From NCBI GenBank assembly GCA_965208325.1, contig OZ242326.1, positions 96,001-160,000 on the forward strand: a stretch of DNA of 64,000 nt. Direction: 5' to 3'. Under the pieces are notes generated by a model that worked only from the letters and a program-made list of their open reading frames with translations, did not search any database and was not told where the DNA came from. Source of the stretch: Candidatus Poribacteria bacterium (lineage in GTDB: Bacteria; Poribacteria; WGA-4E; PCPOR2b). The position numbers and the translations under genes are program-made. Position 1 is the stretch's first letter. Each line of letters opens with the position of its first letter. This document shows, piece by piece, positions 1 to 64,000 of this stretch.

Positions 1-1
1 G

Positions 2-748
2 CGGCGAATGCAAGCAGAAATGGAGGAAGCGGAAAAAATTCAGAGAAACCTCCTCCCAGACGCGCCGCCTGAAATCGCCGGTTATGAACTCGCGGGGATT
101 TCTATACCGCGCGGCGGTGTTGGCGGAGATTACTACGATTACATTCGAGAACCCAATGGGCGGTGGGGACTTGCGATTGCCGATGTCTCTGGAAAAGGCA
201 TGCAGGCTGCCCTGCTGATGGCAACACTGCGGGCCGGCTTGCTTTCAGAAGTAGCGCGGCGCAATGATTTGCCGAGCATGGCAATAACCCTGAATTCGCT
301 GCTTTATGAGAGCAGTACACTGGGCAAATTCGCAACCTTCTTCTACGCGCAGTTGGATCCGGAAACCGGTGTGTTGACTACAATGAATGCAGGGCATAAC
401 TACCCCGTGGTTGTTCGAAGTGATGGCAGCACAGAGCGGCTAACGGTCGGCGGCGTAATGTTAGGCATGTTTCCCGATGATATGATCCATCAGATTTCGG
501 CCTATGAGCAGGAAACGATTGAGCTTGATAACGGCGACATCGTCCTGTTTTATACCGATGGCGTGACCGAAACATTCAACATCAACAAAGAGCTTTTTGG
601 AGAGAAACGGTTGGAACACCTCGTGAGCCGGATTCATCACCGAGATGCGAAGGAAATTTGCGGTTCAATACATAATGCAGTGTTGGAATTCCAAGGGGAA
701 GCCCAGCAGTTTGACGATTTAACGCTCATGGTGCTTAAGAAAACGTAA
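2..748 (+). CDS. PP2C/SpoIIE-family Ser/Thr phosphatase (RsbU-like), 5' part outside the window
   Basis: GGDYYD, ADVSGKG, AGHN, YTDG and DDLT motifs. The frame is open to the window edge, and RRMQAEMEEAEKIQ parallels the internal RRLQTEIEEASKIQ of 1443..3254. Confidence 0.93.
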   Translation, partial: RRMQAEMEEAEKIQRNLLPDAPPEIAGYELAGISIPRGGVGGDYYDYIREPNGRWGLAIADVSGKGMQAALLMATLRAGLLSEVARRNDLPSMAITLNSLLYESSTLGKFATFFYAQLDPETGVLTTMNAGHNYPVVVRSDGSTERLTVGGVMLGMFPDDMIHQISAYEQETIELDNGDIVLFYTDGVTETFNINKELFGEKRLEHLVSRIHHRDAKEICGSIHNAVLEFQGEAQQFDDLTLMVLKKT

Positions 749-802
749 TCGCCGTGTAACTGCGGCATTTGGCGACATGCGTTTGATAAGGAAGTTGAGA
801 AC

Positions 803-831
803 TTGACAAAACGATGTATTTCAATTAAAAT
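803..831 (+). promoter_or_regulatory. sigma70-type promoter upstream of STAS gene
   Basis: TTGACA-17 bp-TAAAAT. Confidence 0.6.
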
Positions 832-965
832 AGTGTAAGCCAACGTAGAATGACAATCGCCAAGTGATTTGACAAACATCAGGGGACAGTTAGCGTGTGC
901 GCGTCTAATCACCAAAACAGCATAATTCCCCGTAGATTTTGATTATACGTTAGGAGGTAATACTA

Positions 966-1316
966 TTGAAAATCAATGTTAGCCAACGTGATGATGTTAT
1001 CATTTTAACGCCGATTGGCAAAATCATTGGTCCGGCTGTCAGCGATCTCAGAAAGACGATTGATGAGCAACTCGCTAATTTTACCGATGCGCCCAAATTT
1101 CTAATCAATTTTGCCGACGTTTCGATGTTGGATAGTTCGGGGCTCGGAACGCTCATGGGGACGCATGTATCTGTTGTGCGCAAAAATGGACGCATTGCCG
1201 TCATAAATGTTGGTGCGAACATCAAAAACCTAATTGTTAGAAGCCGATTAATCAGCGTCTTTGAGCATTTTGACAGTGAAGACGAAGCCATCGCATCGCT
1301 TACATCGGACGGATAA
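966..1316 (+). CDS. STAS-domain anti-sigma factor antagonist (RsbV/SpoIIAA-like)
   Basis: 116 aa, MLDSSGLG phosphorylation motif; AGGAGG RBS before TTG start. Confidence 0.92.
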   Translation: MKINVSQRDDVIILTPIGKIIGPAVSDLRKTIDEQLANFTDAPKFLINFADVSMLDSSGLGTLMGTHVSVVRKNGRIAVINVGANIKNLIVRSRLISVFEHFDSEDEAIASLTSDG

Positions 1317-1442
1317 CTGCACTCATTAGTGCCGATGAGTAGACAGATTGATTTTTTTGGGGAACTCTGAGGAAGTCTAAGAAGGATAAAAACTAGCCTC
1401 TTTTGCACATCCAATCTGCCCAAATAGAATGGAGATGCTAAG

Positions 1443-3254
1443 ATGCAGTCTGCTTCTGCTGAAGAAACCATTCAACGACTAGTTCTCAATCTGTCTGAGC
1501 TTGAACATCTCGGTGATGCGGTTGTTTCCGGCCGCGGCAACTTTAGCGCTTCGAGTCAGGCATATCTTCGGATAGTCCTTGATACACTGAGTGTGACCGA
1601 TGGGGCAATTTTGCGCTTCCATCCGAATGCTAACGAACTTACCATCGAATCGTCAATCAATGTCGATGATGATTCACTCGTGATTTCGGTGCATCCCGGC
1701 GAGATTGCCGCCATGATTCAGTTTCCGGTCCTCGATCTGTCACGTCCGCCGCTCGTCCTGGAGCCGTTTTTTGATGCTATTCAACCTCAGTTGAAGCGCC
1801 TTGGCGCCCACCTATGGGCTCCGTTAAAAATTGGCGAGGAATGTTTTGGCGTAATCAGTTTAGGCGCACTTCCCGCTCGCATCAAAATGGCATCATGGAG
1901 CAGGAAACTTGTGAATGTGCTAGCCAACTATGTTTCAAGACAGATTGCACATTCGCGAGCGCTGGAAGAGATGAAAACTGCCAAGTTTCAGCTCTTTCTG
2001 CTTTCCGATATCGCCGCACAGATGGGCAGGTTGTTGGATACGGCGCACCTTGAGAGTGAAATAGTGCACCACGCTGTCAGTCTCTTTGACGCACGCGGCG
2101 GTTGTTTACTGCTTATGGATGCAATGAGCCAACGGCTCGAGATGAAAAGCAGCTTTGTTATGGAGGCAGAATCCAATCCTGAATGGGAAGACCTTTCGAT
2201 TTCACTTCAAGGCAACGGAGAAGTTCATCCCGCGGTTTCCCTGCTCCGCGGAGTCGCAGCGCAAGGTAAAACGCTCATTCGCAACCGCGAAAAAGAAGCG
2301 GAGTTTTTCGGCGCAAAAAATCTCATGGTGGTGCCGATTTTTGGACGTGAGATTCTGGGCGTATTGGTTGTTTATGATAAGGAAGAGCAGCACGGAGTTA
2401 CTGCAGACTTCACGCAAAGAGATGGGATTTTGTTGGAAGCCTTCGCCAATCAGGCAGGGGTCGTCATAGAAAATGCGCGGCTGTATCAAGAAGCTCGAGA
2501 ACGTCGTCGGCTGCAAACAGAAATTGAGGAAGCGTCAAAAATACAGAAAAATCTCATCCCCTCCACTCCGCCGGAAATCCCCGGCTACGAGGTAGTCGGA
2601 TTGAGTGTTCCCCACCACGATGAAGTTGGGGGAGATTATTACGATTTTATTAAAGAACCGGATGGGTTGTGGGGATTTGCAGTTGCTGATGTCTGTGGAA
2701 AAGGCATGCAAGCTGCGCTGCTTATGGCGATGCTTCGGATGGGGCTGCGCGCAGAGGTAGCCAGACACAATGATTTGAGGTCAATGGCGGCAGCGCTGAA
2801 TGCGCTGCTTTATGAAGGGAGTACTACTGACACTTATGCTACCCTTGTTTACGCCAAGTTGGATCCAGCACGCGGAGTGCTCACGTCCATTAGCGCGGGG
2901 CACAACCTTGCAATGGTTGTGCGGCGTGACGGCAGCGTAAAGCGCTTGGAGAAGGGTGGTCTAGTATTGGGGATGTATCCCGATGACTTGCTTCGTCAAA
3001 TTGTAGAATATGAACAAGAAACAACGATATTGTCCAGCGGCGACACGGTTCTGCTTTACACCGACGGAATTACCGACACCCTAAACTTAGACGATGAAAT
3101 GTTTGGAGAAGCGCGCTTAGTTGAACTTGTGACGGAGCGGCGCAATGCAGCCGCCACCGAAATTTGCACGGCAATTTACAATGCCGTACAAAGTTTTCAA
3201 GGGGAAGCCAATCCATTCGACGATTTAACGCTGATGGTTCTTAAGAGAAAGTGA
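1443..3254 (+). CDS. GAF-domain PP2C/SpoIIE phosphatase (RsbU-like)
   Basis: Two GAF-like segments (e.g. LMVVPI...LEAFANQAGVVIENARLY) followed by GGDYYD, DVCGKG, AGH, YTDG and DDLT. Confidence 0.92.
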   Translation: MQSASAEETIQRLVLNLSELEHLGDAVVSGRGNFSASSQAYLRIVLDTLSVTDGAILRFHPNANELTIESSINVDDDSLVISVHPGEIAAMIQFPVLDLSRPPLVLEPFFDAIQPQLKRLGAHLWAPLKIGEECFGVISLGALPARIKMASWSRKLVNVLANYVSRQIAHSRALEEMKTAKFQLFLLSDIAAQMGRLLDTAHLESEIVHHAVSLFDARGGCLLLMDAMSQRLEMKSSFVMEAESNPEWEDLSISLQGNGEVHPAVSLLRGVAAQGKTLIRNREKEAEFFGAKNLMVVPIFGREILGVLVVYDKEEQHGVTADFTQRDGILLEAFANQAGVVIENARLYQEARERRRLQTEIEEASKIQKNLIPSTPPEIPGYEVVGLSVPHHDEVGGDYYDFIKEPDGLWGFAVADVCGKGMQAALLMAMLRMGLRAEVARHNDLRSMAAALNALLYEGSTTDTYATLVYAKLDPARGVLTSISAGHNLAMVVRRDGSVKRLEKGGLVLGMYPDDLLRQIVEYEQETTILSSGDTVLLYTDGITDTLNLDDEMFGEARLVELVTERRNAAATEICTAIYNAVQSFQGEANPFDDLTLMVLKRK

Positions 3255-3337
3255 CAATCAGCGGCCGGGGCGCATTCAGGAGCTACTTCAAAATTGACCG
3301 TTATTGAAAAGGCGTCTTTCACTATGCGGAGGCCACT

Positions 3338-5515
3338 ATGGAACGAGATGTCTCAAAACGCATGCAGAAGTCCATTATTGCGTATTCAGCATTAGGAATA
3401 TGCGCAATCGGCTTAATTGTTTCGTTCATCAGCATCTCTTCGTATTATCAAGATCGCAAGAAATTAGAGGAAAGAAATCTCGTCCAGACGGTAGATACTC
3501 GGGGTATAGCCGTTGATGAATATCTGTCTCGCTTAAAAGATATTGCAAAACTAATTACTAGCCAGAGCGAAGCCCGCGAGCAACTTGAAGCCTACAGCAA
3601 CGGGGAGGTGAAGCGAGAAGCATTAACCCGTTTTAGCGGAATCACATTGAATAATGCCATGCAGACATCTGAGCTAGTGGACGGCATCGTTCGGATTGAC
3701 GCAGACGGTGAATCCATCGTTCGTGTCGGATTGCCGATACCAGAAAAGGAGTGGCCATCATACGCTGGAAGGTTCAGCGGCATGATTGTTCACGGTCCGG
3801 TTTCATTGTATGGCGAACCTTATATTATTGTCAGCGCGCCGATTTTCGGGGTAGACGCAGAACGTATCGGAACTGACTTGGTACTATTCAGAATGTCTGC
3901 CTTACAAAAACTAGTTAAGGATTACGCCGGCTTGGGAGAAACTGGAGAAATTATTTTGGGGCGATACACAACTCGCGGCGTCGAGGTATTCTTCCCCATG
4001 CGGGAGGTTGAAAGCACACCCATTGGAGAGGTCCCCAAGGATTCCCCAATTGGGTTTGCACTCAAAGCTGCCTCGGGTGACGCTTTCGGAATGATAGGTC
4101 CTGACACGTTCCCGAATAGTCCGTTTGTTATTGCCTATAACTTTGTTAAAGATACCGATTGGGGAATTCTTGCAAAGGTGGATAAGGATGAGCTCTTTGC
4201 GCCAATCAATCGCAAAATTCTTGAAATCGGCAGCGTCATTATAGGCCTCACATTACTCGGCACTTGCGGAATGGTACTGCTGCTTCGTCCGCTTACAGGC
4301 AGGATTATTATCCATACCGATGAGTTGGAGACTGAGATTGAAGAAAAGACCGTGGATTTGCAAAATGAAATTGAGGAGCGAAAAAGAACCGAAGCAGCGC
4401 TCGTTCGATTAGCCTCATTGCCCGAACAAAGCCCCGATCCTGTTATTGAAACCGGCCTTGATGGGAAGGTGAACTATCTCAACCCGGCTGCACAACTGCA
4501 ATTTGCAAATTTGGATGAGATTGGGCTTGAACACCCGACACTAGAGGGATTGCAGCCAATCATCGCCTCGTTTCAAAGTGACAAAGAGGAATCTTTTACT
4601 CGCGAAATCGACCTTGGGAGCCTCGTATACGTGCAGAAAATCTGCCATGTCTCGGACAGTAACCTGATTCGAATCTACATGACCGACATTTCAGACCGCA
4701 AGTGGGCTGAGGCGGAATTGCAAGGCGCAAAGGAGGCCGCCGAATATGCCAACCGCGCAAAGAGTGAATTCCTCACCAACATGAGCCATGAACTTCGCAC
4801 GCCCTTGAACGCCATCATCGGATTTTCAGAGATTTTGCGGGATGCCATTCTAGGTCCCGTGAACGATAGCCAAGAAGAGTTGATTCGCGACATACACACC
4901 AGTGGACACCACCTCTTGGATATGATTAACGGAATTTTGGATTTGGCTAAAATCGAAGCGGGCAAAATGGATTTACAACTTGAGATGTTCTCCGTCGAGA
5001 CGGCGATGGCGGAGGTGAATGCCATCGTTAATGCCATCGCAAACAAAAAACAGATTGAACCCGCGCTTGAATTCGATCAAGATGTCTCAATAGAAGCGGA
5101 CAAAGTCAAATTCAAGCAAATTCTCTACAATTTGCTTTCAAACGCTATTAAATTCACTGGTGAACGCGGTCAAGTAATCACGAGGTTTAGTGTATCTGAA
5201 AATGAGCTGGTGACTCAAGTGACCGATACTGGTGTAGGCATGACGCCGGAGGAACAAGAAAAGTTGTTTCAACCATTCATGCAACTTGATGCCTCAAAAT
5301 CCCGCGAATATAGCGGAAGCGGATTGGGACTCGCCTTAACCAGAAGATTGGTGGAAATTCATGGTGGGAAGATTTGGGTCGAGAGCGAAAAAGGTCAGGG
5401 GAGCACCTTTCAGTTTACACTCCCCTTGAGTCAATTGGCGAAGACACCGCAGCCTGCCGCTGTCGAATTTTCTGCATCCATTCACGGTGATGACACCATT
5501 CTCGCTGAAGACTAA
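3338..5515 (+). CDS. Membrane sensor histidine kinase (TM-Cache-like-TM-PAS-like-HisKA-HATPase)
   Basis: Two hydrophobic segments; H-box MSHELRTPLNAIIG, N-box NLLSNAIKFT, G boxes DTGVG and GSGLGL. Confidence 0.95.
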   Translation: MERDVSKRMQKSIIAYSALGICAIGLIVSFISISSYYQDRKKLEERNLVQTVDTRGIAVDEYLSRLKDIAKLITSQSEAREQLEAYSNGEVKREALTRFSGITLNNAMQTSELVDGIVRIDADGESIVRVGLPIPEKEWPSYAGRFSGMIVHGPVSLYGEPYIIVSAPIFGVDAERIGTDLVLFRMSALQKLVKDYAGLGETGEIILGRYTTRGVEVFFPMREVESTPIGEVPKDSPIGFALKAASGDAFGMIGPDTFPNSPFVIAYNFVKDTDWGILAKVDKDELFAPINRKILEIGSVIIGLTLLGTCGMVLLLRPLTGRIIIHTDELETEIEEKTVDLQNEIEERKRTEAALVRLASLPEQSPDPVIETGLDGKVNYLNPAAQLQFANLDEIGLEHPTLEGLQPIIASFQSDKEESFTREIDLGSLVYVQKICHVSDSNLIRIYMTDISDRKWAEAELQGAKEAAEYANRAKSEFLTNMSHELRTPLNAIIGFSEILRDAILGPVNDSQEELIRDIHTSGHHLLDMINGILDLAKIEAGKMDLQLEMFSVETAMAEVNAIVNAIANKKQIEPALEFDQDVSIEADKVKFKQILYNLLSNAIKFTGERGQVITRFSVSENELVTQVTDTGVGMTPEEQEKLFQPFMQLDASKSREYSGSGLGLALTRRLVEIHGGKIWVESEKGQGSTFQFTLPLSQLAKTPQPAAVEFSASIHGDDTILAED

Positions 5516-5656
5516 ATCACAACAGCGGACCCCGCGTCGGAGTCAGTTGAATTTTCAGATGTAGATGGGCGTTAAGCCAAGCTTGATACCGACGATTTGA
5601 TTGCTGGAAGGGCAAGCCATAGACGCAAAACCAGATGGGAAGGAGAGTTCCTACTC

Positions 5657-6034
5657 ATGAGTACCAAGCGCGTATTAGTGGTCGAAGATGTTGAAATGAA
5701 TCGTAAGCTCGTGCGAATTGTTTTGACGACAAAAGGTTACGAAATAATAGAAGCCACGCATGCGGAAGAGGCGCTCGAAATACTTCAAACCGAGGTGCCC
5801 GATTTGATTCTAATGGACATCGCTCTGCCCGGAATAAGTGGAGAAGAATTGACACGCCAGATTAAAGCCGATCCGCGGTGGTGTCATGTGCCTATCATCG
5901 CTTTAACGGCGGCGGCAATGAAGGGCGACCGAGAACAGTTTCTCAGCGCAGGATGTAACGATTATATCAGCAAGCCCATTGATACACACGCCCTCGCCGA
6001 GATTGTAGATCGGTATCTCTTAAAGGAATTTTAG
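5657..6034 (+). CDS. Single-domain response regulator (DivK/CheY-like)
   Basis: VLVVED, LILMDIALP, IIALTA, ISKP; start moved to ATG 5657 after AGGAG RBS. Confidence 0.92.
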   Translation: MSTKRVLVVEDVEMNRKLVRIVLTTKGYEIIEATHAEEALEILQTEVPDLILMDIALPGISGEELTRQIKADPRWCHVPIIALTAAAMKGDREQFLSAGCNDYISKPIDTHALAEIVDRYLLKEF

Positions 6035-6038
6035 TGTA

Positions 6039-7217
6039 ATGAAAGACCCTAGCCCAATAATTCTCGTTGTTGACGATGAACCCAGAAATATCCGGGTGCT
6101 TCAAATCCTTCTTGAGGCAAAAGGGTACACTGTTATCACCGCAGAGCATGGACAAGAAGCACTAGACCATGTAAAAGCAGGTCCTCCGGATCTGATTTTG
6201 CTGGATATTATGATGCCGCGAATGAACGGCTTTGAGGTCTGTCAAAGAATTCGCGCGGATGAAGACGCCCAATTCGTTCCAATTGTGATGGTTACTGCAC
6301 TGACGGAGGCTCATGACCGAATCAAAGCCATTGAAGTCGGAGCCGACGATTTTATCTCGAAACCGTTTGACAGTTACGAAATTATCGCCCGCGCGCGTTC
6401 CCTGTTGCGCGTCAAACAATACCACGATGCACTCAAACAAGCCAATCAAGAACTCGCAGAGCACAATGCCCGCTTGGATATGGAATTGCAAATGGCGCAA
6501 GAGGTACAGGCGAGCCTGATGCCGCAGCGAATTACAAACATGGCAGGATTTCAAATTGTATCGCACTATTCGCCTGAGATTGCCGTGGGAGGAGACTTTT
6601 TCGATCTGTGGGAAGTGGGACCAGGGAAACTGGGAGTTCTAATCTCCGATGTGATGGGACACGGCGTACCCGCCGCTTTTGTTACCGTGTTCATTAAGAC
6701 CATCGTCGAGGAAATGAGGGAACAGACCGACGATCCCGGACGGATACTAGAAGTATTAAACACGCGTTTCGACAAATCCATGAGCTTAGATTTGGCGATT
6801 TTCGCCACTGCGTTCTGCGCGGTCATAGATCGATCCGACCAAACGCTTCGCTGGGCAAATGCGGGACATCCCTTCCCCTTTCTGATACGCCGCGGACTGG
6901 GTGTTTGTGAAACCGTCGAAAACGAGTCCATCGGCGAAGGGCTGGGACTCCTATCCGATTCAATTTATCACACGTTTCAAGTCCCTTTCAATCCATCGGA
7001 CGGCTTGTTCCTTTATACCGACGGTGCACACGAACTTCAGAATTCCAACGGAGAGGAATTCAGTCCGGAACGCCTTCAGAATGTGCTCGTTGAACAAAAC
7101 TCGAAGCCCGCAACGGTTCTTGTGGATAGCGTTGTGCAGGCAATCGATCAATTTAGCGTGGGAATACCAAGGGAAGATGACATTACAATTGTGGCCATAG
7201 ACGCGCACGCTGAATAA
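6039..7217 (+). CDS. Response regulator receiver + PP2C/SpoIIE phosphatase
   Basis: REC (LVVDD, LLDIMMP, SKP) then GGDFFD, DVMGHG, AGHP, YTDG and DDIT. Confidence 0.93.
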   Translation: MKDPSPIILVVDDEPRNIRVLQILLEAKGYTVITAEHGQEALDHVKAGPPDLILLDIMMPRMNGFEVCQRIRADEDAQFVPIVMVTALTEAHDRIKAIEVGADDFISKPFDSYEIIARARSLLRVKQYHDALKQANQELAEHNARLDMELQMAQEVQASLMPQRITNMAGFQIVSHYSPEIAVGGDFFDLWEVGPGKLGVLISDVMGHGVPAAFVTVFIKTIVEEMREQTDDPGRILEVLNTRFDKSMSLDLAIFATAFCAVIDRSDQTLRWANAGHPFPFLIRRGLGVCETVENESIGEGLGLLSDSIYHTFQVPFNPSDGLFLYTDGAHELQNSNGEEFSPERLQNVLVEQNSKPATVLVDSVVQAIDQFSVGIPREDDITIVAIDAHAE

Positions 7218-7324
7218 TGTGCACGTTAGGCATACTCACCCCTTTCGCGCTAAATGAGGGAGTATTTCTCTAGAGCAACTTCAGTGCTTCTTTGTTGTCT
7301 CCAATGAAGTAATTCACAGTCTGG

Positions 7325-7780
7325 TCACACCGTATGATACACTGATTCCGGTATCACTACGAGCGAAAAGGTGATTCGAACATCGGTACCGCCGTGAGTA
7401 TTGGGCTGCATTTCCATGTGGTCTGAGAGTTTTTTCGCAAGATAAACGCCGTGGCCGCGATCGCTGCCGGGTGTTCTCCTTGTGAGAAATTCATCAACCC
7501 ATCCTTCGGTAAGCCAGCTATTTTCCGAGTTTTGTCCTTTATCTCGAACCAAAACCTCTAATTGGCTGGAATCGCAATGAAATGTCAAATCAATTCCTGC
7601 TGTTTCACTAGGCGACCCGTGCTCAATCGCATTGCTGCACACTTCATCAATAACCGATGTTATATCATTCATGCGTGTTTGAGAAAAACCGATTTGTTGA
7701 GCCAACCGCCTAGCAAATGCCAGAATAGAACTCACGTACAAGAGGCGACTGGGCATCTTGAGGTCAATGTACTCTTGCAT
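7325..7780 (-). CDS. Anti-sigma factor / Ser kinase (RsbW/SpoIIAB-like, HATPase_c_2)
   Basis: EVCSNAIEHG N-box, VRDKG, RGHGVYL; 151 aa. Confidence 0.88.
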   Translation of the reverse strand: MQEYIDLKMPSRLLYVSSILAFARRLAQQIGFSQTRMNDITSVIDEVCSNAIEHGSPSETAGIDLTFHCDSSQLEVLVRDKGQNSENSWLTEGWVDEFLTRRTPGSDRGHGVYLAKKLSDHMEMQPNTHGGTDVRITFSLVVIPESVYHTV

Positions 7781-7975
7781 TTTTTCCTGTCCTTGGGATT
7801 TTATTTTAAGAAGGTTAAGGTATTCAATGGAGGCTTCGCATAGAATCGTATTATCTGTGCTCAGCCCTAGACTGAATGATTCAAACGCTTACGTGCCAAA
7901 GGCGGAATCCAATTCCATCCGCCGGTATCCGCCGCCGCATTCTCCTGAAGCCAATATTGGAGGCGGGCAGAAGCA

Positions 7976-8320
7976 CTATTTGAAGCCAGCTAGTGCGCTG
8001 GTCTCCGATTCATAAAGCTCAAGCACTCTAGAGGCGCCAATCATATCGAACGTCCGCTTAATATGATCAGCAGTTCCGAAAACCTTAAGGTCTCCACTTT
8101 TCTGGCGTAACCGCTTTGCAACGCCAACTAGGGCGCCAACTGCGGTACTGTTGATATGTTGTACACCGTTCAGATTAACAACAATTTTCTCGGCTTCCTG
8201 ACCGATTAACTCCTGAAGCCCTCTCCGTAGTTCAGCAGCCTCATAGCTTCCAAGGTCGGTGTTGACATCAACGATTATTACGTCTGAATCTTCACGCATG
8301 GTTAAAGATTTCGTTGGCAT
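7976..8320 (-). CDS. STAS-domain anti-sigma factor antagonist
   Basis: KIVVNLNGVQHINSTAVGALV pattern; ATG 8320 preceded by AAGGAG (start approximate). Confidence 0.85.
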   Translation of the reverse strand: MPTKSLTMREDSDVIIVDVNTDLGSYEAAELRRGLQELIGQEAEKIVVNLNGVQHINSTAVGALVGVAKRLRQKSGDLKVFGTADHIKRTFDMIGASRVLELYESETSALAGFK

Positions 8321-8508
8321 AACGAAGACATCTGCTCCTTTCAATTGGTGTGCTCTTGAGTGTACCCCATTCAAAAATGATGGTTGTACCTACATGTCCC
8401 TCAAGAGGTAAAATAGAGATTTCTCAGAATTGGGGTGGCTAACAATTAGGATTAAAAGATAACATTTTACAAAAAAAAATGCAAGAAATTTAATTGCAAG
8501 AGGTTATT

Positions 8509-9273
8509 ATGAAATTTGGAGACAATTGCTGGGTTGACATGCAACAGGCGGATAAGAACAAGATTGTCGTGATGCCGCTCGGATCGATGGAACAGCATGG
8601 TCACCACTCGCCGCTTTTGACCGATACTTATCTTGTGACGGAAATTGCGGAACGGGTAGAAGAACATCTCAGCGGGCAAATCTACATGCTGCCGACGATG
8701 TGGCTTGGTGCATCGGATCATCATTTAGATTTGCCCGGTACCGTAAGCGTTACCAACAGCGTCTACTCCGCTATAATCAAAAACATCGTTAGGTCAATCG
8801 CCAAAGCGGGCTTTCGCCGACTTCTATTTCTTAACGGACACGGCGGAAATGTCACGCCCGGCACGCAAGCAATCACGGAACTCACTAACGAGTCTGATGT
8901 TTACAACGAAATGTGGATAGCACTGTCTTCTTACTGGACCGTAGCTGCACCGGCAATTTCGCCGGAAGACCACGGCATGCAGACGAAACAGCTTACGCAC
9001 GCTTGCGAATATGAAACTTCGATGATGTTGTTCCTGCACGGTGAAATCATGCGTATGGATCGAGTCGAGTCAAGTCCGCCGTTAATCAATTCTCCGTATT
9101 TCCACAGCGAATACGGTGGACGCCTCAATGTCGCCAAACGGATGGCTACGCGCACACCAACAGGCGCGATGGGTGAACCGCAATATGCAACACCGCAAAA
9201 GGGTGAATCATTGCTGAATGCCATCGCTGATGAGGTGATTGCTTGTATCGAAGATTTTGCAACTTGGTCGTAG
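8509..9273 (+). CDS. Creatininase/creatinine amidohydrolase family protein
   Basis: GSMEQHGHH..TD, NGHGGN and HACEYETS motifs; GAGG RBS before ATG 8509. Confidence 0.9.
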   Translation: MKFGDNCWVDMQQADKNKIVVMPLGSMEQHGHHSPLLTDTYLVTEIAERVEEHLSGQIYMLPTMWLGASDHHLDLPGTVSVTNSVYSAIIKNIVRSIAKAGFRRLLFLNGHGGNVTPGTQAITELTNESDVYNEMWIALSSYWTVAAPAISPEDHGMQTKQLTHACEYETSMMLFLHGEIMRMDRVESSPPLINSPYFHSEYGGRLNVAKRMATRTPTGAMGEPQYATPQKGESLLNAIADEVIACIEDFATWS

Positions 9274-9373
9274 TCAACGCGTAATCGCGGTTATATTGAG
9301 AACGACTCATTGCGGCGCAACGTAGTTTCTACTGTCAACTTTTTCCGAATCCGCAAACGCCTAAAACACCGTT

Positions 9374-9871
9374 ATGAACAAGCTGACTCATTTTGACCAA
9401 GAAGGCCGCGCTCGAATGGTCGATATCACTCCGAAATCGGAAACACTGCGGGTAGCCGTGGCACGCGGCCATATTTCCGCCAAACCGGAGACAATCAGAT
9501 TAATCACCGAACATAGTATTGCCAAGGGGGATGTACTTGAGACAGCGCGGCTCGCTGGGATCATGAGCGCTAAGCGTACCGGAGATCTAATTCCGCTCTG
9601 CCACCCGATTCCGCTGACGGCTGTCAGAGTGGATTTGTCCATCAACGAAGCGGCATGCCGGATCGAGATTGAGGCAGAGGTGCGAACCGTCGGGCGTACT
9701 GGGGTGGAAATGGAATCTTTAACCGCCGTTTCGGTCGCTGGTTTGACCGTCTATGACATGTGTAAAGCGGTCGATCGAGAGATGGTTATCTCCGATGTTC
9801 GGTTAATCAAAAAAGTTGGCGGCAAAAGCGGGGCGTTTACTCGCGGTGAATGCGGCGCGGATAACCGATGA
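9374..9871 (+). CDS. moaC: Cyclic pyranopterin monophosphate synthase MoaC
   Basis: [33 protein letters not shown]. Confidence 0.97.
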
Positions 9872-10761
9872 CCCCGGCTTATGTTCTTCTTGTTCTATTT
9901 TCTGCCTGCCTGCATGCCTTGTGGAACTGCTTCAGTAAAGCTAGCCGTTCGCCGCAAATCTTCTTCTTCTGGACCGGTATATTTACTGCAACAATTGCAA
10001 TTGTCATCTTTGCGGTTCGGCACCCAACTATCCCCCCGTCCGTTCAATTCTACGTCGTCGCGTCCGGGTTGGTTCATTCTGTATACTGGTATTCATTGAG
10101 CCAAGCCTACTCGTCAGGCGATGTGTCCTATGTCTACCCAATCGCTCGATCAGCACCAGGGTTTGTACCTCTATTTGCGTACCTGTTTTTGCACGAGGCA
10201 ATTTCAGCCCGAGGTCTGATTGGTATCGTCTGCGTGGTATTCTCCATTTATCTGTTTCAACAAGGAGGCAGCCGCTTACAGCTTATAGAACTCACCCGGC
10301 GTATTAGGCAACGAGATGCAATTTGGGCGTTTTCAACACTTTGCACGGTAATTGCTTATTCGCTGATTGACAAGAAGGGAATGTCCGAGTTCAATACCAC
10401 CGGCACAACCCAACTCCCTGTTTGGCACGCCGTAAGCTACTATTTGACACAAGCCGCAATATCCGCCGTATTTTACGGTGTGTTTACCTTTCGGAGTTTT
10501 GAAAAGCGAGAAATTACGGATATCGCACGGAGAGAGTGGCGGACAATCATTTTGGCATGTTGGTTGATACTCATTTCTTACACGATAATTCTATATACAT
10601 TTATCACGCAAAAAGTGAGTTATGTCGTCGCAATTCGACAGAGTTCCGTGATTTTTGCCGTGTGGTTAGGAGCCAATGTGTTAAAGGAATCCAATGCAAA
10701 ATTGAGATTCGCCGCGGCCGGCGTGATGGTTGTCGGCGTGTTTTTAATCTCGACAGCGTGA
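9868..10761 (+). CDS. EamA/DMT family transporter
   Basis: About 10 [35 protein letters not shown]; 4-bp overlap with moaC. Confidence 0.88.
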
Positions 10762-10792
10762 ACTTTCGGTAGGTTGAAAAATTGGTGAGCAT

Positions 10793-11464
10793 TCAGAACG
10801 GAAGGGATTGAATAGTATTCCCTATCCAATCATTCACTAAAAAATCTACGCGTTGAATCAGCAACGAAACACGACCCATCACCGTATTGCCGAACGCAGA
10901 ACCAAATCCGACCATCAGGAAAACTATGCCAACCTTGGAAATCCCGCCGACAACTCCGCGATGTTCGACTGAGAAGAAGAAGTAGGTCAGTGTTGCAATG
11001 ACACCAATAAACATTAGGATTGCGCCAAAAATTTCAAACGGACCTAGTTTTCCAGCGTAAATCTGTGCGAACGGCACGAGTGTTCCATGAAGCTGACGAA
11101 AAATACTTGCGTCCATTACATTGGGGATCGCCAAACCAGAACCTACGCCGATAAGGATTGCGAACGGATATCGAATTATCCATGCGTGTTTTGGAACGAG
11201 GCGCGCAAAAAACATCAGGCCAATTGCAATAGGGATAAGTTTCAGTAAACCTGCAGCCTCCCGCTCCGTCACCGCCTTCCAGAAGGGATTCCAAGCAAAA
11301 GGAATCAACCCGTCATGGATTGAAAGTACAATGCCGTAGCCTACCGAAACCCCGAGGAAAAGATGCTCGGCAAATCGATAAAATGGATTGTCACGGTAAA
11401 GAAAACTGTAGATGCAGAGTGTGAGAAATGCGGCTACCCAAACACCAAATAATTCCATACGCAA
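10793..11464 (-). CDS. Polytopic membrane protein of unknown function (gene 4 of DUF6754-type operon)
   Basis: 6-7 hydrophobic segments; YSFLYRDNPFYRFAEHLFLG and FGSAFGNTVMGR. Confidence 0.8.
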   Translation of the reverse strand: MRMELFGVWVAAFLTLCIYSFLYRDNPFYRFAEHLFLGVSVGYGIVLSIHDGLIPFAWNPFWKAVTEREAAGLLKLIPIAIGLMFFARLVPKHAWIIRYPFAILIGVGSGLAIPNVMDASIFRQLHGTLVPFAQIYAGKLGPFEIFGAILMFIGVIATLTYFFFSVEHRGVVGGISKVGIVFLMVGFGSAFGNTVMGRVSLLIQRVDFLVNDWIGNTIQSLPF

Positions 11465-11474
11465 CCCCCCAATT

Positions 11475-12290
11475 TTATTGTTCCTTGCGGCGCCGAATAA
11501 AAAATGCGATATTGCCGAAAATTACCAATGCGACGATTAGCAGGTGCACGAAAGATTGAACGCTCATTCCTGCCGTCCCCTTCTCCGGTGCGTTAATCAG
11601 TTTTTCGTACTCCGCCGCTCCTAAGAGTCCAGGCATCAGTCCCACCAACTGCTTCGTTTGGAGATAAGGATACAACTCCGATACCATCACACCGGTCACG
11701 CCCGCAGCAATCTGTTGGTTATACCTCGTATTGGTGTAAGTAATCCACCACGCCGGTGATGAAGATGATGCCAAGTCCAAAACCAAGTCAATATGATCGT
11801 AGTTTTTGATTTCATTCATCATAGGTATTTCTCGCAAAGGCTTATCGGCATAATCGCTCTCGAAAACACTTTCGATTGAACTACCCATACCGAGGAGAAC
11901 TTGTATCCTGCCGGGTCTATATCCTAGATACACGTAATCTTCACCATTTACGGCACCTGTTTCTTCCGCGATGTCCTTTATTACTTCGTCTCCCAAAGTT
12001 GCTCCGTCCGGAAAAAGCGTCAAACCGATGACGCGAAGCCCCCTTTTAAAGCAGTGCCGCAAAACGGCGGCTGCCATTGGTTCTAATTCGGCAAGCGATG
12101 ATGGCCCATAATTAAAAGCCATCAAAACAGTAGCGTCCGGTGGAAGTTCGTCGATGTGGGTGTATATTTGGCGTGTCGGTTCTGAGACCGTGATTGGGAA
12201 ACTGACCTTTAAGAATGTTGGGATGATTACCGCGAGCGCTACTAGAATGAAAATAATACGTCGATCGATATTCATCAATCTTTCAAGCAT
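11475..12290 (-). CDS. Membrane-anchored alpha/beta protein of unknown function (gene 3 of operon)
   Basis: N- and C-terminal TM flanking a soluble domain; GLLGAAEYE; GGAG RBS; 5-bp gap to upstream gene. Confidence 0.8.
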   Translation of the reverse strand: MLERLMNIDRRIIFILVALAVIIPTFLKVSFPITVSEPTRQIYTHIDELPPDATVLMAFNYGPSSLAELEPMAAAVLRHCFKRGLRVIGLTLFPDGATLGDEVIKDIAEETGAVNGEDYVYLGYRPGRIQVLLGMGSSIESVFESDYADKPLREIPMMNEIKNYDHIDLVLDLASSSSPAWWITYTNTRYNQQIAAGVTGVMVSELYPYLQTKQLVGLMPGLLGAAEYEKLINAPEKGTAGMSVQSFVHLLIVALVIFGNIAFFIRRRKEQ

Positions 12291-12295
12291 CGCCT

Positions 12296-12940
12296 TTAAT
12301 CTCCTCCGCCAAGATAGGACCGCTCAATCCCCAAAATTATGCGGATAGATTGAGAAATAACGCCGAGGCTTATACCAAGTATGATTCCTCTGCGGGATGA
12401 GAGGTTTGGATTATCCAAAATCCACTGCCGCGCCGTGGATGGCAGGTCATCTCCGAATGGTATTAACTTATTCCAGATAAAATCGCCAACGGGCACATTC
12501 CCAATCATTACAATCAATGCGGCTGCAAGTAGCAAGGACGCTTCAAACGTACGTGCGCGGAAGGCGCGGTAAGCGGCGGAGGCAATAATAAAAGCCAGAA
12601 GCGAAAACATGGTCGCATCCATTGGTACCTGGACATTTTCAAACATCCACACAAATGCAGGATGCCGCTTCCCAAAAGGAATACCAATCACCACCATGAC
12701 AATCATTCCGATAAAAACTAGATAACTGTATTGCCAGTATTCCGCGCGGCGTCGAATACGAATCCAGTGTGTGTGCACAAGGGATGCAACCGCTAACACA
12801 AGTGCAAATGGCCAAATGATTAGCGACCAGTCGATAATCTCTTTCCTGATTCCTTGAGATACAGGGTGTGGACTAAACTCGGCTAGCATCATTACAAGAC
12901 CAAAAATGAAGCATAGTGCTAACGGAACTTGTCGTCTCAT
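12296..12940 (-). CDS. Polytopic membrane protein of unknown function (gene 2 of operon)
   Basis: About 6 TM; TMFSLLAFIIASAAYRAFRAR and RIILGIER; GGAGG RBS. Confidence 0.8.
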   Translation of the reverse strand: MRRQVPLALCFIFGLVMMLAEFSPHPVSQGIRKEIIDWSLIIWPFALVLAVASLVHTHWIRIRRRAEYWQYSYLVFIGMIVMVVIGIPFGKRHPAFVWMFENVQVPMDATMFSLLAFIIASAAYRAFRARTFEASLLLAAALIVMIGNVPVGDFIWNKLIPFGDDLPSTARQWILDNPNLSSRRGIILGISLGVISQSIRIILGIERSYLGGGD

Positions 12941-13006
12941 TGCACCTCCATATCGATAACTTGAAACATAAAGCGGATTGGGACCACCTGCGTTAGGCGG
13001 CGATAA

Positions 13007-14173
13007 TCAGACTCGCTGAAAGAACGTGGTCACCCAAGTTACTCCGATAAGTTCGAGTATGACTCCAATGATGAGGGCGCCGAAGATTATCAACTTTCCA
13101 TAATCCTGCCCTCTTAAACTCCCAATCAACATCGGTTCGCGCGATAAATACGCGCTTGCGGCGTACAATTCTTCTCCAATCAGCGTGTAATCGCATGCAG
13201 CGATAAAGAACGGCAGTTGTGAGTCGGAATCCGTGCCGGCTATTTGAATCGCACCGACAGAATTTCCAGTTTCGGCAAGAATTAGAGATTCCGCGTAGAA
13301 CGTACCCTGCATGAAAATTGCTGCGGGTTTTTCGCGTATCATCATCCCATCAACGCCGGCAGCATAAGCGAACTGACTTTCAGTAAGGAAAAAGATGTCA
13401 TCCTCCTGATACGCGTCCGGGCGGCCTTCGTTAACATAGGCAGTTCTCACCATTTCACGAACTACATTCAACACGATTGGGTCATTGCACGGTACCCGCA
13501 ATGGCATTTCGTAGTCTGCGGTTTTCCTTGCAACTTGACTGAGAATGTTCATGCTTGCAATCGTTGCGACGTCACTAACACTCCCCAAGCCCAAGATATA
13601 CATGATTGGGCGTCCCATCTCAGTCGATCTCCCGATTGCCTCATCGACTGCCTCAAGCCCAGGAATGCGGCGGATGAAAATTTCCTTCCCGCGGCGTGCA
13701 TGGTAGATAGAGTAAACTACAGCAACCGAAAACAGAATGAGTGCGAGGAAAATCCATCTTTTTCCGAAGTGGAACCAGTTCCCAACCGCTTTCACAGGCG
13801 CTGTCTCTGCGGAATTTACTGCTGATTCGGAAGCAGTGATAGCTTGGACGGAATATGTGTACGCTGAACCGCCTTTGGCGCCTTTATCGACATAACGTGT
13901 TTCACCCGCTGTAAGAGGGGATTTTGTAATCACCTCAAACTCCGAGTCACCTGACTTGCGAAGGACGTGGTACCCGGTGACAGCTTCTGCGCCCGTACCA
14001 TCTTCGGGTGACTTATCCCATGTGATGGTAATGCTCGCTCCGGCATCATTTGGTGTATCGAATGCGTTGACGTTTTCCGGTGGCGCCGGCTGCTGCGAAA
14101 AACCGACACTACAGCCGAAAACTAGTATGAGAGCGTTCACAACAATCTGTTGAAGCATCTTTTCAATATTCAT
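13007..14173 (-). CDS. Signal peptide + fibronectin type III-like domain + DUF6754-like membrane protein (gene 1 of operon)
   Basis: Signal peptide; FN3 pattern (PAPPENV, ITITWD, GYHVLR, YVDK, YTYSVQA); TM; IRRIPGLEAVDEAIGRSTEMGRP...LIGEELYAASAYL; C-terminal TM. Confidence 0.82.
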   Translation of the reverse strand: MNIEKMLQQIVVNALILVFGCSVGFSQQPAPPENVNAFDTPNDAGASITITWDKSPEDGTGAEAVTGYHVLRKSGDSEFEVITKSPLTAGETRYVDKGAKGGSAYTYSVQAITASESAVNSAETAPVKAVGNWFHFGKRWIFLALILFSVAVVYSIYHARRGKEIFIRRIPGLEAVDEAIGRSTEMGRPIMYILGLGSVSDVATIASMNILSQVARKTADYEMPLRVPCNDPIVLNVVREMVRTAYVNEGRPDAYQEDDIFFLTESQFAYAAGVDGMMIREKPAAIFMQGTFYAESLILAETGNSVGAIQIAGTDSDSQLPFFIAACDYTLIGEELYAASAYLSREPMLIGSLRGQDYGKLIIFGALIIGVILELIGVTWVTTFFQRV

Positions 14174-14311
14174 CCGCTTTCACCGCCTCCTAACGTTTCC
14201 CTTTGAGTCTATGATTGTTGCCGCGGCAATTGGGTGCGTGAATCAATCTACCGATAAAACTGTCAACGCGGCTGTATTCTAACACATTGGCGCCATCTTT
14301 CCAAGACCTAA

Positions 14312-15358
14312 TTAAAGCCGCGGTGTTGGGACACCAAACGAGGATGCTGTTTCAACTAGTTTATTCCATGTTTTATCTTCAATTGGAATTCCGGTTTTCA
14401 ACCGTTCCTCCCGGCTTAGTATTTCGAATTCACCCGGGACATAAATGTCCTCAACCCCCGGCAGCCGTGGGGACGATTTTACCCAATCAATTAGAGCTTC
14501 GATCTCCTCACGATATACTTCTAAATCGATAAAGTCTTCTATTCGTATAGCAATCATTACGATACCGCTGGCACCGCGCGTCGGATTGGCTTGGCTGCAT
14601 CCCGCCCATGATAGGCCCCCGGCAATAGCATCAATCATGAATCCCAAGCCAAAGCCTTTGTGGCCGAATTGGAACCCGCCGAGCGGCATAATCGCTGAAC
14701 CGTCCGGGCAATCCCGTAGCGCAGATGGATCGGTCACGGCGTTCCCTTCCCGATCGATCATCCAACCCTCCGGCATTTTCTCATTCCGCGCTGCCTTGAG
14801 GAGAACCTTACCACCCGCTACAACGGTGGTTGTCATGTCGAGCATTAGCGGTTCACCATTCTTGCGGGGAACAGCAATGGCAATCGGATTGGGAGGCAAT
14901 CGCCGCGCGGAACCTCCAAATGGGTGCATCAATTGGCCGCCGCCATTCAGCAGTATTATGCCAATCATCCCCTCCCTTGCAGCTCTCGGCGGGTAATCTC
15001 CCATGCGGCCGGCATGCCCGCAGCCGTGCAGCCCAACCGCACCAATCGTGTTCGTTCTTGCTTTTTCTATTGCGAGTGCCATCCCCTTGCACGCCGCTAC
15101 CATCCCAAGCGCCCCGTTCGCATCAATAACGGCACTCGACGGGGTCTCACGAACAATCTCCAACTTACCCGTTGATGCGCCGCCTAGCATTTCATTGACA
15201 TATGTAGGCGCGTTAATTACGCCGTGAGAGTCGTGCCCTGCAAGATTAGAATCTACAACGTGGTCACTGACGATTCGGGCATCTTCCTCAACACCGCCCG
15301 CCGCAATGTACATATCATATACAAATTCCCTGAGAACATCATGTTGAATAATAGGCAT
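14312..15358 (-). CDS. Ldh_2 family (malate/L-lactate/hydroxycarboxylate) dehydrogenase
   Basis: GHDSHG, GHAGRMG, NPIAIA, LDMTT, GHKGFGL, YVPGE. Confidence 0.92.
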   Translation of the reverse strand: MPIIQHDVLREFVYDMYIAAGGVEEDARIVSDHVVDSNLAGHDSHGVINAPTYVNEMLGGASTGKLEIVRETPSSAVIDANGALGMVAACKGMALAIEKARTNTIGAVGLHGCGHAGRMGDYPPRAAREGMIGIILLNGGGQLMHPFGGSARRLPPNPIAIAVPRKNGEPLMLDMTTTVVAGGKVLLKAARNEKMPEGWMIDREGNAVTDPSALRDCPDGSAIMPLGGFQFGHKGFGLGFMIDAIAGGLSWAGCSQANPTRGASGIVMIAIRIEDFIDLEVYREEIEALIDWVKSSPRLPGVEDIYVPGEFEILSREERLKTGIPIEDKTWNKLVETASSFGVPTPRL

Positions 15359-15422
15359 TAATCTCCTCTACGCTATTGGTCAGTACCCCGCGACATCATC
15401 TATGCAAGGTCATTCTGAATCG

Positions 15423-16505
15423 TTACGCCTCATATTTCGGCTGGTTGGCTCCACGGTTTCTTTGCAGTCGCAACTTGCATCCCTTTAACGGAATATCTAC
15501 CCGAGCGCCGTTTTGCAGATGAGATTCCATGAACGCAAAGATTAACTCTGTGCTTGCGTGTGCTACCCGTACACCGCCGCGCGTCGGCTCGCCGGTGTCT
15601 AAAGCGTGAACCAAATCCTCAATGAGATTCGCCGTGCTGCTCGTGTTTTCGAATTCTGGGAATCGCTCGGGCGCAAAACTAGCGCCCCATCCGGGAATAT
15701 TAGTCTGGCGGCGCAAATTCCACCGCCAGCCGTTGTTAAAACACGCGAGACTGCCGCTTTCACAAATGGCTTCCCATTCGCTCGAACGCGGCGATAAAAG
15801 CGCGTATCCGGTTACGCCGTTCTGGAACTGAATCATCCCGTGCGCTACGGGATCTTCCCGCACAATTTCGCCGTCGAATATCCCTTCGCTGTTGGGAACG
15901 TGTGCCGAGACCCATGACGCCGGCTGATCAGAATTTAATCGAAAAATCAGATCAAAGTTATGACTGGCGGTGTTGAAAAGGGTTCCGTTAGCGTAGACAA
16001 TCAGAGTTTTGAGCGAGCCTAACTCGCCGCTGTCAATGACTTCTTTCATAGTGTCGAAGCCCACGTCCCAACGGCGGTTTGTACCCAAGTTAAAAAAGAC
16101 ACCGTTGCGTTCAACGGATTCTACCATCGCATCCGCTTCGTCCATTGAGGCAGCCATTGCCTTTTCAGCATAAATTGCCTTGACGTTGTGTTCAGCAGCG
16201 TGGATGACGATTTCTGCGCGTTGTTCGGGCTGCGTCGCGACACTCACGATATCGGGTTGTTCCTTCTCGATTAACTCTCGGTAATCAATATATTGCCTAT
16301 TTTTCGGCACTTCGTACCGCGTCCCGAATACCGACATAACGTCAGCGCGAAGATCTGAGCAAGCGATGAGCTCAATTCGCTCTTCTGCGTAAAAACCCGC
16401 CGCATGTGAATACGGTAGTGCAATCCCGCGATTGCCGATAACTTCGTTGTCAATGAATGCTCCCATTCGGCTACAGCCAATTACAGCAGCACGGTATATT
16501 TTCAT
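15423..16505 (-). CDS. Gfo/Idh/MocA family NAD(P)-dependent oxidoreductase
   Basis: N-terminal AAVIGC.RMG, PDIVSVAT, YAEKAMA, ASHNFD. Confidence 0.9.
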   Translation of the reverse strand: MKIYRAAVIGCSRMGAFIDNEVIGNRGIALPYSHAAGFYAEERIELIACSDLRADVMSVFGTRYEVPKNRQYIDYRELIEKEQPDIVSVATQPEQRAEIVIHAAEHNVKAIYAEKAMAASMDEADAMVESVERNGVFFNLGTNRRWDVGFDTMKEVIDSGELGSLKTLIVYANGTLFNTASHNFDLIFRLNSDQPASWVSAHVPNSEGIFDGEIVREDPVAHGMIQFQNGVTGYALLSPRSSEWEAICESGSLACFNNGWRWNLRRQTNIPGWGASFAPERFPEFENTSSTANLIEDLVHALDTGEPTRGGVRVAHASTELIFAFMESHLQNGARVDIPLKGCKLRLQRNRGANQPKYEA

Positions 16506-16559
16506 AATCTAAACTCCTATACCTCGAAATCGAGCACGAGATGAGAAATATTACCCGCT

Positions 16560-17675
16560 TTACAAAAGTGCCTCGCCTGTTTCATTGTCAAAAAGATGTA
16601 TCCGTTCGGGAACGAAACTCATCCAAATCTTCTGTCCAATCCGGACATCATGCATAGGGGCTGTCCGAGCCTTTACGACGACATCTGTGCCTTCTTGACT
16701 CTTTCCAAGCGATATATCTACTATGGTTTCGGCCCCGAGCGGTTCAAAACCATAGACCTCCGCAGCGACGCTGCCTCCATCCTGGTCCGAACCAACCACT
16801 ACATCCTCGGGATGCACACCCAAAATCAGATCGCTACTCATTCTGGACCCTATCAGAGCGTGAGTAAGCCGATTATTTTTAATCTCAATTTGTAGTCTTC
16901 CTATTAGCGTCAATATGGTTTTGTCATCAACAATGACTAAGTTACAAGGAATTAGGTTTATGCTGGGATTGCCAATAAAGTTGGCGACGAGAAGATTGGC
17001 AGGAGAATGGTAAACCTCTTTTGGCGTACCGACTTGCTGAATGCAGCCCCGATCTAATACCGCTATTCGATCCGCCATTGACATGGCTTCAATCTGATCA
17101 TGCGTAACATATAACGTAGTTGCCTCAAGTTGGCGCTGCCGCCACTTAATTTCCGCCCGCATCTCGGCGCGAAGTTTTGCATCAAGATTTGAGATTGGTT
17201 CGTCCATTAGGAAAAGCCGTGGATGCCGCACCATGGCGCGGCCAAGCCCAACGCGCTGCGTTTCACCTCCGCTAAGTTGATTCGGTTTGCGCTGCAGGAG
17301 GTGCCCGATGTGCAACATCTCGGCAATGTCGTTCACCCGACGATTGATTTCCGGTTCCGGCATTTCACGTGGATACAGCGGGAATGCCATATTCTGGTAG
17401 ACCGTCAGATGCGGGTAGAGTATATGTGATTGAAATACAAAGGCGACATCTCGTTCAGCCGGAATGAAATCGTTGATTCGCTCACCATCAAAATAGATAG
17501 AACCTTCATCCGGGCGGTCAAGTCCAGCGATGCATCGCAGTGAGGTCGTCTTACCTGCACCCGTTTGACCAAGTAACACGAAGAATTCCTCGTTGTTTAT
17601 CTCCAGATTGATGTTGTCAAGGGCTACGACTTCATCGAATCGTTTGGTGAGATTTTCCAGTTTGACAGCTGTCAT
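16560..17675 (-). CDS. CUT1 sugar ABC transporter ATP-binding protein (MalK-like, C-terminal TOBE)
   Basis: Walker A GQTGAGKTT, signature LSGGETQR, LMDEP, YVTHDQ. Confidence 0.95.
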   Translation of the reverse strand: MTAVKLENLTKRFDEVVALDNINLEINNEEFFVLLGQTGAGKTTSLRCIAGLDRPDEGSIYFDGERINDFIPAERDVAFVFQSHILYPHLTVYQNMAFPLYPREMPEPEINRRVNDIAEMLHIGHLLQRKPNQLSGGETQRVGLGRAMVRHPRLFLMDEPISNLDAKLRAEMRAEIKWRQRQLEATTLYVTHDQIEAMSMADRIAVLDRGCIQQVGTPKEVYHSPANLLVANFIGNPSINLIPCNLVIVDDKTILTLIGRLQIEIKNNRLTHALIGSRMSSDLILGVHPEDVVVGSDQDGGSVAAEVYGFEPLGAETIVDISLGKSQEGTDVVVKARTAPMHDVRIGQKIWMSFVPERIHLFDNETGEALL

Positions 17676-17732
17676 AGGACGATTGCAGAGAAACAGTGAC
17701 TCTTACAAACGAGAATATACGCAATTATGAAT

Positions 17733-18950
17733 CTACTTTTTCACTGCTCCAAACGTAACGCCGCGAAGGAGATGCGCCCGCATAATGAACGTGAAAATCG
17801 CAACGGGCAACAGAAACACAAAGGTCTTTGCCGCAATCTGACCCCACTCTATGCCGCCAGAGCCAATCTCGCTCGGGATTGAAGGCGGTGCCGTTACAGC
17901 TTTACCGCCAACTTCCGTCAAGACTAGCGCGAACACAAACTCATTCCACGCCGTGATTAAACAGAAAACCGCAGTGGCGGCGATACCTGTCACGGATTGT
18001 GGAAGAACAACCTTTACGAAAGTTTGAAATCGAGTATACCCGTCGACAAGCGCGGCGTCTTCATACTCTTTTGGGATTTCATCAATGAAGCCCTTCATAA
18101 GCCAAACTGCGAAGGATACGTTAAAAGTTGTATAAAGCAGGATGAGTCCAAAATGAGTATCGCGCAACCCCAGTGCGCTGTACATCAGATAAATCGGGAT
18201 GACCACAACCACTGGCGGAAGCATGCGGGTACTCAGAATAAAGAAGAGCAAATCCTCTTTTCCCGCCACCTTAAACCGTGAAAACGCGTAGGCCGACAAT
18301 GTGCCTAACGAAACGGCGAGTAGAGTGCTAGCAAATCCAATGATGATACTATTCGACAGTTGATGGAAAAATTTTGATCCGCTGCATGCAAGCGACAAGC
18401 AAACAGCAATGACTGACAAGATGACATGGCTAATGAAAGAATATCGAATTAATTTGAAGTCTGTTTTGTTTTTCGGTGAGATGAACAAGTAGGCGGCGAC
18501 GCCGTAGATAATTAGCATCAGGAAGTTATAGCGGACTGTAGCTACAAACGCATACATGCAGGTTAAAACCAGCACCCCGCTCCAAATATGCGTAAATCGG
18601 AACATTAGCGCCGTACTTTGAACAAGCGGAAGAAGGCACAATATTCCCACAATAGCCTGTGTTACAAAAATATACGTGAGGAAGTCCACTTCAGCCGGCA
18701 TCAATGCTTGATAATGGTCTAACGTCCATTCAAACAGCAACAGTTTTGGCGTTTTGTCATGAATGTCGCCCGATGCCTTTAAAGAGGTGGTAACAATCCA
18801 GTATATCGGGATCAAATAGACAATAGCAGCTATCGCTATCAGAACCAGCGCTGTGTGATGCCGCAGTCTTTTGCGCGTTGCTCCGTGCGATCGGATTTTG
18901 GGGCGTTTAACGCCATCCCGCGAAATTTCACCTTCCGCAATTCGAGACAT
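17733..18950 (-). CDS. Carbohydrate ABC permease (MalG-type) with extra internal TM insertion
   Basis: EAA loop EDAALVDG, AWNEF; 405 aa, longer than usual. Confidence 0.9.
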   Translation of the reverse strand: MSRIAEGEISRDGVKRPKIRSHGATRKRLRHHTALVLIAIAAIVYLIPIYWIVTTSLKASGDIHDKTPKLLLFEWTLDHYQALMPAEVDFLTYIFVTQAIVGILCLLPLVQSTALMFRFTHIWSGVLVLTCMYAFVATVRYNFLMLIIYGVAAYLFISPKNKTDFKLIRYSFISHVILSVIAVCLSLACSGSKFFHQLSNSIIIGFASTLLAVSLGTLSAYAFSRFKVAGKEDLLFFILSTRMLPPVVVVIPIYLMYSALGLRDTHFGLILLYTTFNVSFAVWLMKGFIDEIPKEYEDAALVDGYTRFQTFVKVVLPQSVTGIAATAVFCLITAWNEFVFALVLTEVGGKAVTAPPSIPSEIGSGGIEWGQIAAKTFVFLLPVAIFTFIMRAHLLRGVTFGAVKK

Positions 18951-18951
18951 T

Positions 18952-19866
18952 TTATGCCTCCCGCAATCGGTTCAGATATTTGACGTAGATGTTGCTGAGT
19001 GCCACAATGACAACCAGAAGAATGTATGCCATAGCGCACGCTTTTCCCGTGTTGTAGCTTCGAAACGCCAACCTGTATAAATTCATCGAAACAGTCTCGG
19101 TCGCAGTGCCCGGTCCCCCTTCATGCGTGAGCACATAAACAATGTCAAACATTTTGAAAGCATCCATTGTGCGAAACAGCAGGGCAATTAGCAGAAGTGG
19201 AGACACCAATGGTAAGGTAATTTGACGAAATTTGAACCAGCCGGACGCGCGGTCCACATCCGCTGCTTCATAGAGGTATTTTGGGACAGCCGAGAGTCCG
19301 GCCAATGAGATTAACATCATGAATGGCGACCACATCCACGTATCGACAATAACAACTGCAATCATCGCCATGTTTGGGCTTGTTGTCCAGGGAATCGAAT
19401 CGCGGTTTAAAGCGTTCAAGAGCGGGCTTAGAAAATAGTTGACCAATCCTGAAGCATCCGAGGCCAAAATGAAGCGCCAGAACAACCCGACAACTACGGG
19501 GGAGAGCATCATCGGTAGGAGAATCAGCGTTGTCACCAAGCCCTTATATCGAAATTGCCGGTTAAGCAACAGTGCAAGTCCGAAGCCGATGATAAATTGC
19601 GCAGCAACCGCGAGCACGACAAAATAAGCCGTCGTTCGGAAATACTCCCATATTTCGGGATCTGAGAGCAATTGCGCGTAGTTGCGAACGCCGATGAATT
19701 TCGGGAGGCGATTGGGAAGTGAAGCTTTATAACGATGAAAACTCAGATATAACGACCATAGAAGCGGGAATATATTCATCAAGATGAGCAATATCATTGT
19801 TGGCATGATAAACGCCATCTTGATTTGATAGTCGCTCAACCCACGAGCAAAACGGATTTTTTGCAT
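18952..19866 (-). CDS. Carbohydrate ABC permease (MalF-type)
   Basis: FIGVRNY, W..SPF, LYEAADVD.AS, FDIVY..T..GGPG. Confidence 0.93.
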   Translation of the reverse strand: MQKIRFARGLSDYQIKMAFIMPTMILLILMNIFPLLWSLYLSFHRYKASLPNRLPKFIGVRNYAQLLSDPEIWEYFRTTAYFVVLAVAAQFIIGFGLALLLNRQFRYKGLVTTLILLPMMLSPVVVGLFWRFILASDASGLVNYFLSPLLNALNRDSIPWTTSPNMAMIAVVIVDTWMWSPFMMLISLAGLSAVPKYLYEAADVDRASGWFKFRQITLPLVSPLLLIALLFRTMDAFKMFDIVYVLTHEGGPGTATETVSMNLYRLAFRSYNTGKACAMAYILLVVIVALSNIYVKYLNRLREA

Positions 19867-19899
19867 AGATTCTATTGTGCAAATTAGTCAAGACGTAAT

Positions 19900-21213
19900 T
19901 TACTCGTCGTAGTAGCCCGCTTCTTCAAAAATCTGTTCGTGTTTCCGGGCAATCTGATCCAGAGCCGCTTTTGGCAATTTAGCGCCGACAATCACCGCGT
20001 TCCAGTTTGTTTGGCATACTTCTAGAAGGTCTGCGTACTCAGGCACTGCCCAGAAGTCTTTTAGGTAAGGCATGCTATCTGAAAACGCCTGATTGAACGG
20101 CGTTGCATTCAGGAACGTTTCCGACTGTAGTACCTCCCTATGCGGTGTGAAACCGCCGAGCATTGCCCATTTCTCCTGGACGGCTTTCTGAATAAACCAT
20201 TTCATGTACTGTTTAGCGGCCGGTTTGTTCTTGGAATAAGAAGAAATAGACATGCCTTGCCCGCCGATGCTGATGTAGTGCCCCTTTGGTCCCTTTGGCG
20301 CGATAAAGAAACCCGTTTTATCGTAAAATTTTGGATTCTGTTTCGGATCGATCGCACCCGCAAAAAAGGCAAAATAATTCATAGCCATTGCCACTTTTCC
20401 CGCCTTATAGGCATCTAAAACCTGCTGCCAATAGTAATTCGGTGCATCGGGAGGGGCGAACTTTATGAGTTTTGCGTAATATTCCAACGCCTTTACGGAA
20501 TCTTCGTTGTTAATATAACCATCGACTCTGTACGTGTGAGGGTCGCCGTAAGACCCGCCAAACGACCACATCACCTGCTGGAATCCCATTGTGATACTGT
20601 CGTATTCTTTACTGAAGTATGCCGCAATTCCGTAGAGATCAGGAGGTCGAGTGAAGAATTCGGCAATATCGAGCAGTTCTTTGTATGTTGTTGGCGGGGC
20701 TAACGCATATCCGTATTTGGCTATGAACGCCGCCTGTTCCTTCGGATCTTCAAATAGGTCTTTGCGGTACATAAAACCGTTGATGTCCACCTCCGCAGGA
20801 AGCGCCCAATATTTCTTACTCCCTTTCGGATACTCCGCAAAGGCTGTCATTGCTGTGTCGGAAATCGAACTGACATCAATGTTGCCATTCATCCATTCCG
20901 TCAGCTCAATGTAATGTCCACCAACAGAGTTTCTGCCAAGCCACTGGCTATCGCCAATGACAATATCATAGAGATCGCTCTTTCCAACAAACGCGGCAGA
21001 AATCTTCTCCTGAAAACTCCCCCACGGAATTTGAACTACGTTGACCGCAATACCCGTTTCTGCTGTAAAATCCTTCGATAGCTCATCCAGATAATCCGCA
21101 GGCGCCCATTCTGCCCAAACGACGGTCAATGGTTTTTGCGCATTTGTCGAGGGGGCGAGCAAAATTATGGCGCTTATGGTAACTACGAAAATATAGATGT
21201 GTGGTTTTTTCAT
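19900..21213 (-). CDS. Sugar/polyol ABC substrate-binding protein (SBP_bac_1/8)
   Basis: Signal peptide; YRKDLFEDP, PPTTY.EL.DIAEFFT; GGAGG RBS. Confidence 0.92.
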   Translation of the reverse strand: MKKPHIYIFVVTISAIILLAPSTNAQKPLTVVWAEWAPADYLDELSKDFTAETGIAVNVVQIPWGSFQEKISAAFVGKSDLYDIVIGDSQWLGRNSVGGHYIELTEWMNGNIDVSSISDTAMTAFAEYPKGSKKYWALPAEVDINGFMYRKDLFEDPKEQAAFIAKYGYALAPPTTYKELLDIAEFFTRPPDLYGIAAYFSKEYDSITMGFQQVMWSFGGSYGDPHTYRVDGYINNEDSVKALEYYAKLIKFAPPDAPNYYWQQVLDAYKAGKVAMAMNYFAFFAGAIDPKQNPKFYDKTGFFIAPKGPKGHYISIGGQGMSISSYSKNKPAAKQYMKWFIQKAVQEKWAMLGGFTPHREVLQSETFLNATPFNQAFSDSMPYLKDFWAVPEYADLLEVCQTNWNAVIVGAKLPKAALDQIARKHEQIFEEAGYYDE

Positions 21214-21453
21214 CAATCTCCTCCTAAATTAGTCAATGAGGTAAAGTAGTTTACAAATTCAAACTAAGGAAACTGCCGTGCGGGGTTATAACAATTTGTC
21301 ATCTAGCAACGGATTTTTTTGCCCATATTTGGACAAATGTCTGAGAATACTTGAGCACACAAAGCAAGGCAATGCGCGTAGAGCAAATGAAAACGTGCAG
21401 CGAATTGGTTAGGTCTTCCGCTGCATTTGCGCAACGGGATATTATCACGATTT

Positions 21454-23484
21454 TCATATTTCGTTCAATGAAAAATCCTCGCTGCGGGTCGAATCTTGGC
21501 TGTCGGGAAAATCGAAAAGATCGGCAATCTGCGCTATTTTTTCGGGATGCCCGAGCAGATATACTTCATCATCAACCTCAATCCGCATGTCTCCATGTGG
21601 ATTAGGTAAAACCTGGCCGTTCCGCAGGATTGCAACGACTGACACCTCGAATGTCTTTCGTAATTTGATTTCCTCAAGGGTTTTTTCAACAAAAGGGGAT
21701 CTCTTATCAACCCGTAAAACTGAAATCTCAAGATCGGGAAGATGCACGTCCCGGTGGGGAAGAGATAACATATCTTTGGATGGAGTGCGGAACATCTTGT
21801 AACCATCGGCACGCACGTCGGCAATGAAACGTTCAATCTCATCGTGCGGGACGAGGTACTCCATCAATACTCGAGTGAAAATCTCGACTGATGTCTCAAA
21901 CTCCTCCGGAATTACTTCGTTCGCACCGGCATGATATAGCGGTTCTACCTCAGCTATATGCCGAGTTCTGACGATTATATGCGCCGCGGGATTCAATGCA
22001 CGGGCGGTTCCTACGATTCGGCGGGAGGACGCATCGTCCGAAATTGCTACGACAACGACACGCGCGGATTTGATGTTTGCATGGTGAAGTACGGCATCGT
22101 GAACTGCGTCACCGAAGAAAATGGGCTCGCCATTTGTCCGGGCAGAACGCACAATTTCATTATTCATTTCGATAACGACATACGGTAGATCTGCCGCCGC
22201 GGCCGCCTTTGCAACGTTTTTTCCGTTGATTCCGAAGCCGATAATTATAATATGGTTACTTTGCTCCGGATTTGGTTTCGAATGAGTTTGCCTCAATCCT
22301 GACACCAGTCGTTTCGGAAGCCGCAATCGCAGTATCCTATCGGCAACTCGCCCGGATACCGAGACGACAATCGGTGTAGCAGCCATAGTTATAACCGAAA
22401 CAGCCAGAAACAATTTATAATTTGCTTCGCTGAATAAACCGTGTTTTATGCCTTCATTCGACAGGATAAATGCAAATTCTCCCACTTGACTAAGTGCGAG
22501 CCCTGCAAGGATTGCCGTGCGCAATGGATATCCAATACTGGAAGTTACTGCGCCTGCGACGATGCTCTTTGCAGCCAAAACGCCAATTGCGAGACCGGCA
22601 ATCAAAAATGGCTTTTCGATCAGAACGTGAAAATCGAATAACATTCCTACTGATACGAAGAAGAAACTCGTGAACACATCCCTAAAAGGTGAAATATGAC
22701 CCAGCGCGTCGTGGCTGGATTCTGATTCGGAGACAATCAGTCCTGCCAGAAATGCGCCAAGTGCCAATGAGACACCGAAAATTGACGTCACCCACGTGAC
22801 AGCTAAGCAAATGGCGAGTACGCTCAATAAAAAAACTTCGCGGCTCCGCGTCCGTAACACCTGCGAAAGCAATAGTGGGACAACGTATTTTGCACCCACA
22901 ATTACTACGACAACCATCACCGCGCCCTTTGCCAGCAACGAAATGAGTGCTTGGTTCACCTCACTCGCTTCGCCGGCAAGAATTGGCGTAATCAATATCA
23001 TGGGTACAATTGCGATATCTTGAAAAATAAGGATTCCCAGCGCCGTACGTCCGTGAGGTGTTCGCGTTTCATCTCGCTCTTGTAGAAGTTTCATCACAAT
23101 CACAGTACTGCTTACGGCCGAAAGGCATCCTACGAATATCGCTTGGTTGGCTACCATGCCAAAATGTCGAGCGATGATAAACGTTGCTAATAGCGTAAAT
23201 CCTACCTGCAGCGGTCCGCCTATAAGTACGGTACGCTTGACCTGCAGTAGATAATCCAACGAAAATTCAATCCCGATAGTGAACAACAGCAAAATGATTC
23301 CCACCTCTGCTAGAATTTCAACTTCACCATCGGCCTGAACCAGCGCCAATCCATGAGGTCCAGCTATCAGTCCCGTCAAAAGAAAGCCGACAATGGCAGG
23401 CACATGGAGCCTATGGCAGATAAGCAAACAACAAATAGACAACACGAATATGATGCAGATGTCGTAAAGCAAAGGAATTTCCAT
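21454..23484 (-). CDS. CPA2/Kef-type K+/H+ antiporter with TrkA-N and TrkA-C domains
   Basis: Many TM; LIFQDIA, SLALGAFLAGL, LSQVGEFAF; GFGING Rossmann motif; C-terminal RCK_C; start at MEIPLL estimated. Confidence 0.93.
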   Translation of the reverse strand: MEIPLLYDICIIFVLSICCLLICHRLHVPAIVGFLLTGLIAGPHGLALVQADGEVEILAEVGIILLLFTIGIEFSLDYLLQVKRTVLIGGPLQVGFTLLATFIIARHFGMVANQAIFVGCLSAVSSTVIVMKLLQERDETRTPHGRTALGILIFQDIAIVPMILITPILAGEASEVNQALISLLAKGAVMVVVVIVGAKYVVPLLLSQVLRTRSREVFLLSVLAICLAVTWVTSIFGVSLALGAFLAGLIVSESESSHDALGHISPFRDVFTSFFFVSVGMLFDFHVLIEKPFLIAGLAIGVLAAKSIVAGAVTSSIGYPLRTAILAGLALSQVGEFAFILSNEGIKHGLFSEANYKLFLAVSVITMAATPIVVSVSGRVADRILRLRLPKRLVSGLRQTHSKPNPEQSNHIIIIGFGINGKNVAKAAAAADLPYVVIEMNNEIVRSARTNGEPIFFGDAVHDAVLHHANIKSARVVVVAISDDASSRRIVGTARALNPAAHIIVRTRHIAEVEPLYHAGANEVIPEEFETSVEIFTRVLMEYLVPHDEIERFIADVRADGYKMFRTPSKDMLSLPHRDVHLPDLEISVLRVDKRSPFVEKTLEEIKLRKTFEVSVVAILRNGQVLPNPHGDMRIEVDDEVYLLGHPEKIAQIADLFDFPDSQDSTRSEDFSLNEI

Positions 23485-23900
23485 AATAAATCCATGCTTT
23501 AATGAATGGTGACAATAAAGATCGGTTAAATCAATTTCGTCGAAAGGGAACCCTTCCTTCAAACCACCGATTAAGTTCTCCCGCCAAAAACGCCACCTTA
23601 CGAAAGTTCAATCCAATTAATAGCAGACTGCGTTCTTCAAATGCCGGATACATGTTTCTAACCGGGGTAATCTTGTCAAAATCTACTGGTAGCGGCAAAC
23701 TGGGTTTCGCGGTGAAAAGGCAGGAGGTCGTTCGGGTTGACGATTGGGAATATGCTTACTTGCGGTAAATCTCTAAGTCGCATTTATTCGAGCAGCACCG
23801 ATTGAAATCATATCAATGATGGATGAAAAACTCCGGTGATGTGAACAACTGTGTTGACAATATTCCCCGATTCACACACCCGCGTTGGCTAATCCTCGTG

Positions 23901-24329
23901 TTAATTCGGTTGCACAAACTCGATGAGGATACCGTCCGGGGCTTTTGCGCAAGCAACGCCCACAGCATCCGGTGCGTCGACAGGATCAGCCACAAACTCT
24001 ACCCCTTTCTGTTTGAGTTTTTTGACGGTTCCCTCAATATCATCGACGAGAATAGTTAGCCAACCTAAACCGGCGCCAAAACTGTGTTCGGGAGGCGATG
24101 GCGGCGTTTCAATATCCATCAGTTTAATCAGTGTGTTACCAGCCTGCACTCGGACTTGATGAAATCCACGCGGCGCAAGACCGACTTTTTGTGCCAACGG
24201 CGCGGAAATGTCGAGTTCCATCACAATCTCCAAGCCCAGCAACTCGTGGTAGAAGCGAAGCGATTCCTCGAAATTACTGCAGGTGATGGCTATGTCAACG
24301 GTTGGACGTTTCAGTTCGAGTATGGACAT
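23901..24329 (-). CDS. VOC/glyoxalase family protein
   Basis: SLRFYHELLG, VDDI...LKQKGV, APDGILIEF; GGAGG RBS before ATG 24329. Confidence 0.85.
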   Translation of the reverse strand: MSILELKRPTVDIAITCSNFEESLRFYHELLGLEIVMELDISAPLAQKVGLAPRGFHQVRVQAGNTLIKLMDIETPPSPPEHSFGAGLGWLTILVDDIEGTVKKLKQKGVEFVADPVDAPDAVGVACAKAPDGILIEFVQPN

Positions 24330-24491
24330 AAAAACCTCCGTTCTTTTTTGGATTTCAAGATTGGAATGCGAATACCGCTCAAAAATCACCCGATCGAAAA
24401 GGCACCGACTACTGCGCGGGTGTCCGTCACGTAGGAAAACTCGGCGGGATTGGTGTAGCCCATCCAAAGGCTTTCCGATTCTGAAGGGGCT

Positions 24492-25535
24492 CTACTCATG
24501 ACAGTGTCCATAGTGATAGTGCAAGCGGAGTAGATCCAAACCGAAATCATCCTCCAAATGCCGCCAGACCGAATGGATATGATTCGCGTCGTTTTGCGTA
24601 TTGTCATATTCCACAAAAAATGACGGTCCGTGAATCCGATAATAATGCGCTGCACCGCGATCCAGTCTGCCTGCCCAGGCGAAGTGAATGTCGTTTACAC
24701 CGTCATGACGTAACTTCTGTGTTTCAAATGCAGCCAGTGAATCTGGAAGCCGATCGATGTACGTTCGTACGAGATTCATCAATGTGCCGCGCTGGTCGGA
24801 AGTCATCAAATCCGCTGCCAACCCTTCAACAGCCTCAAACTCTATTTTCGGGGCAGCTTTCGTGATAATGTCTCTGGGCGCTGTCGTCGTGATAACCGTA
24901 TTCTTTTTCTGTTCACCGTTCAGGCTGTCCAAAAGAACCCGCGCAAAATCTTCCTCGGCTGACAGGATGCGCAGCCCCGTTTTGGGTCCATACCTCACAT
25001 GTGCGGGGTTGGACCCGAAGAAGAAAGGTGTCGGTGCGATTAACGCTCGGTTCACGATTGTAAAATTAACCGAGACATGATGCCCTTCCGTTCGCCAGCC
25101 CCATGGCTCTGTGTTTGTAGGATTGCCGAACACGCTGAAATAGTAGAGATTCGGTATCCTAGCAAACCGAGCCGTACCGTCCCGGCGCTCCAGGTCGCCA
25201 AGCGTGGATTCCAAGTCAATTATCGCCCTAGCCTTTTCGTACCCCGTTTGACTTAATCCGCAACTGAGCAACCCAAGTGCCGCTGCCTGCTGCTTTTCAT
25301 TCATCTCTTTCAGCGGTAAACCCTTGCGTTCAAAATTCTCCCGCGGAAAGTAATGCCAACGGCGGCGCTCATCCACGTCGAATGCAAACTCTGCCTTTTG
25401 TCTCAAATTCGGCGTCAGTGACTCTAAGAATTGTACGCAGAATGACGCCATCTCATCTGCGACTTCCGGCGCGGAAATCAGCGATGGAACAGTTGGTATG
25501 CGCGTATTTTCTTGTGGATGCGTGTGTTCTGCCAT
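24492..25535 (-). CDS. DUF3500 family protein
   Basis: WHYFP, WGWRTEGHH.S.N, P.FFGSNP, HYYRIHGP, NHIHSVWR...DFG. Confidence 0.85.
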   Translation of the reverse strand: MAEHTHPQENTRIPTVPSLISAPEVADEMASFCVQFLESLTPNLRQKAEFAFDVDERRRWHYFPRENFERKGLPLKEMNEKQQAAALGLLSCGLSQTGYEKARAIIDLESTLGDLERRDGTARFARIPNLYYFSVFGNPTNTEPWGWRTEGHHVSVNFTIVNRALIAPTPFFFGSNPAHVRYGPKTGLRILSAEEDFARVLLDSLNGEQKKNTVITTTAPRDIITKAAPKIEFEAVEGLAADLMTSDQRGTLMNLVRTYIDRLPDSLAAFETQKLRHDGVNDIHFAWAGRLDRGAAHYYRIHGPSFFVEYDNTQNDANHIHSVWRHLEDDFGLDLLRLHYHYGHCHE

Positions 25536-25732
25536 GCTGTAAATCTCCAATTAAACGCTAATGACAATACCGCGTGAATACATAATCGCCGTAAATCTCA
25601 AAATTTTGCCACTATAGCACACAAAGCTGCGTCTCCTCAATGTCAAATCTTCTAATTTCACGATTTAAAAACTGACGCAAGATTGATTCAGATTAGGCAA
25701 GTTATATGAATACCTTCAAACCTGTGGAGATC

Positions 25733-26731
25733 CTAATCGTTCTTGGATGACTTTTGCCGATCACAATCATACTCAATCTGATTTACCGGATAACGAGGAC
25801 GTTCACCGCTGAGCACCCGCACCACCTCTTGAGCGGACCAGGCGCGCATATCTCGGCCTGAAGCTTCCGAGTACCAACCAATATGCGGCGTAATCATAAT
25901 TCTCTCGTCGCGCAAAAGCGGGTCGTCCAGCGGCGGCGGTTCGGCCAACAATGCGTCGAGTGCGGCACCTGCAATTGTCCCAGACTCAACCGCACACAGC
26001 AGCGCGTTTTCATCAACGAGTCCGCCCCTTGCAGTGTTGATTAGGAACGCTGTCGGCTTCATGAGCGGCAACGCCTTCGCATCAATGATGTGGTGAGTGG
26101 CGTTTGACAGAGGCATATGCAGCGTCAAAAAGTCGGAGGTGCGAAGAATTGTTTCAAAATCAACTGACCGCACGCCCATCTCCCGCATTGATGCCGCATC
26201 AACGAAAGGGTCGTGGGCGGTAACCGAAAGGCCCAACCCAATCCCTTTTTTCGCAACTGCTCGGCCAATTCTGCCAAACCCCAAGACGCCCAAATTCTGG
26301 CCAGCAAGCCGCTCAAGCGGCCGAACTAACATCGAATCCCATATTCCTTGGCGCGTCATTTCGACCAGACGCGGGATTCGTCTGACATAAGCCAGCAGCA
26401 GTGCAATGGCGTGCGTAGATACTTCGTCCACTGAGTAATCGGGTACGTTCGTCACCCAGATGCCGTATTTGGTCGCGGCTCCCACATCAATGTTGTCAAC
26501 GCCGGTACCCGCGCGGCTCACGATTCGGCACCGGCGCAGACGACTCAACATTTCGCCGGATACCTTTTGCCGTGCGACGATTAAAGCATCAGCCTCGATA
26601 GCTGCTTCAATCGCTTCTGGTGTGGTGAGGTTTCGGGGGTATAATACGGTTGCTCCAATAGCGCTAAGTACGTCCTCTTCAACGGTGGCATCAGTAAATT
26701 CGTCGTGGGCGACTACGACGATTGGTTTCAT
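25733..26731 (-). CDS. D-isomer-specific 2-hydroxyacid dehydrogenase (CtBP/SerA-like)
   Basis: GTGVDNID, NVPDY, GFGRIG, INTARG, ITPHIGW. Confidence 0.93.
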   Translation of the reverse strand: MKPIVVVAHDEFTDATVEEDVLSAIGATVLYPRNLTTPEAIEAAIEADALIVARQKVSGEMLSRLRRCRIVSRAGTGVDNIDVGAATKYGIWVTNVPDYSVDEVSTHAIALLLAYVRRIPRLVEMTRQGIWDSMLVRPLERLAGQNLGVLGFGRIGRAVAKKGIGLGLSVTAHDPFVDAASMREMGVRSVDFETILRTSDFLTLHMPLSNATHHIIDAKALPLMKPTAFLINTARGGLVDENALLCAVESGTIAGAALDALLAEPPPLDDPLLRDERIMITPHIGWYSEASGRDMRAWSAQEVVRVLSGERPRYPVNQIEYDCDRQKSSKND

Positions 26732-26782
26732 GGCATACCTCGTGTATGGGAAACAAGTGGAGTAACATCAAAAGGAACAAAA

Positions 26783-27754
26783 TTACGCCGCTTCTGCATT
26801 CAATATTTCAAGGAAAGCCGTCATGTAACCAATCGTATACGCCCGCCCTCGATGGTCCCACGGTGTATCATCGACGACATGCGGGACGTGATCGGGAATC
26901 ATGAAACCGTTAAATCCGACTGACTTCAAAGTCTTCATGACTGCAAACATATCGCAGTTGCCTTCATTGACGAACGCTTCGGCAAATTTCGGCACATGAC
27001 CTTGGACATCGCGGAAGTGTACGTAAAAGATTTTGCCTCGCTCCCCAAAATATCGTATCGCATCGATTACACCAGGCCCCATCTCCGACCATGAACCGAC
27101 GCAGAAATCCAAGCCGTGTATTTGACTGTCCCCAATTTCCATCCCTCTCTTGAATCCCTCAAAGTTACGGAAAAGACGCGGCACGCCGGCCAACGATTCC
27201 ACCGGCGGATCATCCGGGTGAAGCGCAAGTTTCACGCCAGCCTCTTCCGCGACCGGGAGAATCGCCTTCATGTAGTATTCATAGTTATCCCACATTTCTT
27301 CTTCACTGAAGATCCGTCCGTGAGACAGCGGCGCGTCTTTGACAAGCGCTAAATCGAAGCTTGTGACGGTTGCGCCGCCCCGACTAGGCGTTGTACTGGA
27401 CGTGCGCCACACACTGTTCGGCATCCAGTGGTAACCGAATGTCTCTACGCCTGCCCGTCCCATATTGCGGATGGTATCCGCCATGTTCTCAATTTGTTTG
27501 TCCCGGCCGGGCAAACCTAGCATGATCTTGTCGTAGAATTGAATCGGAACATTCTCAAGCGCACCTAACCGTAAACCGGCACTTTCAATCTGGGTGCGTA
27601 GGTGCAGCACATCCTCAAATTCCCAGTGCGTGTCACCGGGCAACGCCGGGGTATTGAGAAGTACGTCATCAACACCAAGTTGCTTGATAAACTTGAGCCG
27701 TTCTTCGCTTAACTGGTTGAATTGGCCCAAACCGAGCCGCATTTGACGTTCCAT
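26783..27754 (-). CDS. uxuA: Mannonate dehydratase
   Basis: ILPVAEEAGVKLALHPDDPP, DFCVGS, VHFRD, PDHVP, YTIGYM. Confidence 0.88.
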   Translation of the reverse strand: MERQMRLGLGQFNQLSEERLKFIKQLGVDDVLLNTPALPGDTHWEFEDVLHLRTQIESAGLRLGALENVPIQFYDKIMLGLPGRDKQIENMADTIRNMGRAGVETFGYHWMPNSVWRTSSTTPSRGGATVTSFDLALVKDAPLSHGRIFSEEEMWDNYEYYMKAILPVAEEAGVKLALHPDDPPVESLAGVPRLFRNFEGFKRGMEIGDSQIHGLDFCVGSWSEMGPGVIDAIRYFGERGKIFYVHFRDVQGHVPKFAEAFVNEGNCDMFAVMKTLKSVGFNGFMIPDHVPHVVDDTPWDHRGRAYTIGYMTAFLEILNAEAA

Positions 27755-27767
27755 AGCTCATCCTTAC

Positions 27768-28067
27768 TTAATGAAATGTTGCCACCTGAATTAGATTTTT
27801 GCTAGAAATTGAACCTTCCTCATAGCAAGAATACCATTCAGTAGCATTTGGGATATTCACCATGTCCGCTTCTGCCTTCTTAGCATCGTCCTTTGATTTC
27901 CAATAAACGATGTCGGTATAGCCTCCATCGTTGTTTTTGTGAATCTCCCATTTGATAAAACCCGATTGTTTGCTCATCCAATTTTTGGCGATATCATTTG
28001 CTACATTTAATAATTGCTCTTCAGAAATATTCTCTGATAACTTGTAACTAATCACATCCTTGTACAT
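27768..28067 (-). CDS. Small dimeric alpha/beta-barrel (ABM-like) protein
   Basis: QSGFI.WE and DIVYW.S pattern; ATG 28067 with AAGGA upstream; AT-rich. Confidence 0.65.
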   Translation of the reverse strand: MYKDVISYKLSENISEEQLLNVANDIAKNWMSKQSGFIKWEIHKNNDGGYTDIVYWKSKDDAKKAEADMVNIPNATEWYSCYEEGSISSKNLIQVATFH

Positions 28068-28131
28068 ACCAACATCCTTAAGAAATTCCGCCAAACCACC
28101 GGTTACACTTGAGTGCTCATTCGCTGAAGCA

Positions 28132-28581
28132 TTAGAATAGCTTAGTGCTGTCGAGCATTATTGTAACCGGACCATCGTTAATCAACTCGACATCCATCAT
28201 CGCTTGGAAAATACCCGCTTTGACCGGCACATTCATACGCGTGACGGTTTCTATGAATTCCTGATAGAGTGCGTTTCCTTTTTCTGGGTTCGCCGCCGCA
28301 ATGAAACTTGGACGCCTGCCTTTGCGGCAATCACCATAGAGTGTAAATTGAGAAACAACAAGGAGTCCACCACCGCTCTCAAGAAGTGATTCATTCATGC
28401 GTCCCGTTTTGTCTTCAAAAATTCGGAGATTGGCAATTTTATTTGCCAGATAAATTACATCGTTGGAGGTGTCATCCTGCCCAACGCCGAGGAAAACAAG
28501 CAAACCCTGACAAATCTCGGAAATGCATTCTCCCCCCACCTTTACATTTGCAGATTTTACCCGTTGAACAACAGCTCTCAT
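28132..28581 (-). CDS. dtd: D-aminoacyl-tRNA deacylase
   Basis: MRAVVQRV, LRIFED, SQFTL, GRRPSF, NDGPVT. Confidence 0.97.
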   Translation of the reverse strand: MRAVVQRVKSANVKVGGECISEICQGLLVFLGVGQDDTSNDVIYLANKIANLRIFEDKTGRMNESLLESGGGLLVVSQFTLYGDCRKGRRPSFIAAANPEKGNALYQEFIETVTRMNVPVKAGIFQAMMDVELINDGPVTIMLDSTKLF

Positions 28582-28720
28582 CGTTAACCGAAATTGTTGA
28601 TAATCATTCAGATTTCCTCATCTTCGTGCACATTATTCTAGCACCGTTGATACAATTGTGCAAGCGAAACAAGCATGCATACGGCGTCGTCGCCGATCGC
28701 ATGAAGTAGGTGTTCGGCAG

Positions 28721-29971
28721 TTAATTGCCGTGATTCGCGGAATCTATGGTTTGCCCGCAACGGACGGCTTCGTTATAAACCTCTTGAAGCGGAATGTGGT
28801 ACTGCTCCGCGAGACGTTTACAATCTTCGTATTCGGGTATACTTTTGAGTAGCTTGTCTCCCAAATACCCGTGTTTTACTCGAATGATACCCCATCGAGT
28901 CTTGACTTCGGTGAAATTGCGGGACAGTTTATATCTTTGAACGGTGGAACATCTGACGCCAAATGTTGTTGTTTCCGTGAGTAGCGATTCCATCATCGCC
29001 TCCCGGTGTGTGATATTTGCGAGCACACTCAGTTTCGTCGCCGGCCGCCCTTTCTTCATCAAGATTGGTGTCAGGAAAACGTCTAGCGCCCCTTGATTCA
29101 AAAGTTTCTCCGTGACGTAAGCCGTAATCTCCGGCGAAAGGTCATCAAGGTTCGTTTCGATGAGACAGACTTGTTCGTGCTCGAAGCCGCTTCTCTTTTC
29201 ACCGGTAACCATACGTAGGAGGTTCGGTTGTTCCTCAAGGTCGCGCGTTCCTGCACCGTACCCGATTCGACCTATAACCATTTCGGGCATAGGTCCAAAT
29301 CCACGTCCGAGCGTGGTTACGATTGCCGCGCCCGTGGGAGTCACTAGTTCATGCCGAATTTTGGTTTGATGTACCGGGGTACCCTGCAGCAGTTCTAGCG
29401 TCCCTGGCGCCGGGACGGGCATCAGCCCATGATCGCAGCGGACAAACCCGCTTCCCAGCGATAATGGAGAGGCATAAATCTCCTCAATTCCCAGAAGGTG
29501 AAGTCCAATCACGACGCCGGTGATGTCTACTATTGAATCAACAGCGCTCACCTCGTGCAGGCGAACCCTTTCTTTTGGCATGTTGTGGATTTTTGCTTCT
29601 GCTTCCGCGAGCCGATCGAAAATTTTTTTCGCACGCGAAACTAGAGATTTCTCAAGAGTGCTGTTGTCAAGGATATCTAGAACGTCTGAAAGGCAGCGAC
29701 TCGGCTGATGGGCGTGTCCATGGTGATGGGCGTCGCCGTGAGGATTCTTGGAATGTGATACCGCTGATTTCGATTCGGCTGTTTCCACAACGGCTCGTGT
29801 CCCCGTAATGCCATGTTTAGTTATTTTTTCAAAATGCAAGGCGAATTCGTCAAGGTTTAACTTAGCCAACTCTGTCTTCAGCGCGTCTGGTTGGACGCCA
29901 ACATCAACTAATGCACCAAGTGCCATATCGCCGCTGATGCCCGAGAAGCAATCAAAATATGCGATTTTCAA
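28721..29971 (-). CDS. larC: Nickel pincer cofactor biosynthesis protein LarC (nickel insertase)
   Basis: YFDCFSGISGDM.LGAL, His-rich insert, HEV..VDSIVDI, PVPAP, TPTGAA, ETNLDD, MKKGRP, PEYEDC; TTG start after AAGGAG. Confidence 0.93.
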   Translation of the reverse strand: MKIAYFDCFSGISGDMALGALVDVGVQPDALKTELAKLNLDEFALHFEKITKHGITGTRAVVETAESKSAVSHSKNPHGDAHHHGHAHQPSRCLSDVLDILDNSTLEKSLVSRAKKIFDRLAEAEAKIHNMPKERVRLHEVSAVDSIVDITGVVIGLHLLGIEEIYASPLSLGSGFVRCDHGLMPVPAPGTLELLQGTPVHQTKIRHELVTPTGAAIVTTLGRGFGPMPEMVIGRIGYGAGTRDLEEQPNLLRMVTGEKRSGFEHEQVCLIETNLDDLSPEITAYVTEKLLNQGALDVFLTPILMKKGRPATKLSVLANITHREAMMESLLTETTTFGVRCSTVQRYKLSRNFTEVKTRWGIIRVKHGYLGDKLLKSIPEYEDCKRLAEQYHIPLQEVYNEAVRCGQTIDSANHGN

Positions 29972-30302
29972 TTGATTCTCCTTTTGGTTTGTATCCTTCA
30001 ACTGTGTAAGTACCATCAATACGCAGGAAGGATTACATTCTCGCTTTCCGCCAATCTAGTTCTTGGCGTTTGCATGTTGCCGTCTGGCACGCTAGGCGCA
30101 CGGTGCTCCTACTATACTGGTAGCATGGCGGCGAATCTTCGATTGGTTAAATTCTAAATTTCAAAAATTTCAGGCGTTGAATCGGCGGCGAATCAAATTG
30201 GAAAACAACCAAGAACAAAATCAGCCCAATTGAACTAGTTCGCTTCAATCCGGTAAATTCAACAATGGGCTGCGTTCCGTCTCCTACAGCGGGGCCATCT
30301 CT

Positions 30303-30331
30303 ATTGTACCAGATTCATCATACTGCTTCAA
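30303..30331 (-). promoter_or_regulatory. sigma70-type promoter facing larC
   Basis: Minus strand TTGAAG-17 bp-TACAAT with extended TG. Confidence 0.55.
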
Positions 30332-30440
30332 CACGAATGAGAGTGGCACATTGCATTGAGCGACGTATTATCTATTCGAAAATTAGGTAGTCTCATTAAT
30401 ACCGAGATTCATATTTTAGCAGGTAAAATTATTGCGTATC

Positions 30441-30449
30441 TGCTATAAT
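30441..30449 (+). promoter_or_regulatory. Extended -10 promoter for the YciI-ADH genes
   Basis: TGCTATAAT about 30 bp before ATG 30479. Confidence 0.5.
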
Positions 30450-30478
30450 TACGATAGCTCAATTCCCGGAGGAGAGTT

Positions 30479-30799
30479 ATGAAAACTTATGCTGTCATCT
30501 TCACCTTTGTGCCGAATGCTATGGAACGGCGAAAACCCTATCGTGATGCGCATCTAAAGCACTTTAATGAACTTAGAGACGCTGGCAAAATTATTATGGC
30601 CGGTCCGTGGGCGGACGCATATGATGGGGGACTAATTTTATTCCGGGCGGAATCTCAGATGGAAGTAGAGGCGATAATTCAGGACGACGCCTACTATAAA
30701 GCTGATCTTTGGCCTGAGATACAAATCCGTGAGTGGAACGTGGTTATATCGTCGCAATCGGCGTTTTTGGATGCAATAGCCCTGCCTTATCCGGTATGA
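30479..30799 (+). CDS. YciI family protein
   Basis: R...R.AHL, GKIIMAGP, GGL, DDAYYKA, IREW. Confidence 0.85.
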   Translation: MKTYAVIFTFVPNAMERRKPYRDAHLKHFNELRDAGKIIMAGPWADAYDGGLILFRAESQMEVEAIIQDDAYYKADLWPEIQIREWNVVISSQSAFLDAIALPYPV

Positions 30800-30864
30800 A
30801 CATCTACGCAGGGCAGGAATAAACATAAGATTATGCAAAAATCGAGCATTTTCAGGGAGTCGGC

Positions 30865-31935
30865 ATGAAAGCGGTTGTATTTCACGCACGTAACCAGCCC
30901 TTGCTACTGGAAGAAGTAGAGTTGCCTTTTCCTGGTCCTGATGAGGTGCTTGTGCAAGTTATGGCGTGCGGCGCAGACATTACTGACTGGAAGATACTGG
31001 ATGGGTTTGCTTACATACCTAAACTGCCAATTGTGCTTGGCCACGAGACAGCAGGAGTTGTGGCAGAAGTCGGAAGCGAAGTGACAAGCTTCAAGCCCGG
31101 TGACCGTGTTGCAGTCTACAACTATTTCTACTGCGGCAAATGTTCCAATTGCCGCGCCCGCAGGGAACAGCTCTGCTTGAACATGGCTGGGCTCTTAGGA
31201 ATACTTGAGCGGGACGGCGGTTACAAGGAGTACACCACGGTGCCCGCCCGGCAACTTGTCCTCGTTCCAAAAAACGTTGCGTGGCATGATGCTGCGGTGT
31301 GCTGTGATGCGGGAATCACGGCAGTTCATGCTGTTGATAGGAGTGGGGTGAAACTGGGAGAAACTGTACTTGTCATCGGCGTTGGGGGCGTGGGCGCAGT
31401 AGTAACGCAGCTGTGCAAGCTGGCGGGCGCTCGTGTCGTGACTGTTGACCAGTCCGAGGTGAAAGTGCGGCGCGCCCGGGAAATGGGTGCCGATACTGCG
31501 CTCAACTCGCGTGAGGTAGACATCACTCAAGCCGTCCTTGACCTCACTGAAGGCGAAGGCGCAGACTGTGTAATGGACGTTGTCGGGGTTGAGGAGACCG
31601 TAACCTACGGAATGGATTCACTGCGGCGCGGCGGGCGGCTCGTGCTTGTCGGATATACCGAGGAACGATACCCGCTGAAAGGTGAGCAGCTTGACCAAAA
31701 CGAACTGACTATCATTGGCACTCGTGGCGGCCGGATGCTAGACCTAATCACTACAGTTCAACTGGTAGCCGCGGGCAAGATTAAGTCCATCGTCACAGAT
31801 TTTTACCCCCTGGAAAAAGCCAACGACGCCCTTGCCTTCTTGCGGGCTGGAAAAGCGTTAGGTCGAGTTGTGTTGCTAACACCAGCCGGCAGAAAGGCGG
31901 TTGGACGACGATCTACCGCACCGCCAATGGGATAG
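30865..31935 (+). CDS. Zinc-binding medium-chain alcohol dehydrogenase (MDR)
   Basis: GHE.AG.V...G, structural Zn CGKCSNC...C, GVGGVG. Confidence 0.92.
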   Translation: MKAVVFHARNQPLLLEEVELPFPGPDEVLVQVMACGADITDWKILDGFAYIPKLPIVLGHETAGVVAEVGSEVTSFKPGDRVAVYNYFYCGKCSNCRARREQLCLNMAGLLGILERDGGYKEYTTVPARQLVLVPKNVAWHDAAVCCDAGITAVHAVDRSGVKLGETVLVIGVGGVGAVVTQLCKLAGARVVTVDQSEVKVRRAREMGADTALNSREVDITQAVLDLTEGEGADCVMDVVGVEETVTYGMDSLRRGGRLVLVGYTEERYPLKGEQLDQNELTIIGTRGGRMLDLITTVQLVAAGKIKSIVTDFYPLEKANDALAFLRAGKALGRVVLLTPAGRKAVGRRSTAPPMG

Positions 31936-32170
31936 GAATCGACCAATCGCTCGTATTTGAAAATTTCTGCATTACTCATCAATGCGTTAAATTGCCTCAT
32001 TCGGCTGCCAATTCGCCAAACGTTGTGTCCATTTCTGTCAATGTACGGCATCTAAACTCACACACATAGATTATCACCAATTTCGTGTGTCAAATTCAAT
32101 CCTATTCCCCTAACCTCTCGAAAGTAAAGTTCAATTTCGACGAAGTCGAAAAAAAAGGAGATAACAGAAA

Positions 32171-33094
32171 ATGGATAAACTAATCATCACTATCACCTCT
32201 GACTCAACGATGTGCTGGCCGCGCAATCCCTATTGCCCCAAGCCATCAGATACCAAGGGCGTTGCGCAGGAATACGTTCGGTCGGTCAATGCCGGAGCTG
32301 CTATCGCCCACACGCACGGATCATACGAGATTGATACCGAGATACAGCCCGACGGACGCCAGTTGCAAGTTCCAATCATGGATGGTTGGCGTGACATTAC
32401 CGATAGAATACGGGCTTCAGGCAATCCGATTTTACAGTTTGGGCTGGCTAGTATTCGGTTAGAGCAAAAGGTCGAGATGTGGAAAGAATTTCGCCCCGAG
32501 ATGACTTCCATTAATTTTAACTCGCATGACGAATTTTTTCAGCCCGACCCTGAATATCCACCGATTGCCTGCTACTCCGTTCACCCAATTAACGAGTTGA
32601 GGGAATACGCCCGATTGGCTAACAAATATAATGTCAAACTAGAAGTTGAGTGCTTTAGCCCCGGGGGTTACTGGGCTGTCAGCAAGATTCGTGAAGGTAA
32701 GTTTTTCAATGACGACGGTACGTACCAGGAAGAGATGGGACTTTTGCCGGATCCGCTTTGGATTGAACTCCTGTTTGGATGGACCGGGCAGGGATGGATG
32801 CCGCCAACAGCGCGTGCGCTCAACTTCATGGTAGACCACTTACCACCTCGTGCAAATTACCATGTGAGTTGTTTGGATCCGGACGCATACTGGCGCTTGA
32901 TAACACACGCCATTGCACTCGGCGGCCACGTGCGTATCGGATTCGAGGACTGTCCCTTCATCGAACCGGGCACGTATGCGACGAGCAACGCTCAACTCGT
33001 GGAAAAAGCGGTCAAAATCGCGAGATCCATGGGGCGGGAAATAGCATCACCTGACGAGGCGCGGGCAATTATAGGCCTGAACAACAAGGCTTAA
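32171..33094 (+). CDS. Beta-keto acid cleavage enzyme (BKACE/Kce, DUF849)
   Basis: MDKLIIT, AGAAIAHTH, EVECF, GGHVRIGFED, SNAQLV, REIASPDEAR. Confidence 0.9.
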   Translation: MDKLIITITSDSTMCWPRNPYCPKPSDTKGVAQEYVRSVNAGAAIAHTHGSYEIDTEIQPDGRQLQVPIMDGWRDITDRIRASGNPILQFGLASIRLEQKVEMWKEFRPEMTSINFNSHDEFFQPDPEYPPIACYSVHPINELREYARLANKYNVKLEVECFSPGGYWAVSKIREGKFFNDDGTYQEEMGLLPDPLWIELLFGWTGQGWMPPTARALNFMVDHLPPRANYHVSCLDPDAYWRLITHAIALGGHVRIGFEDCPFIEPGTYATSNAQLVEKAVKIARSMGREIASPDEARAIIGLNNKA

Positions 33095-33203
33095 TCGGCG
33101 GCAACTGTTCAGATTCATAATAGACAGATGATGCAAATGGAATTTGGATAATCCGTATAAAGTCATGGAGTTGCAGTCGATGCGTCAACAGTATGTAAGT
33201 ATG

Positions 33204-34133
33204 TTATGCGCTGGAACTGGTACGCGGTTCTTCCAACACCTCTCGCAAAAATCCCTTGTGCCGTTCCAATTGGGCAACGGCATCATCCAAATCAACCTCT
33301 TTTACCAACATGATAATTGCAACCTTCGCGCTTCCATTGGCGTGGTTTAACGCCGATCTCGCCGTTGCGTAATCCGTATTCGTAATTTCCATGATGATGC
33401 GTGTACCTCGATCTATCATCTTTGCGTTGGATGCCTGAACATCGACCATGAAGTTGTTGTAAACCTTACCAATTTTAATCATTGAGATGGTGGTCAGCAT
33501 GTTCAGTACGAGCTTCGTCGCCGTACCGGCCTTCATGCGGGTTGAACCTGCGACTATCTCTGGTCCTACAATCGGCGTAATGAATACGTCCACAAATGTC
33601 GTCAACCCGCCCGCTGGCGGGACACAACTGAGGAAGATTGTCTTTGCTCCGATTTGATGTGCCTCCGCTAGTGCCCCAATCACGTAGGGTGTGCGTCCGC
33701 TGCTGGTGATGCCCACAACTGCATCTCGATTTGTAACGCCGTGCTCTCGGATTGCGCGTGCACCCGCGTCAGGATTGTCTTCCGCCCCTTCCACGGACTG
33801 CCGCAGTGCACTATCCCCGCCCGCGATGATTCCATGCACCATACCTGGATCAGTGCTGAAGGTCGGTGGACATTCAGAGGCATCAAGGACGCCAAGCCTG
33901 CCGCTTGTCCCGGCTCCAATGTAAATCAGTCTGCCGCCGCCGCGAAACACGGTTGTAATCAACTCTGCTCCTTCCACGATTGACGGCGTAGCGGATTCAA
34001 CAGCAGCGAATACACTTCGATTTTCATCATTGAAGATCTGTACAATGTCGTCGGCCGATTTGAGATCTATATCGATTGAACTTGAATTTCGTGCTTCGGT
34101 GATGAGTTTAGACAGATTTTCTAACATATTCAT
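33204..34133 (-). CDS. murQ: N-acetylmuramic acid 6-phosphate etherase
   Basis: TEARN, GAGTSGRLGVLDASECPPTF, EGAED, GSTRMKAGTATKLVLNM. Confidence 0.96.
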   Translation of the reverse strand: MNMLENLSKLITEARNSSSIDIDLKSADDIVQIFNDENRSVFAAVESATPSIVEGAELITTVFRGGGRLIYIGAGTSGRLGVLDASECPPTFSTDPGMVHGIIAGGDSALRQSVEGAEDNPDAGARAIREHGVTNRDAVVGITSSGRTPYVIGALAEAHQIGAKTIFLSCVPPAGGLTTFVDVFITPIVGPEIVAGSTRMKAGTATKLVLNMLTTISMIKIGKVYNNFMVDVQASNAKMIDRGTRIIMEITNTDYATARSALNHANGSAKVAIIMLVKEVDLDDAVAQLERHKGFLREVLEEPRTSSSA

Positions 34134-34136
34134 TTA

Positions 34137-35060
34137 TCATGGCGTAACGGGCGGAAATTGAGACATTGCTAACAGGACAGCGCCATAAGCCGGCTCGTGT
34201 TTTGCCAAGTCTATCCGTGCATTCGGTGCAATAGGTTGTAAACGCTCGCGCAATAGACTTACAAACCCCGGCTGATGCGTCAAAATTCCACCGCTAAGAA
34301 TGATGTCGGCTGGTTGCTCTGGTCCTAATTCGGTAATAACCGCTTGGGCGGCGCGCACAAGCTCATCGGCGGCGTGTTGAATAATTCGTCGGGCGACCAA
34401 ATCGCCGTCATTCATCGCAACAAAAACCGAATTTGCAAGTGCGGAAACACAATCTATGCTCGCACCGTGAACCCAACGAATGAGATCGCCCGGTTTTTGC
34501 AGTCCAATTTCGCTTAGCATCATATCCGTCAATTGTGTACCTGCCCCTCGTCCATCCGATGCCCAGACGATCGCGCGTAGGCCGGAAACCGCGATGCCGT
34601 AGCCGCTCCCCTCATCGCCAAGCAGATGTCCCCACCCGCCGGAGCGCACCTCCACCCCGTCGGAGTTTATCCCGTAGACAATCGACCCCGTCCCGGAAAC
34701 TATAATCACACCTTCGAGTTTCCCTGTGCCGCCGACTAGCGCAATTTGCGCGTCGTGTGTCAGAATACAGTTTCTTCTGAAACCAATTTCGCGGCAGATT
34801 TGCCCTATTACTTCCCGATCAGCTCGGCAACCAAGTCCCGCCATGCCGAAACACGAGCCGATACAGTCCTCAAGCGTAAAATTTGCCTGTAAAAGCAACT
34901 GTGAGACGAGGTCTTCCAGAACTTTTTTCGTTTGTGTTTTCCCGGTAGTGTGATAGTTGGCAGCACCAACTTCAAGTCTCGCGTGAAGTTGTCCTGTTTC
35001 GTCCGCTAGAATCCCAACCGTTTTCGTGCCGCCGCCATCAATACCAATAACAAAACGCAC
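34137..35060 (-). CDS. BadF/BadG/BcrA/BcrD-type GlcNAc/MurNAc kinase (MurK-like)
   Basis: GIDGGGTKT, SGTGS, GGWGHLLGDEGSGY; directly upstream of murQ. Confidence 0.88.
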   Translation of the reverse strand: MRFVIGIDGGGTKTVGILADETGQLHARLEVGAANYHTTGKTQTKKVLEDLVSQLLLQANFTLEDCIGSCFGMAGLGCRADREVIGQICREIGFRRNCILTHDAQIALVGGTGKLEGVIIVSGTGSIVYGINSDGVEVRSGGWGHLLGDEGSGYGIAVSGLRAIVWASDGRGAGTQLTDMMLSEIGLQKPGDLIRWVHGASIDCVSALANSVFVAMNDGDLVARRIIQHAADELVRAAQAVITELGPEQPADIILSGGILTHQPGFVSLLRERLQPIAPNARIDLAKHEPAYGAVLLAMSQFPPVTP

Positions 35061-35186
35061 TCATGTCTCCGCGTGGAAGGGATATCATGTACATCAAACG
35101 TAATCACCAATGATACCCGAAAATATAGGACAATTTATCGTAGTTCAGGTAGAATTGTCAAGCGCTTAATGAACCACAAAGCGTGC

Positions 35187-35215
35187 TTGACATATTCGGC
35201 AACTTTCGGTATCCT
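35187..35215 (+). promoter_or_regulatory. sigma70-type promoter upstream of SMP-30 gene
   Basis: TTGACA-17 bp-TATCCT. Confidence 0.45.
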
Positions 35216-35355
35216 TGAGTCGATATTTTGTTTCCCATCCCCGGCGGATAACCAACCCTATACATGCGCCGCGACGCATGACACAAAGGAAAGTGGAAGG
35301 ACGAATCCTCTATGATAAGACCGTACATCATAACTAAATTAAGTGGAGGTTAAGA

Positions 35356-36213
35356 ATGACACCAGAACTAATCGCCGACTACAAATGCGTGATAGGTGAA
35401 GGCCCCTTATGGCATCCCGGCGAAAAGTGTGTATATTGGACTGATATTCCTATGGGAAGGATGTTCCGTTACAATCCAGCTACCGGTGCGCATGAACAGT
35501 TTTACGACGGTGAAGTAGTAGGTGGATTCACAATTCAGGAAGACGGTTCTCTGCTACTTTTCATGGCAAAGGGTGCTATTGCCATCTGGCGGGACGGGCG
35601 TCTCGAGTATGTGTACGAAGAAATCCCGAATGAACGTGAAACACGCTTCAACGACGTAATTGCCGATCCGGCCGGTCGTGTCTTTTGTGGAACTATGTCG
35701 ACCGCGGACCGCCCGGCTCGCCTTTTCCGCCTCGACGTTGATACTCAGTTAACCGAGTTGTTGGATGATGTCGATATCTCGAACGGCATGGGATTTACAC
35801 CTGACCGGAAGCAGATGTATTATACTGATTCGCCGACTCGCGAAATTTACCTGTTCGACTACAGTCAAGATACGGGCGGCATCACAAACAAGCGCGTATT
35901 CGTCCGGACGCCCGAAGGCGAGGGCGTGCCGGATGGAATGACGGTGGATGCGGAGGGCTATGTTTGGTCTGCACGCTGGGATGGGAGTTGCCTCGTCCGC
36001 TACTCGCCTGACGGCCGGGAGGACCGCCGCATCGAATTTCCCGCAAAGAAAGTGTCCAGCGTAATATTCGGCGGCGAAGATTATACGGACATGTATGTCA
36101 CAACGGCGGGAGGAGACAACAAAGTGGGTGAGGGTTACGGCGCTGGCGCGCTGTTTCGAATTAACCTGGGCATCCGAGGAGTACCAGAATTCCTGTCCCG
36201 AATATGTCCCTAA
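35356..36213 (+). CDS. SMP-30/gluconolactonase/LRE family protein
   Basis: GEGPLW, RFND...DPAGR..GTM, SNGMGF, PDGMTVDAEG. Confidence 0.93.
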   Translation: MTPELIADYKCVIGEGPLWHPGEKCVYWTDIPMGRMFRYNPATGAHEQFYDGEVVGGFTIQEDGSLLLFMAKGAIAIWRDGRLEYVYEEIPNERETRFNDVIADPAGRVFCGTMSTADRPARLFRLDVDTQLTELLDDVDISNGMGFTPDRKQMYYTDSPTREIYLFDYSQDTGGITNKRVFVRTPEGEGVPDGMTVDAEGYVWSARWDGSCLVRYSPDGREDRRIEFPAKKVSSVIFGGEDYTDMYVTTAGGDNKVGEGYGAGALFRINLGIRGVPEFLSRICP

Positions 36214-36373
36214 TGAGATGATCATTCGATGACAGTTATGTCCAAAATCGTAGTACGATTGGCAGATTAACGCGAACCGATTTTGCTGTGTCGAACCACA
36301 CACCGTCTCAGGTAATCGGTTGATGTGCCGGTTCCTGACACCGTATGCCTATGCGAACGAATATTGGTCTTTA

Positions 36374-36547
36374 TTACCGTCTTGCAGCATGAACTTCTAA
36401 CCGATGATCGCCCCATAGGGCGAGTTCGCGCTCAATTGTCTGCTCAAGGTGCAGCATGATTTCTGGCGAGGCACGCTCAAGCATTCGCATCGAATAGAAA
36501 GGTTGGCTGGTCCGGCGTTGAACGGCTAGAAACCAATTGAGATCTTC
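36374..36547 (-). pseudogene. 3' remnant of a paralog of the adjacent PhyH-family gene
   Basis: Translates as EDLNWFLAVQRRTSQPFYSMRMLERASPEIMLHLEQTIERELALWGDHRLEVHAARR*; 39/57 identical by hand count to the C-terminus of 36592..37425; no start codon. Confidence 0.85.
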
Positions 36548-36591
36548 TACGGTTTTTGAAAAACTGACACAGCACGTCCCAGTCGCACACG

Positions 36592-37425
36592 CTATGCTGC
36601 CTTTCCCCGCCTGTTAGCATGTACTTCCAATCGGTGTTTACCCCAAAGCACCAACTCCCTCTCCATTGTCTGTTCGAGATGAACCATTATTGTGGGCGAG
36701 GCTTGCTCAAGCATTCGCTTTGTATAAATCGGTTGCCCCGTCCGGCAGGTGAATTCGAGAAATGAGTCGAGATCTTTTAATTCGGCTTCTGTACGAGCTC
36801 GGCAGCCAACGTTGATAGCGAACATACGCCGGTAAGCGTTGCCGCCGAATGACGCATGAAAGGTGTTGTGGTTGAAGATCACAACGTCACCGGGTTCATT
36901 CTCCAGCGCCATTGATGGCATCTTCTCTCTAAGCTCCGGCAAGCTGTCACGGCCGCTCGTATTCCGGCGGACCTGCACGTTTGCCCATTTGTACACCTGG
37001 TTCCGCCACGGTCCTTGAAGGTGACTACCCGGTATTACTCGAAGGCAGCCAGTGTCTTGTGTCAAGGAATCCAAATACATCCCGAATTTCAACGACATAC
37101 ACGAGTGGCGGTCGCTATCCGGGTGGAAATCAATCTCGTCCGCGTAGTAATGGCCGTCGCTGCCAAGATAATTGAAATCTTCCCCTACCAACGGAGTAAG
37201 TGCGCCGCGCACCTTCGGATGCTCCAGCAAAGCCGTGAAACGGTCGCTCAGTGCGATAAATGGAATGAGATCTACTGTTCGCTCACCGTCCGGCTCAAGA
37301 TCGAATTCAACGAACAGCTTAGCGTGCTCTTCGCATATCCATTCAAGCTCATCGCGCATATAGCCCGGTAGATGCAGGTATCCAAACGCCTCGAAAAATG
37401 CCACTTGCGCTTCTGTCAACGCCAT
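36592..37425 (-). CDS. Phytanoyl-CoA dioxygenase (PhyH) family Fe(II)/2OG dioxygenase
   Basis: LTEAQVAFFEAFGYL, HPD, GCLRVIPGSH, PGDVVIF...FHAS...RRM. Confidence 0.9.
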   Translation of the reverse strand: MALTEAQVAFFEAFGYLHLPGYMRDELEWICEEHAKLFVEFDLEPDGERTVDLIPFIALSDRFTALLEHPKVRGALTPLVGEDFNYLGSDGHYYADEIDFHPDSDRHSCMSLKFGMYLDSLTQDTGCLRVIPGSHLQGPWRNQVYKWANVQVRRNTSGRDSLPELREKMPSMALENEPGDVVIFNHNTFHASFGGNAYRRMFAINVGCRARTEAELKDLDSFLEFTCRTGQPIYTKRMLEQASPTIMVHLEQTMERELVLWGKHRLEVHANRRGKAA

Positions 37426-37522
37426 AATTTACTCCTTCCGAACGAGTACCATCATTCTCGGGATATTTCTGTCTCCCTTGCGTCCAGCTTTATATTTTAT
37501 CCGTAAACCACTGTGTCCGACT

Positions 37523-38230
37523 CTACTCTTTCCCGGCAATCACAACGGTGAATTCTCCGCGCGGCAATACTGCTTGAAATTTATCAATGGCTTGGCTTAC
37601 ATTCCCTCGAAAAACTTCCTCAAATTTTTTCGTCAATTCCCGTGCAACGGCGATCCGCCGATTCCCGAAAAGCTCCATGACCGCTTGTAGAAATGGGATT
37701 AGGCGGTGGGGGGATTCGTAAAAAATAAGCGTTCGCCTTTCATTACTTAGCCCCTCCAAGTGTTGTTTTCGTTTGCCCGACTTTGGTGAAAGGAATCCTT
37801 CAAAGACAAAGTTATGCAGCGGAAGCCCCGCAACCGAAGCCGCCGCTATGCAAGCGGAAACGCCGGGAATCGGAACCACTGGGATTTCTGCTTCGATACA
37901 CCGAACCACGAGTTGGTAGCCGGGATCCGAAACTGTCGGTGTGCCTGCGTCCGATACCAAAGCCAAATTGTCGCCGCCTTTCAGTCTTGAAATTAGTTTT
38001 TCCCCTTTCCGCAACTGATTGCCCTCAAAGAAACTGGTGATGGGTGTGTGGATATCGAAGTGCGCAAGAAGTTGGCGGGTATGGCGCGTATCCTCAGCAG
38101 CGATTAGATTGACCTCTCTGAGCGTGCGCAATGCTCGCAGAGTGATGTCTTCCAAGTTTCCGATTGGTGTGCTTACGACGTAAAGCACGCTGTTTTTGGA
38201 GTTGGAGTTTGCGGCAGTCGGCATTCTCAT
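37523..38230 (-). CDS. rsmI: 16S rRNA (cytidine1402-2'-O)-methyltransferase
   Basis: LYVVSTPIGNLEDITLRAL, AEDTR, SDAGTP.VSDPG, YESPHR, ARELTK.FEE. Confidence 0.96.
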   Translation of the reverse strand: MRMPTAANSNSKNSVLYVVSTPIGNLEDITLRALRTLREVNLIAAEDTRHTRQLLAHFDIHTPITSFFEGNQLRKGEKLISRLKGGDNLALVSDAGTPTVSDPGYQLVVRCIEAEIPVVPIPGVSACIAAASVAGLPLHNFVFEGFLSPKSGKRKQHLEGLSNERRTLIFYESPHRLIPFLQAVMELFGNRRIAVARELTKKFEEVFRGNVSQAIDKFQAVLPRGEFTVVIAGKE

Positions 38231-38376
38231 TCCTTCGTTTGAGCATAAGGCACGGCGAAACGAAGGTTCCCAAGTTCATTGTTAACGCCGGAGAAGATTT
38301 TCGAAATTTTGGCGTATCCCGATAACCCCAAATCTTGGAACTACATTTTGCCTAAGTCTGTCAAGGCATTACGCGC

Positions 38377-38925
38377 TCAATAGGTACGGAATAATATATC
38401 AAACACAGGACGTTCATCGACGCGATAATCGAAGGAATCTCGGCACATGATCGTTTTCCCGTGCTGATCCGTGAATTTCAGGCGAATTTTAATCTTGGTA
38501 CTGGGAATTAGTTCATCAAGCGCAAAGGTTTCGTAGAAATCCTGCCGTTCATCAGGTTTTAACGTCAAAGGAAGGTTATTACGGAGCAAACTCGGAAAGA
38601 TGACCGCTTGAGGAACATCATAAAGTTTGGTAACGTACCATTTGCGGCCTATCTTCGATTGTAACCGGGATTCTTGAACTGAAACGGCAACTTGATCGTT
38701 ATCATTGTAAATCCGGAACGAGGTCAGAAACAATAAATTCCCGCCGCGCGTCATGAAGCAATTCGTCTGGCCTTCCAAAAGTTCCACCCTAATATCCGAT
38801 GCCCGCCACCTACGCCGACGGCTTCCCCGATTTGGTTGGCTCGTCCGAAAATCATAAATCCATTTTGCGCTTGAGATTAAGATAGCTGCAATGCCGAATA
38901 TGAGAGCAATTGTCGCACGGTCCAC
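38377..38925 (-). CDS. Hypothetical protein with N-terminal membrane anchor
   Basis: Open frame; hydrophobic IALIFGIAAILIS then a beta-rich soluble part; GTG 38925 chosen as start (uncertain). Confidence 0.6.
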   Translation of the reverse strand: MDRATIALIFGIAAILISSAKWIYDFRTSQPNRGSRRRRWRASDIRVELLEGQTNCFMTRGGNLLFLTSFRIYNDNDQVAVSVQESRLQSKIGRKWYVTKLYDVPQAVIFPSLLRNNLPLTLKPDERQDFYETFALDELIPSTKIKIRLKFTDQHGKTIMCRDSFDYRVDERPVFDILFRTY

Positions 38926-39030
38926 TTGTAAGTAAGTCCCAGAAATCAAAGAGATAACTTTGCTTCTGCTTGGTAATGTCACAGTCTTTGGCGTTCCGGA
39001 CACAGAAGCGGCGTTTTTCGTCCATTCCTT

Positions 39031-39059
39031 TTGACTTTTGTATTGCAGTTGGGTAAAAT
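39031..39059 (+). promoter_or_regulatory. sigma70-type promoter for the candidate selenoprotein gene
   Basis: TTGACT-17 bp-TAAAAT, about 60 bp before ATG 39122. Confidence 0.6.
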
Positions 39060-39121
39060 CTTGGACATCAAAGCCAAACGCAGTTTATGGAGAGAAGACG
39101 GATTTGTCTTATTAGCCAACA

Positions 39122-39607
39122 ATGCCGCGAAGAAACAAAGTCCTCAACATCGGTGACAATGCGCCGCTGTTCACCTTGCAATCCGCTCAAAGAGACGATG
39201 TTAGTCTCGCATCGTATCGCAATAGGCGGCACGTCATTTTAGCCTTTTTCCGAGGCACATGGTGACCTAATAGCCGCCGCCAGTTAGGCGATTTACAAAC
39301 TCACTTGAATGAATATATCAGATTTGGCGCCGAAGCCATCGCGATTGCCGGGCAGTGGCCTCGAGAAGTTCGCCGTTATGCTCAGAGGCACGGCATCGCC
39401 TTTCCGTTACTCATTGATAAGCACCGGACCGTCATTAAAAGCTACGGCGTTTATCATTGGCTAGGACTCGACGCTTATAACATTGCACGTCCCTCGACAT
39501 TCATTGTTGATAAGGAGGGAATTATCCGATTCATTCATGTAGGCTCACACCAGTTTGACCTTCCTAAACATGCCAGTCTCATCGCATGTGTAGAATCCTT
39601 GGAATGA
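39122..39607 (+). CDS. AhpC/TSA (peroxiredoxin-like) protein with in-frame TGA, probable selenocysteine at codon 48 (UxxS)
   Basis: ATG 39122 gives ...IGDNAPLFTL...VSLASY...VILAFFRGTW-TGA(39263-39265)-PNSRRQL..., continuing in frame into ORF 39305..39607 (FPLLID, RPSTFIVDKEGIIRF). Confidence 0.88.
39266..39296 (+). promoter_or_regulatory. Candidate bacterial SECIS hairpin
   Basis: CGCC(39278-81)/GGCG(39287-90) stem with loop AGTTA starting 16 nt after the UGA; CCTAA/TTAGG is an alternative pairing. Confidence 0.5.
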
Positions 39608-39640
39608 ATGAAAATGTAATGGCGCCTGATGACTCTGCAA

Positions 39641-40645
39641 TTAAAGCGTATCGCGAGTCAGTTGGTTCAATATTCCTAACTGCCTATTATCCGCGATGAC
39701 AATAAGCGCGTCGCCCTCATCCAGCCTGAGATTGCCAGAGGGATTGTATATAATATCGCCGGCTCGATTGCGGACAGCTACGACGACGAGACCTGTTTCA
39801 TCCGGGATTCGGGCATCGTTGAGGGTAAGCCCCAAAAAAGGTGATTCGCTCTGGATTGTGGATTCGGCAAAGCGCGTCGTCACTTGGTGTTTGAGCATAT
39901 CATCCAAAAAATCAACGACAATTGGACTTATGACTGTCGATACTAGACGCAATCCTCCAATCTGATCCGCGAGTACGACATCATCCGCACCCGCTTTCGT
40001 CAACTTTGCCCGTGAACTCTCCTCGACAGCCTTCGACGTTATTCTCAAGCTCCGATTTAGCTGTTTCGCCGATAAAACAACGAAAAGATTGTCTTGATCC
40101 GTCGAAAGAGAAGCAATCAACCCTTGCGCACGATCGATTCCAGCACGGATGAGCACTTCGTCTTCTGTTGCATCGCCTTGTACATAGTGGAAATGTCTTG
40201 TTTTCAGTAAATGTTCAATTTGCACTTGATCTCTCTCAATTGCGACGAAGTCAGCGTTCAGGTGAATGAGTTCATCAAGCGCATGTACCCCAGTGTCGCC
40301 TACCCCGCAAACGATATAATGGTTTGAAAGTTTGTCAATAGATTTTTCCATGCGTCTCTTCAAAAAAACTTCCTGTAACTGCCCTTCAATAATGAATGTA
40401 GCTGTTATACTAATGCCGTATCCAAGAACTCCAATCCCTCCAAGAATCAGCGCAACTGTGAAAATTTTTCCCTCATCCGACATATTGTAATCTGCATAAC
40501 CGACTGTTGTCAATGTGATTACCGTCATGAAAATTGAGTGAAGTAGAGTCCAATCCTCCTCAATTACTTTATATCCCGTGACGCCAATGGCGAAAACGGC
40601 AATCATCGCAAATACTGCGATAACAATGTTGCGTTGATACTCCAA
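39641..40645 (-). CDS. Two-TM potassium channel with RCK (TrkA-N/TrkA-C) domains
   Basis: Pore VITLTTVGYAD, HYIVCGVGDTG, GDAT...L..AGI..A. Confidence 0.9.
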   Translation of the reverse strand: MEYQRNIVIAVFAMIAVFAIGVTGYKVIEEDWTLLHSIFMTVITLTTVGYADYNMSDEGKIFTVALILGGIGVLGYGISITATFIIEGQLQEVFLKRRMEKSIDKLSNHYIVCGVGDTGVHALDELIHLNADFVAIERDQVQIEHLLKTRHFHYVQGDATEDEVLIRAGIDRAQGLIASLSTDQDNLFVVLSAKQLNRSLRITSKAVEESSRAKLTKAGADDVVLADQIGGLRLVSTVISPIVVDFLDDMLKHQVTTRFAESTIQSESPFLGLTLNDARIPDETGLVVVAVRNRAGDIIYNPSGNLRLDEGDALIVIADNRQLGILNQLTRDTL

Positions 40646-40788
40646 TTTCCTCGCCTTTCAAGATCAAAAGACCAAAAACTCCCGCCCGCACAATTTTCAA
40701 GTTTCGGGACGTGAAAATCGCATTCAACTGATGGCCCACAACCGGTAGACCATCAGATTGACCCGCGGTTTATGTAATATACCGCGCT

Positions 40789-41475
40789 TCACGTTCCCTC
40801 CATCTGCTGATACTGAATGGTTTCCAACCGCGATTTCAGCCGTTCGGTTTGGAAGCGCAGCATTAGGAAAAACACGTAGAGGACGGTAAGCGCCAGCCAG
40901 GCAATCACCCAAGTTTTGAACATCGTCGGTGGAAGGTTCATTTTAGTTTCTATTCCTGGATGTAACTTGTCTTTCCAGAGCTCGACCGAGAAGTAGACAA
41001 TTGGGACATCAAGATAAGCGAGTATACCTAGAACCGCTGAATAGACTCTCTTTTTCTCTTCGGGCAACGCCGATCTCAGTATAAAATAACCGATATACAT
41101 GAGCCAAAGGATGAGTGTGCTGGTTAATCGTGGTTCCCAATTCCACCACGTATTCCAAGCATATTTTGCCCAGATGGGGCCTGTCGTCAAAACGACTGTA
41201 CAGAAAACGATGCCAAGTTCCGCTGACGCAACGGCAAGCAAGTCGAATTTTTCATTACGTTTTATCAGGTAAAAAATGCTGCACAAAAAAGTTACACCAA
41301 AAGCAAGGAAAACAGTAAACGCTGAAGAAACATGGAAGTAGAAAATTTTCTGGACTTCCAGCATCGTCTTTTCAATCTGGGCGTAACTGAAAACAAAACA
41401 GAGGGCAGTAAACAGGCAAACTGCTGCAAGAATGCCAACGAGTTGAGTAAGCGTCACTTTCTTCAATCCCTCCAA
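40789..41475 (-). CDS. ccmC: Heme exporter/cytochrome c assembly protein C
   Basis: IFYFHV, TGPIWAK..WNTWWNWEPRLT, SVELW..LHP. Confidence 0.9.
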   Translation of the reverse strand: MEGLKKVTLTQLVGILAAVCLFTALCFVFSYAQIEKTMLEVQKIFYFHVSSAFTVFLAFGVTFLCSIFYLIKRNEKFDLLAVASAELGIVFCTVVLTTGPIWAKYAWNTWWNWEPRLTSTLILWLMYIGYFILRSALPEEKKRVYSAVLGILAYLDVPIVYFSVELWKDKLHPGIETKMNLPPTMFKTWVIAWLALTVLYVFFLMLRFQTERLKSRLETIQYQQMEGT

Positions 41476-41550
41476 TTGGTGATTTTCATTTCAATTGTCA
41501 AAAATGCGTATTGTCACTTCTAGGTCTTACATACAAAATGCCAGTGATGG

Positions 41551-42267
41551 TCAGTCCTCAATTACGAACTCAAATAGCAGAAAAGAACTCGCCAGAAAAA
41601 CAAGGCTATAGGCGGCTAAAAGCGTAATCCAAAACAACCCTTTTAGTGCGCCGATTGTCAAAAGAGAGACAGTGCACTTTGCCCCGGCCATAATGACGGG
41701 AAGAATCAACGGCAGTAATATTACTGAAAGTAGACTTTCGTTCCCGTGTGTACTAGTAGAAACGCCGGATACCACAACCCCCACCGCGCAGAAACCCAGT
41801 GCGCCGATTGCGAGCACGCCCATAAGCTGGACCAGAATCTGAGGGAGCTTTTTTTGTAAATCCGGTGTCAAAGTATCAAACACATCCAAAAATTGCAACC
41901 CAACTAGCAGGACAATTATTTCCAGCCCGGTTAGCAGAACCAAGTTGCTCAAAACCTTGGCTAGGTAAAAGTTGCCCGGATCAATCCCTGTTAGTCTTAT
42001 CCCATGTAATGCGCCGTCTGCACGTTCAATCTCGAAGGATCGGTTCAGCGTAATGATTCCCGCGAACGCAAATGCTGACCACAGCGCACTCGCAGCGAGT
42101 TTTCCACGCTCGGCAGCACCTTGGGGAAAAATGGATCCAAATGCAAAAATGAAAATGAGTACAACCAGTATGCTGAATACGAGAATTAAGGCGAGTGTAT
42201 CCTTTGTACGAAATTGCAGCGCGAGATCCTTGCGTATGAGCCAACCAACCTGATGGATTCCAGTCAT
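41551..42267 (-). CDS. ccmB: Heme exporter protein B
   Basis: KDL....R, LNRSF..E...G.L, LL.VILLPLILPV; adjacent to ccmC. Confidence 0.88.
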   Translation of the reverse strand: MTGIHQVGWLIRKDLALQFRTKDTLALILVFSILVVLIFIFAFGSIFPQGAAERGKLAASALWSAFAFAGIITLNRSFEIERADGALHGIRLTGIDPGNFYLAKVLSNLVLLTGLEIIVLLVGLQFLDVFDTLTPDLQKKLPQILVQLMGVLAIGALGFCAVGVVVSGVSTSTHGNESLLSVILLPLILPVIMAGAKCTVSLLTIGALKGLFWITLLAAYSLVFLASSFLLFEFVIED

Positions 42268-42738
42268 ATTGGGTATTGCGTAAAACGAGATTTCCTTATC
42301 TCAAATGATATCATTCACGCCAAAAAAAGGTAGGTAAGTATATCACGTGCATTTGAAAAAGGACAAGGAATATTGTCATTTCGACCATCCGGATAATGTT
42401 TTCCGTTCTCGGCATGAAGCTGTCTTTTCACACATTGTCAAAACGATAAAATAGTAAAATATGGAAAATCGCAATCCTCAAGTCCTACACACAAAAGTAC
42501 AGGCTTTTTGCACTTGAAGAATCGCGCAATTCTGAGGTAAGATACAACACTTACACGGTTTCCATTAACCGGAGTAAAATCCGTCCTGAAAATCGGCGGC
42601 GCTTTAGCTTACGAATACCCACCGTCTCCACTGCTAAGCTCATGAACGTTGACAATTGGACGTATTAAGAATTGGCGTTTTAATGCAAATGAAGGCTCTT
42701 CGATTTAATGGTTTACGCACTTCAAACACGAGTGTTTC

Positions 42739-43233
42739 ATGAAGACATTATTGCTTTTACGTCATGCAAAATCAAGTTGGAAACGCCCAGAATTACCGGA
42801 TCACGACCGGCCGCTCAATAAACGCGGTAAGCGAGACGCACCGCGTATAGCCAAGATTATCCGCGATAATGGGTTGGTGCCTGACTTAATATTGAGTTCA
42901 ACAGCCAAACGTGCCCGCAAAACGGCAGAAATCGTCGCCAAGACCTGCGGTTATGCAAGGAACGTTGATTTGACACCGGCGCTTTACCACGCCGCCCCGA
43001 GGACCTATATCGGTACGTTATCCAATCTAGCTGACGATTACCAGCGCATTATGGTGGTAGGGCATAATCCCGGTCTGGAGGAGCTGCTAGAAATATTAGT
43101 GGGACGGATGGAACTTATCCCCACTGCTACTTTAGCGCTTGTTCTGTTGCCGCTTGCCCAATGGCGGGAACTCAATTATGAAACCACGGGTAAGTTAATC
43201 AACGTGTGGCGGCCAAGAGAAATAGCGCGGTAG
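42739..43233 (+). CDS. sixA: SixA-type phosphohistidine phosphatase (histidine phosphatase family)
   Basis: LLRHAKSSW, DHDRPLN.RG, SSTA.RA..TA, VGHNPG. Confidence 0.85.
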   Translation: MKTLLLLRHAKSSWKRPELPDHDRPLNKRGKRDAPRIAKIIRDNGLVPDLILSSTAKRARKTAEIVAKTCGYARNVDLTPALYHAAPRTYIGTLSNLADDYQRIMVVGHNPGLEELLEILVGRMELIPTATLALVLLPLAQWRELNYETTGKLINVWRPREIAR

Positions 43234-43265
43234 AAATCGATAGCATCCGCGGGATACGAGCGAAG

Positions 43266-43294
43266 TTGACTTTCGACAAAACCGTTGCTATAAT
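43266..43294 (+). promoter_or_regulatory. sigma70-type promoter
   Basis: TTGACT-17 bp-TATAAT with extended TG. Confidence 0.65.
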
Positions 43295-43324
43295 GGATTG
43301 CCGACGTACAAGCCGAGGCGCCGG

Positions 43325-44071
43325 ATGAATGAGATGAAAACGGCTTTACCACTCATCGAAATGAAAGGCGGCACCGAAAAACCGAAATTCATTGAACCCA
43401 AGATGGTCGTCATACCTGAAGGCGATTTTCTCATGGGGAGCGTAGGCGGCGCACCCAATGAAACCCCGATTCACCGTGTATGGGTCAATGCGTTTGCAAT
43501 TGCCAAATACCCCGTGACAAACCGCGAGTATAAACTCTTTATGCATATGACGGGTCATCCTCCGCCCCGGTTTTGGGGCAATCCCAAATTTCAGGAGGAT
43601 TATCAGCCGGTTGTCGGGCCAAGTTGGTACGATGCAGTTGCCTATTGTGAATGGTTGCGCGATTTGACATGCAAGGGGTATCGTCTGCCGTCCGAAGGGG
43701 AACGCGAAAAGGCTGCGCGCGGTGGATTGCAAGGATGTGAGTATCCGTGGGGAGATGAACTACCTCACGATCACCTAGGCGGACGGAATGCTCCGCATTT
43801 CCTCATTGGAACTGATGGCCCAAACGGTTACGGACTGTACAACACGTCGGAGGGTGTCCACGAATGGTGCGCCGACTGGTACGATGCCGCTTATTACAAC
43901 ATCTCGCCGACTCGAAATCCAAAAGGTCCGAAGTACGGGAACCGCCGTGTAGCGCGCGGAGGGTCGTGGCGGCACCGCATCCGTTTCGCCCGGTGTGCTG
44001 CACGCAGCAGTCTTGCGCCCGATAAACAGTTCAGTGATTTCGGATTTCGCTGTGCCTTGACAATTGATTGA
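43325..44071 (+). CDS. FGE-sulfatase (SUMF1-like) domain protein
   Basis: F.MGS, PVTN.EY, PVV..SW.DA..YC.W, RLPSE.E.E.AARGG, PNGYGL, RGGSW, GFRC; start uncertain (43325/43334/43361). Confidence 0.88.
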   Translation: MNEMKTALPLIEMKGGTEKPKFIEPKMVVIPEGDFLMGSVGGAPNETPIHRVWVNAFAIAKYPVTNREYKLFMHMTGHPPPRFWGNPKFQEDYQPVVGPSWYDAVAYCEWLRDLTCKGYRLPSEGEREKAARGGLQGCEYPWGDELPHDHLGGRNAPHFLIGTDGPNGYGLYNTSEGVHEWCADWYDAAYYNISPTRNPKGPKYGNRRVARGGSWRHRIRFARCAARSSLAPDKQFSDFGFRCALTID

Positions 44072-45116
44072 AGAGGGGATTGTGGAACATAGCGCTAACA
44101 CAGAAGAAACGGCCTCAAATCTTCTCCTCAAGGCTAGCGGGCTAAAAAAACATTACCCGGTTAAAATGGGCCTGCTACAGCGCACGCAGAAATTCGTGAG
44201 AGCGGTCGACGGCGTAGACCTAGCTGTACAGCGCGGCGAAACGCTCGGACTTGTTGGTGAAAGCGGATGCGGTAAAACCACTATCGGGCGGCTATTGGCG
44301 CGTTTAATCACACCGACCGCCGGCAAAGCGGAGATGCTCATTCGTTCCGATAAGCACCGAACCGCACATGAACACTATCGCATCTTTGAACTCAACAAGC
44401 CGGATTTACGCAGATTCAGGCGCCATATTCAGTTGATTTTCCAAGACCCCTACGGTTCGCTTAACCCGCGCATGACCGCAGGTCGGATTCTTGGCGAACC
44501 GTTGAAGATTCACCGAATCGTACCGAAAGCGGCACGGGTAAATCGCATACGCGAGCTGCTTGAAATCGTCGGACTGCACTCAAACCATACGCATCGGTAC
44601 CCGCATGAGTTCAGCGGCGGGCAGCGGCAGCGAATCGGCATTGCGCGGGCTTTAGCGGTAGAACCCGATTTGATTATTGCTGATGAACCTGTTTCGGCGC
44701 TGGATGTTTCTGTCCAATCTCAAGTCATCAACCTGCTGCAAGAACTGCAGAATCGTTTTGATTTAAGCTACATCTTTATTTCACACGATCTCAGTGTTGT
44801 GCGGCATATTAGTCACCGCGTCGCGGTGATGTACCTGGGTCAGATTGTCGAAATTACGGATAAAGAAAGGCTTTTCGAGAATCCTCAACATCCGTACACA
44901 CGCGCATTACTGTCGGCAATACCCGTCGTTGACTCGAAAACCTCCCGGACTCGCACGGTTCTGAGTGGCGATACGCCAAATCCTTCGAATGTGCCATCGG
45001 GCTGTCGATTTCACCCTCGATGCCCAATGGTTCAAGCTGACTGTACAACTCGAGCGCAACATCTCGTCCAAGTCGATCCAGGGCATCAAGTCGCGTGTCA
45101 TGTCGTCACTGGATAG
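44064..45116 (+). CDS. Oligopeptide/dipeptide ABC ATP-binding protein (OppF/AppF-like)
   Basis: GESGCGKTT, FQDPYGSLNPR, YPHEFSGGQRQR, HPYTRALL, GCRFHPRC. Confidence 0.95.
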   Translation: MIEEGIVEHSANTEETASNLLLKASGLKKHYPVKMGLLQRTQKFVRAVDGVDLAVQRGETLGLVGESGCGKTTIGRLLARLITPTAGKAEMLIRSDKHRTAHEHYRIFELNKPDLRRFRRHIQLIFQDPYGSLNPRMTAGRILGEPLKIHRIVPKAARVNRIRELLEIVGLHSNHTHRYPHEFSGGQRQRIGIARALAVEPDLIIADEPVSALDVSVQSQVINLLQELQNRFDLSYIFISHDLSVVRHISHRVAVMYLGQIVEITDKERLFENPQHPYTRALLSAIPVVDSKTSRTRTVLSGDTPNPSNVPSGCRFHPRCPMVQADCTTRAQHLVQVDPGHQVACHVVTG

Positions 45117-45274
45117 CCAAGACAATATGGCAGGCTTAGCGCGGAAAGAAGGGTTTTTGCCCCGGCAGAGCGGTATGAAAACATGAACGACAAACTAAAA
45201 CCTTAGTAAGCGCGCCCTTAGCCGCTGTCCGCCCGACCTACAACATATAACAGATTTGAAGGAGGATTATTCAC

Positions 45275-46105
45275 ATGCAACCGATGTCCGTTGGCATTAT
45301 GCTAGGAGTTGGCGACGACCCCAATACTAGCTTTGAAAAAGCAAAATCCATTGGCGTAGACAACGTCCAAATGGGCTGTCCCTCTGACCAATACTTCACC
45401 CCCGAAGCACAAGAAAAGTTGAAGCAGGCAATCTCTGCCTCGGGCATCATGATTACGACGGTATTTTGTGGCTTCGTAGGAGAGAGCTATGCCGATATTC
45501 CGACCGTCAAACGAACCGTTGGCTATGTGCCCGCCGATTCCCGCACGGAACGCATCGAAAAAACCAAGCGCATTTCCGATTTCGCCAAGAATCTCGGCGT
45601 GTACCAAATCGCAGCCCATGCCGGTTTCATCCCTGAAAACCATTCCGATCCGCTCTACCCGGTAATGGTGAAAACGATGCAAGAGATTGCTGACTACGTG
45701 GTGGGAAACGGGCAAATCTTTGCGCTCGAAACCGGGCAAGAAACCGCGCCGGCATTACTAAGTTTTTTGACAGATGTCAATCGAGGCAACGTCAAGGTCA
45801 ACTTCGATCCGGCGAACATGATTCTTTATGGCTCCGGGGAACCCATTGAAGCCCTTGAACTCCTCAAAGACTTCATCGTGAGCGTCCACTGCAAGGACGG
45901 AAAATGGCCCACTGAAGATAATCAACTGGGAGTCGAAACTCCGCTTGGCGATGGTGATGTTGGTATGGACAGGTTTGTAAATAAACTGAAAGAGATTGGC
46001 TACCATGGGCCATTGACAATTGAGCGAGAAATTTCCGGCGGCCAGCAACTCCGAGATTTAATCAAAGCCAAAGAATTGCTTGAGAACTTAAGGGACGGGG
46101 AATAA
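45275..46105 (+). CDS. Sugar phosphate isomerase/epimerase (xylose isomerase-like TIM barrel)
   Basis: HAGFIP, ALETGQE, NFDPAN, VHCKD, LTIERE. Confidence 0.88.
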   Translation: MQPMSVGIMLGVGDDPNTSFEKAKSIGVDNVQMGCPSDQYFTPEAQEKLKQAISASGIMITTVFCGFVGESYADIPTVKRTVGYVPADSRTERIEKTKRISDFAKNLGVYQIAAHAGFIPENHSDPLYPVMVKTMQEIADYVVGNGQIFALETGQETAPALLSFLTDVNRGNVKVNFDPANMILYGSGEPIEALELLKDFIVSVHCKDGKWPTEDNQLGVETPLGDGDVGMDRFVNKLKEIGYHGPLTIEREISGGQQLRDLIKAKELLENLRDGE

Positions 46106-46166
46106 CCAACTAGCGGGAGCGCAGAGAGTAAAGAAAAATCAACACATCACTCATCGCGTCTCACTT

Positions 46167-47108
46167 ATGAAGTCTCCACTCATTTTTATCGTTGGTCCCA
46201 CTGCCGTCGGTAAAACGGAAATCTCGATTCGTCTAGCGCAACGCATCAATGCCGAAATCGTCTCAATGGATTCGCGGCAAATCTTTCGGCAAATGGACAT
46301 CGGCACTGCGAAGCCGACATCCGAGCAACAACACGCTGTCCCGCATCATCTAATTGACTGTACGGACGTTGATCGGCCTTTCACCGCTGCGGACTATCAG
46401 CGGCGGGCAGATGCAGCTATTGAAGACATCTGTAGACGAGAGAAACAGCCGCTGATCGTAGGCGGCGCAGGTTTGTATTTCCGCGTTCTGGTTGATGGAC
46501 TCTTTGAAGGCCCCGGCGCAAATGGGGATATCCGTTCCAGACTCTTTCGCGAATTAGAGGATCAAGGCGCAGCAGCACTGCATAATCGTCTTCGCATCTG
46601 CGATCCGGAAGCTGCGAATCGCATCCACCCTAATAACCTCGTGAAGGTGATTCGTGCGCTGGAAATTCACGAATTGACGGGAAAACCGATTTCGTCATTT
46701 CAACAGCAGTGGACGCGCTCTGACTCGCGTTATCCGTTCCGTGCTTTCGGGCTTTGCGTACCCAGAGATTGCCTCTACCGCCGGGTTGAAACACGTGTGA
46801 ATCAGATGATAGAAAGCGGATTGATTGAAGAGGTAAAAGGGCTGCTAGACGGCGGATGTCCGCGAAATTGCGTCGCCATGCAGGGCATCGGATATAAGGA
46901 AATTGTCGGTTATCTCGACGGACAGCAATCGCTTGACGAGGCGATTGCACTGTTAAAAACGAACACCCGCCGCTTCGCGAAACGGCAGTTGACATGGTTT
47001 CGCAACGATCCGCGCATTCAATGGGTTGAACTCACCCAATATGAATCAGTGCATCAAGCGGTGGACAACCTATTGTCGCAATCCGACGTACGCGCCTTAA
47101 AGGCCTAA
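46167..47108 (+). CDS. miaA: tRNA dimethylallyltransferase
   Basis: GPTAVGKT, DSRQ, DIGTAKP, HHLID, IGYKE, TRRFAKRQLTWFR. Confidence 0.97.
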   Translation: MKSPLIFIVGPTAVGKTEISIRLAQRINAEIVSMDSRQIFRQMDIGTAKPTSEQQHAVPHHLIDCTDVDRPFTAADYQRRADAAIEDICRREKQPLIVGGAGLYFRVLVDGLFEGPGANGDIRSRLFRELEDQGAAALHNRLRICDPEAANRIHPNNLVKVIRALEIHELTGKPISSFQQQWTRSDSRYPFRAFGLCVPRDCLYRRVETRVNQMIESGLIEEVKGLLDGGCPRNCVAMQGIGYKEIVGYLDGQQSLDEAIALLKTNTRRFAKRQLTWFRNDPRIQWVELTQYESVHQAVDNLLSQSDVRALKA

Positions 47109-47355
47109 GTGCTAAAGTTTCGACGAAAGTCGGCGAAACCACTTTCCTAAATGCCATCGTTACAATTTTGCATTCGTTCAATTTGCAGGTGAAAGTTAGA
47201 TAAGCTCGAATGAAAAAGCTCAACCCTTCCTTTCCATGGGGGGTTAAGAGCAGTTTGTAGGCAGAGCTAATTTGCGTTTTTGATTGATATAAGGGCAAAG
47301 TGCCGTTACCAGTTGCAGTGACGCTACAGGTTGTAAAGGAGTAAGAAAGACGCTA

Positions 47356-48423
47356 ATGGGGGAAAACTCAGAAACGTACACAACAGTCTCGGCTGAATAC
47401 TTGCGGAAGCTAGGTTCGGCGGTGTTGGAAAAGGCGGGAGTGTCGGTCGATGACGCCGAAGTCACGATCAACAGTCTCGTAGAAACCGATCTTCGCGGTG
47501 TGCACTCACACGGAATGATGCGCCTGCCCAGCTATGTCGGAAGACTTAAAAAAGGTGGAATTAACCCCAATCCGAATGTGCAGTTGGTGACTGAGTCGGA
47601 AGGGATTGCCGTGATAGACGGGGACAATGGATTCGGTCAAGTCGTGAGCAATCGCGCAATGGGGATTGCGATCGAAAAGTCTAAGGCTGTCGGCGTCGGT
47701 ATTGCCGGCGTGCGTAACAGCGGTCACTTCGGTGCTTGTGCCCATTGGGCACAGATGGCGCTGCCCCATGACATGATTGGAATCGCTACGACAAACGGCG
47801 GCCCGATTATGGCGCCTTGGGGCGGTGTGACACCGACAATGGGCAACGACCCGCTTGGCGTGGCAATCCCGGCTGGCGAAGAATTGCCCATTGTGCTGGA
47901 CATGGCGACCAGCGTCGTCGCAGGCGGAAAGCTGGATTTAGCCATCCGCAAAGGGGAAAAAATCCCAAAAGGATGGGCGCTTAACGCGCAAGGCGAACCG
48001 ACGGAAGATCCAGCAGAAGCCAGAGCCGGTCTCGTTCTCCCAATCGGCGAATACAAGGGCTACGCGCTCACGATCGTATTTGAGGTTCTCACTGCTGTGC
48101 TCATGGGTGCAAATTTTGGCCGCCAAGTCGTCCGCCACGAAAGCCCCAAACTCGTCAGGAATGTCGGCCACTTCTTCCAAGCCATCAACATCGCTGCATT
48201 CATGCCCGTCGCCGAATTCAAAGCAAGGGTTGATAACCTAATTCATCAGATGAAATCGTCAAAACTCGCTCCCGGCTACGAGCGTATCTACTTGCCGGGT
48301 GAGCCGGAACACGAAAAACGCGCACGGTACCTTAAAGAAGGAATTCCGATGCTCTCGTCCGTAATCACAGATTTGATTGCCCTCGCTGCGGAGCTAGGTA
48401 TTGAGCCGCCTGAGCCCGCGTAA
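47356..48423 (+). CDS. Ldh_2 family dehydrogenase (AllD/ComC-like)
   Basis: DLRGVHSHG, DGDNGFG, SGHFG, LDMATS, YKGYAL, YLPGE. Confidence 0.92.
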   Translation: MGENSETYTTVSAEYLRKLGSAVLEKAGVSVDDAEVTINSLVETDLRGVHSHGMMRLPSYVGRLKKGGINPNPNVQLVTESEGIAVIDGDNGFGQVVSNRAMGIAIEKSKAVGVGIAGVRNSGHFGACAHWAQMALPHDMIGIATTNGGPIMAPWGGVTPTMGNDPLGVAIPAGEELPIVLDMATSVVAGGKLDLAIRKGEKIPKGWALNAQGEPTEDPAEARAGLVLPIGEYKGYALTIVFEVLTAVLMGANFGRQVVRHESPKLVRNVGHFFQAINIAAFMPVAEFKARVDNLIHQMKSSKLAPGYERIYLPGEPEHEKRARYLKEGIPMLSSVITDLIALAAELGIEPPEPA

Positions 48424-48489
48424 ATTGTAAAAACCCCATGTGTGTTGGAATCTATTTCAGAAATGCTGCCGCAAAATCGGAGGAGCAAC

Positions 48490-50673
48490 TTGGACAAAGA
48501 AACTGACATTGCGGCCCGAAATTCCGCCGACCATCAAATCCAATTCACGTCCGGCAGGACAATTTACGTCGAAGCGTTGCTAGGCGGTCGATGGGTGGGG
48601 CGGTATTGGAGCGCCAATGGCCGCTCCAATTGGGCGTACGAACTCTGGCAGCATGATGCCTTCCAACTAGAGATCGATCATGCCATACTTGCCGCTGGCT
48701 GGCGGTGGATTTCGGGGGTCGAAGTCGCCGTGACCGACCGCGGCGCTAGACATTTTGTGGTTGAAATTTCCAACGCCGCCCGCCCTGTCTGCGTCCGAAT
48801 GCATACTCTACTTGATGGGACGCCGGTGCTGACACGTTGGCTCGAAATTAAAAACAACGGTGACGAACCCATGGCGTTGACGAAGGTCTACCCTTGGTCA
48901 AGCCTTTTAAAGGCACACGCAGGGCATAGGCATTTTCCGCCCGATGGACTTGACGGCGCTTTCAACTTGGGTTTCTTCAGCGAGAGCGACTGGGGTTACG
49001 AAGGATGGTTCAATTGGAAGCCGCTTTCAACTGGATCCACAATCGTTGAATGCGGCAAGGGGCAAGGGTTCGACGATCCATTCTTTATCGTAAACAACCG
49101 AGCAAAGGGAGAATTCTTAATCGGTCATCTGGCTTGGCCAGCGAATTGGCGCATGGAATTCGACTGCCAGGAAGGTGTCAATGCTGACTATGAACGGCGG
49201 TGGGGGCCCTTACGGTCTTCCGCACAAGATTTTCTGAACTTCAAACTGGGTCCCTCGGCAGACGCGCCGCAGCGTATTATTGCGCCAAGGGAGACAATCG
49301 AAACGCCCGCTGTCCACCTCGGACTCGTCTCAGGAGATCTCGACGTGGCTGTTCAGGCGATGCACGACCATCTGCGTCGCTTTGTGCTCCCGTCCGTCAG
49401 TTCCGATTCGACGTGCCGCATTCAGTTCTTGGTCCCCGGCGACCAAGGTTACCTTGAACGCGGGGGTTATGCTTTCGACGAAAACACTGCTGCTGAAGCA
49501 AATGACCCGAATCAACGAATCTTCGATGAGGCGGCCGTACGCGAATGTATTGACATTGCCGAGTCAATCGGGGCGGAACTGTTCACACTTGACGCAGGAT
49601 GGTGGGACGAACAAGGGGATTGGTTCCCATCTCCTAGCCGGTTTCCCCGTGGTTTGGAGCCTCTTGTTGAATATGCCCATCAGAAGGGGCTTCGATTTGG
49701 AATGTACGGCGAGATAGAACGCGCGTACGGAAAAGGGTGTAAAATCGTAAAGGAACACCCGGACTGGATTGGACCCAGTGGAATTTTGAACCTGACACGG
49801 CCCGAGGTCGCCGAATACGTTGAGTCCGAACTCGTCCGGCTAATCGAGAGTTACGAATTGGACCTGTTCAGACTCGATTACAATCCCCTTTTCACGTACG
49901 AAGGTCCCACAACACACCGGGACGGCTTTATCGAAAACAACTATTGGCGGTATTATAGTGCTTTCTACACCATTTTTGATCGCATCCGGAAAAGATATCC
50001 CAATCTAATCTTGCAACAGTGTGCTGTCGGCGGAGCTCGTAACGATCTCGGCGTCGTCAGCCGATTTCATGAGGCTTACCTCACCGATGTGCTTTGGCTG
50101 CCCCACGTTCTTCAAAACTACAGCGGATTGACAATGGGGCTGCCGCCGGAAATCATCGTTACGGCGTTCGGCGCCTGCCGAGAGGGAATCGGGTATCCTG
50201 AGAATTTCGATACCTTGCTGCGTTGTATCTTTACGCTCGGCACACCCTTGATTTTTGCCGGGATGGTCGGGCCAAGTCGAGAAGGATTGACCCGCGAACG
50301 CCGCAGCGATTTCCTACGGTACGCGAAGCTCTATCGGGAATTTATTCGTCCGGTGTTGCCCATGTGCAAAATGTACCATCACGCGCCCGTTTCCGCTCGC
50401 GGCGGCGTGACTTCAAGCGGTTGGTTTGCCGTGGAATATGCGTCCACAGACCGTTCAAAAGCTTGGGCGACAATTGCCAAGATTGGTAAGTGCGAATCCG
50501 ACACATACCTATTTATTCCCAAGGGATTGCATCGGGGAAAGACCTACACAGTCACGTACGATAGCACTGGCGAATCAGCTACAGCCGACGGATTGCGTTT
50601 AGTTCAGGACGGCATACCGATTCGGCTGGAATCCATCGCTTCCTCCGAACTACTGATATTTGTAGAACAGTAA
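48490..50673 (+). CDS. Alpha-galactosidase-like glycoside hydrolase (GH36)
   Basis: ELFTLDAGW, GDW.P...RFPRGL, GLRFGMY.E.ER, RLDYN, C..GGAR.D; TTG start after AGGAG. Confidence 0.82.
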   Translation: MDKETDIAARNSADHQIQFTSGRTIYVEALLGGRWVGRYWSANGRSNWAYELWQHDAFQLEIDHAILAAGWRWISGVEVAVTDRGARHFVVEISNAARPVCVRMHTLLDGTPVLTRWLEIKNNGDEPMALTKVYPWSSLLKAHAGHRHFPPDGLDGAFNLGFFSESDWGYEGWFNWKPLSTGSTIVECGKGQGFDDPFFIVNNRAKGEFLIGHLAWPANWRMEFDCQEGVNADYERRWGPLRSSAQDFLNFKLGPSADAPQRIIAPRETIETPAVHLGLVSGDLDVAVQAMHDHLRRFVLPSVSSDSTCRIQFLVPGDQGYLERGGYAFDENTAAEANDPNQRIFDEAAVRECIDIAESIGAELFTLDAGWWDEQGDWFPSPSRFPRGLEPLVEYAHQKGLRFGMYGEIERAYGKGCKIVKEHPDWIGPSGILNLTRPEVAEYVESELVRLIESYELDLFRLDYNPLFTYEGPTTHRDGFIENNYWRYYSAFYTIFDRIRKRYPNLILQQCAVGGARNDLGVVSRFHEAYLTDVLWLPHVLQNYSGLTMGLPPEIIVTAFGACREGIGYPENFDTLLRCIFTLGTPLIFAGMVGPSREGLTRERRSDFLRYAKLYREFIRPVLPMCKMYHHAPVSARGGVTSSGWFAVEYASTDRSKAWATIAKIGKCESDTYLFIPKGLHRGKTYTVTYDSTGESATADGLRLVQDGIPIRLESIASSELLIFVEQ

Positions 50674-50712
50674 CACCCTGAAAATCCATACCCATACATG
50701 CGGGAACCACTT

Positions 50713-50906
50713 CAATCTTCCCCCGTCCGAGAGGAGTTAGAACTGAAACAATCCAATTCTCTCCTCGTCTGAGGGGAGTTAAATTTGAAACAATCCGATT
50801 CCTTCCCCTCTCTAGGGGACATAGAACGTAAACAATCAATTGGTTCCCCTTACTAAGGGGCATTCGATTCATTTCCTCCCCCTTTCTAAGGGGGAGCGAG
50901 AGGGGG
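50713..50906. repeat. Degenerate tandem array of five REP-like palindromic units
   Basis: CAATC-led units at 50713, 50749, 50791, 50833 and about 50865, each with a CCCC/CTCC-N-GGGG/GGAG hairpin (e.g. CCCCTTACTAAGGGG, CTCCCCCTTTCTAAGGGGGAG). Confidence 0.75.
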
Positions 50907-50919
50907 TAATGAACAGACA

Positions 50920-51915
50920 ATGAAAAACCAAACAACAAACAATCTGCCCCAACCCACGACCAATCTGCGAATTGCAAAGTCACATCTTGATGAATTCGGC
51001 TATTGCCTTGTAGCTGATGCGCTCAGCGATGATGCCGTGGCGCGTTTGCGAACCCGACTTGAAGAGCAAGCAATCGCCGAAAAACAGCGCGGATTTGCTT
51101 TTGAAGACGGAGGTGCAACGCAGAACTGGGGCGACTTTCGAAAGCCGGACGGCAGTCTCAGGCCCGAAGCCTTTACCGAGGAACATGGAGGGCGCAACCA
51201 ACGCATCTGGATGTTAATCAACAAAGGGGTGGTCTTCCACCATCTGTTATTCCACGAGCGTATCCGCGAATTGATTTCTTATCGGCTGGGCGACGAATTC
51301 CTGTTATCAAGCCATACCGCAAATATTGCCAAACCGGGCGGCGTCGCCATGGATTTGCACACCGATCAGTGGTGGATGCCGGCGCCAACACGTCGAGACC
51401 GGTCCCCGTTGCCGCCGGGTTCAATTAACCGTCGCCGCTTCGACGTGGATAAAGCATGGCCTCCCGCGATGATCGCCCCAGCCGTCGTCGTGAACGTCTT
51501 GTGGATGTTAAGCGGTTTCACTGCAGAAAACGGGGGAACGCGGGTGGTGCCGCGGAGCCATCTTATCGGGCGGCAACCGGACGCCGATCGGGACACGGAC
51601 GTTGAAGCCGTAGCCGCTGAAGGACGCGCCGGAACCGCTTTGGTGCTGGATGGACGTACTTGGCACGGTACCGGCGCTAATGTGACCGATGCCCCAAGGT
51701 GGGCAGTAATTTCGACGTTCTGCGGTCCGCAGTTCCGTCCACAGGAGAATTTTACCGTCGGTACATCATCTGAGGTGCTGAAACAGGCGTCCCCGGAGCT
51801 ATTAGCACTCCTGGGTTTTAAAGTATGGAATGCCTACGGCCGCATCGAAAGCCCCGCTGTCGAATTCATTTCCCCAAGCGAAACCTCACTCGGCGAAATG
51901 CAGCCCGAGCCATAA
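50920..51915 (+). CDS. PhyH family Fe(II)/2OG dioxygenase
   Basis: LDEFGYC, LHTDQ, FTAENGGTRVVPRSH, WHGTG, RPQEN. Confidence 0.9.
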   Translation: MKNQTTNNLPQPTTNLRIAKSHLDEFGYCLVADALSDDAVARLRTRLEEQAIAEKQRGFAFEDGGATQNWGDFRKPDGSLRPEAFTEEHGGRNQRIWMLINKGVVFHHLLFHERIRELISYRLGDEFLLSSHTANIAKPGGVAMDLHTDQWWMPAPTRRDRSPLPPGSINRRRFDVDKAWPPAMIAPAVVVNVLWMLSGFTAENGGTRVVPRSHLIGRQPDADRDTDVEAVAAEGRAGTALVLDGRTWHGTGANVTDAPRWAVISTFCGPQFRPQENFTVGTSSEVLKQASPELLALLGFKVWNAYGRIESPAVEFISPSETSLGEMQPEP

Positions 51916-52400
51916 TGCGGTGCCGCACCTATATCATTTCGTTGGATAGACTTACCATCTACTCCTCCGGCATTAACGCCATGGAAAGACGCTCCAAAAC
52001 CGCCAGGCGACAATCAAACTATCCATTGATGGACAAATTTAACTGGTTGCAAATCTTAATCACTAAATCCGCATTGTTGCCAGAACCATCGCTCCCGTCG
52101 AGATTGCGCACGTGTACGAGCAAGCTCAATGGTGAGCTACGCATCAGCCGATACGCCGGTGTTTGCTGCCTTGAAAATGACGATAATTATTTGGTATACT
52201 AGCTGTACGGCGCACGTCCGTAAGGTAGCAACCGCGTGGCTTGGATTAGGTGTTTTGCTCTTCTTATTTGGAGCGAATTAGCGGAGTTTTCCGGCAAATT
52301 CGAAAACCGTTGTCGCCCCAAAAGTTGAAAATTTCACGCGCATACCCGTCACCAAATCGCCATCGCTGGATTTTATAACGAATTCGAACGTTCAGAGTAG

Positions 52401-53483
52401 ATGATGTCCCCCAAAGAAATCGCGCAGTTTCGCAATAAGCTAGTGGCGTGGTTCGATGCACATCACCGTAAGCTGCCTTGGCGTGACACCCAAAATCCAT
52501 ACCATATCTGGGTCTCTGAGGTAATGCTTCAGCAAACTCAGGTCAAAAAGGTGTTGCACTATTACCGGAAATTTCTCGACAAATTTCCTGATGTGCATTG
52601 CTTGGCTGAAGCAGACCTACAAGACGTATTGAAAACCTGGGAAGGCCTAGGCTACTACGCCAGAGCGCGAAATCTGCACAAAGCCGCCAAAGTGATAGTG
52701 TCGAATTTAGGCGGCAAAATACCGGCGGATTACGCAATTTTCCGGAATTTGCCTGGTGTCGGCGACTATATTGCCGCGGCAGTACAGAGTATCGCGTTTC
52801 ATGCGCCTTACGCAGTTGTGGATGGCAACGTAAAACGAGTAGTGGCGCGGTTGTTTCTCATTAATTCGCCTATTAACGCGTCGTCCTCTAGTAAGACTTT
52901 TCAAAACATGGCGGACATGTTGTTGGATCGAGATTCGCCGGGCGCATTTAATCAATCAATGATGGAATTGGGTGCAACGGTTTGCCGCCCAAAATCTCCG
53001 CTTTGCGTAGTTTGTCCCGTAAAATCCGTATGTTGTGCTTTTCAATCTGCGCGGCAGCAAGAATTTCCCATCCGCCTAAAACCCAAACCGATTCCGGAAT
53101 ATCGCCTTGCAGTAGGTGTTGTCCGCAGAAATAACCGCGTTCTCATCACTCAACGCAAATTTGATGGATTACTTGGCGGTTTGTGGGAATTCCCCGGTGA
53201 TAAAATCAGAGCGCAGGAAACGCCCGAAGAGGCTTGTATCCGGCAAATTAAAGAACATGTCAATCTCGCCGTTGAGGTAACCGAATACCTCACCCGTATC
53301 AAGCACGCTTTCACGCATTTCAAAATTGTCGCAGATGTCTTTTGCTGCCGTTACCAATCCGGCGAAGTCGCCTTAAACGGGCCGGTCGATCATCGCTGGA
53401 TTACGGTTGACGAAATCGATCAATTCCCATTTCCACGCGCCCATCAGCAAATCATTCCTAGTGTTAAGGGAAATTCGGCTTAA
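52401..53483 (+). CDS. mutY: A/G-specific adenine glycosylase with C-terminal NUDIX-like domain
   Basis: LPWR, WVSEVMLQQTQV, WEGLGYYARARNL, LPGVG.Y, VDGNV.RV, C..K.P.C..CP...C, GLWEFP. Confidence 0.96.
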   Translation: MMSPKEIAQFRNKLVAWFDAHHRKLPWRDTQNPYHIWVSEVMLQQTQVKKVLHYYRKFLDKFPDVHCLAEADLQDVLKTWEGLGYYARARNLHKAAKVIVSNLGGKIPADYAIFRNLPGVGDYIAAAVQSIAFHAPYAVVDGNVKRVVARLFLINSPINASSSSKTFQNMADMLLDRDSPGAFNQSMMELGATVCRPKSPLCVVCPVKSVCCAFQSARQQEFPIRLKPKPIPEYRLAVGVVRRNNRVLITQRKFDGLLGGLWEFPGDKIRAQETPEEACIRQIKEHVNLAVEVTEYLTRIKHAFTHFKIVADVFCCRYQSGEVALNGPVDHRWITVDEIDQFPFPRAHQQIIPSVKGNSA

Positions 53484-53693
53484 ACGCTGCCGGTGATAAT
53501 TACCCGGCGAGTTGATGAAATACCGCTGAATTCAGATAACAGTTGAGTCGGCGCTCTGTGTTTATGCCATTTCAGGTTTTGCCGGTAATAAGAGTAATAG
53601 CCGCCGAGTGCAGCGTTGCAACGATGCAACTTTCAGCACAAGTTTGGGTATAACACAGTGATTACCAAATGACGCTGTACGAGGAGACACATA

Positions 53694-54236
53694 ATGATAG
53701 ATAGAATCTTGAACCCCACCCTACTGCTGATTTCATTCTCGTTAATCGGTTTCCATCTCGCCTGCAAGCAGGCGCAAGAAAGCGCAACCCTATCGGGAAA
53801 TAACGCGGAATTACAAGAACAGAAAGAGGTAATTATGTCGGAGAAAGACGAAAAAACAGAAGAACAGTGGCGGCATTTGCTGACCCCCGAACAATTTCAC
53901 GTGACTCGGAGAAAGGGAACCGAAAGGGCTTTCACTGGTGAATATCACGACTTTAAGGGAAAAGGCGTGTACAAGTGCATCTGTTGCGGAAGCGAACTCT
54001 TCAGTTCTGAAACAAAGTATGACTCTGGAACCGGATGGCCCAGCTTCTGGCAGCCGATTTCGGCGGATAAAATTAGTACGGAAACTGATAACAGTTTCTT
54101 TATGACGCGTACTGAAGTATTGTGCAGTAAATGTGATGCACATCTCGGTCACGTTTTTGAAGATGGGCCGCCGCCGACCGGACTTCGTTACTGCATTAAT
54201 TCTGTCGCGCTTAATTTTTCGGAGAAGCGCGAGTAG
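53694..54236 (+). CDS. msrB: Peptide methionine sulfoxide reductase MsrB with lipoprotein-like N-terminus
   Basis: [38 protein letters not shown]. Confidence 0.95.
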
Positions 54237-54377
54237 ATTTTGAAGACGAAATTTTCATGGCTAAACCTCAAAAAGCGAGTTGAACGGTTCACCCGCACAG
54301 ATGAACGGTGCTTGCTTTGATTGGGGGCACTGCCCTTGCTTTCTTTCTCTATACAGGATTCAAAGATTAGAATTGGG

Positions 54378-54406
54378 TTGACAACGGCAAAATTCTTCAG
54401 TAGAAT
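54378..54406 (+). promoter_or_regulatory. sigma70-type promoter
   Basis: TTGACA-17 bp-TAGAAT. Confidence 0.65.
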
Positions 54407-54481
54407 TAGCAAAATTAGTGTTCCCCCAGTGGGGATACATATTCCGATATTGAAGATTCAGAAGAGTTAGCGAGGTAAACT

Positions 54482-54841
54482 ATGGCGAATGAAAATACTC
54501 AACAAAACGGCGATGGAGCGGTTGAAGCACAAAGTGGTGTCCTAATCAGTACAATCCAGGTGCAGTCTATCGATGTCCCGGCAAAATTCTCCAGAGAAAA
54601 AACATCAGATGGGTGGCAGATCAGCCTTCATGATGCTTGCAAGGTCGTAATTAATCTCACAACGAGCATGCGAAAAATTGAAATTAATTTAATCGAGGGC
54701 GATAGAATTGAAAAAGACGGGTCAGATATACTCGTAATTCGAAATCATCCCGCTGATGTTTACAGATCACACAGCCAGCCATCGCCGCTCGCTCGAAGTC
54801 GTGATGAGTTATTGCAGCAGGGCGAACCCGCGAAGGTGTAG
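54482..54841 (+). CDS. Hypothetical protein
   Basis: GAGG RBS, ATG and upstream promoter; no recognisable family. Confidence 0.65.
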   Translation: MANENTQQNGDGAVEAQSGVLISTIQVQSIDVPAKFSREKTSDGWQISLHDACKVVINLTTSMRKIEINLIEGDRIEKDGSDILVIRNHPADVYRSHSQPSPLARSRDELLQQGEPAKV

Positions 54842-55028
54842 ATGAGATAACTGTAGATTAAAGGGCAGCCACAACTCGACCCCCACGAGGACGACTGGAG
54901 TCAAGAGAGAATCGGCGGCATTCCGCACACGACGATGCGGATAGCGTAGCGTCATCAATTCCGAGTGCGGTGCATTTACCGAAGCAGCATTACATGACCC
55001 CGTTTTTTTGGCAGTGGAGCGGACTGGC

Positions 55029-55556
55029 GTGAGATTAGAAAATTCAACTTCAACACTTGATAGAATCCACAATATAGTGTTCAGCTTGCGCGGGGCAATG
55101 GCTCCAGCCCAGATTATATTTAGCCCCGAAACATACCAAGAAATCATAAATCAGCAGGTTGTTCGACAAGCAATCAATGCTGAATCAGATGTCAGGCAAA
55201 TGCTGGAGCGTCATTTTTCGACGCCAATCGCAATTCGGGAAGAGAATTCCGATGTGATTATTACTAAGGAACTCTATCCAAACCCTTGCCCGATTTGTGG
55301 GTGTCGCATTCCGTTCCTGCGGGAACTCATTGAACGCATCGAATCACAGCCTACCAGAAGGATTCGGTGCCCGAGAGGACATCGCTTCGAGGGAGAGATT
55401 AAAACCTACTACCTTAACATTCGGCACGACCCCAATCCCCTAAAATCAAAAGCCCGCCCGACCTGCCCTCAATGTGGAAGTCAAAATTTACAAAAACTTA
55501 GCCAAACCGATTTTTTCTGCCTCGATTGTGAATGGGATAACCTCCTACAAATTTAG
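55029..55556 (+). CDS. Hypothetical double zinc-ribbon protein
   Basis: CPIC...CPRGH and CPQC...CLDC; GTG 55029 after GGAG (start uncertain). Confidence 0.65.
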   Translation: MRLENSTSTLDRIHNIVFSLRGAMAPAQIIFSPETYQEIINQQVVRQAINAESDVRQMLERHFSTPIAIREENSDVIITKELYPNPCPICGCRIPFLRELIERIESQPTRRIRCPRGHRFEGEIKTYYLNIRHDPNPLKSKARPTCPQCGSQNLQKLSQTDFFCLDCEWDNLLQI

Positions 55557-55725
55557 TCGTCAGGCGGGCAGATACGGTAGAGTGCTATCCTTGCCCACAA
55601 TTGTATTATAACTGTATACCGCTTGGTTTTGATTGGGCAGTAAGAGAATCCAGCCGCACCAAGCTGACGATCCCGCTGGAAAGATGTCTTATGTAATTTA
55701 AAATAACCTGGCAAAACGAGAAAAG

Positions 55726-57339
55726 ATGAAAAAAATCCGCGTTGCGGCATTCAGTGAATTACAGGATCGCCATCCCGCTCACGCATTGGTCGGAAACGTA
55801 GACCTGGTGATTATTAGATACGACGATGATATTTCGGTGTTGTACGGGCGATGTCTTCACCGCGGTGCCCTGCTCGCAGACGGACATATTGATGGAAAAA
55901 ACCTAATATGCGGGCTGCACAATTGGGATTACCGCTACGATACGGGTATCAGCGAATATCACAATGAGGAGCAGTTGGAGAAATTCACGACGTGGATTGA
56001 GGACGATGCTGTATTCGTGGATGAAGAGGAAATCATTGCTTGGGAGAAGAAGAATCCTGAACCGTACATACGTGACGAATATCAAGGAGCATACCAAGAT
56101 ATACACGGCACATCTGAAGAACCCTATGTGGGCTACATTCGCCATCTAGCCAGTTATGGGCTAAGCAAGGTCGGAGATCACGGCCGTATGGACGCGATGG
56201 GTGTGCCAAGGGGCCAACTTCCTAGCTGGGACGATCTACAATTTGTCACCGCTCAATTACAAAAATTCCCGCAGCTAGATGATGTTCCGGTTGGAACGGA
56301 ATTGACCATCGGCCGAAACGCCAAAAAGCCGCTCTACCTTGACATACCCGTTTTTGTTTCCGACATGAGTTTTGGCGCTTTGTCCGCGGAAGCAACGATT
56401 GCCTTAGCTCGAGGCGCCGAAATGTCCGGGACGGGAATATGTTCTGGTGAGGGCGGAATGCTGCCGGAAGAGCAGGCCGAAAACAGCCGTTACTTTTACG
56501 AGCTGGCTTCCGCGCGCTTCGGCTTCTCCTTCGACAAACTAAACCTAGTTCAAGCCTTTCACTTTAAAGGGGGGCAAGGCGCAAAATCCGGCACCGGCGG
56601 CCATCTCCCGGCGGAAAAAGTGGAAGGAAGAATTGCCGAGGTGCGGGGTTTAATAGCGGGACAGCCGGCCGTGTCACCGGCTCGATTTATTGATTGGAAC
56701 AGCTTGGAGGACTTCAAAGCATTTGCGGGCGAGGTACGTAAACTGACCGGAGGCATTCCGATCGGGTTTAAGTTATCCGCACAGCACATTGAAGAGGACA
56801 TCAATTGCGCCCTTCAAATCCCGGTTGACTACATCATTCTTGACGGGCGCGGAGGAGGTACGGGGGCAGCACCACTAATTTTCAGGGACAACATTTCAGT
56901 ACCAACTATGCCAGCCATTGCGCGTGCGCGAAAATACTTGGACGAAACTGGGAATAGCAATGTTACCTTGATTGCCGCCGGTGGCTTGCGGAGTCCTGCT
57001 GATTTCGCAAAAGCGTTAGCCCTCGGCGCTGACGGTGTAGCAATTGCCAACTCCGCGATGCAGGCAATCGGATGTGTCGGAATGCGCGCGTGCCATACCA
57101 ACAATTGCCCGGTAGGGATCGCAACGCAAAAGGAAAACCTCCGTGCTCGGCTGATTGTGGATCAGGCGGCGCGCCGACTAAACCGCTTTCTCGGCGCCTC
57201 AACTGAATTGATGCAGGCGCTTGCTCGCGCTTGTGGGCACACGCATCTGAATCAACTGTGTGCCGCCGATTTAACCACCTGGAAACGCGATGTTGCTTAC
57301 TTGACCGGCGTTAAATACGCGGGAATTGTCCCGTTATAG
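55726..57339 (+). CDS. Rieske [2Fe-2S] domain + FMN-binding glutamate synthase-family protein
   Basis: CLH...CGLH Rieske ligands; SDMSFGALS, SGEGG, GQGAK.G.GG.LP, DGRGGGTGAAP, CVGMRACHTNNCP. Confidence 0.92.
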   Translation: MKKIRVAAFSELQDRHPAHALVGNVDLVIIRYDDDISVLYGRCLHRGALLADGHIDGKNLICGLHNWDYRYDTGISEYHNEEQLEKFTTWIEDDAVFVDEEEIIAWEKKNPEPYIRDEYQGAYQDIHGTSEEPYVGYIRHLASYGLSKVGDHGRMDAMGVPRGQLPSWDDLQFVTAQLQKFPQLDDVPVGTELTIGRNAKKPLYLDIPVFVSDMSFGALSAEATIALARGAEMSGTGICSGEGGMLPEEQAENSRYFYELASARFGFSFDKLNLVQAFHFKGGQGAKSGTGGHLPAEKVEGRIAEVRGLIAGQPAVSPARFIDWNSLEDFKAFAGEVRKLTGGIPIGFKLSAQHIEEDINCALQIPVDYIILDGRGGGTGAAPLIFRDNISVPTMPAIARARKYLDETGNSNVTLIAAGGLRSPADFAKALALGADGVAIANSAMQAIGCVGMRACHTNNCPVGIATQKENLRARLIVDQAARRLNRFLGASTELMQALARACGHTHLNQLCAADLTTWKRDVAYLTGVKYAGIVPL

Positions 57340-57492
57340 GCTAACGCTAACCCCACCTTTATTAACTTGCGGCGGTTAACCCGCTGCTGCCCGTGATCAA
57401 GGAATCTCTAGACGGATTTATGTTAGACGTACTATCCAAACCATAGCGCATTTTTTCAATATTCCAATCTCGGTTGCGTTCTTTTGTACTTT

Positions 57493-58521
57493 TCACCCAT
57501 CTACCAGCGACCCACCCTGGTGCAATAATCTCCGGCGTGTGATTAGCGGCTGAACTTGCGCTATCCACTCGCCAAGTCTTATTAACTTTTGCTGGAAATC
57601 CTCTCTGGACAAAAAGCCGAGTCGGTCCATGAATCGCTTACAGTGTGAATAATGTTTTGAAGAATCGAACGCATGGTTGTCGGAGAGAATCGAATGCATT
57701 GCGCTCATCAAGGTCAGAATTGGCCAAATCGCCTCTCGATAATAACCTTCGGCTAACATCTGCCGTATCCCGTGCTCCCAATATGCACGTTTGTCCAGAG
57801 AAATATGGAAGTGAGGTACATCGCTAAAGGAGTTGACGTAAGTAATACTGTCAAGCGCAGCGATCAAAAACGTCTCGACTTCCGTTTCACCGACACTCTC
57901 CGCGCCTAGCGTTTCCAACCCTGCCGGATACAGTTCAGGGGCGTCTAGGCGAGCACCCACATCTTTCAATTCAACCATTAATCTGCGGTGATTCGGGACT
58001 TCGTTCAACATCAGGGCTGGTGTTTCGCCTGTCCAGAAAATTGCGCAGCGCACATCCCAAAGGGAAGCCTGTTCTCCTGACTCAAAACTGCTGCGAATTC
58101 TGTCGTACAGCAACTTGGCGGCATCCAGCAGACGCTGGCTTCGCTCGATTTGGTATGAAGGGCGATCGTAAACTGAAAGAATATCCGCTCTAACTTGACC
58201 CAACCAGCCAGTCGGATCGTAGACAATGATTCCCTTTGCGAGTTCTAATGCAAGAAATGAAGCGTTTAATAGCGTATTCCTGTCGTCGAAACGCCGCTTG
58301 GGAAAAAATGTCCATTCGAGCGGGACACCTTGCTTCATCTCAAAAAACCCGGATTCCAGCCCGTCCGATTTAATGACAACGCGCAAATCGACATCAGTAT
58401 AATCAGGTGGTGATTCCTTTACGATTGAACCGCACGCAAATGCACTGATTACGTCTCCACGTTCCCGTGCGAGTCGGGTAGACTGTTCCGCCGCTACTTC
58501 TAAACAGAATTCCCGGTTCAT
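57493..58521 (-). CDS. Pol-beta-superfamily nucleotidyltransferase domain protein
   Basis: GS-x9-DVD (CGSIVKESPPDYTDVDL), IVYDPTGWL, helical C-terminal domain. Confidence 0.7.
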   Translation of the reverse strand: MNREFCLEVAAEQSTRLARERGDVISAFACGSIVKESPPDYTDVDLRVVIKSDGLESGFFEMKQGVPLEWTFFPKRRFDDRNTLLNASFLALELAKGIIVYDPTGWLGQVRADILSVYDRPSYQIERSQRLLDAAKLLYDRIRSSFESGEQASLWDVRCAIFWTGETPALMLNEVPNHRRLMVELKDVGARLDAPELYPAGLETLGAESVGETEVETFLIAALDSITYVNSFSDVPHFHISLDKRAYWEHGIRQMLAEGYYREAIWPILTLMSAMHSILSDNHAFDSSKHYSHCKRFMDRLGFLSREDFQQKLIRLGEWIAQVQPLITRRRLLHQGGSLVDG

Positions 58522-58709
58522 TGTCGATTATCCCCCAAGAAGGCAACATCAATGGCTGCACAGCATCTATTTCTACCATTACGGAAGAGACAGGTTATTA
58601 CAAAATTGCGGTCAAGTATGCTGTAAACTGACGGCATTGCCGCCATGCCGCCTCAACTCGAATTTCACGGGAAATTCGACGTAGTTGAAGATTCTGGCGC
58701 ACTTCCTTC

Positions 58710-60176
58710 CTACGCTTCATTCTCTTCTAAATATCTGTTCGCTGCTGCTAATGCTTCTTTGGGAGTATTGATTTTTCCTTCAAACTGAAGCGCTTCAATA
58801 TGCTTCAAAATGTGCCCAACTCTGATGCCCGGTTTCAACCCGAGTGTTCGAATGATGTCATGCCCGGTGATTAGTCGGCCTCGTTCAATCATCGGCGAGA
58901 TTTCGTTGTAATAAAGATTTGCAATACTGCGCATTGCTGCTTCTGTCTTGGTCGATTCGTCCGGCGGGCAAAGTCTGCCCTGTGTTGCGCGCTGATGCGC
59001 AGAATACAGCAAAAGTACGCCTAACCATTCTTCATCTGCGTGCTTTAAAAAGTGAAGCATGGATTGGCGTGTTGGAGGCAATAAGCTGACAAGGTTCCGT
59101 ACTTGAAGATGACTTCGAACGAGACAGTGTATGAGCCTTACCACTTTTTTGCCTAATCTCAAACGCTTCGCAATGCCGGCCGCATTCTCCGCGCTAGCCT
59201 TCTCGTGGCCGAGTAATTGCACATCATCTTCCGAGCGGACTGTTTTTTTTGCCGCTTCGCCGACACTATGAATCATCAAACCCAGCTTAATTATCTGCCC
59301 TCGCTTCACGCCGTTGACGATGTATTGGTCTAAATACGCTTGAACTTCGCGGCGGTATGGCTCCAGTGCATCGGGAATTGGTTGCGCCTCAAAATTCGAG
59401 ATTGCCGCCAAGGAAAATTCCCAGACATTGATACCGTGGTAATCACCCTGTTGTACACGCCGCATGTCCTCAATTTCGGGAATCATCCGTGAAAGGAGGC
59501 GAACATCGTCCATTTGCCGTAGATGAATGGCAGAATTTTTGACATTCAAGATTTTAATGAACTCATCTCGGACGCGTTCGATCGATACCGTTGATAGTTC
59601 TTCTTTATGCTGACGAATTAGATTGACCGTGGCCTCCGGAATCTCAAAATCTAATTCTGCTGCCAGACGATATGCACGCAACATTCGGAGCGGATCGTCC
59701 TTCACAACTCGGGGGTTAGGAAAACGTAAGCGTTTCGCTTCAACATCTCCAAAACCTCCGCATGGATCAATTAGTTTTACCGTTGGTTGCTTCAATAGCG
59801 AAGCAAGGTCAATAGCAATGGCGTTAATCGTAAAGTCGCGCAACTGCAAATCCGCCTCCAAAGTTTCGGCGCGGAATTGCGTAAAGTCCAGTGTGAGCCG
59901 AGTCTTTCGTCTAACAACGCGTGCTGTCGGCGGGTGTTCTTCTAATTTCACGAACGCGTCGCTGGTACGATCGGCGTACGCTTTAGCGAACGGAATCGCA
60001 TCGCGGTCAACAGCAAAATCGAGATCAGTGATTTCGCGGTTGAGAAGTAAATCCCGAACAGATCCCCCCACGAGGTAGAGCCGAACCCCCCGGTTTTCGG
60101 AGAGTGAATTGAGCTCGGAAAGCAGATGAATATTTGGTGTATGTTTTAGTAGCGTTTGACTTGGAAGAGATTGCAT
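58710..60176 (-). CDS. Class II tRNA nucleotidyltransferase (probably CC-adding) with degenerate HD domain
   Basis: VGGSVRD, DLD, RDFTINA, DDPLRMLRA.R, SIERVRDE, C-terminal ITG.D...LGLKPG. Confidence 0.9.
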   Translation of the reverse strand: MQSLPSQTLLKHTPNIHLLSELNSLSENRGVRLYLVGGSVRDLLLNREITDLDFAVDRDAIPFAKAYADRTSDAFVKLEEHPPTARVVRRKTRLTLDFTQFRAETLEADLQLRDFTINAIAIDLASLLKQPTVKLIDPCGGFGDVEAKRLRFPNPRVVKDDPLRMLRAYRLAAELDFEIPEATVNLIRQHKEELSTVSIERVRDEFIKILNVKNSAIHLRQMDDVRLLSRMIPEIEDMRRVQQGDYHGINVWEFSLAAISNFEAQPIPDALEPYRREVQAYLDQYIVNGVKRGQIIKLGLMIHSVGEAAKKTVRSEDDVQLLGHEKASAENAAGIAKRLRLGKKVVRLIHCLVRSHLQVRNLVSLLPPTRQSMLHFLKHADEEWLGVLLLYSAHQRATQGRLCPPDESTKTEAAMRSIANLYYNEISPMIERGRLITGHDIIRTLGLKPGIRVGHILKHIEALQFEGKINTPKEALAAANRYLEENEA

Positions 60177-60378
60177 GCGTGATGGGGAAATTTTAGACGT
60201 GCTCGTCGAATAGTCAAATTCGATGTGTAATAAAATAAATACGAGCGCTCACCGAATTGCGCTGTGGGTTAGTAGGCTATTTCGTTTGCTGCGGCAATAG
60301 GGCGGGGCGAAATTTCAACAAATTTTCCTCAAAAGAGAGAATATGCGATCATTGAAAATAATCTATCTCGCTGAAACG

Positions 60379-61137
60379 TTAAAACTGCTTTATCCGGCCC
60401 CAAGTGTAGGTGAGCTTGGCTTGTGGGGACACCGCGAGCTGCCATTCGCCAAAATTCAGGTCGGCATCTGGAATGTTATCGCCCGTAATCACCACTTCAT
60501 CAAAGTGAACCTCGCAATTCTTGGCGAGTAGCACAGCCGCCCCTGCATCAAGAGATGTGCCAAATTCCGGGGGATTTTCATACTCGCATACTAACTCGTC
60601 GTTCAGAAACATCCGGTATAAATCCCCTTCGGCAACAGCTCGCACTCTATACAGGTGATTTTCTCTGAGTTTGCGGTTGTTTCTACCTTCAATCCGCAGA
60701 TAAAATCCCTCCCAAAATCTTTGGCAAATTCCCAGTGTCCAGTGAACATGATCTTTTGCGATGATGATAAAATTTAAACCGTTGAGCACGTCTTCGTTTG
60801 GCTTGTTGTAGTGTAAACCAAAACCGACCTCCGGCGACGACGGTGCACTCGGAAAAGAGTCTTTGATCTCAAATTGGCACTTAAACTCGTAATTTCTCCA
60901 TGTCCGATTCCCAATGCCAAAGACGCTTGCGAAACCCCTGGCTTTTCGAGATTTGGCAACTAACTTCCCGGTTTCGGCAGACCATTGAGTAGTTTCGTCG
61001 AATTGGGAATTGAATATCTTTCCTCCGAATTTCCGCCAACCGTCTGCATCCCCGTCGTCAAAATTGTCCCTCAATACGCCCGCCCATGCTGTTGTACCCA
61101 ATAGAAGCATTATCAATCCGAATATTGACCTTTTCAA
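60379..61137 (-). CDS. Secreted ConA/DUF1080-like beta-sandwich protein with C-terminal AVxPxxKLxxTWGxIK motif
   Basis: Signal peptide ending AWA-G, DNFDDG, W.NYEF, VHFDEV; ends LAVSPQAKLTYTWGRIKQF; AAGGAGG RBS before TTG 61137. Confidence 0.75.
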   Translation of the reverse strand: MKRSIFGLIMLLLGTTAWAGVLRDNFDDGDADGWRKFGGKIFNSQFDETTQWSAETGKLVAKSRKARGFASVFGIGNRTWRNYEFKCQFEIKDSFPSAPSSPEVGFGLHYNKPNEDVLNGLNFIIIAKDHVHWTLGICQRFWEGFYLRIEGRNNRKLRENHLYRVRAVAEGDLYRMFLNDELVCEYENPPEFGTSLDAGAAVLLAKNCEVHFDEVVITGDNIPDADLNFGEWQLAVSPQAKLTYTWGRIKQF

Positions 61138-61462
61138 AATTCCCCTCCTTCTTTCGAGTAAAACCTCACACATGATTATCGGATAACATTCCTTATGGTG
61201 GACCGTCCGCCGCAGAAGATTGCCAGACCGACGTGACTTTTATGGTCAATGCGGACCTGTGCCCGTATTCAATTAGTCTAAAACCCATTTCCATCCGCGG
61301 TGAAGCACCCAAATTCCCGCTGCGAATTCGCATTGCGGTTCAAAAAATGTTACTTCCCCTGAACAGCATTGCGCGCTCCACCTACCAATAACGAGTGTGA
61401 AACGCCTTAAATCTCGACACACATTAATCAGTGCTCTCGGTAGAATCCGTCAGGCGTCGTAT

Positions 61463-62248
61463 TCATTTGGACCAAAAGACGGGCAAATTGTTTTTGCTAA
61501 CCGAGTGATATTCGTCCTCTAGCCCGCACATCCAGTAAAACAGTTCAGCGGCATCGTTTATCGCTCGATGGTGTTCCCGGTGGAAATAATAGAGGGCTGG
61601 CCGTCCCTTGGCGTACCGAGGCTCAAAGCCCGGCTCCCGAATCCAGTCGCGTTCGGGCGGAACCGTCCGCGTGTACCAATATTTCATTTGGTTCCGAATA
61701 GCGGTTGCTGTAGACGCTGTGCGGCGGTGCCAGATGCGGTAAATCGTTAGAAAAATTGTACCGGCGCTGCCGGCGGTCGAGACAGCGCCGCGTATCCTAC
61801 CGTAATGCCTCATCCAACACTGCAAATTGAATAGAAAATGAGATTCTGGCAATAACTCAGTAGGACCAAGTTCAACCGGTGTGTCTTGAGGGTAATAAAA
61901 CACCTGGAGACTATCAAGACCGGGAATGTACGACGAACCTCCGTCCGTGTGCCAACCACCTTCCATACCGGCAGGACACTGAATTCGAGTATTCCCCAAT
62001 TGGGTCGGATAAGTGAAGTTTTTGCCCAAAACAGAGCGAATCGCACCAGCCGCTTGGGGATTCAACGTCACATTCTCAATGTACCAATCCTCCTCTGATG
62101 GCACGGCTCCGTCATGTTCATCGCAATATTCACACACCCGCCGGTTGATTTCATCCGGGACAACCCCGTCCAGAATTAAAAATCCCTTTTTGCAGAAATC
62201 CAATACTTGTGAATCCGTCAATGTGGGAGCACAATCATGGGTAGGCAT
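61463..62248 (-). CDS. PhyH family Fe(II)/2OG dioxygenase
   Basis: LTDSQV.DF...GFL, WHTDG, YYPQD...LGPTE..P.SH, IWHRR. Confidence 0.85.
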   Translation of the reverse strand: MPTHDCAPTLTDSQVLDFCKKGFLILDGVVPDEINRRVCEYCDEHDGAVPSEEDWYIENVTLNPQAAGAIRSVLGKNFTYPTQLGNTRIQCPAGMEGGWHTDGGSSYIPGLDSLQVFYYPQDTPVELGPTELLPESHFLFNLQCWMRHYGRIRGAVSTAGSAGTIFLTIYRIWHRRTASTATAIRNQMKYWYTRTVPPERDWIREPGFEPRYAKGRPALYYFHREHHRAINDAAELFYWMCGLEDEYHSVSKNNLPVFWSK

Positions 62249-62544
62249 GGTGGGGTACCTCCGTTAATCTAATGACTCTCATCAAGGTGAAAGTGACAAT
62301 TGGAAAAAGGTTCGGCGGATAAAATTCAAGTTAACGTGTCCGCACTCTCCCGTTTCTAGCTTGCGCCGTATAGCATAAATCGCTCTTCTTAACCTTCAGT
62401 ATAACATAAATGCAGCATATTTACCACATCAACACTGACGTTTAGCGGAATCTGTTTTCCGCTGCGCATAGAGGAAAATAGATGAAATCAAGCGCAAAAT
62501 CGGGCATAATATATCACAAAAGCCAATCAATGAATGAGGTATTC

Positions 62545-63261
62545 ATGGCGTTGATTACGATTATCGGACGCGGCCACTCCGGCACTCGCGCAATCTCACA
62601 GACATTGTATGCCAGCGGTGTGTATATGGGCAACACGCTAAACCCTTCCGGCGACAAGGTTCCGCCTGATGCCATGTACGATGCCTGCAGAGTGATGGGA
62701 AGCCGCGTTAAATGGAACGGCGGTTTATCATGGGACTTTACACCGCTGCATACCATGGAGATTGACAGTGAATTCAAAGACCTGATACATGCCTATCTAG
62801 CTGACGTGCTTCGCAATAAATCCGCGGATAAGGGTTGGAAAATACCCGAGACCACCTTGGTCTACCCGTGGATTGTACGAATGTTTCCTGACATCAAGTA
62901 TATTCATTGGATTCGCGATCCAAGAGACTGTATTCTTGGAAGCCACATCACGGACGACCTGCAACGGTTTGGAGTTGACTGCCCCGCAGCGAATGACGTC
63001 CGCAGACGCCGAGCCATCTCTTGGCAATACCAATATGAACTCGTGAAATCAACGCCTAAACCCAATAACTATATCCTCATCCGATTTGAGGATTTCATTC
63101 TTAAGCACGACGAAACAATCCAGTGTCTTGAGGACTTTTTGGGCATTCCATTAGCGAAAATAATTGTCAGGCGAGAATCAGTCGGCCGCTGGAAAACGGA
63201 TACGGGAGAGCACAATTTTGACTTCTTTAGCGAAGCGTTGGCAGCGCACTATTACGATTAA
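62545..63261 (+). CDS. Sulfotransferase family protein
   Basis: 5'-PSB GRGHSGT, GWK.P, 3'-PB IRDPRD, IRFED, SVGRWK; GAGGT RBS. Confidence 0.85.
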   Translation: MALITIIGRGHSGTRAISQTLYASGVYMGNTLNPSGDKVPPDAMYDACRVMGSRVKWNGGLSWDFTPLHTMEIDSEFKDLIHAYLADVLRNKSADKGWKIPETTLVYPWIVRMFPDIKYIHWIRDPRDCILGSHITDDLQRFGVDCPAANDVRRRRAISWQYQYELVKSTPKPNNYILIRFEDFILKHDETIQCLEDFLGIPLAKIIVRRESVGRWKTDTGEHNFDFFSEALAAHYYD

Positions 63262-63360
63262 AGGAAGCCGGCCTCCGCTCAATGGTTCACCGATTCATCA
63301 TTCCTTGCACCGCTCACAATTCATAATCCACAATACACCATGCAACTACCTAGTTTGCGC

Positions 63361-63389
63361 TTGACTGATCCGGTCTAGACGGATATAAT
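63361..63389 (+). promoter_or_regulatory. sigma70-type promoter with palindromic operator in the spacer
   Basis: TTGACT-17 bp-TATAAT; spacer contains TCCG-GTCTAGAC-GGA. Confidence 0.65.
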
Positions 63390-63518
63390 ATTTATTATTC
63401 TGCGCAACAGATATGAGGTTGGGTTATCATCAAAACCTCCGTGAAAAAGCTGCATTCTTTCCCCTCAAAACCTCATCCCTTCGCTCACTCCAGTACATTT
63501 TTTAAAGGCAGGTGATAT

Positions 63519-64000
63519 GTGAATCAATCCACGCCCACCAATAGCGGCACGACAAGCAGTGTTGCCCTGCGGGCGGTGGTAATCGGACTTATCTTCGTTG
63601 TTGCAAACGCCTATTGGGTTGGAAGAAATGATCTCATAACAGGGCCGAAGCACAATTACATGTCTCTGTTCAGCAATGCCGTTTTCACGTTTTTTGTATT
63701 GACGCTTGTAAACCTCCTGCTGCGGAAGTTGGCACGGCATTTTGCGTTATCGGACTCCGACCTCTTGGTCGTCTACATTATGGTTGTTATGATTACAACC
63801 GTTGCTGGGCACCAGACCATGAGCAAATTGGTCGGAACACTTGTCCACCCATACTGGTTTGCCACGGCAGAAAATGACTGGCGTAACCTCTTCTGGCGGT
63901 ATATTCCCGAGTGGTTTACGACAACAGACGAAAAAGCGTTAATCGGCTTTTTTCGCGGCGAGACCACGGTGTTCACTCCGCATTTCCTCAGCGTCTGGCT
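63519..64000 (+). CDS. Polytopic membrane protein, DUF6785-like (OPT-related), truncated by the window end
   Basis: Not in the ORF track (no stop in window). GTG after AGGTGA; LRAVVIGLIFVVANAYW...SLFSNAVF...DLLVVYIM...HPYWFATAENDW...IPEW. Confidence 0.75.
   Translation, partial: MNQSTPTNSGTTSSVALRAVVIGLIFVVANAYWVGRNDLITGPKHNYMSLFSNAVFTFFVLTLVNLLLRKLARHFALSDSDLLVVYIMVVMITTVAGHQTMSKLVGTLVHPYWFATAENDWRNLFWRYIPEWFTTTDEKALIGFFRGETTVFTPHFLSVW

Follow-up and report, generated by a model that had tools for sequence, protein, structure and literature searches.

Positions 39122-39607 of the stretch of Candidatus Poribacteria DNA analysed here (64,000 nucleotides, hereafter the window) very probably constitute a mis-annotated selenoprotein gene, judging from comparative sequence analysis, and provide a new phylum-wide representative of the already catalogued UxxS type of AhpC/TSA proteins. 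We consider it highly likely that the TGA at codon 48 is a real selenocysteine (Sec) codon. With good, if slightly lower, confidence we take the whole segment to be one gene for a cytoplasmic 161-aa protein of thioredoxin/peroxiredoxin fold, in which Sec48 would be the sole redox-active residue and the UGA would be decoded via SelB and tRNA-Sec with a short hairpin. The main points of note are a putative minimal SECIS element and an active site with a single selenol that appears to be shifted. The features concerned are the following:

39122..39607, + strand: predicted AhpC/TSA-fold selenoprotein coding sequence, 161 aa, terminating TGA (39605-39607) included
39263..39265, + strand: UGA codon 48, the predicted U of U-P-N-S, assigned from orthologue conservation and the Sec machinery
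39275..39290, + strand: SECIS-like element, composed of a conserved block (39275-39285) and a 4-bp hairpin CGCC-AGUUA-GGCG (39278-39290)
39031..39059, + strand: putative sigma-70-like promoter TTGACT-17 nt-TAAAAT, 10/12 matches, 63 nt 5' of the ATG

The reading frame starts at ATG 39122, contains a single in-frame TGA at 39263-39265 (codon 48) and ends at the TGA at 39605-39607. The ORF list reports the gene in fragments only, namely 39122..39265 (47 aa) and 39305..39607 (100 aa, TTG start), the latter being the one that the original prediction had remarked. When the 161-aa read-through protein was compared with Pfam, AhpC-TSA (PF00578) matched residues 10-137 (E 2.4e-28, 99 bits), a match that extends across codon 48, and Redoxin also matched (E 3.4e-15). 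One AhpC-TSA domain therefore spans the TGA, in agreement with the earlier claim of a frame opening at ATG 39122 with an AhpC/TSA N-terminus. The motif around codon 48 reads VILAFFRGTW-U-PNS-RRQL. The first residues, MPR(K/R)NK, are kept in 34/34 orthologues, and the N-terminus (MPRRNKVLNIGD) is without hydrophobic segment, signal peptide or membrane segment, the domain beginning at residue 10.

Among the 120 homologues listed from a collection of 5.8 billion proteins, 113 are pieces of 91-120 aa which start after the TGA and reach a cover of at most 66%, bearing out the expectation that standard pipelines would mis-annotate the gene. The seven full-length entries among these 120 comprise three with W at codon 48 and four Cys forms, the latter being P0116 (CPNS) and P0117, P0118 and P0121 (CPNC). 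W stands at the TGA site in P0002-P0004 and P0138, which come from gene callers using code 4/25. A 111-aa piece of the gene is named 'peroxiredoxin family protein' at NCBI. None of the NCBIfam models reached its cut-off (ResA 64.3 vs 170, SelL-related NF040769 53.7 vs 120, Bcp 51.1 vs 140, PrxQ 26.2 vs 260, PrxU 21.4 vs 270 and DsbE 21 vs 123), so that the annotation pipeline leaves the gene unflagged. The gene is consequently missed or split in public annotation across a phylum of sponge symbionts, and the selenoproteome and antioxidant capacity of Poribacteria would thereby be under-counted.

We investigated codon 48 in a sample of 41 related genomes, consisting of the 40 nearest and the host genome itself. 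An orthologue of 61-99% identity was found in 34 of them, each with exactly one TGA, the remaining seven carrying distant paralogues only. In all 34 orthologues this TGA lies at codon 48, within UPNS in 33 cases and UPNT in one. When every GTDB species, represented by one genome, was scanned, 218 relatives emerged, and the best 80 of these, which overlap the 34 and are all titled Poribacteria or 'uncultured bacterium', likewise have TGA at codon 48 without exception (79 UPNS, 1 UPNT). At the level of the phylum, a match at E <= 1e-40 is present in 149/176 genomes, with one TGA in 147 cases and none in two; by family the matches are distributed as f1 27/28, f2 109/112, f3 11/11 and f4 0/7, with almost none elsewhere. 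Median dN/dS, calculated from 400 sampled pairs of 81 genes, amounts to 0.098 upstream of the TGA (codons 2-47) and to 0.080 downstream of it (codons 49-158). Moreover, contigs assembled from sponge metagenomes (4 runs, 4 studies) extend over the codon (39263-39265) and show no listed difference at its three bases, the nearest being a synonymous T>C at 39268; among the 24 sequencing runs, no RNA run is listed.

These data bear on the possibility of a pseudogene or of a sequencing or assembly error, by which a Cys-type peroxiredoxin-like gene would have suffered a single nonsense change. The two-piece ORF list and the one orthologue with TGT would be in line with such an origin. Against it, the TGA is shared by 147/149 phylum matches and occupies codon 48 in 34/34 and 80/80 orthologues, purifying selection acts on both sides of it, and it is retained in contigs of four independent studies. 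Nonsense mutation, read error and pseudogene are therefore excluded for practical purposes, and the probability left to them is negligible. It is to be noted that chance is excluded because of this conservation and not because of the hairpin. Two of the checks proposed with the original prediction, whether relatives share the TGA with conservation on both sides and whether the TGA might be a read error, thus came out in its favour.

A third such check concerned Cys in homologues at codon 48. One orthologue of 63% identity (G071) has TGT at the site and reads CPNS (FFRGTWCPNSRRQL), with the downstream hairpin intact, and P0116 has CPNS as well. As had been claimed, the TGA lies at the position of the first Cys of the family, since the homologues P0117, P0118 and P0121 read FFRGTWCPNC or FHRGTWCPNC there. 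Sec/Cys pairs are consequently seen with G071, P0116, P0117, P0118 and P0121, and 81 of the 127 rows of the tree described below are CxxC forms. A more distant relative without TGA (G047, 50% identity) is also of the CxxC form (WCQHC). Since one natural Cys form stands beside a UGA that is nearly fixed (147/149), Sec and Cys can be compared cleanly in a natural setting.

If the UGA simply terminated translation, the locus would yield a 47-residue peptide only, or a separate 100-residue protein from TTG 39305, and the downstream conservation would have to be ascribed to re-initiation or to something else. The hairpin, which is minimal and falls short of the published energy threshold here, could be quoted for this reading, as could databases that annotate the C-terminal piece and, in one case, the N-terminal piece (P0243, a fragment ending ...FFRGTW). 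However, a single Pfam domain, and likewise a single compact fold in the model, extends across the TGA, the strongest protein conservation runs across it from F42 to L55, the Cys homologues are continuous, and TTG 39305 falls within the model helix of residues 62-67. We regard termination as very unlikely.

The host genome, available as one contig of 4.7 Mb, encodes the machinery that the original prediction had anticipated, every component scoring above its curated cut-off. A tRNA-Sec gene was found at 77.5 bits (cut-off 47) and was identified by ARAGORN as tRNA-SeC with anticodon tca; it is adjoined by selA (588.7 bits vs 267.9) and selB (373.5 vs 242.25), and selD (376.8 bits vs 125) has its own in-frame TGA. 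Three other genes of Prx/Trx fold in the genome carry an active-site TGA, in the contexts WUPSC (L041), FTSGU (L042) and SUGPC. UGA is not reassigned in the host, since TGA is the terminal stop of the gene itself and of 23/80 orthologues.

Insertion of a residue other than Sec, by near-cognate reading as Trp or Cys or through delivery of Cys via the Sec pathway, would accommodate the weak SECIS and the W found at the site in P0002-P0004 and P0138 under code 4/25. The completeness of the Sec machinery and the presence of several other genes with active-site TGA speak against it, as does the use of UGA as the ordinary stop of the same gene; furthermore, homologues without UGA have Cys, or Ser in one clade, and never Trp. 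We estimate this form of read-through to be hardly more than marginal in probability. A 161-aa selenoprotein with the motif UPNS, the reading proposed originally, is supported by the Sec machinery, the shared TGA and the Cys homologues.

The RNA element that would assist decoding is very short, and its hairpin is the only one suitably placed in this gene. Its stem, CGCC/GGCG, pairs 39278-39281 with 39287-39290 and begins 12 nt past the UGA; the loop AGUUA (39282-39286) begins 16 nt past the UGA and has G as its second base, followed by U. The calculated hairpin energy is -6.4 kcal/mol here, -7.4 kcal/mol in another 4-bp register and -11.0 kcal/mol in a typical relative, the hairpin being longer in most relatives. 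The bSECIS model prescribes a stem of 4-16 bp, a loop of 3-9 nt with G within its first two positions, a spacing of 16-37 nt and an MFE <= -7.5 kcal/mol (PMC13188914). The 5-nt loop with G in second place, the 4-bp stem and the 16-nt spacing fit this model and the energy misses it. Of the hairpin claimed earlier, the G-containing loop 16 nt past the UGA thus stands, whereas the stem has only 4 bp and, at -6.4 kcal/mol, does not attain the bSECIS energy.

Several folding tests did not single out the site. Our own implementation of the bSECIS criteria passed 19/81 real sites as compared to 472/1647 control pseudo-sites from the same genes, and the site of the present gene did not pass. The 86-nt region folded no better than its shuffles (z -0.12), RNAalifold found no consensus structure in 34 downstream segments, and a fixed-register model of six pairs was 72.5% paired with few compensatory changes. 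Another register, in which the loop is YCAGU, performed no better than shuffles and was rejected. Other observations favour an element. By averaging over 81 genes, we observed a trough in the folding-energy profile over the UGA (-7 to -8.7 kcal/mol, typical values being -2 to -5), and an equally deep second trough at nt 208-264. A model with an 8-pair stem and an AGUU tetraloop was 87.1% paired in 60 distinct sequences from the 62 orthologues whose Leu codon is TTG; slid controls were 15-55% paired, but an alternative register displaced by 3 nt reached 80%. The one variable pair of this stem, 18-25, is CG in 27 sequences, UA in 7, UG in 6, AU in 1 and unpaired in 19, and the observed value for double-sided changes was reached in 25/500 shuffles.

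Codons 51-55 show little synonymous freedom, with AGY for S51 in 33/33, CGC for R53 in 31/33, CAG for Q54 in 34/34 and TTR for L55 in 34/34. Elsewhere, codon usage is free where Arg, Leu or Gln is invariant. In addition, alignment columns 13, 14, 16, 17 and 19-23 are invariant in 80/80 (the best 80 of 218 relatives). An RNA element, the weakest part of the case, would accordingly be backed mainly by synonymous-site conservation, with little covariation, and the short hairpin, fixed in position, is likely to be a SECIS, for which we propose it as a candidate. The other Sec genes of the genome have longer stems. Also in favour of an element, selD of the same genome shows, when read by eye, a 5-bp stem with a GGG loop and again a 16-nt spacing, although the minimum-energy fold is a different one. 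Being both very short and fixed in position, the codon-48 hairpin would make a hard test case for bacterial SECIS models.

The AF2 model, computed from a 15-sequence alignment, has a mean pLDDT of 89.5 and a pTM of 0.86. Foldseek matched it to Sulfolobus Bcp4 (3hjp, TM 0.90) and to M. tuberculosis AhpE (TM 0.86), and AhpE is also the top PDB sequence match (E 3.3e-18, about 31% identity). In the phmmer alignment with AhpE, ffRgtwUpnS falls on ffPlafTgiC, so that R44, U48 and S51 correspond to P, T and C. In terms of the PxxxTxxC motif, this alignment places Sec48 at the position of the Thr, Ser51 at that of the peroxidatic Cys and Arg44 at that of the Pro. The register implied by the original prediction has to be corrected in this respect, Sec being the counterpart of the Thr of true peroxiredoxins and not of their peroxidatic Cys. 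Within the wider family, positions 48 and 51 are the CxxC of FYRGxWCPxC proteins. No conserved Cys column exists among the 80 orthologues, the only recurrent Cys being at column 156 (31/80), and the claim that Sec is the sole redox residue holds accordingly. With Sec at the Thr position, Ser in place of the peroxidatic Cys and no other conserved Cys, the protein would be an enzyme with one selenol, outside the canonical peroxiredoxins.

A canonical peroxiredoxin of the Bcp/PrxQ or AhpE type, with Sec as the peroxidatic residue, is nevertheless what the top sequence and fold matches, AhpE and Bcp, and the Pfam AhpC-TSA assignment would suggest at first sight. Yet the Sec lies three residues before the peroxidatic position, which is held by Ser51, the NCBIfam models for Bcp, PrxQ and PrxU score far below cut-off, and a true TxxU peroxiredoxin is encoded elsewhere in the genome (L042, FTSGU). 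We consider membership of this class improbable to a high degree. Canonical peroxiredoxins, the Sec-containing TxxU form included, were rejected as a match on the same grounds, the chalcogen not being at the last position of PxxxTxxC/U and the NCBIfam scores being too low.

To place the protein among its relatives, a tree was inferred by a quick method with SH-aLRT support only, from 127 rows, those not spanning residues 20-138 of the query having been dropped beforehand. The rows include 81 CxxC, 3 CxxA and 2 CxxS forms, 8 Poribacteria UxxS forms and 1 further UxxS form read as W; in a further clade of the tree, made up of 20 longer proteins, the first position is occupied by Ser, 17 of these proteins being SxxT. 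The Poribacteria clade (support 99) and the clade of P0138 and P0116 (support 97) are separate branches of a polytomy, in which the UxxS, CxxS, SxxT and CxxC clades have no branching order. In a sister clade position 48 is Ser, the local sequence being WSPxTRRQ. P0138 is a distant UxxS relative (35% identity) with the sequence RGTW-(TGA read as W)-PNSRGQL, so that the GTW-U-PNSR-QL motif is common to both proteins; it passes PF13911 (AhpC-TSA_2) at 28.4 bits vs the cut-off of 27, and the present protein scores 15.8 bits.

The hallmark of cd02970 is the motif FxRGxWCPxC. The protein is likely to belong to the catalogued UxxS AhpC/TSA family (cd02970 / pfam13911). The type put forward by the original prediction is not new. 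An 'AhpC/TSA family, UxxS' is listed in Table 1 of a review as 'predicted with high confidence', with the example MDX2448127.1 (PMC13188914), and the accessible part of another review lists an 'AhpC/TSA family protein, pfam13911, UxxS', with the example CAB1081847.1 (PMC9312934). Both reviews credit the UxxS type to Zhang & Gladyshev 2007 (PMC1976440). The accessible part of that paper treats UxxS motifs in general and leaves an AhpC/TSA UxxS family unnamed, the string 'ahpc' occurring 0 times, and in the accessible part of the GOS survey the Prx-like families are UxxC or UGC only (PMC2398784). Nothing was found, in a literature search covering such partial texts, on Poribacteria or on bench work in connection with the UxxS AhpC/TSA type. 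Like the reviewed AhpC/TSA UxxS selenoproteins, the present one has an AhpC/TSA domain, one Sec, the UxxS motif and Cys homologues, and is a predicted selenoprotein only. Unlike the reviewed pfam13911 type, for whose listed examples P0138 served as a stand-in, it remains below the PF13911 cut-off.

Similarities extend to several other systems. With the Prx-like thiol:disulfide oxidoreductase selenoproteins ('Prx-like 1' in PMC2398784) the protein shares PF00578 and a Sec that comes first in a CxxC-derived motif, and L041 (WUPSC) is a paralogue of this Prx-like UxxC/UxxU type in the same genome. In contrast to the present protein, which has Ser or Thr in 34/34 and 80/80 orthologues, Prx-like UxxC/UxxU proteins hold a second Cys, so that an internal selenenylsulfide is possible there. 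Glutathione peroxidase is listed with a UxxT motif (PMC13188914). The protein resembles it in its thioredoxin fold, in having one Sec only, where the active-site helix begins, and in the hydroxyl residue at +3, and it resembles the selenium forms in being without a resolving Cys. As motifs derived from CxxC, the U-x-x-T register of glutathione peroxidase and the UxxS register of the present protein would be equivalent. Unlike glutathione peroxidase, the present protein is built on a peroxiredoxin scaffold, and no match to Pfam GSHPx (PF00255) was found; it would be an analogue in action and not a member. Like AhpE, a 1-Cys peroxiredoxin (PDB 1xvw, 4x1u), it has one catalytic chalcogen and no resolving Cys, but the catalytic Cys of AhpE aligns with Ser51 and its Thr with Sec48.

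Two further assignments were rejected. SelL and SelL-related proteins (NF040769) differ in motif, the present one being UxxS and neither UxxU nor CxxC, and the score of 53.7 bits lies below the 120 demanded. For ResA / CcmG / TlpA oxidoreductases, the ResA and DsbE models remained below cut-off and the protein is without membrane anchor or signal peptide; a Ccm link is not convincing either, ccmB and ccmC being 1.2 kb off, on the other strand and linked within the genus only.

We infer the following scheme for how Sec is inserted, what the enzyme acts on and what reduces it. Sec would be inserted at UGA 39263-39265 by SelB and tRNA-Sec, aided by the very short hairpin just behind the codon. 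Sec48 would then lie at the N-terminus of an active-site helix (residues 49-60), and its selenolate would attack an oxidised substrate, giving Se-OH with a hydroperoxide and Se-S with a disulfide or mixed disulfide. Tuning of Sec48 may fall to Ser51 and to polar residues that do not vary, namely R44, T46, W47, N50, Q78, R123 and Q144. As there is no internal resolving Cys, Se-OH or Se-S would be resolved by an outside thiol, for example thioredoxin or a low-molecular-weight thiol. The proposed one-selenol recycling resembles that of glutathione peroxidases (U-x-x-T); monothiol CxxS oxidoreductases are also recycled by an outside thiol.

Whether a hydroperoxide is the main substrate appears to us evenly balanced. 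The sister clade with Ser48 keeps the scaffold without the redox residue, for which reason the chemistry may not be that of a simple peroxidase, and together with the Arg-rich motif this Ser-for-Sec clade leaves room for an anionic substrate. A bolder proposal, which we hold to be unlikely, is that the Poribacteria UPNS clade is more than a further 'Prx-like' thiol oxidoreductase and constitutes a distinct enzyme class. Here the chalcogen would have been shifted from the peroxiredoxin position to a glutathione-peroxidase-like register (U-x-x-S/T), the scaffold still being that of a peroxiredoxin. The pocket, rich in invariant Arg (R44, R52, R53, R81, R84, R102 and R123), would suit an anionic substrate, for instance peroxynitrite, an oxyanion or an acidic lipid hydroperoxide. 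Decoding would depend on an unusually small SECIS, a 13-nt AGUU(A)-loop hairpin fixed 16 nt past the UGA and lying outside the consensus model. The WSPxTRRQ sister clade would, if this were true, bind the same ligand without redox chemistry.

Gene neighbourhood was compared within the genus and in genus g5. The neighbours, namely a K+ channel, ccmC/ccmB, a TP-methylase and a 208-aa ORF of unknown nature, are linked to the gene only within the genus, and genus g5 has a SelA-like PLP enzyme and a GDPD phosphodiesterase in their place. Because synteny ends at the genus, no functional partner was inferred from these two sets of loci.

The sigma-70 promoter that the original prediction had placed before the gene is the 10/12 match at 39031..39059. 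Promoter-like sites number 2 in 1 kb, compared with 1.3 +/- 1.1 in shuffles, so that the match alone is not significant. Both hexamers (the -35 at 5/6 positions) and the surrounding block are nonetheless invariant in 4/4 genus genomes, and the flanks diverge.

A single close orthologue of the predicted selenoprotein was found to lack the TGA among the 149 matches obtained in 176 genomes of the phylum. It lies in another genome, G071, as follows:
G071 C1:2915760-2916227 (locus L141), orthologue with TGT (Cys) at codon 48
The hairpin sequence 3' of codon 48 is unchanged at this locus despite the TGT, and L141 looks like a recent Sec-to-Cys change.

Besides the gene under study, the window's own genome (G000) carries three genes of the peroxiredoxin/thioredoxin fold with one active-site TGA each, as well as a selD gene, located outside the window, that itself contains one in-frame TGA:
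G000 C1:4409441-4409890 (L041), UxxC type, YRGQW-U-PSC
G000 C1:1378234-1378614 (L042), canonical TxxU peroxiredoxin, FTSG-U
G000 C1:4184438-4184788 (L043), UxxC type, TTS-U-GPC
G000 C1:4481278-4482201 (L018), selD, TGA context KCAG-U-ASKLDPG
The hairpins 3' of the TGA in L041, L042 and L043 are all longer than the 4-bp hairpin of the predicted selenoprotein gene. For selD, five base pairs capped by a GGG loop can be drawn from the sequence, a structure that differs from the minimum-energy fold; the spacing between the UGA and the start of this loop would be 16 nt, as in the predicted selenoprotein gene.

The surroundings of the gene in the window comprise a divergent ORF and, downstream on the other strand, three genes:
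38377-39003 (-), 208-aa ORF
39641-40645 (-), TrkA-N/TrkA-C potassium channel
40789-41475 (-), CcmC-like gene, cytochrome c maturation
41551-42267 (-), CcmB gene, cytochrome c maturation
The 208-aa ORF product gave no match in a Pfam search, and its conservation is confined to the genus, whose other three genomes carry it at 78-97% identity. Linkage of the 39641-42267 block with the predicted selenoprotein gene is likewise preserved only inside the genus. In another genus, g5, a different arrangement was observed at loci L028-L040 (locus coordinates), and this context is present in 11-12 of the 20 compared loci:
~130-1350, same strand, preceding the orthologue, SelA-like/aminotransferase class V protein (PF03841, 41 bits)
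~1973-2690, following the orthologue and overlapping its stop, glycerophosphodiester phosphodiesterase

Homologues from the protein collection include a well-supported clade of 20 proteins of 200-390 aa (among them P0152, P0154, P0155, P0159-P0161, P0167 and P0171) having Ser at the Sec/Cys position and, in most cases, Thr at +3, and their motif, FAPGxW-S-PxT-RRQ, is therefore devoid of a redox residue. The C-terminal tail of this clade returned no match in a Pfam search; that of P0154 is of low complexity. P0132 (443 aa) is a fusion of a CxxC domain of the family and a chemotaxis signalling domain of the methyl-accepting type (PF00015, E 1.9e-29), and may be a redox-sensing chemoreceptor; P0140 (441 aa) is close to it in length. 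The representative with the top score, P0122, is a giant protein of 1430 aa that contains five AhpC-TSA repeats (PF00578, 267.7 bits over 5 stretches), at least one of which carries a CPFS motif.
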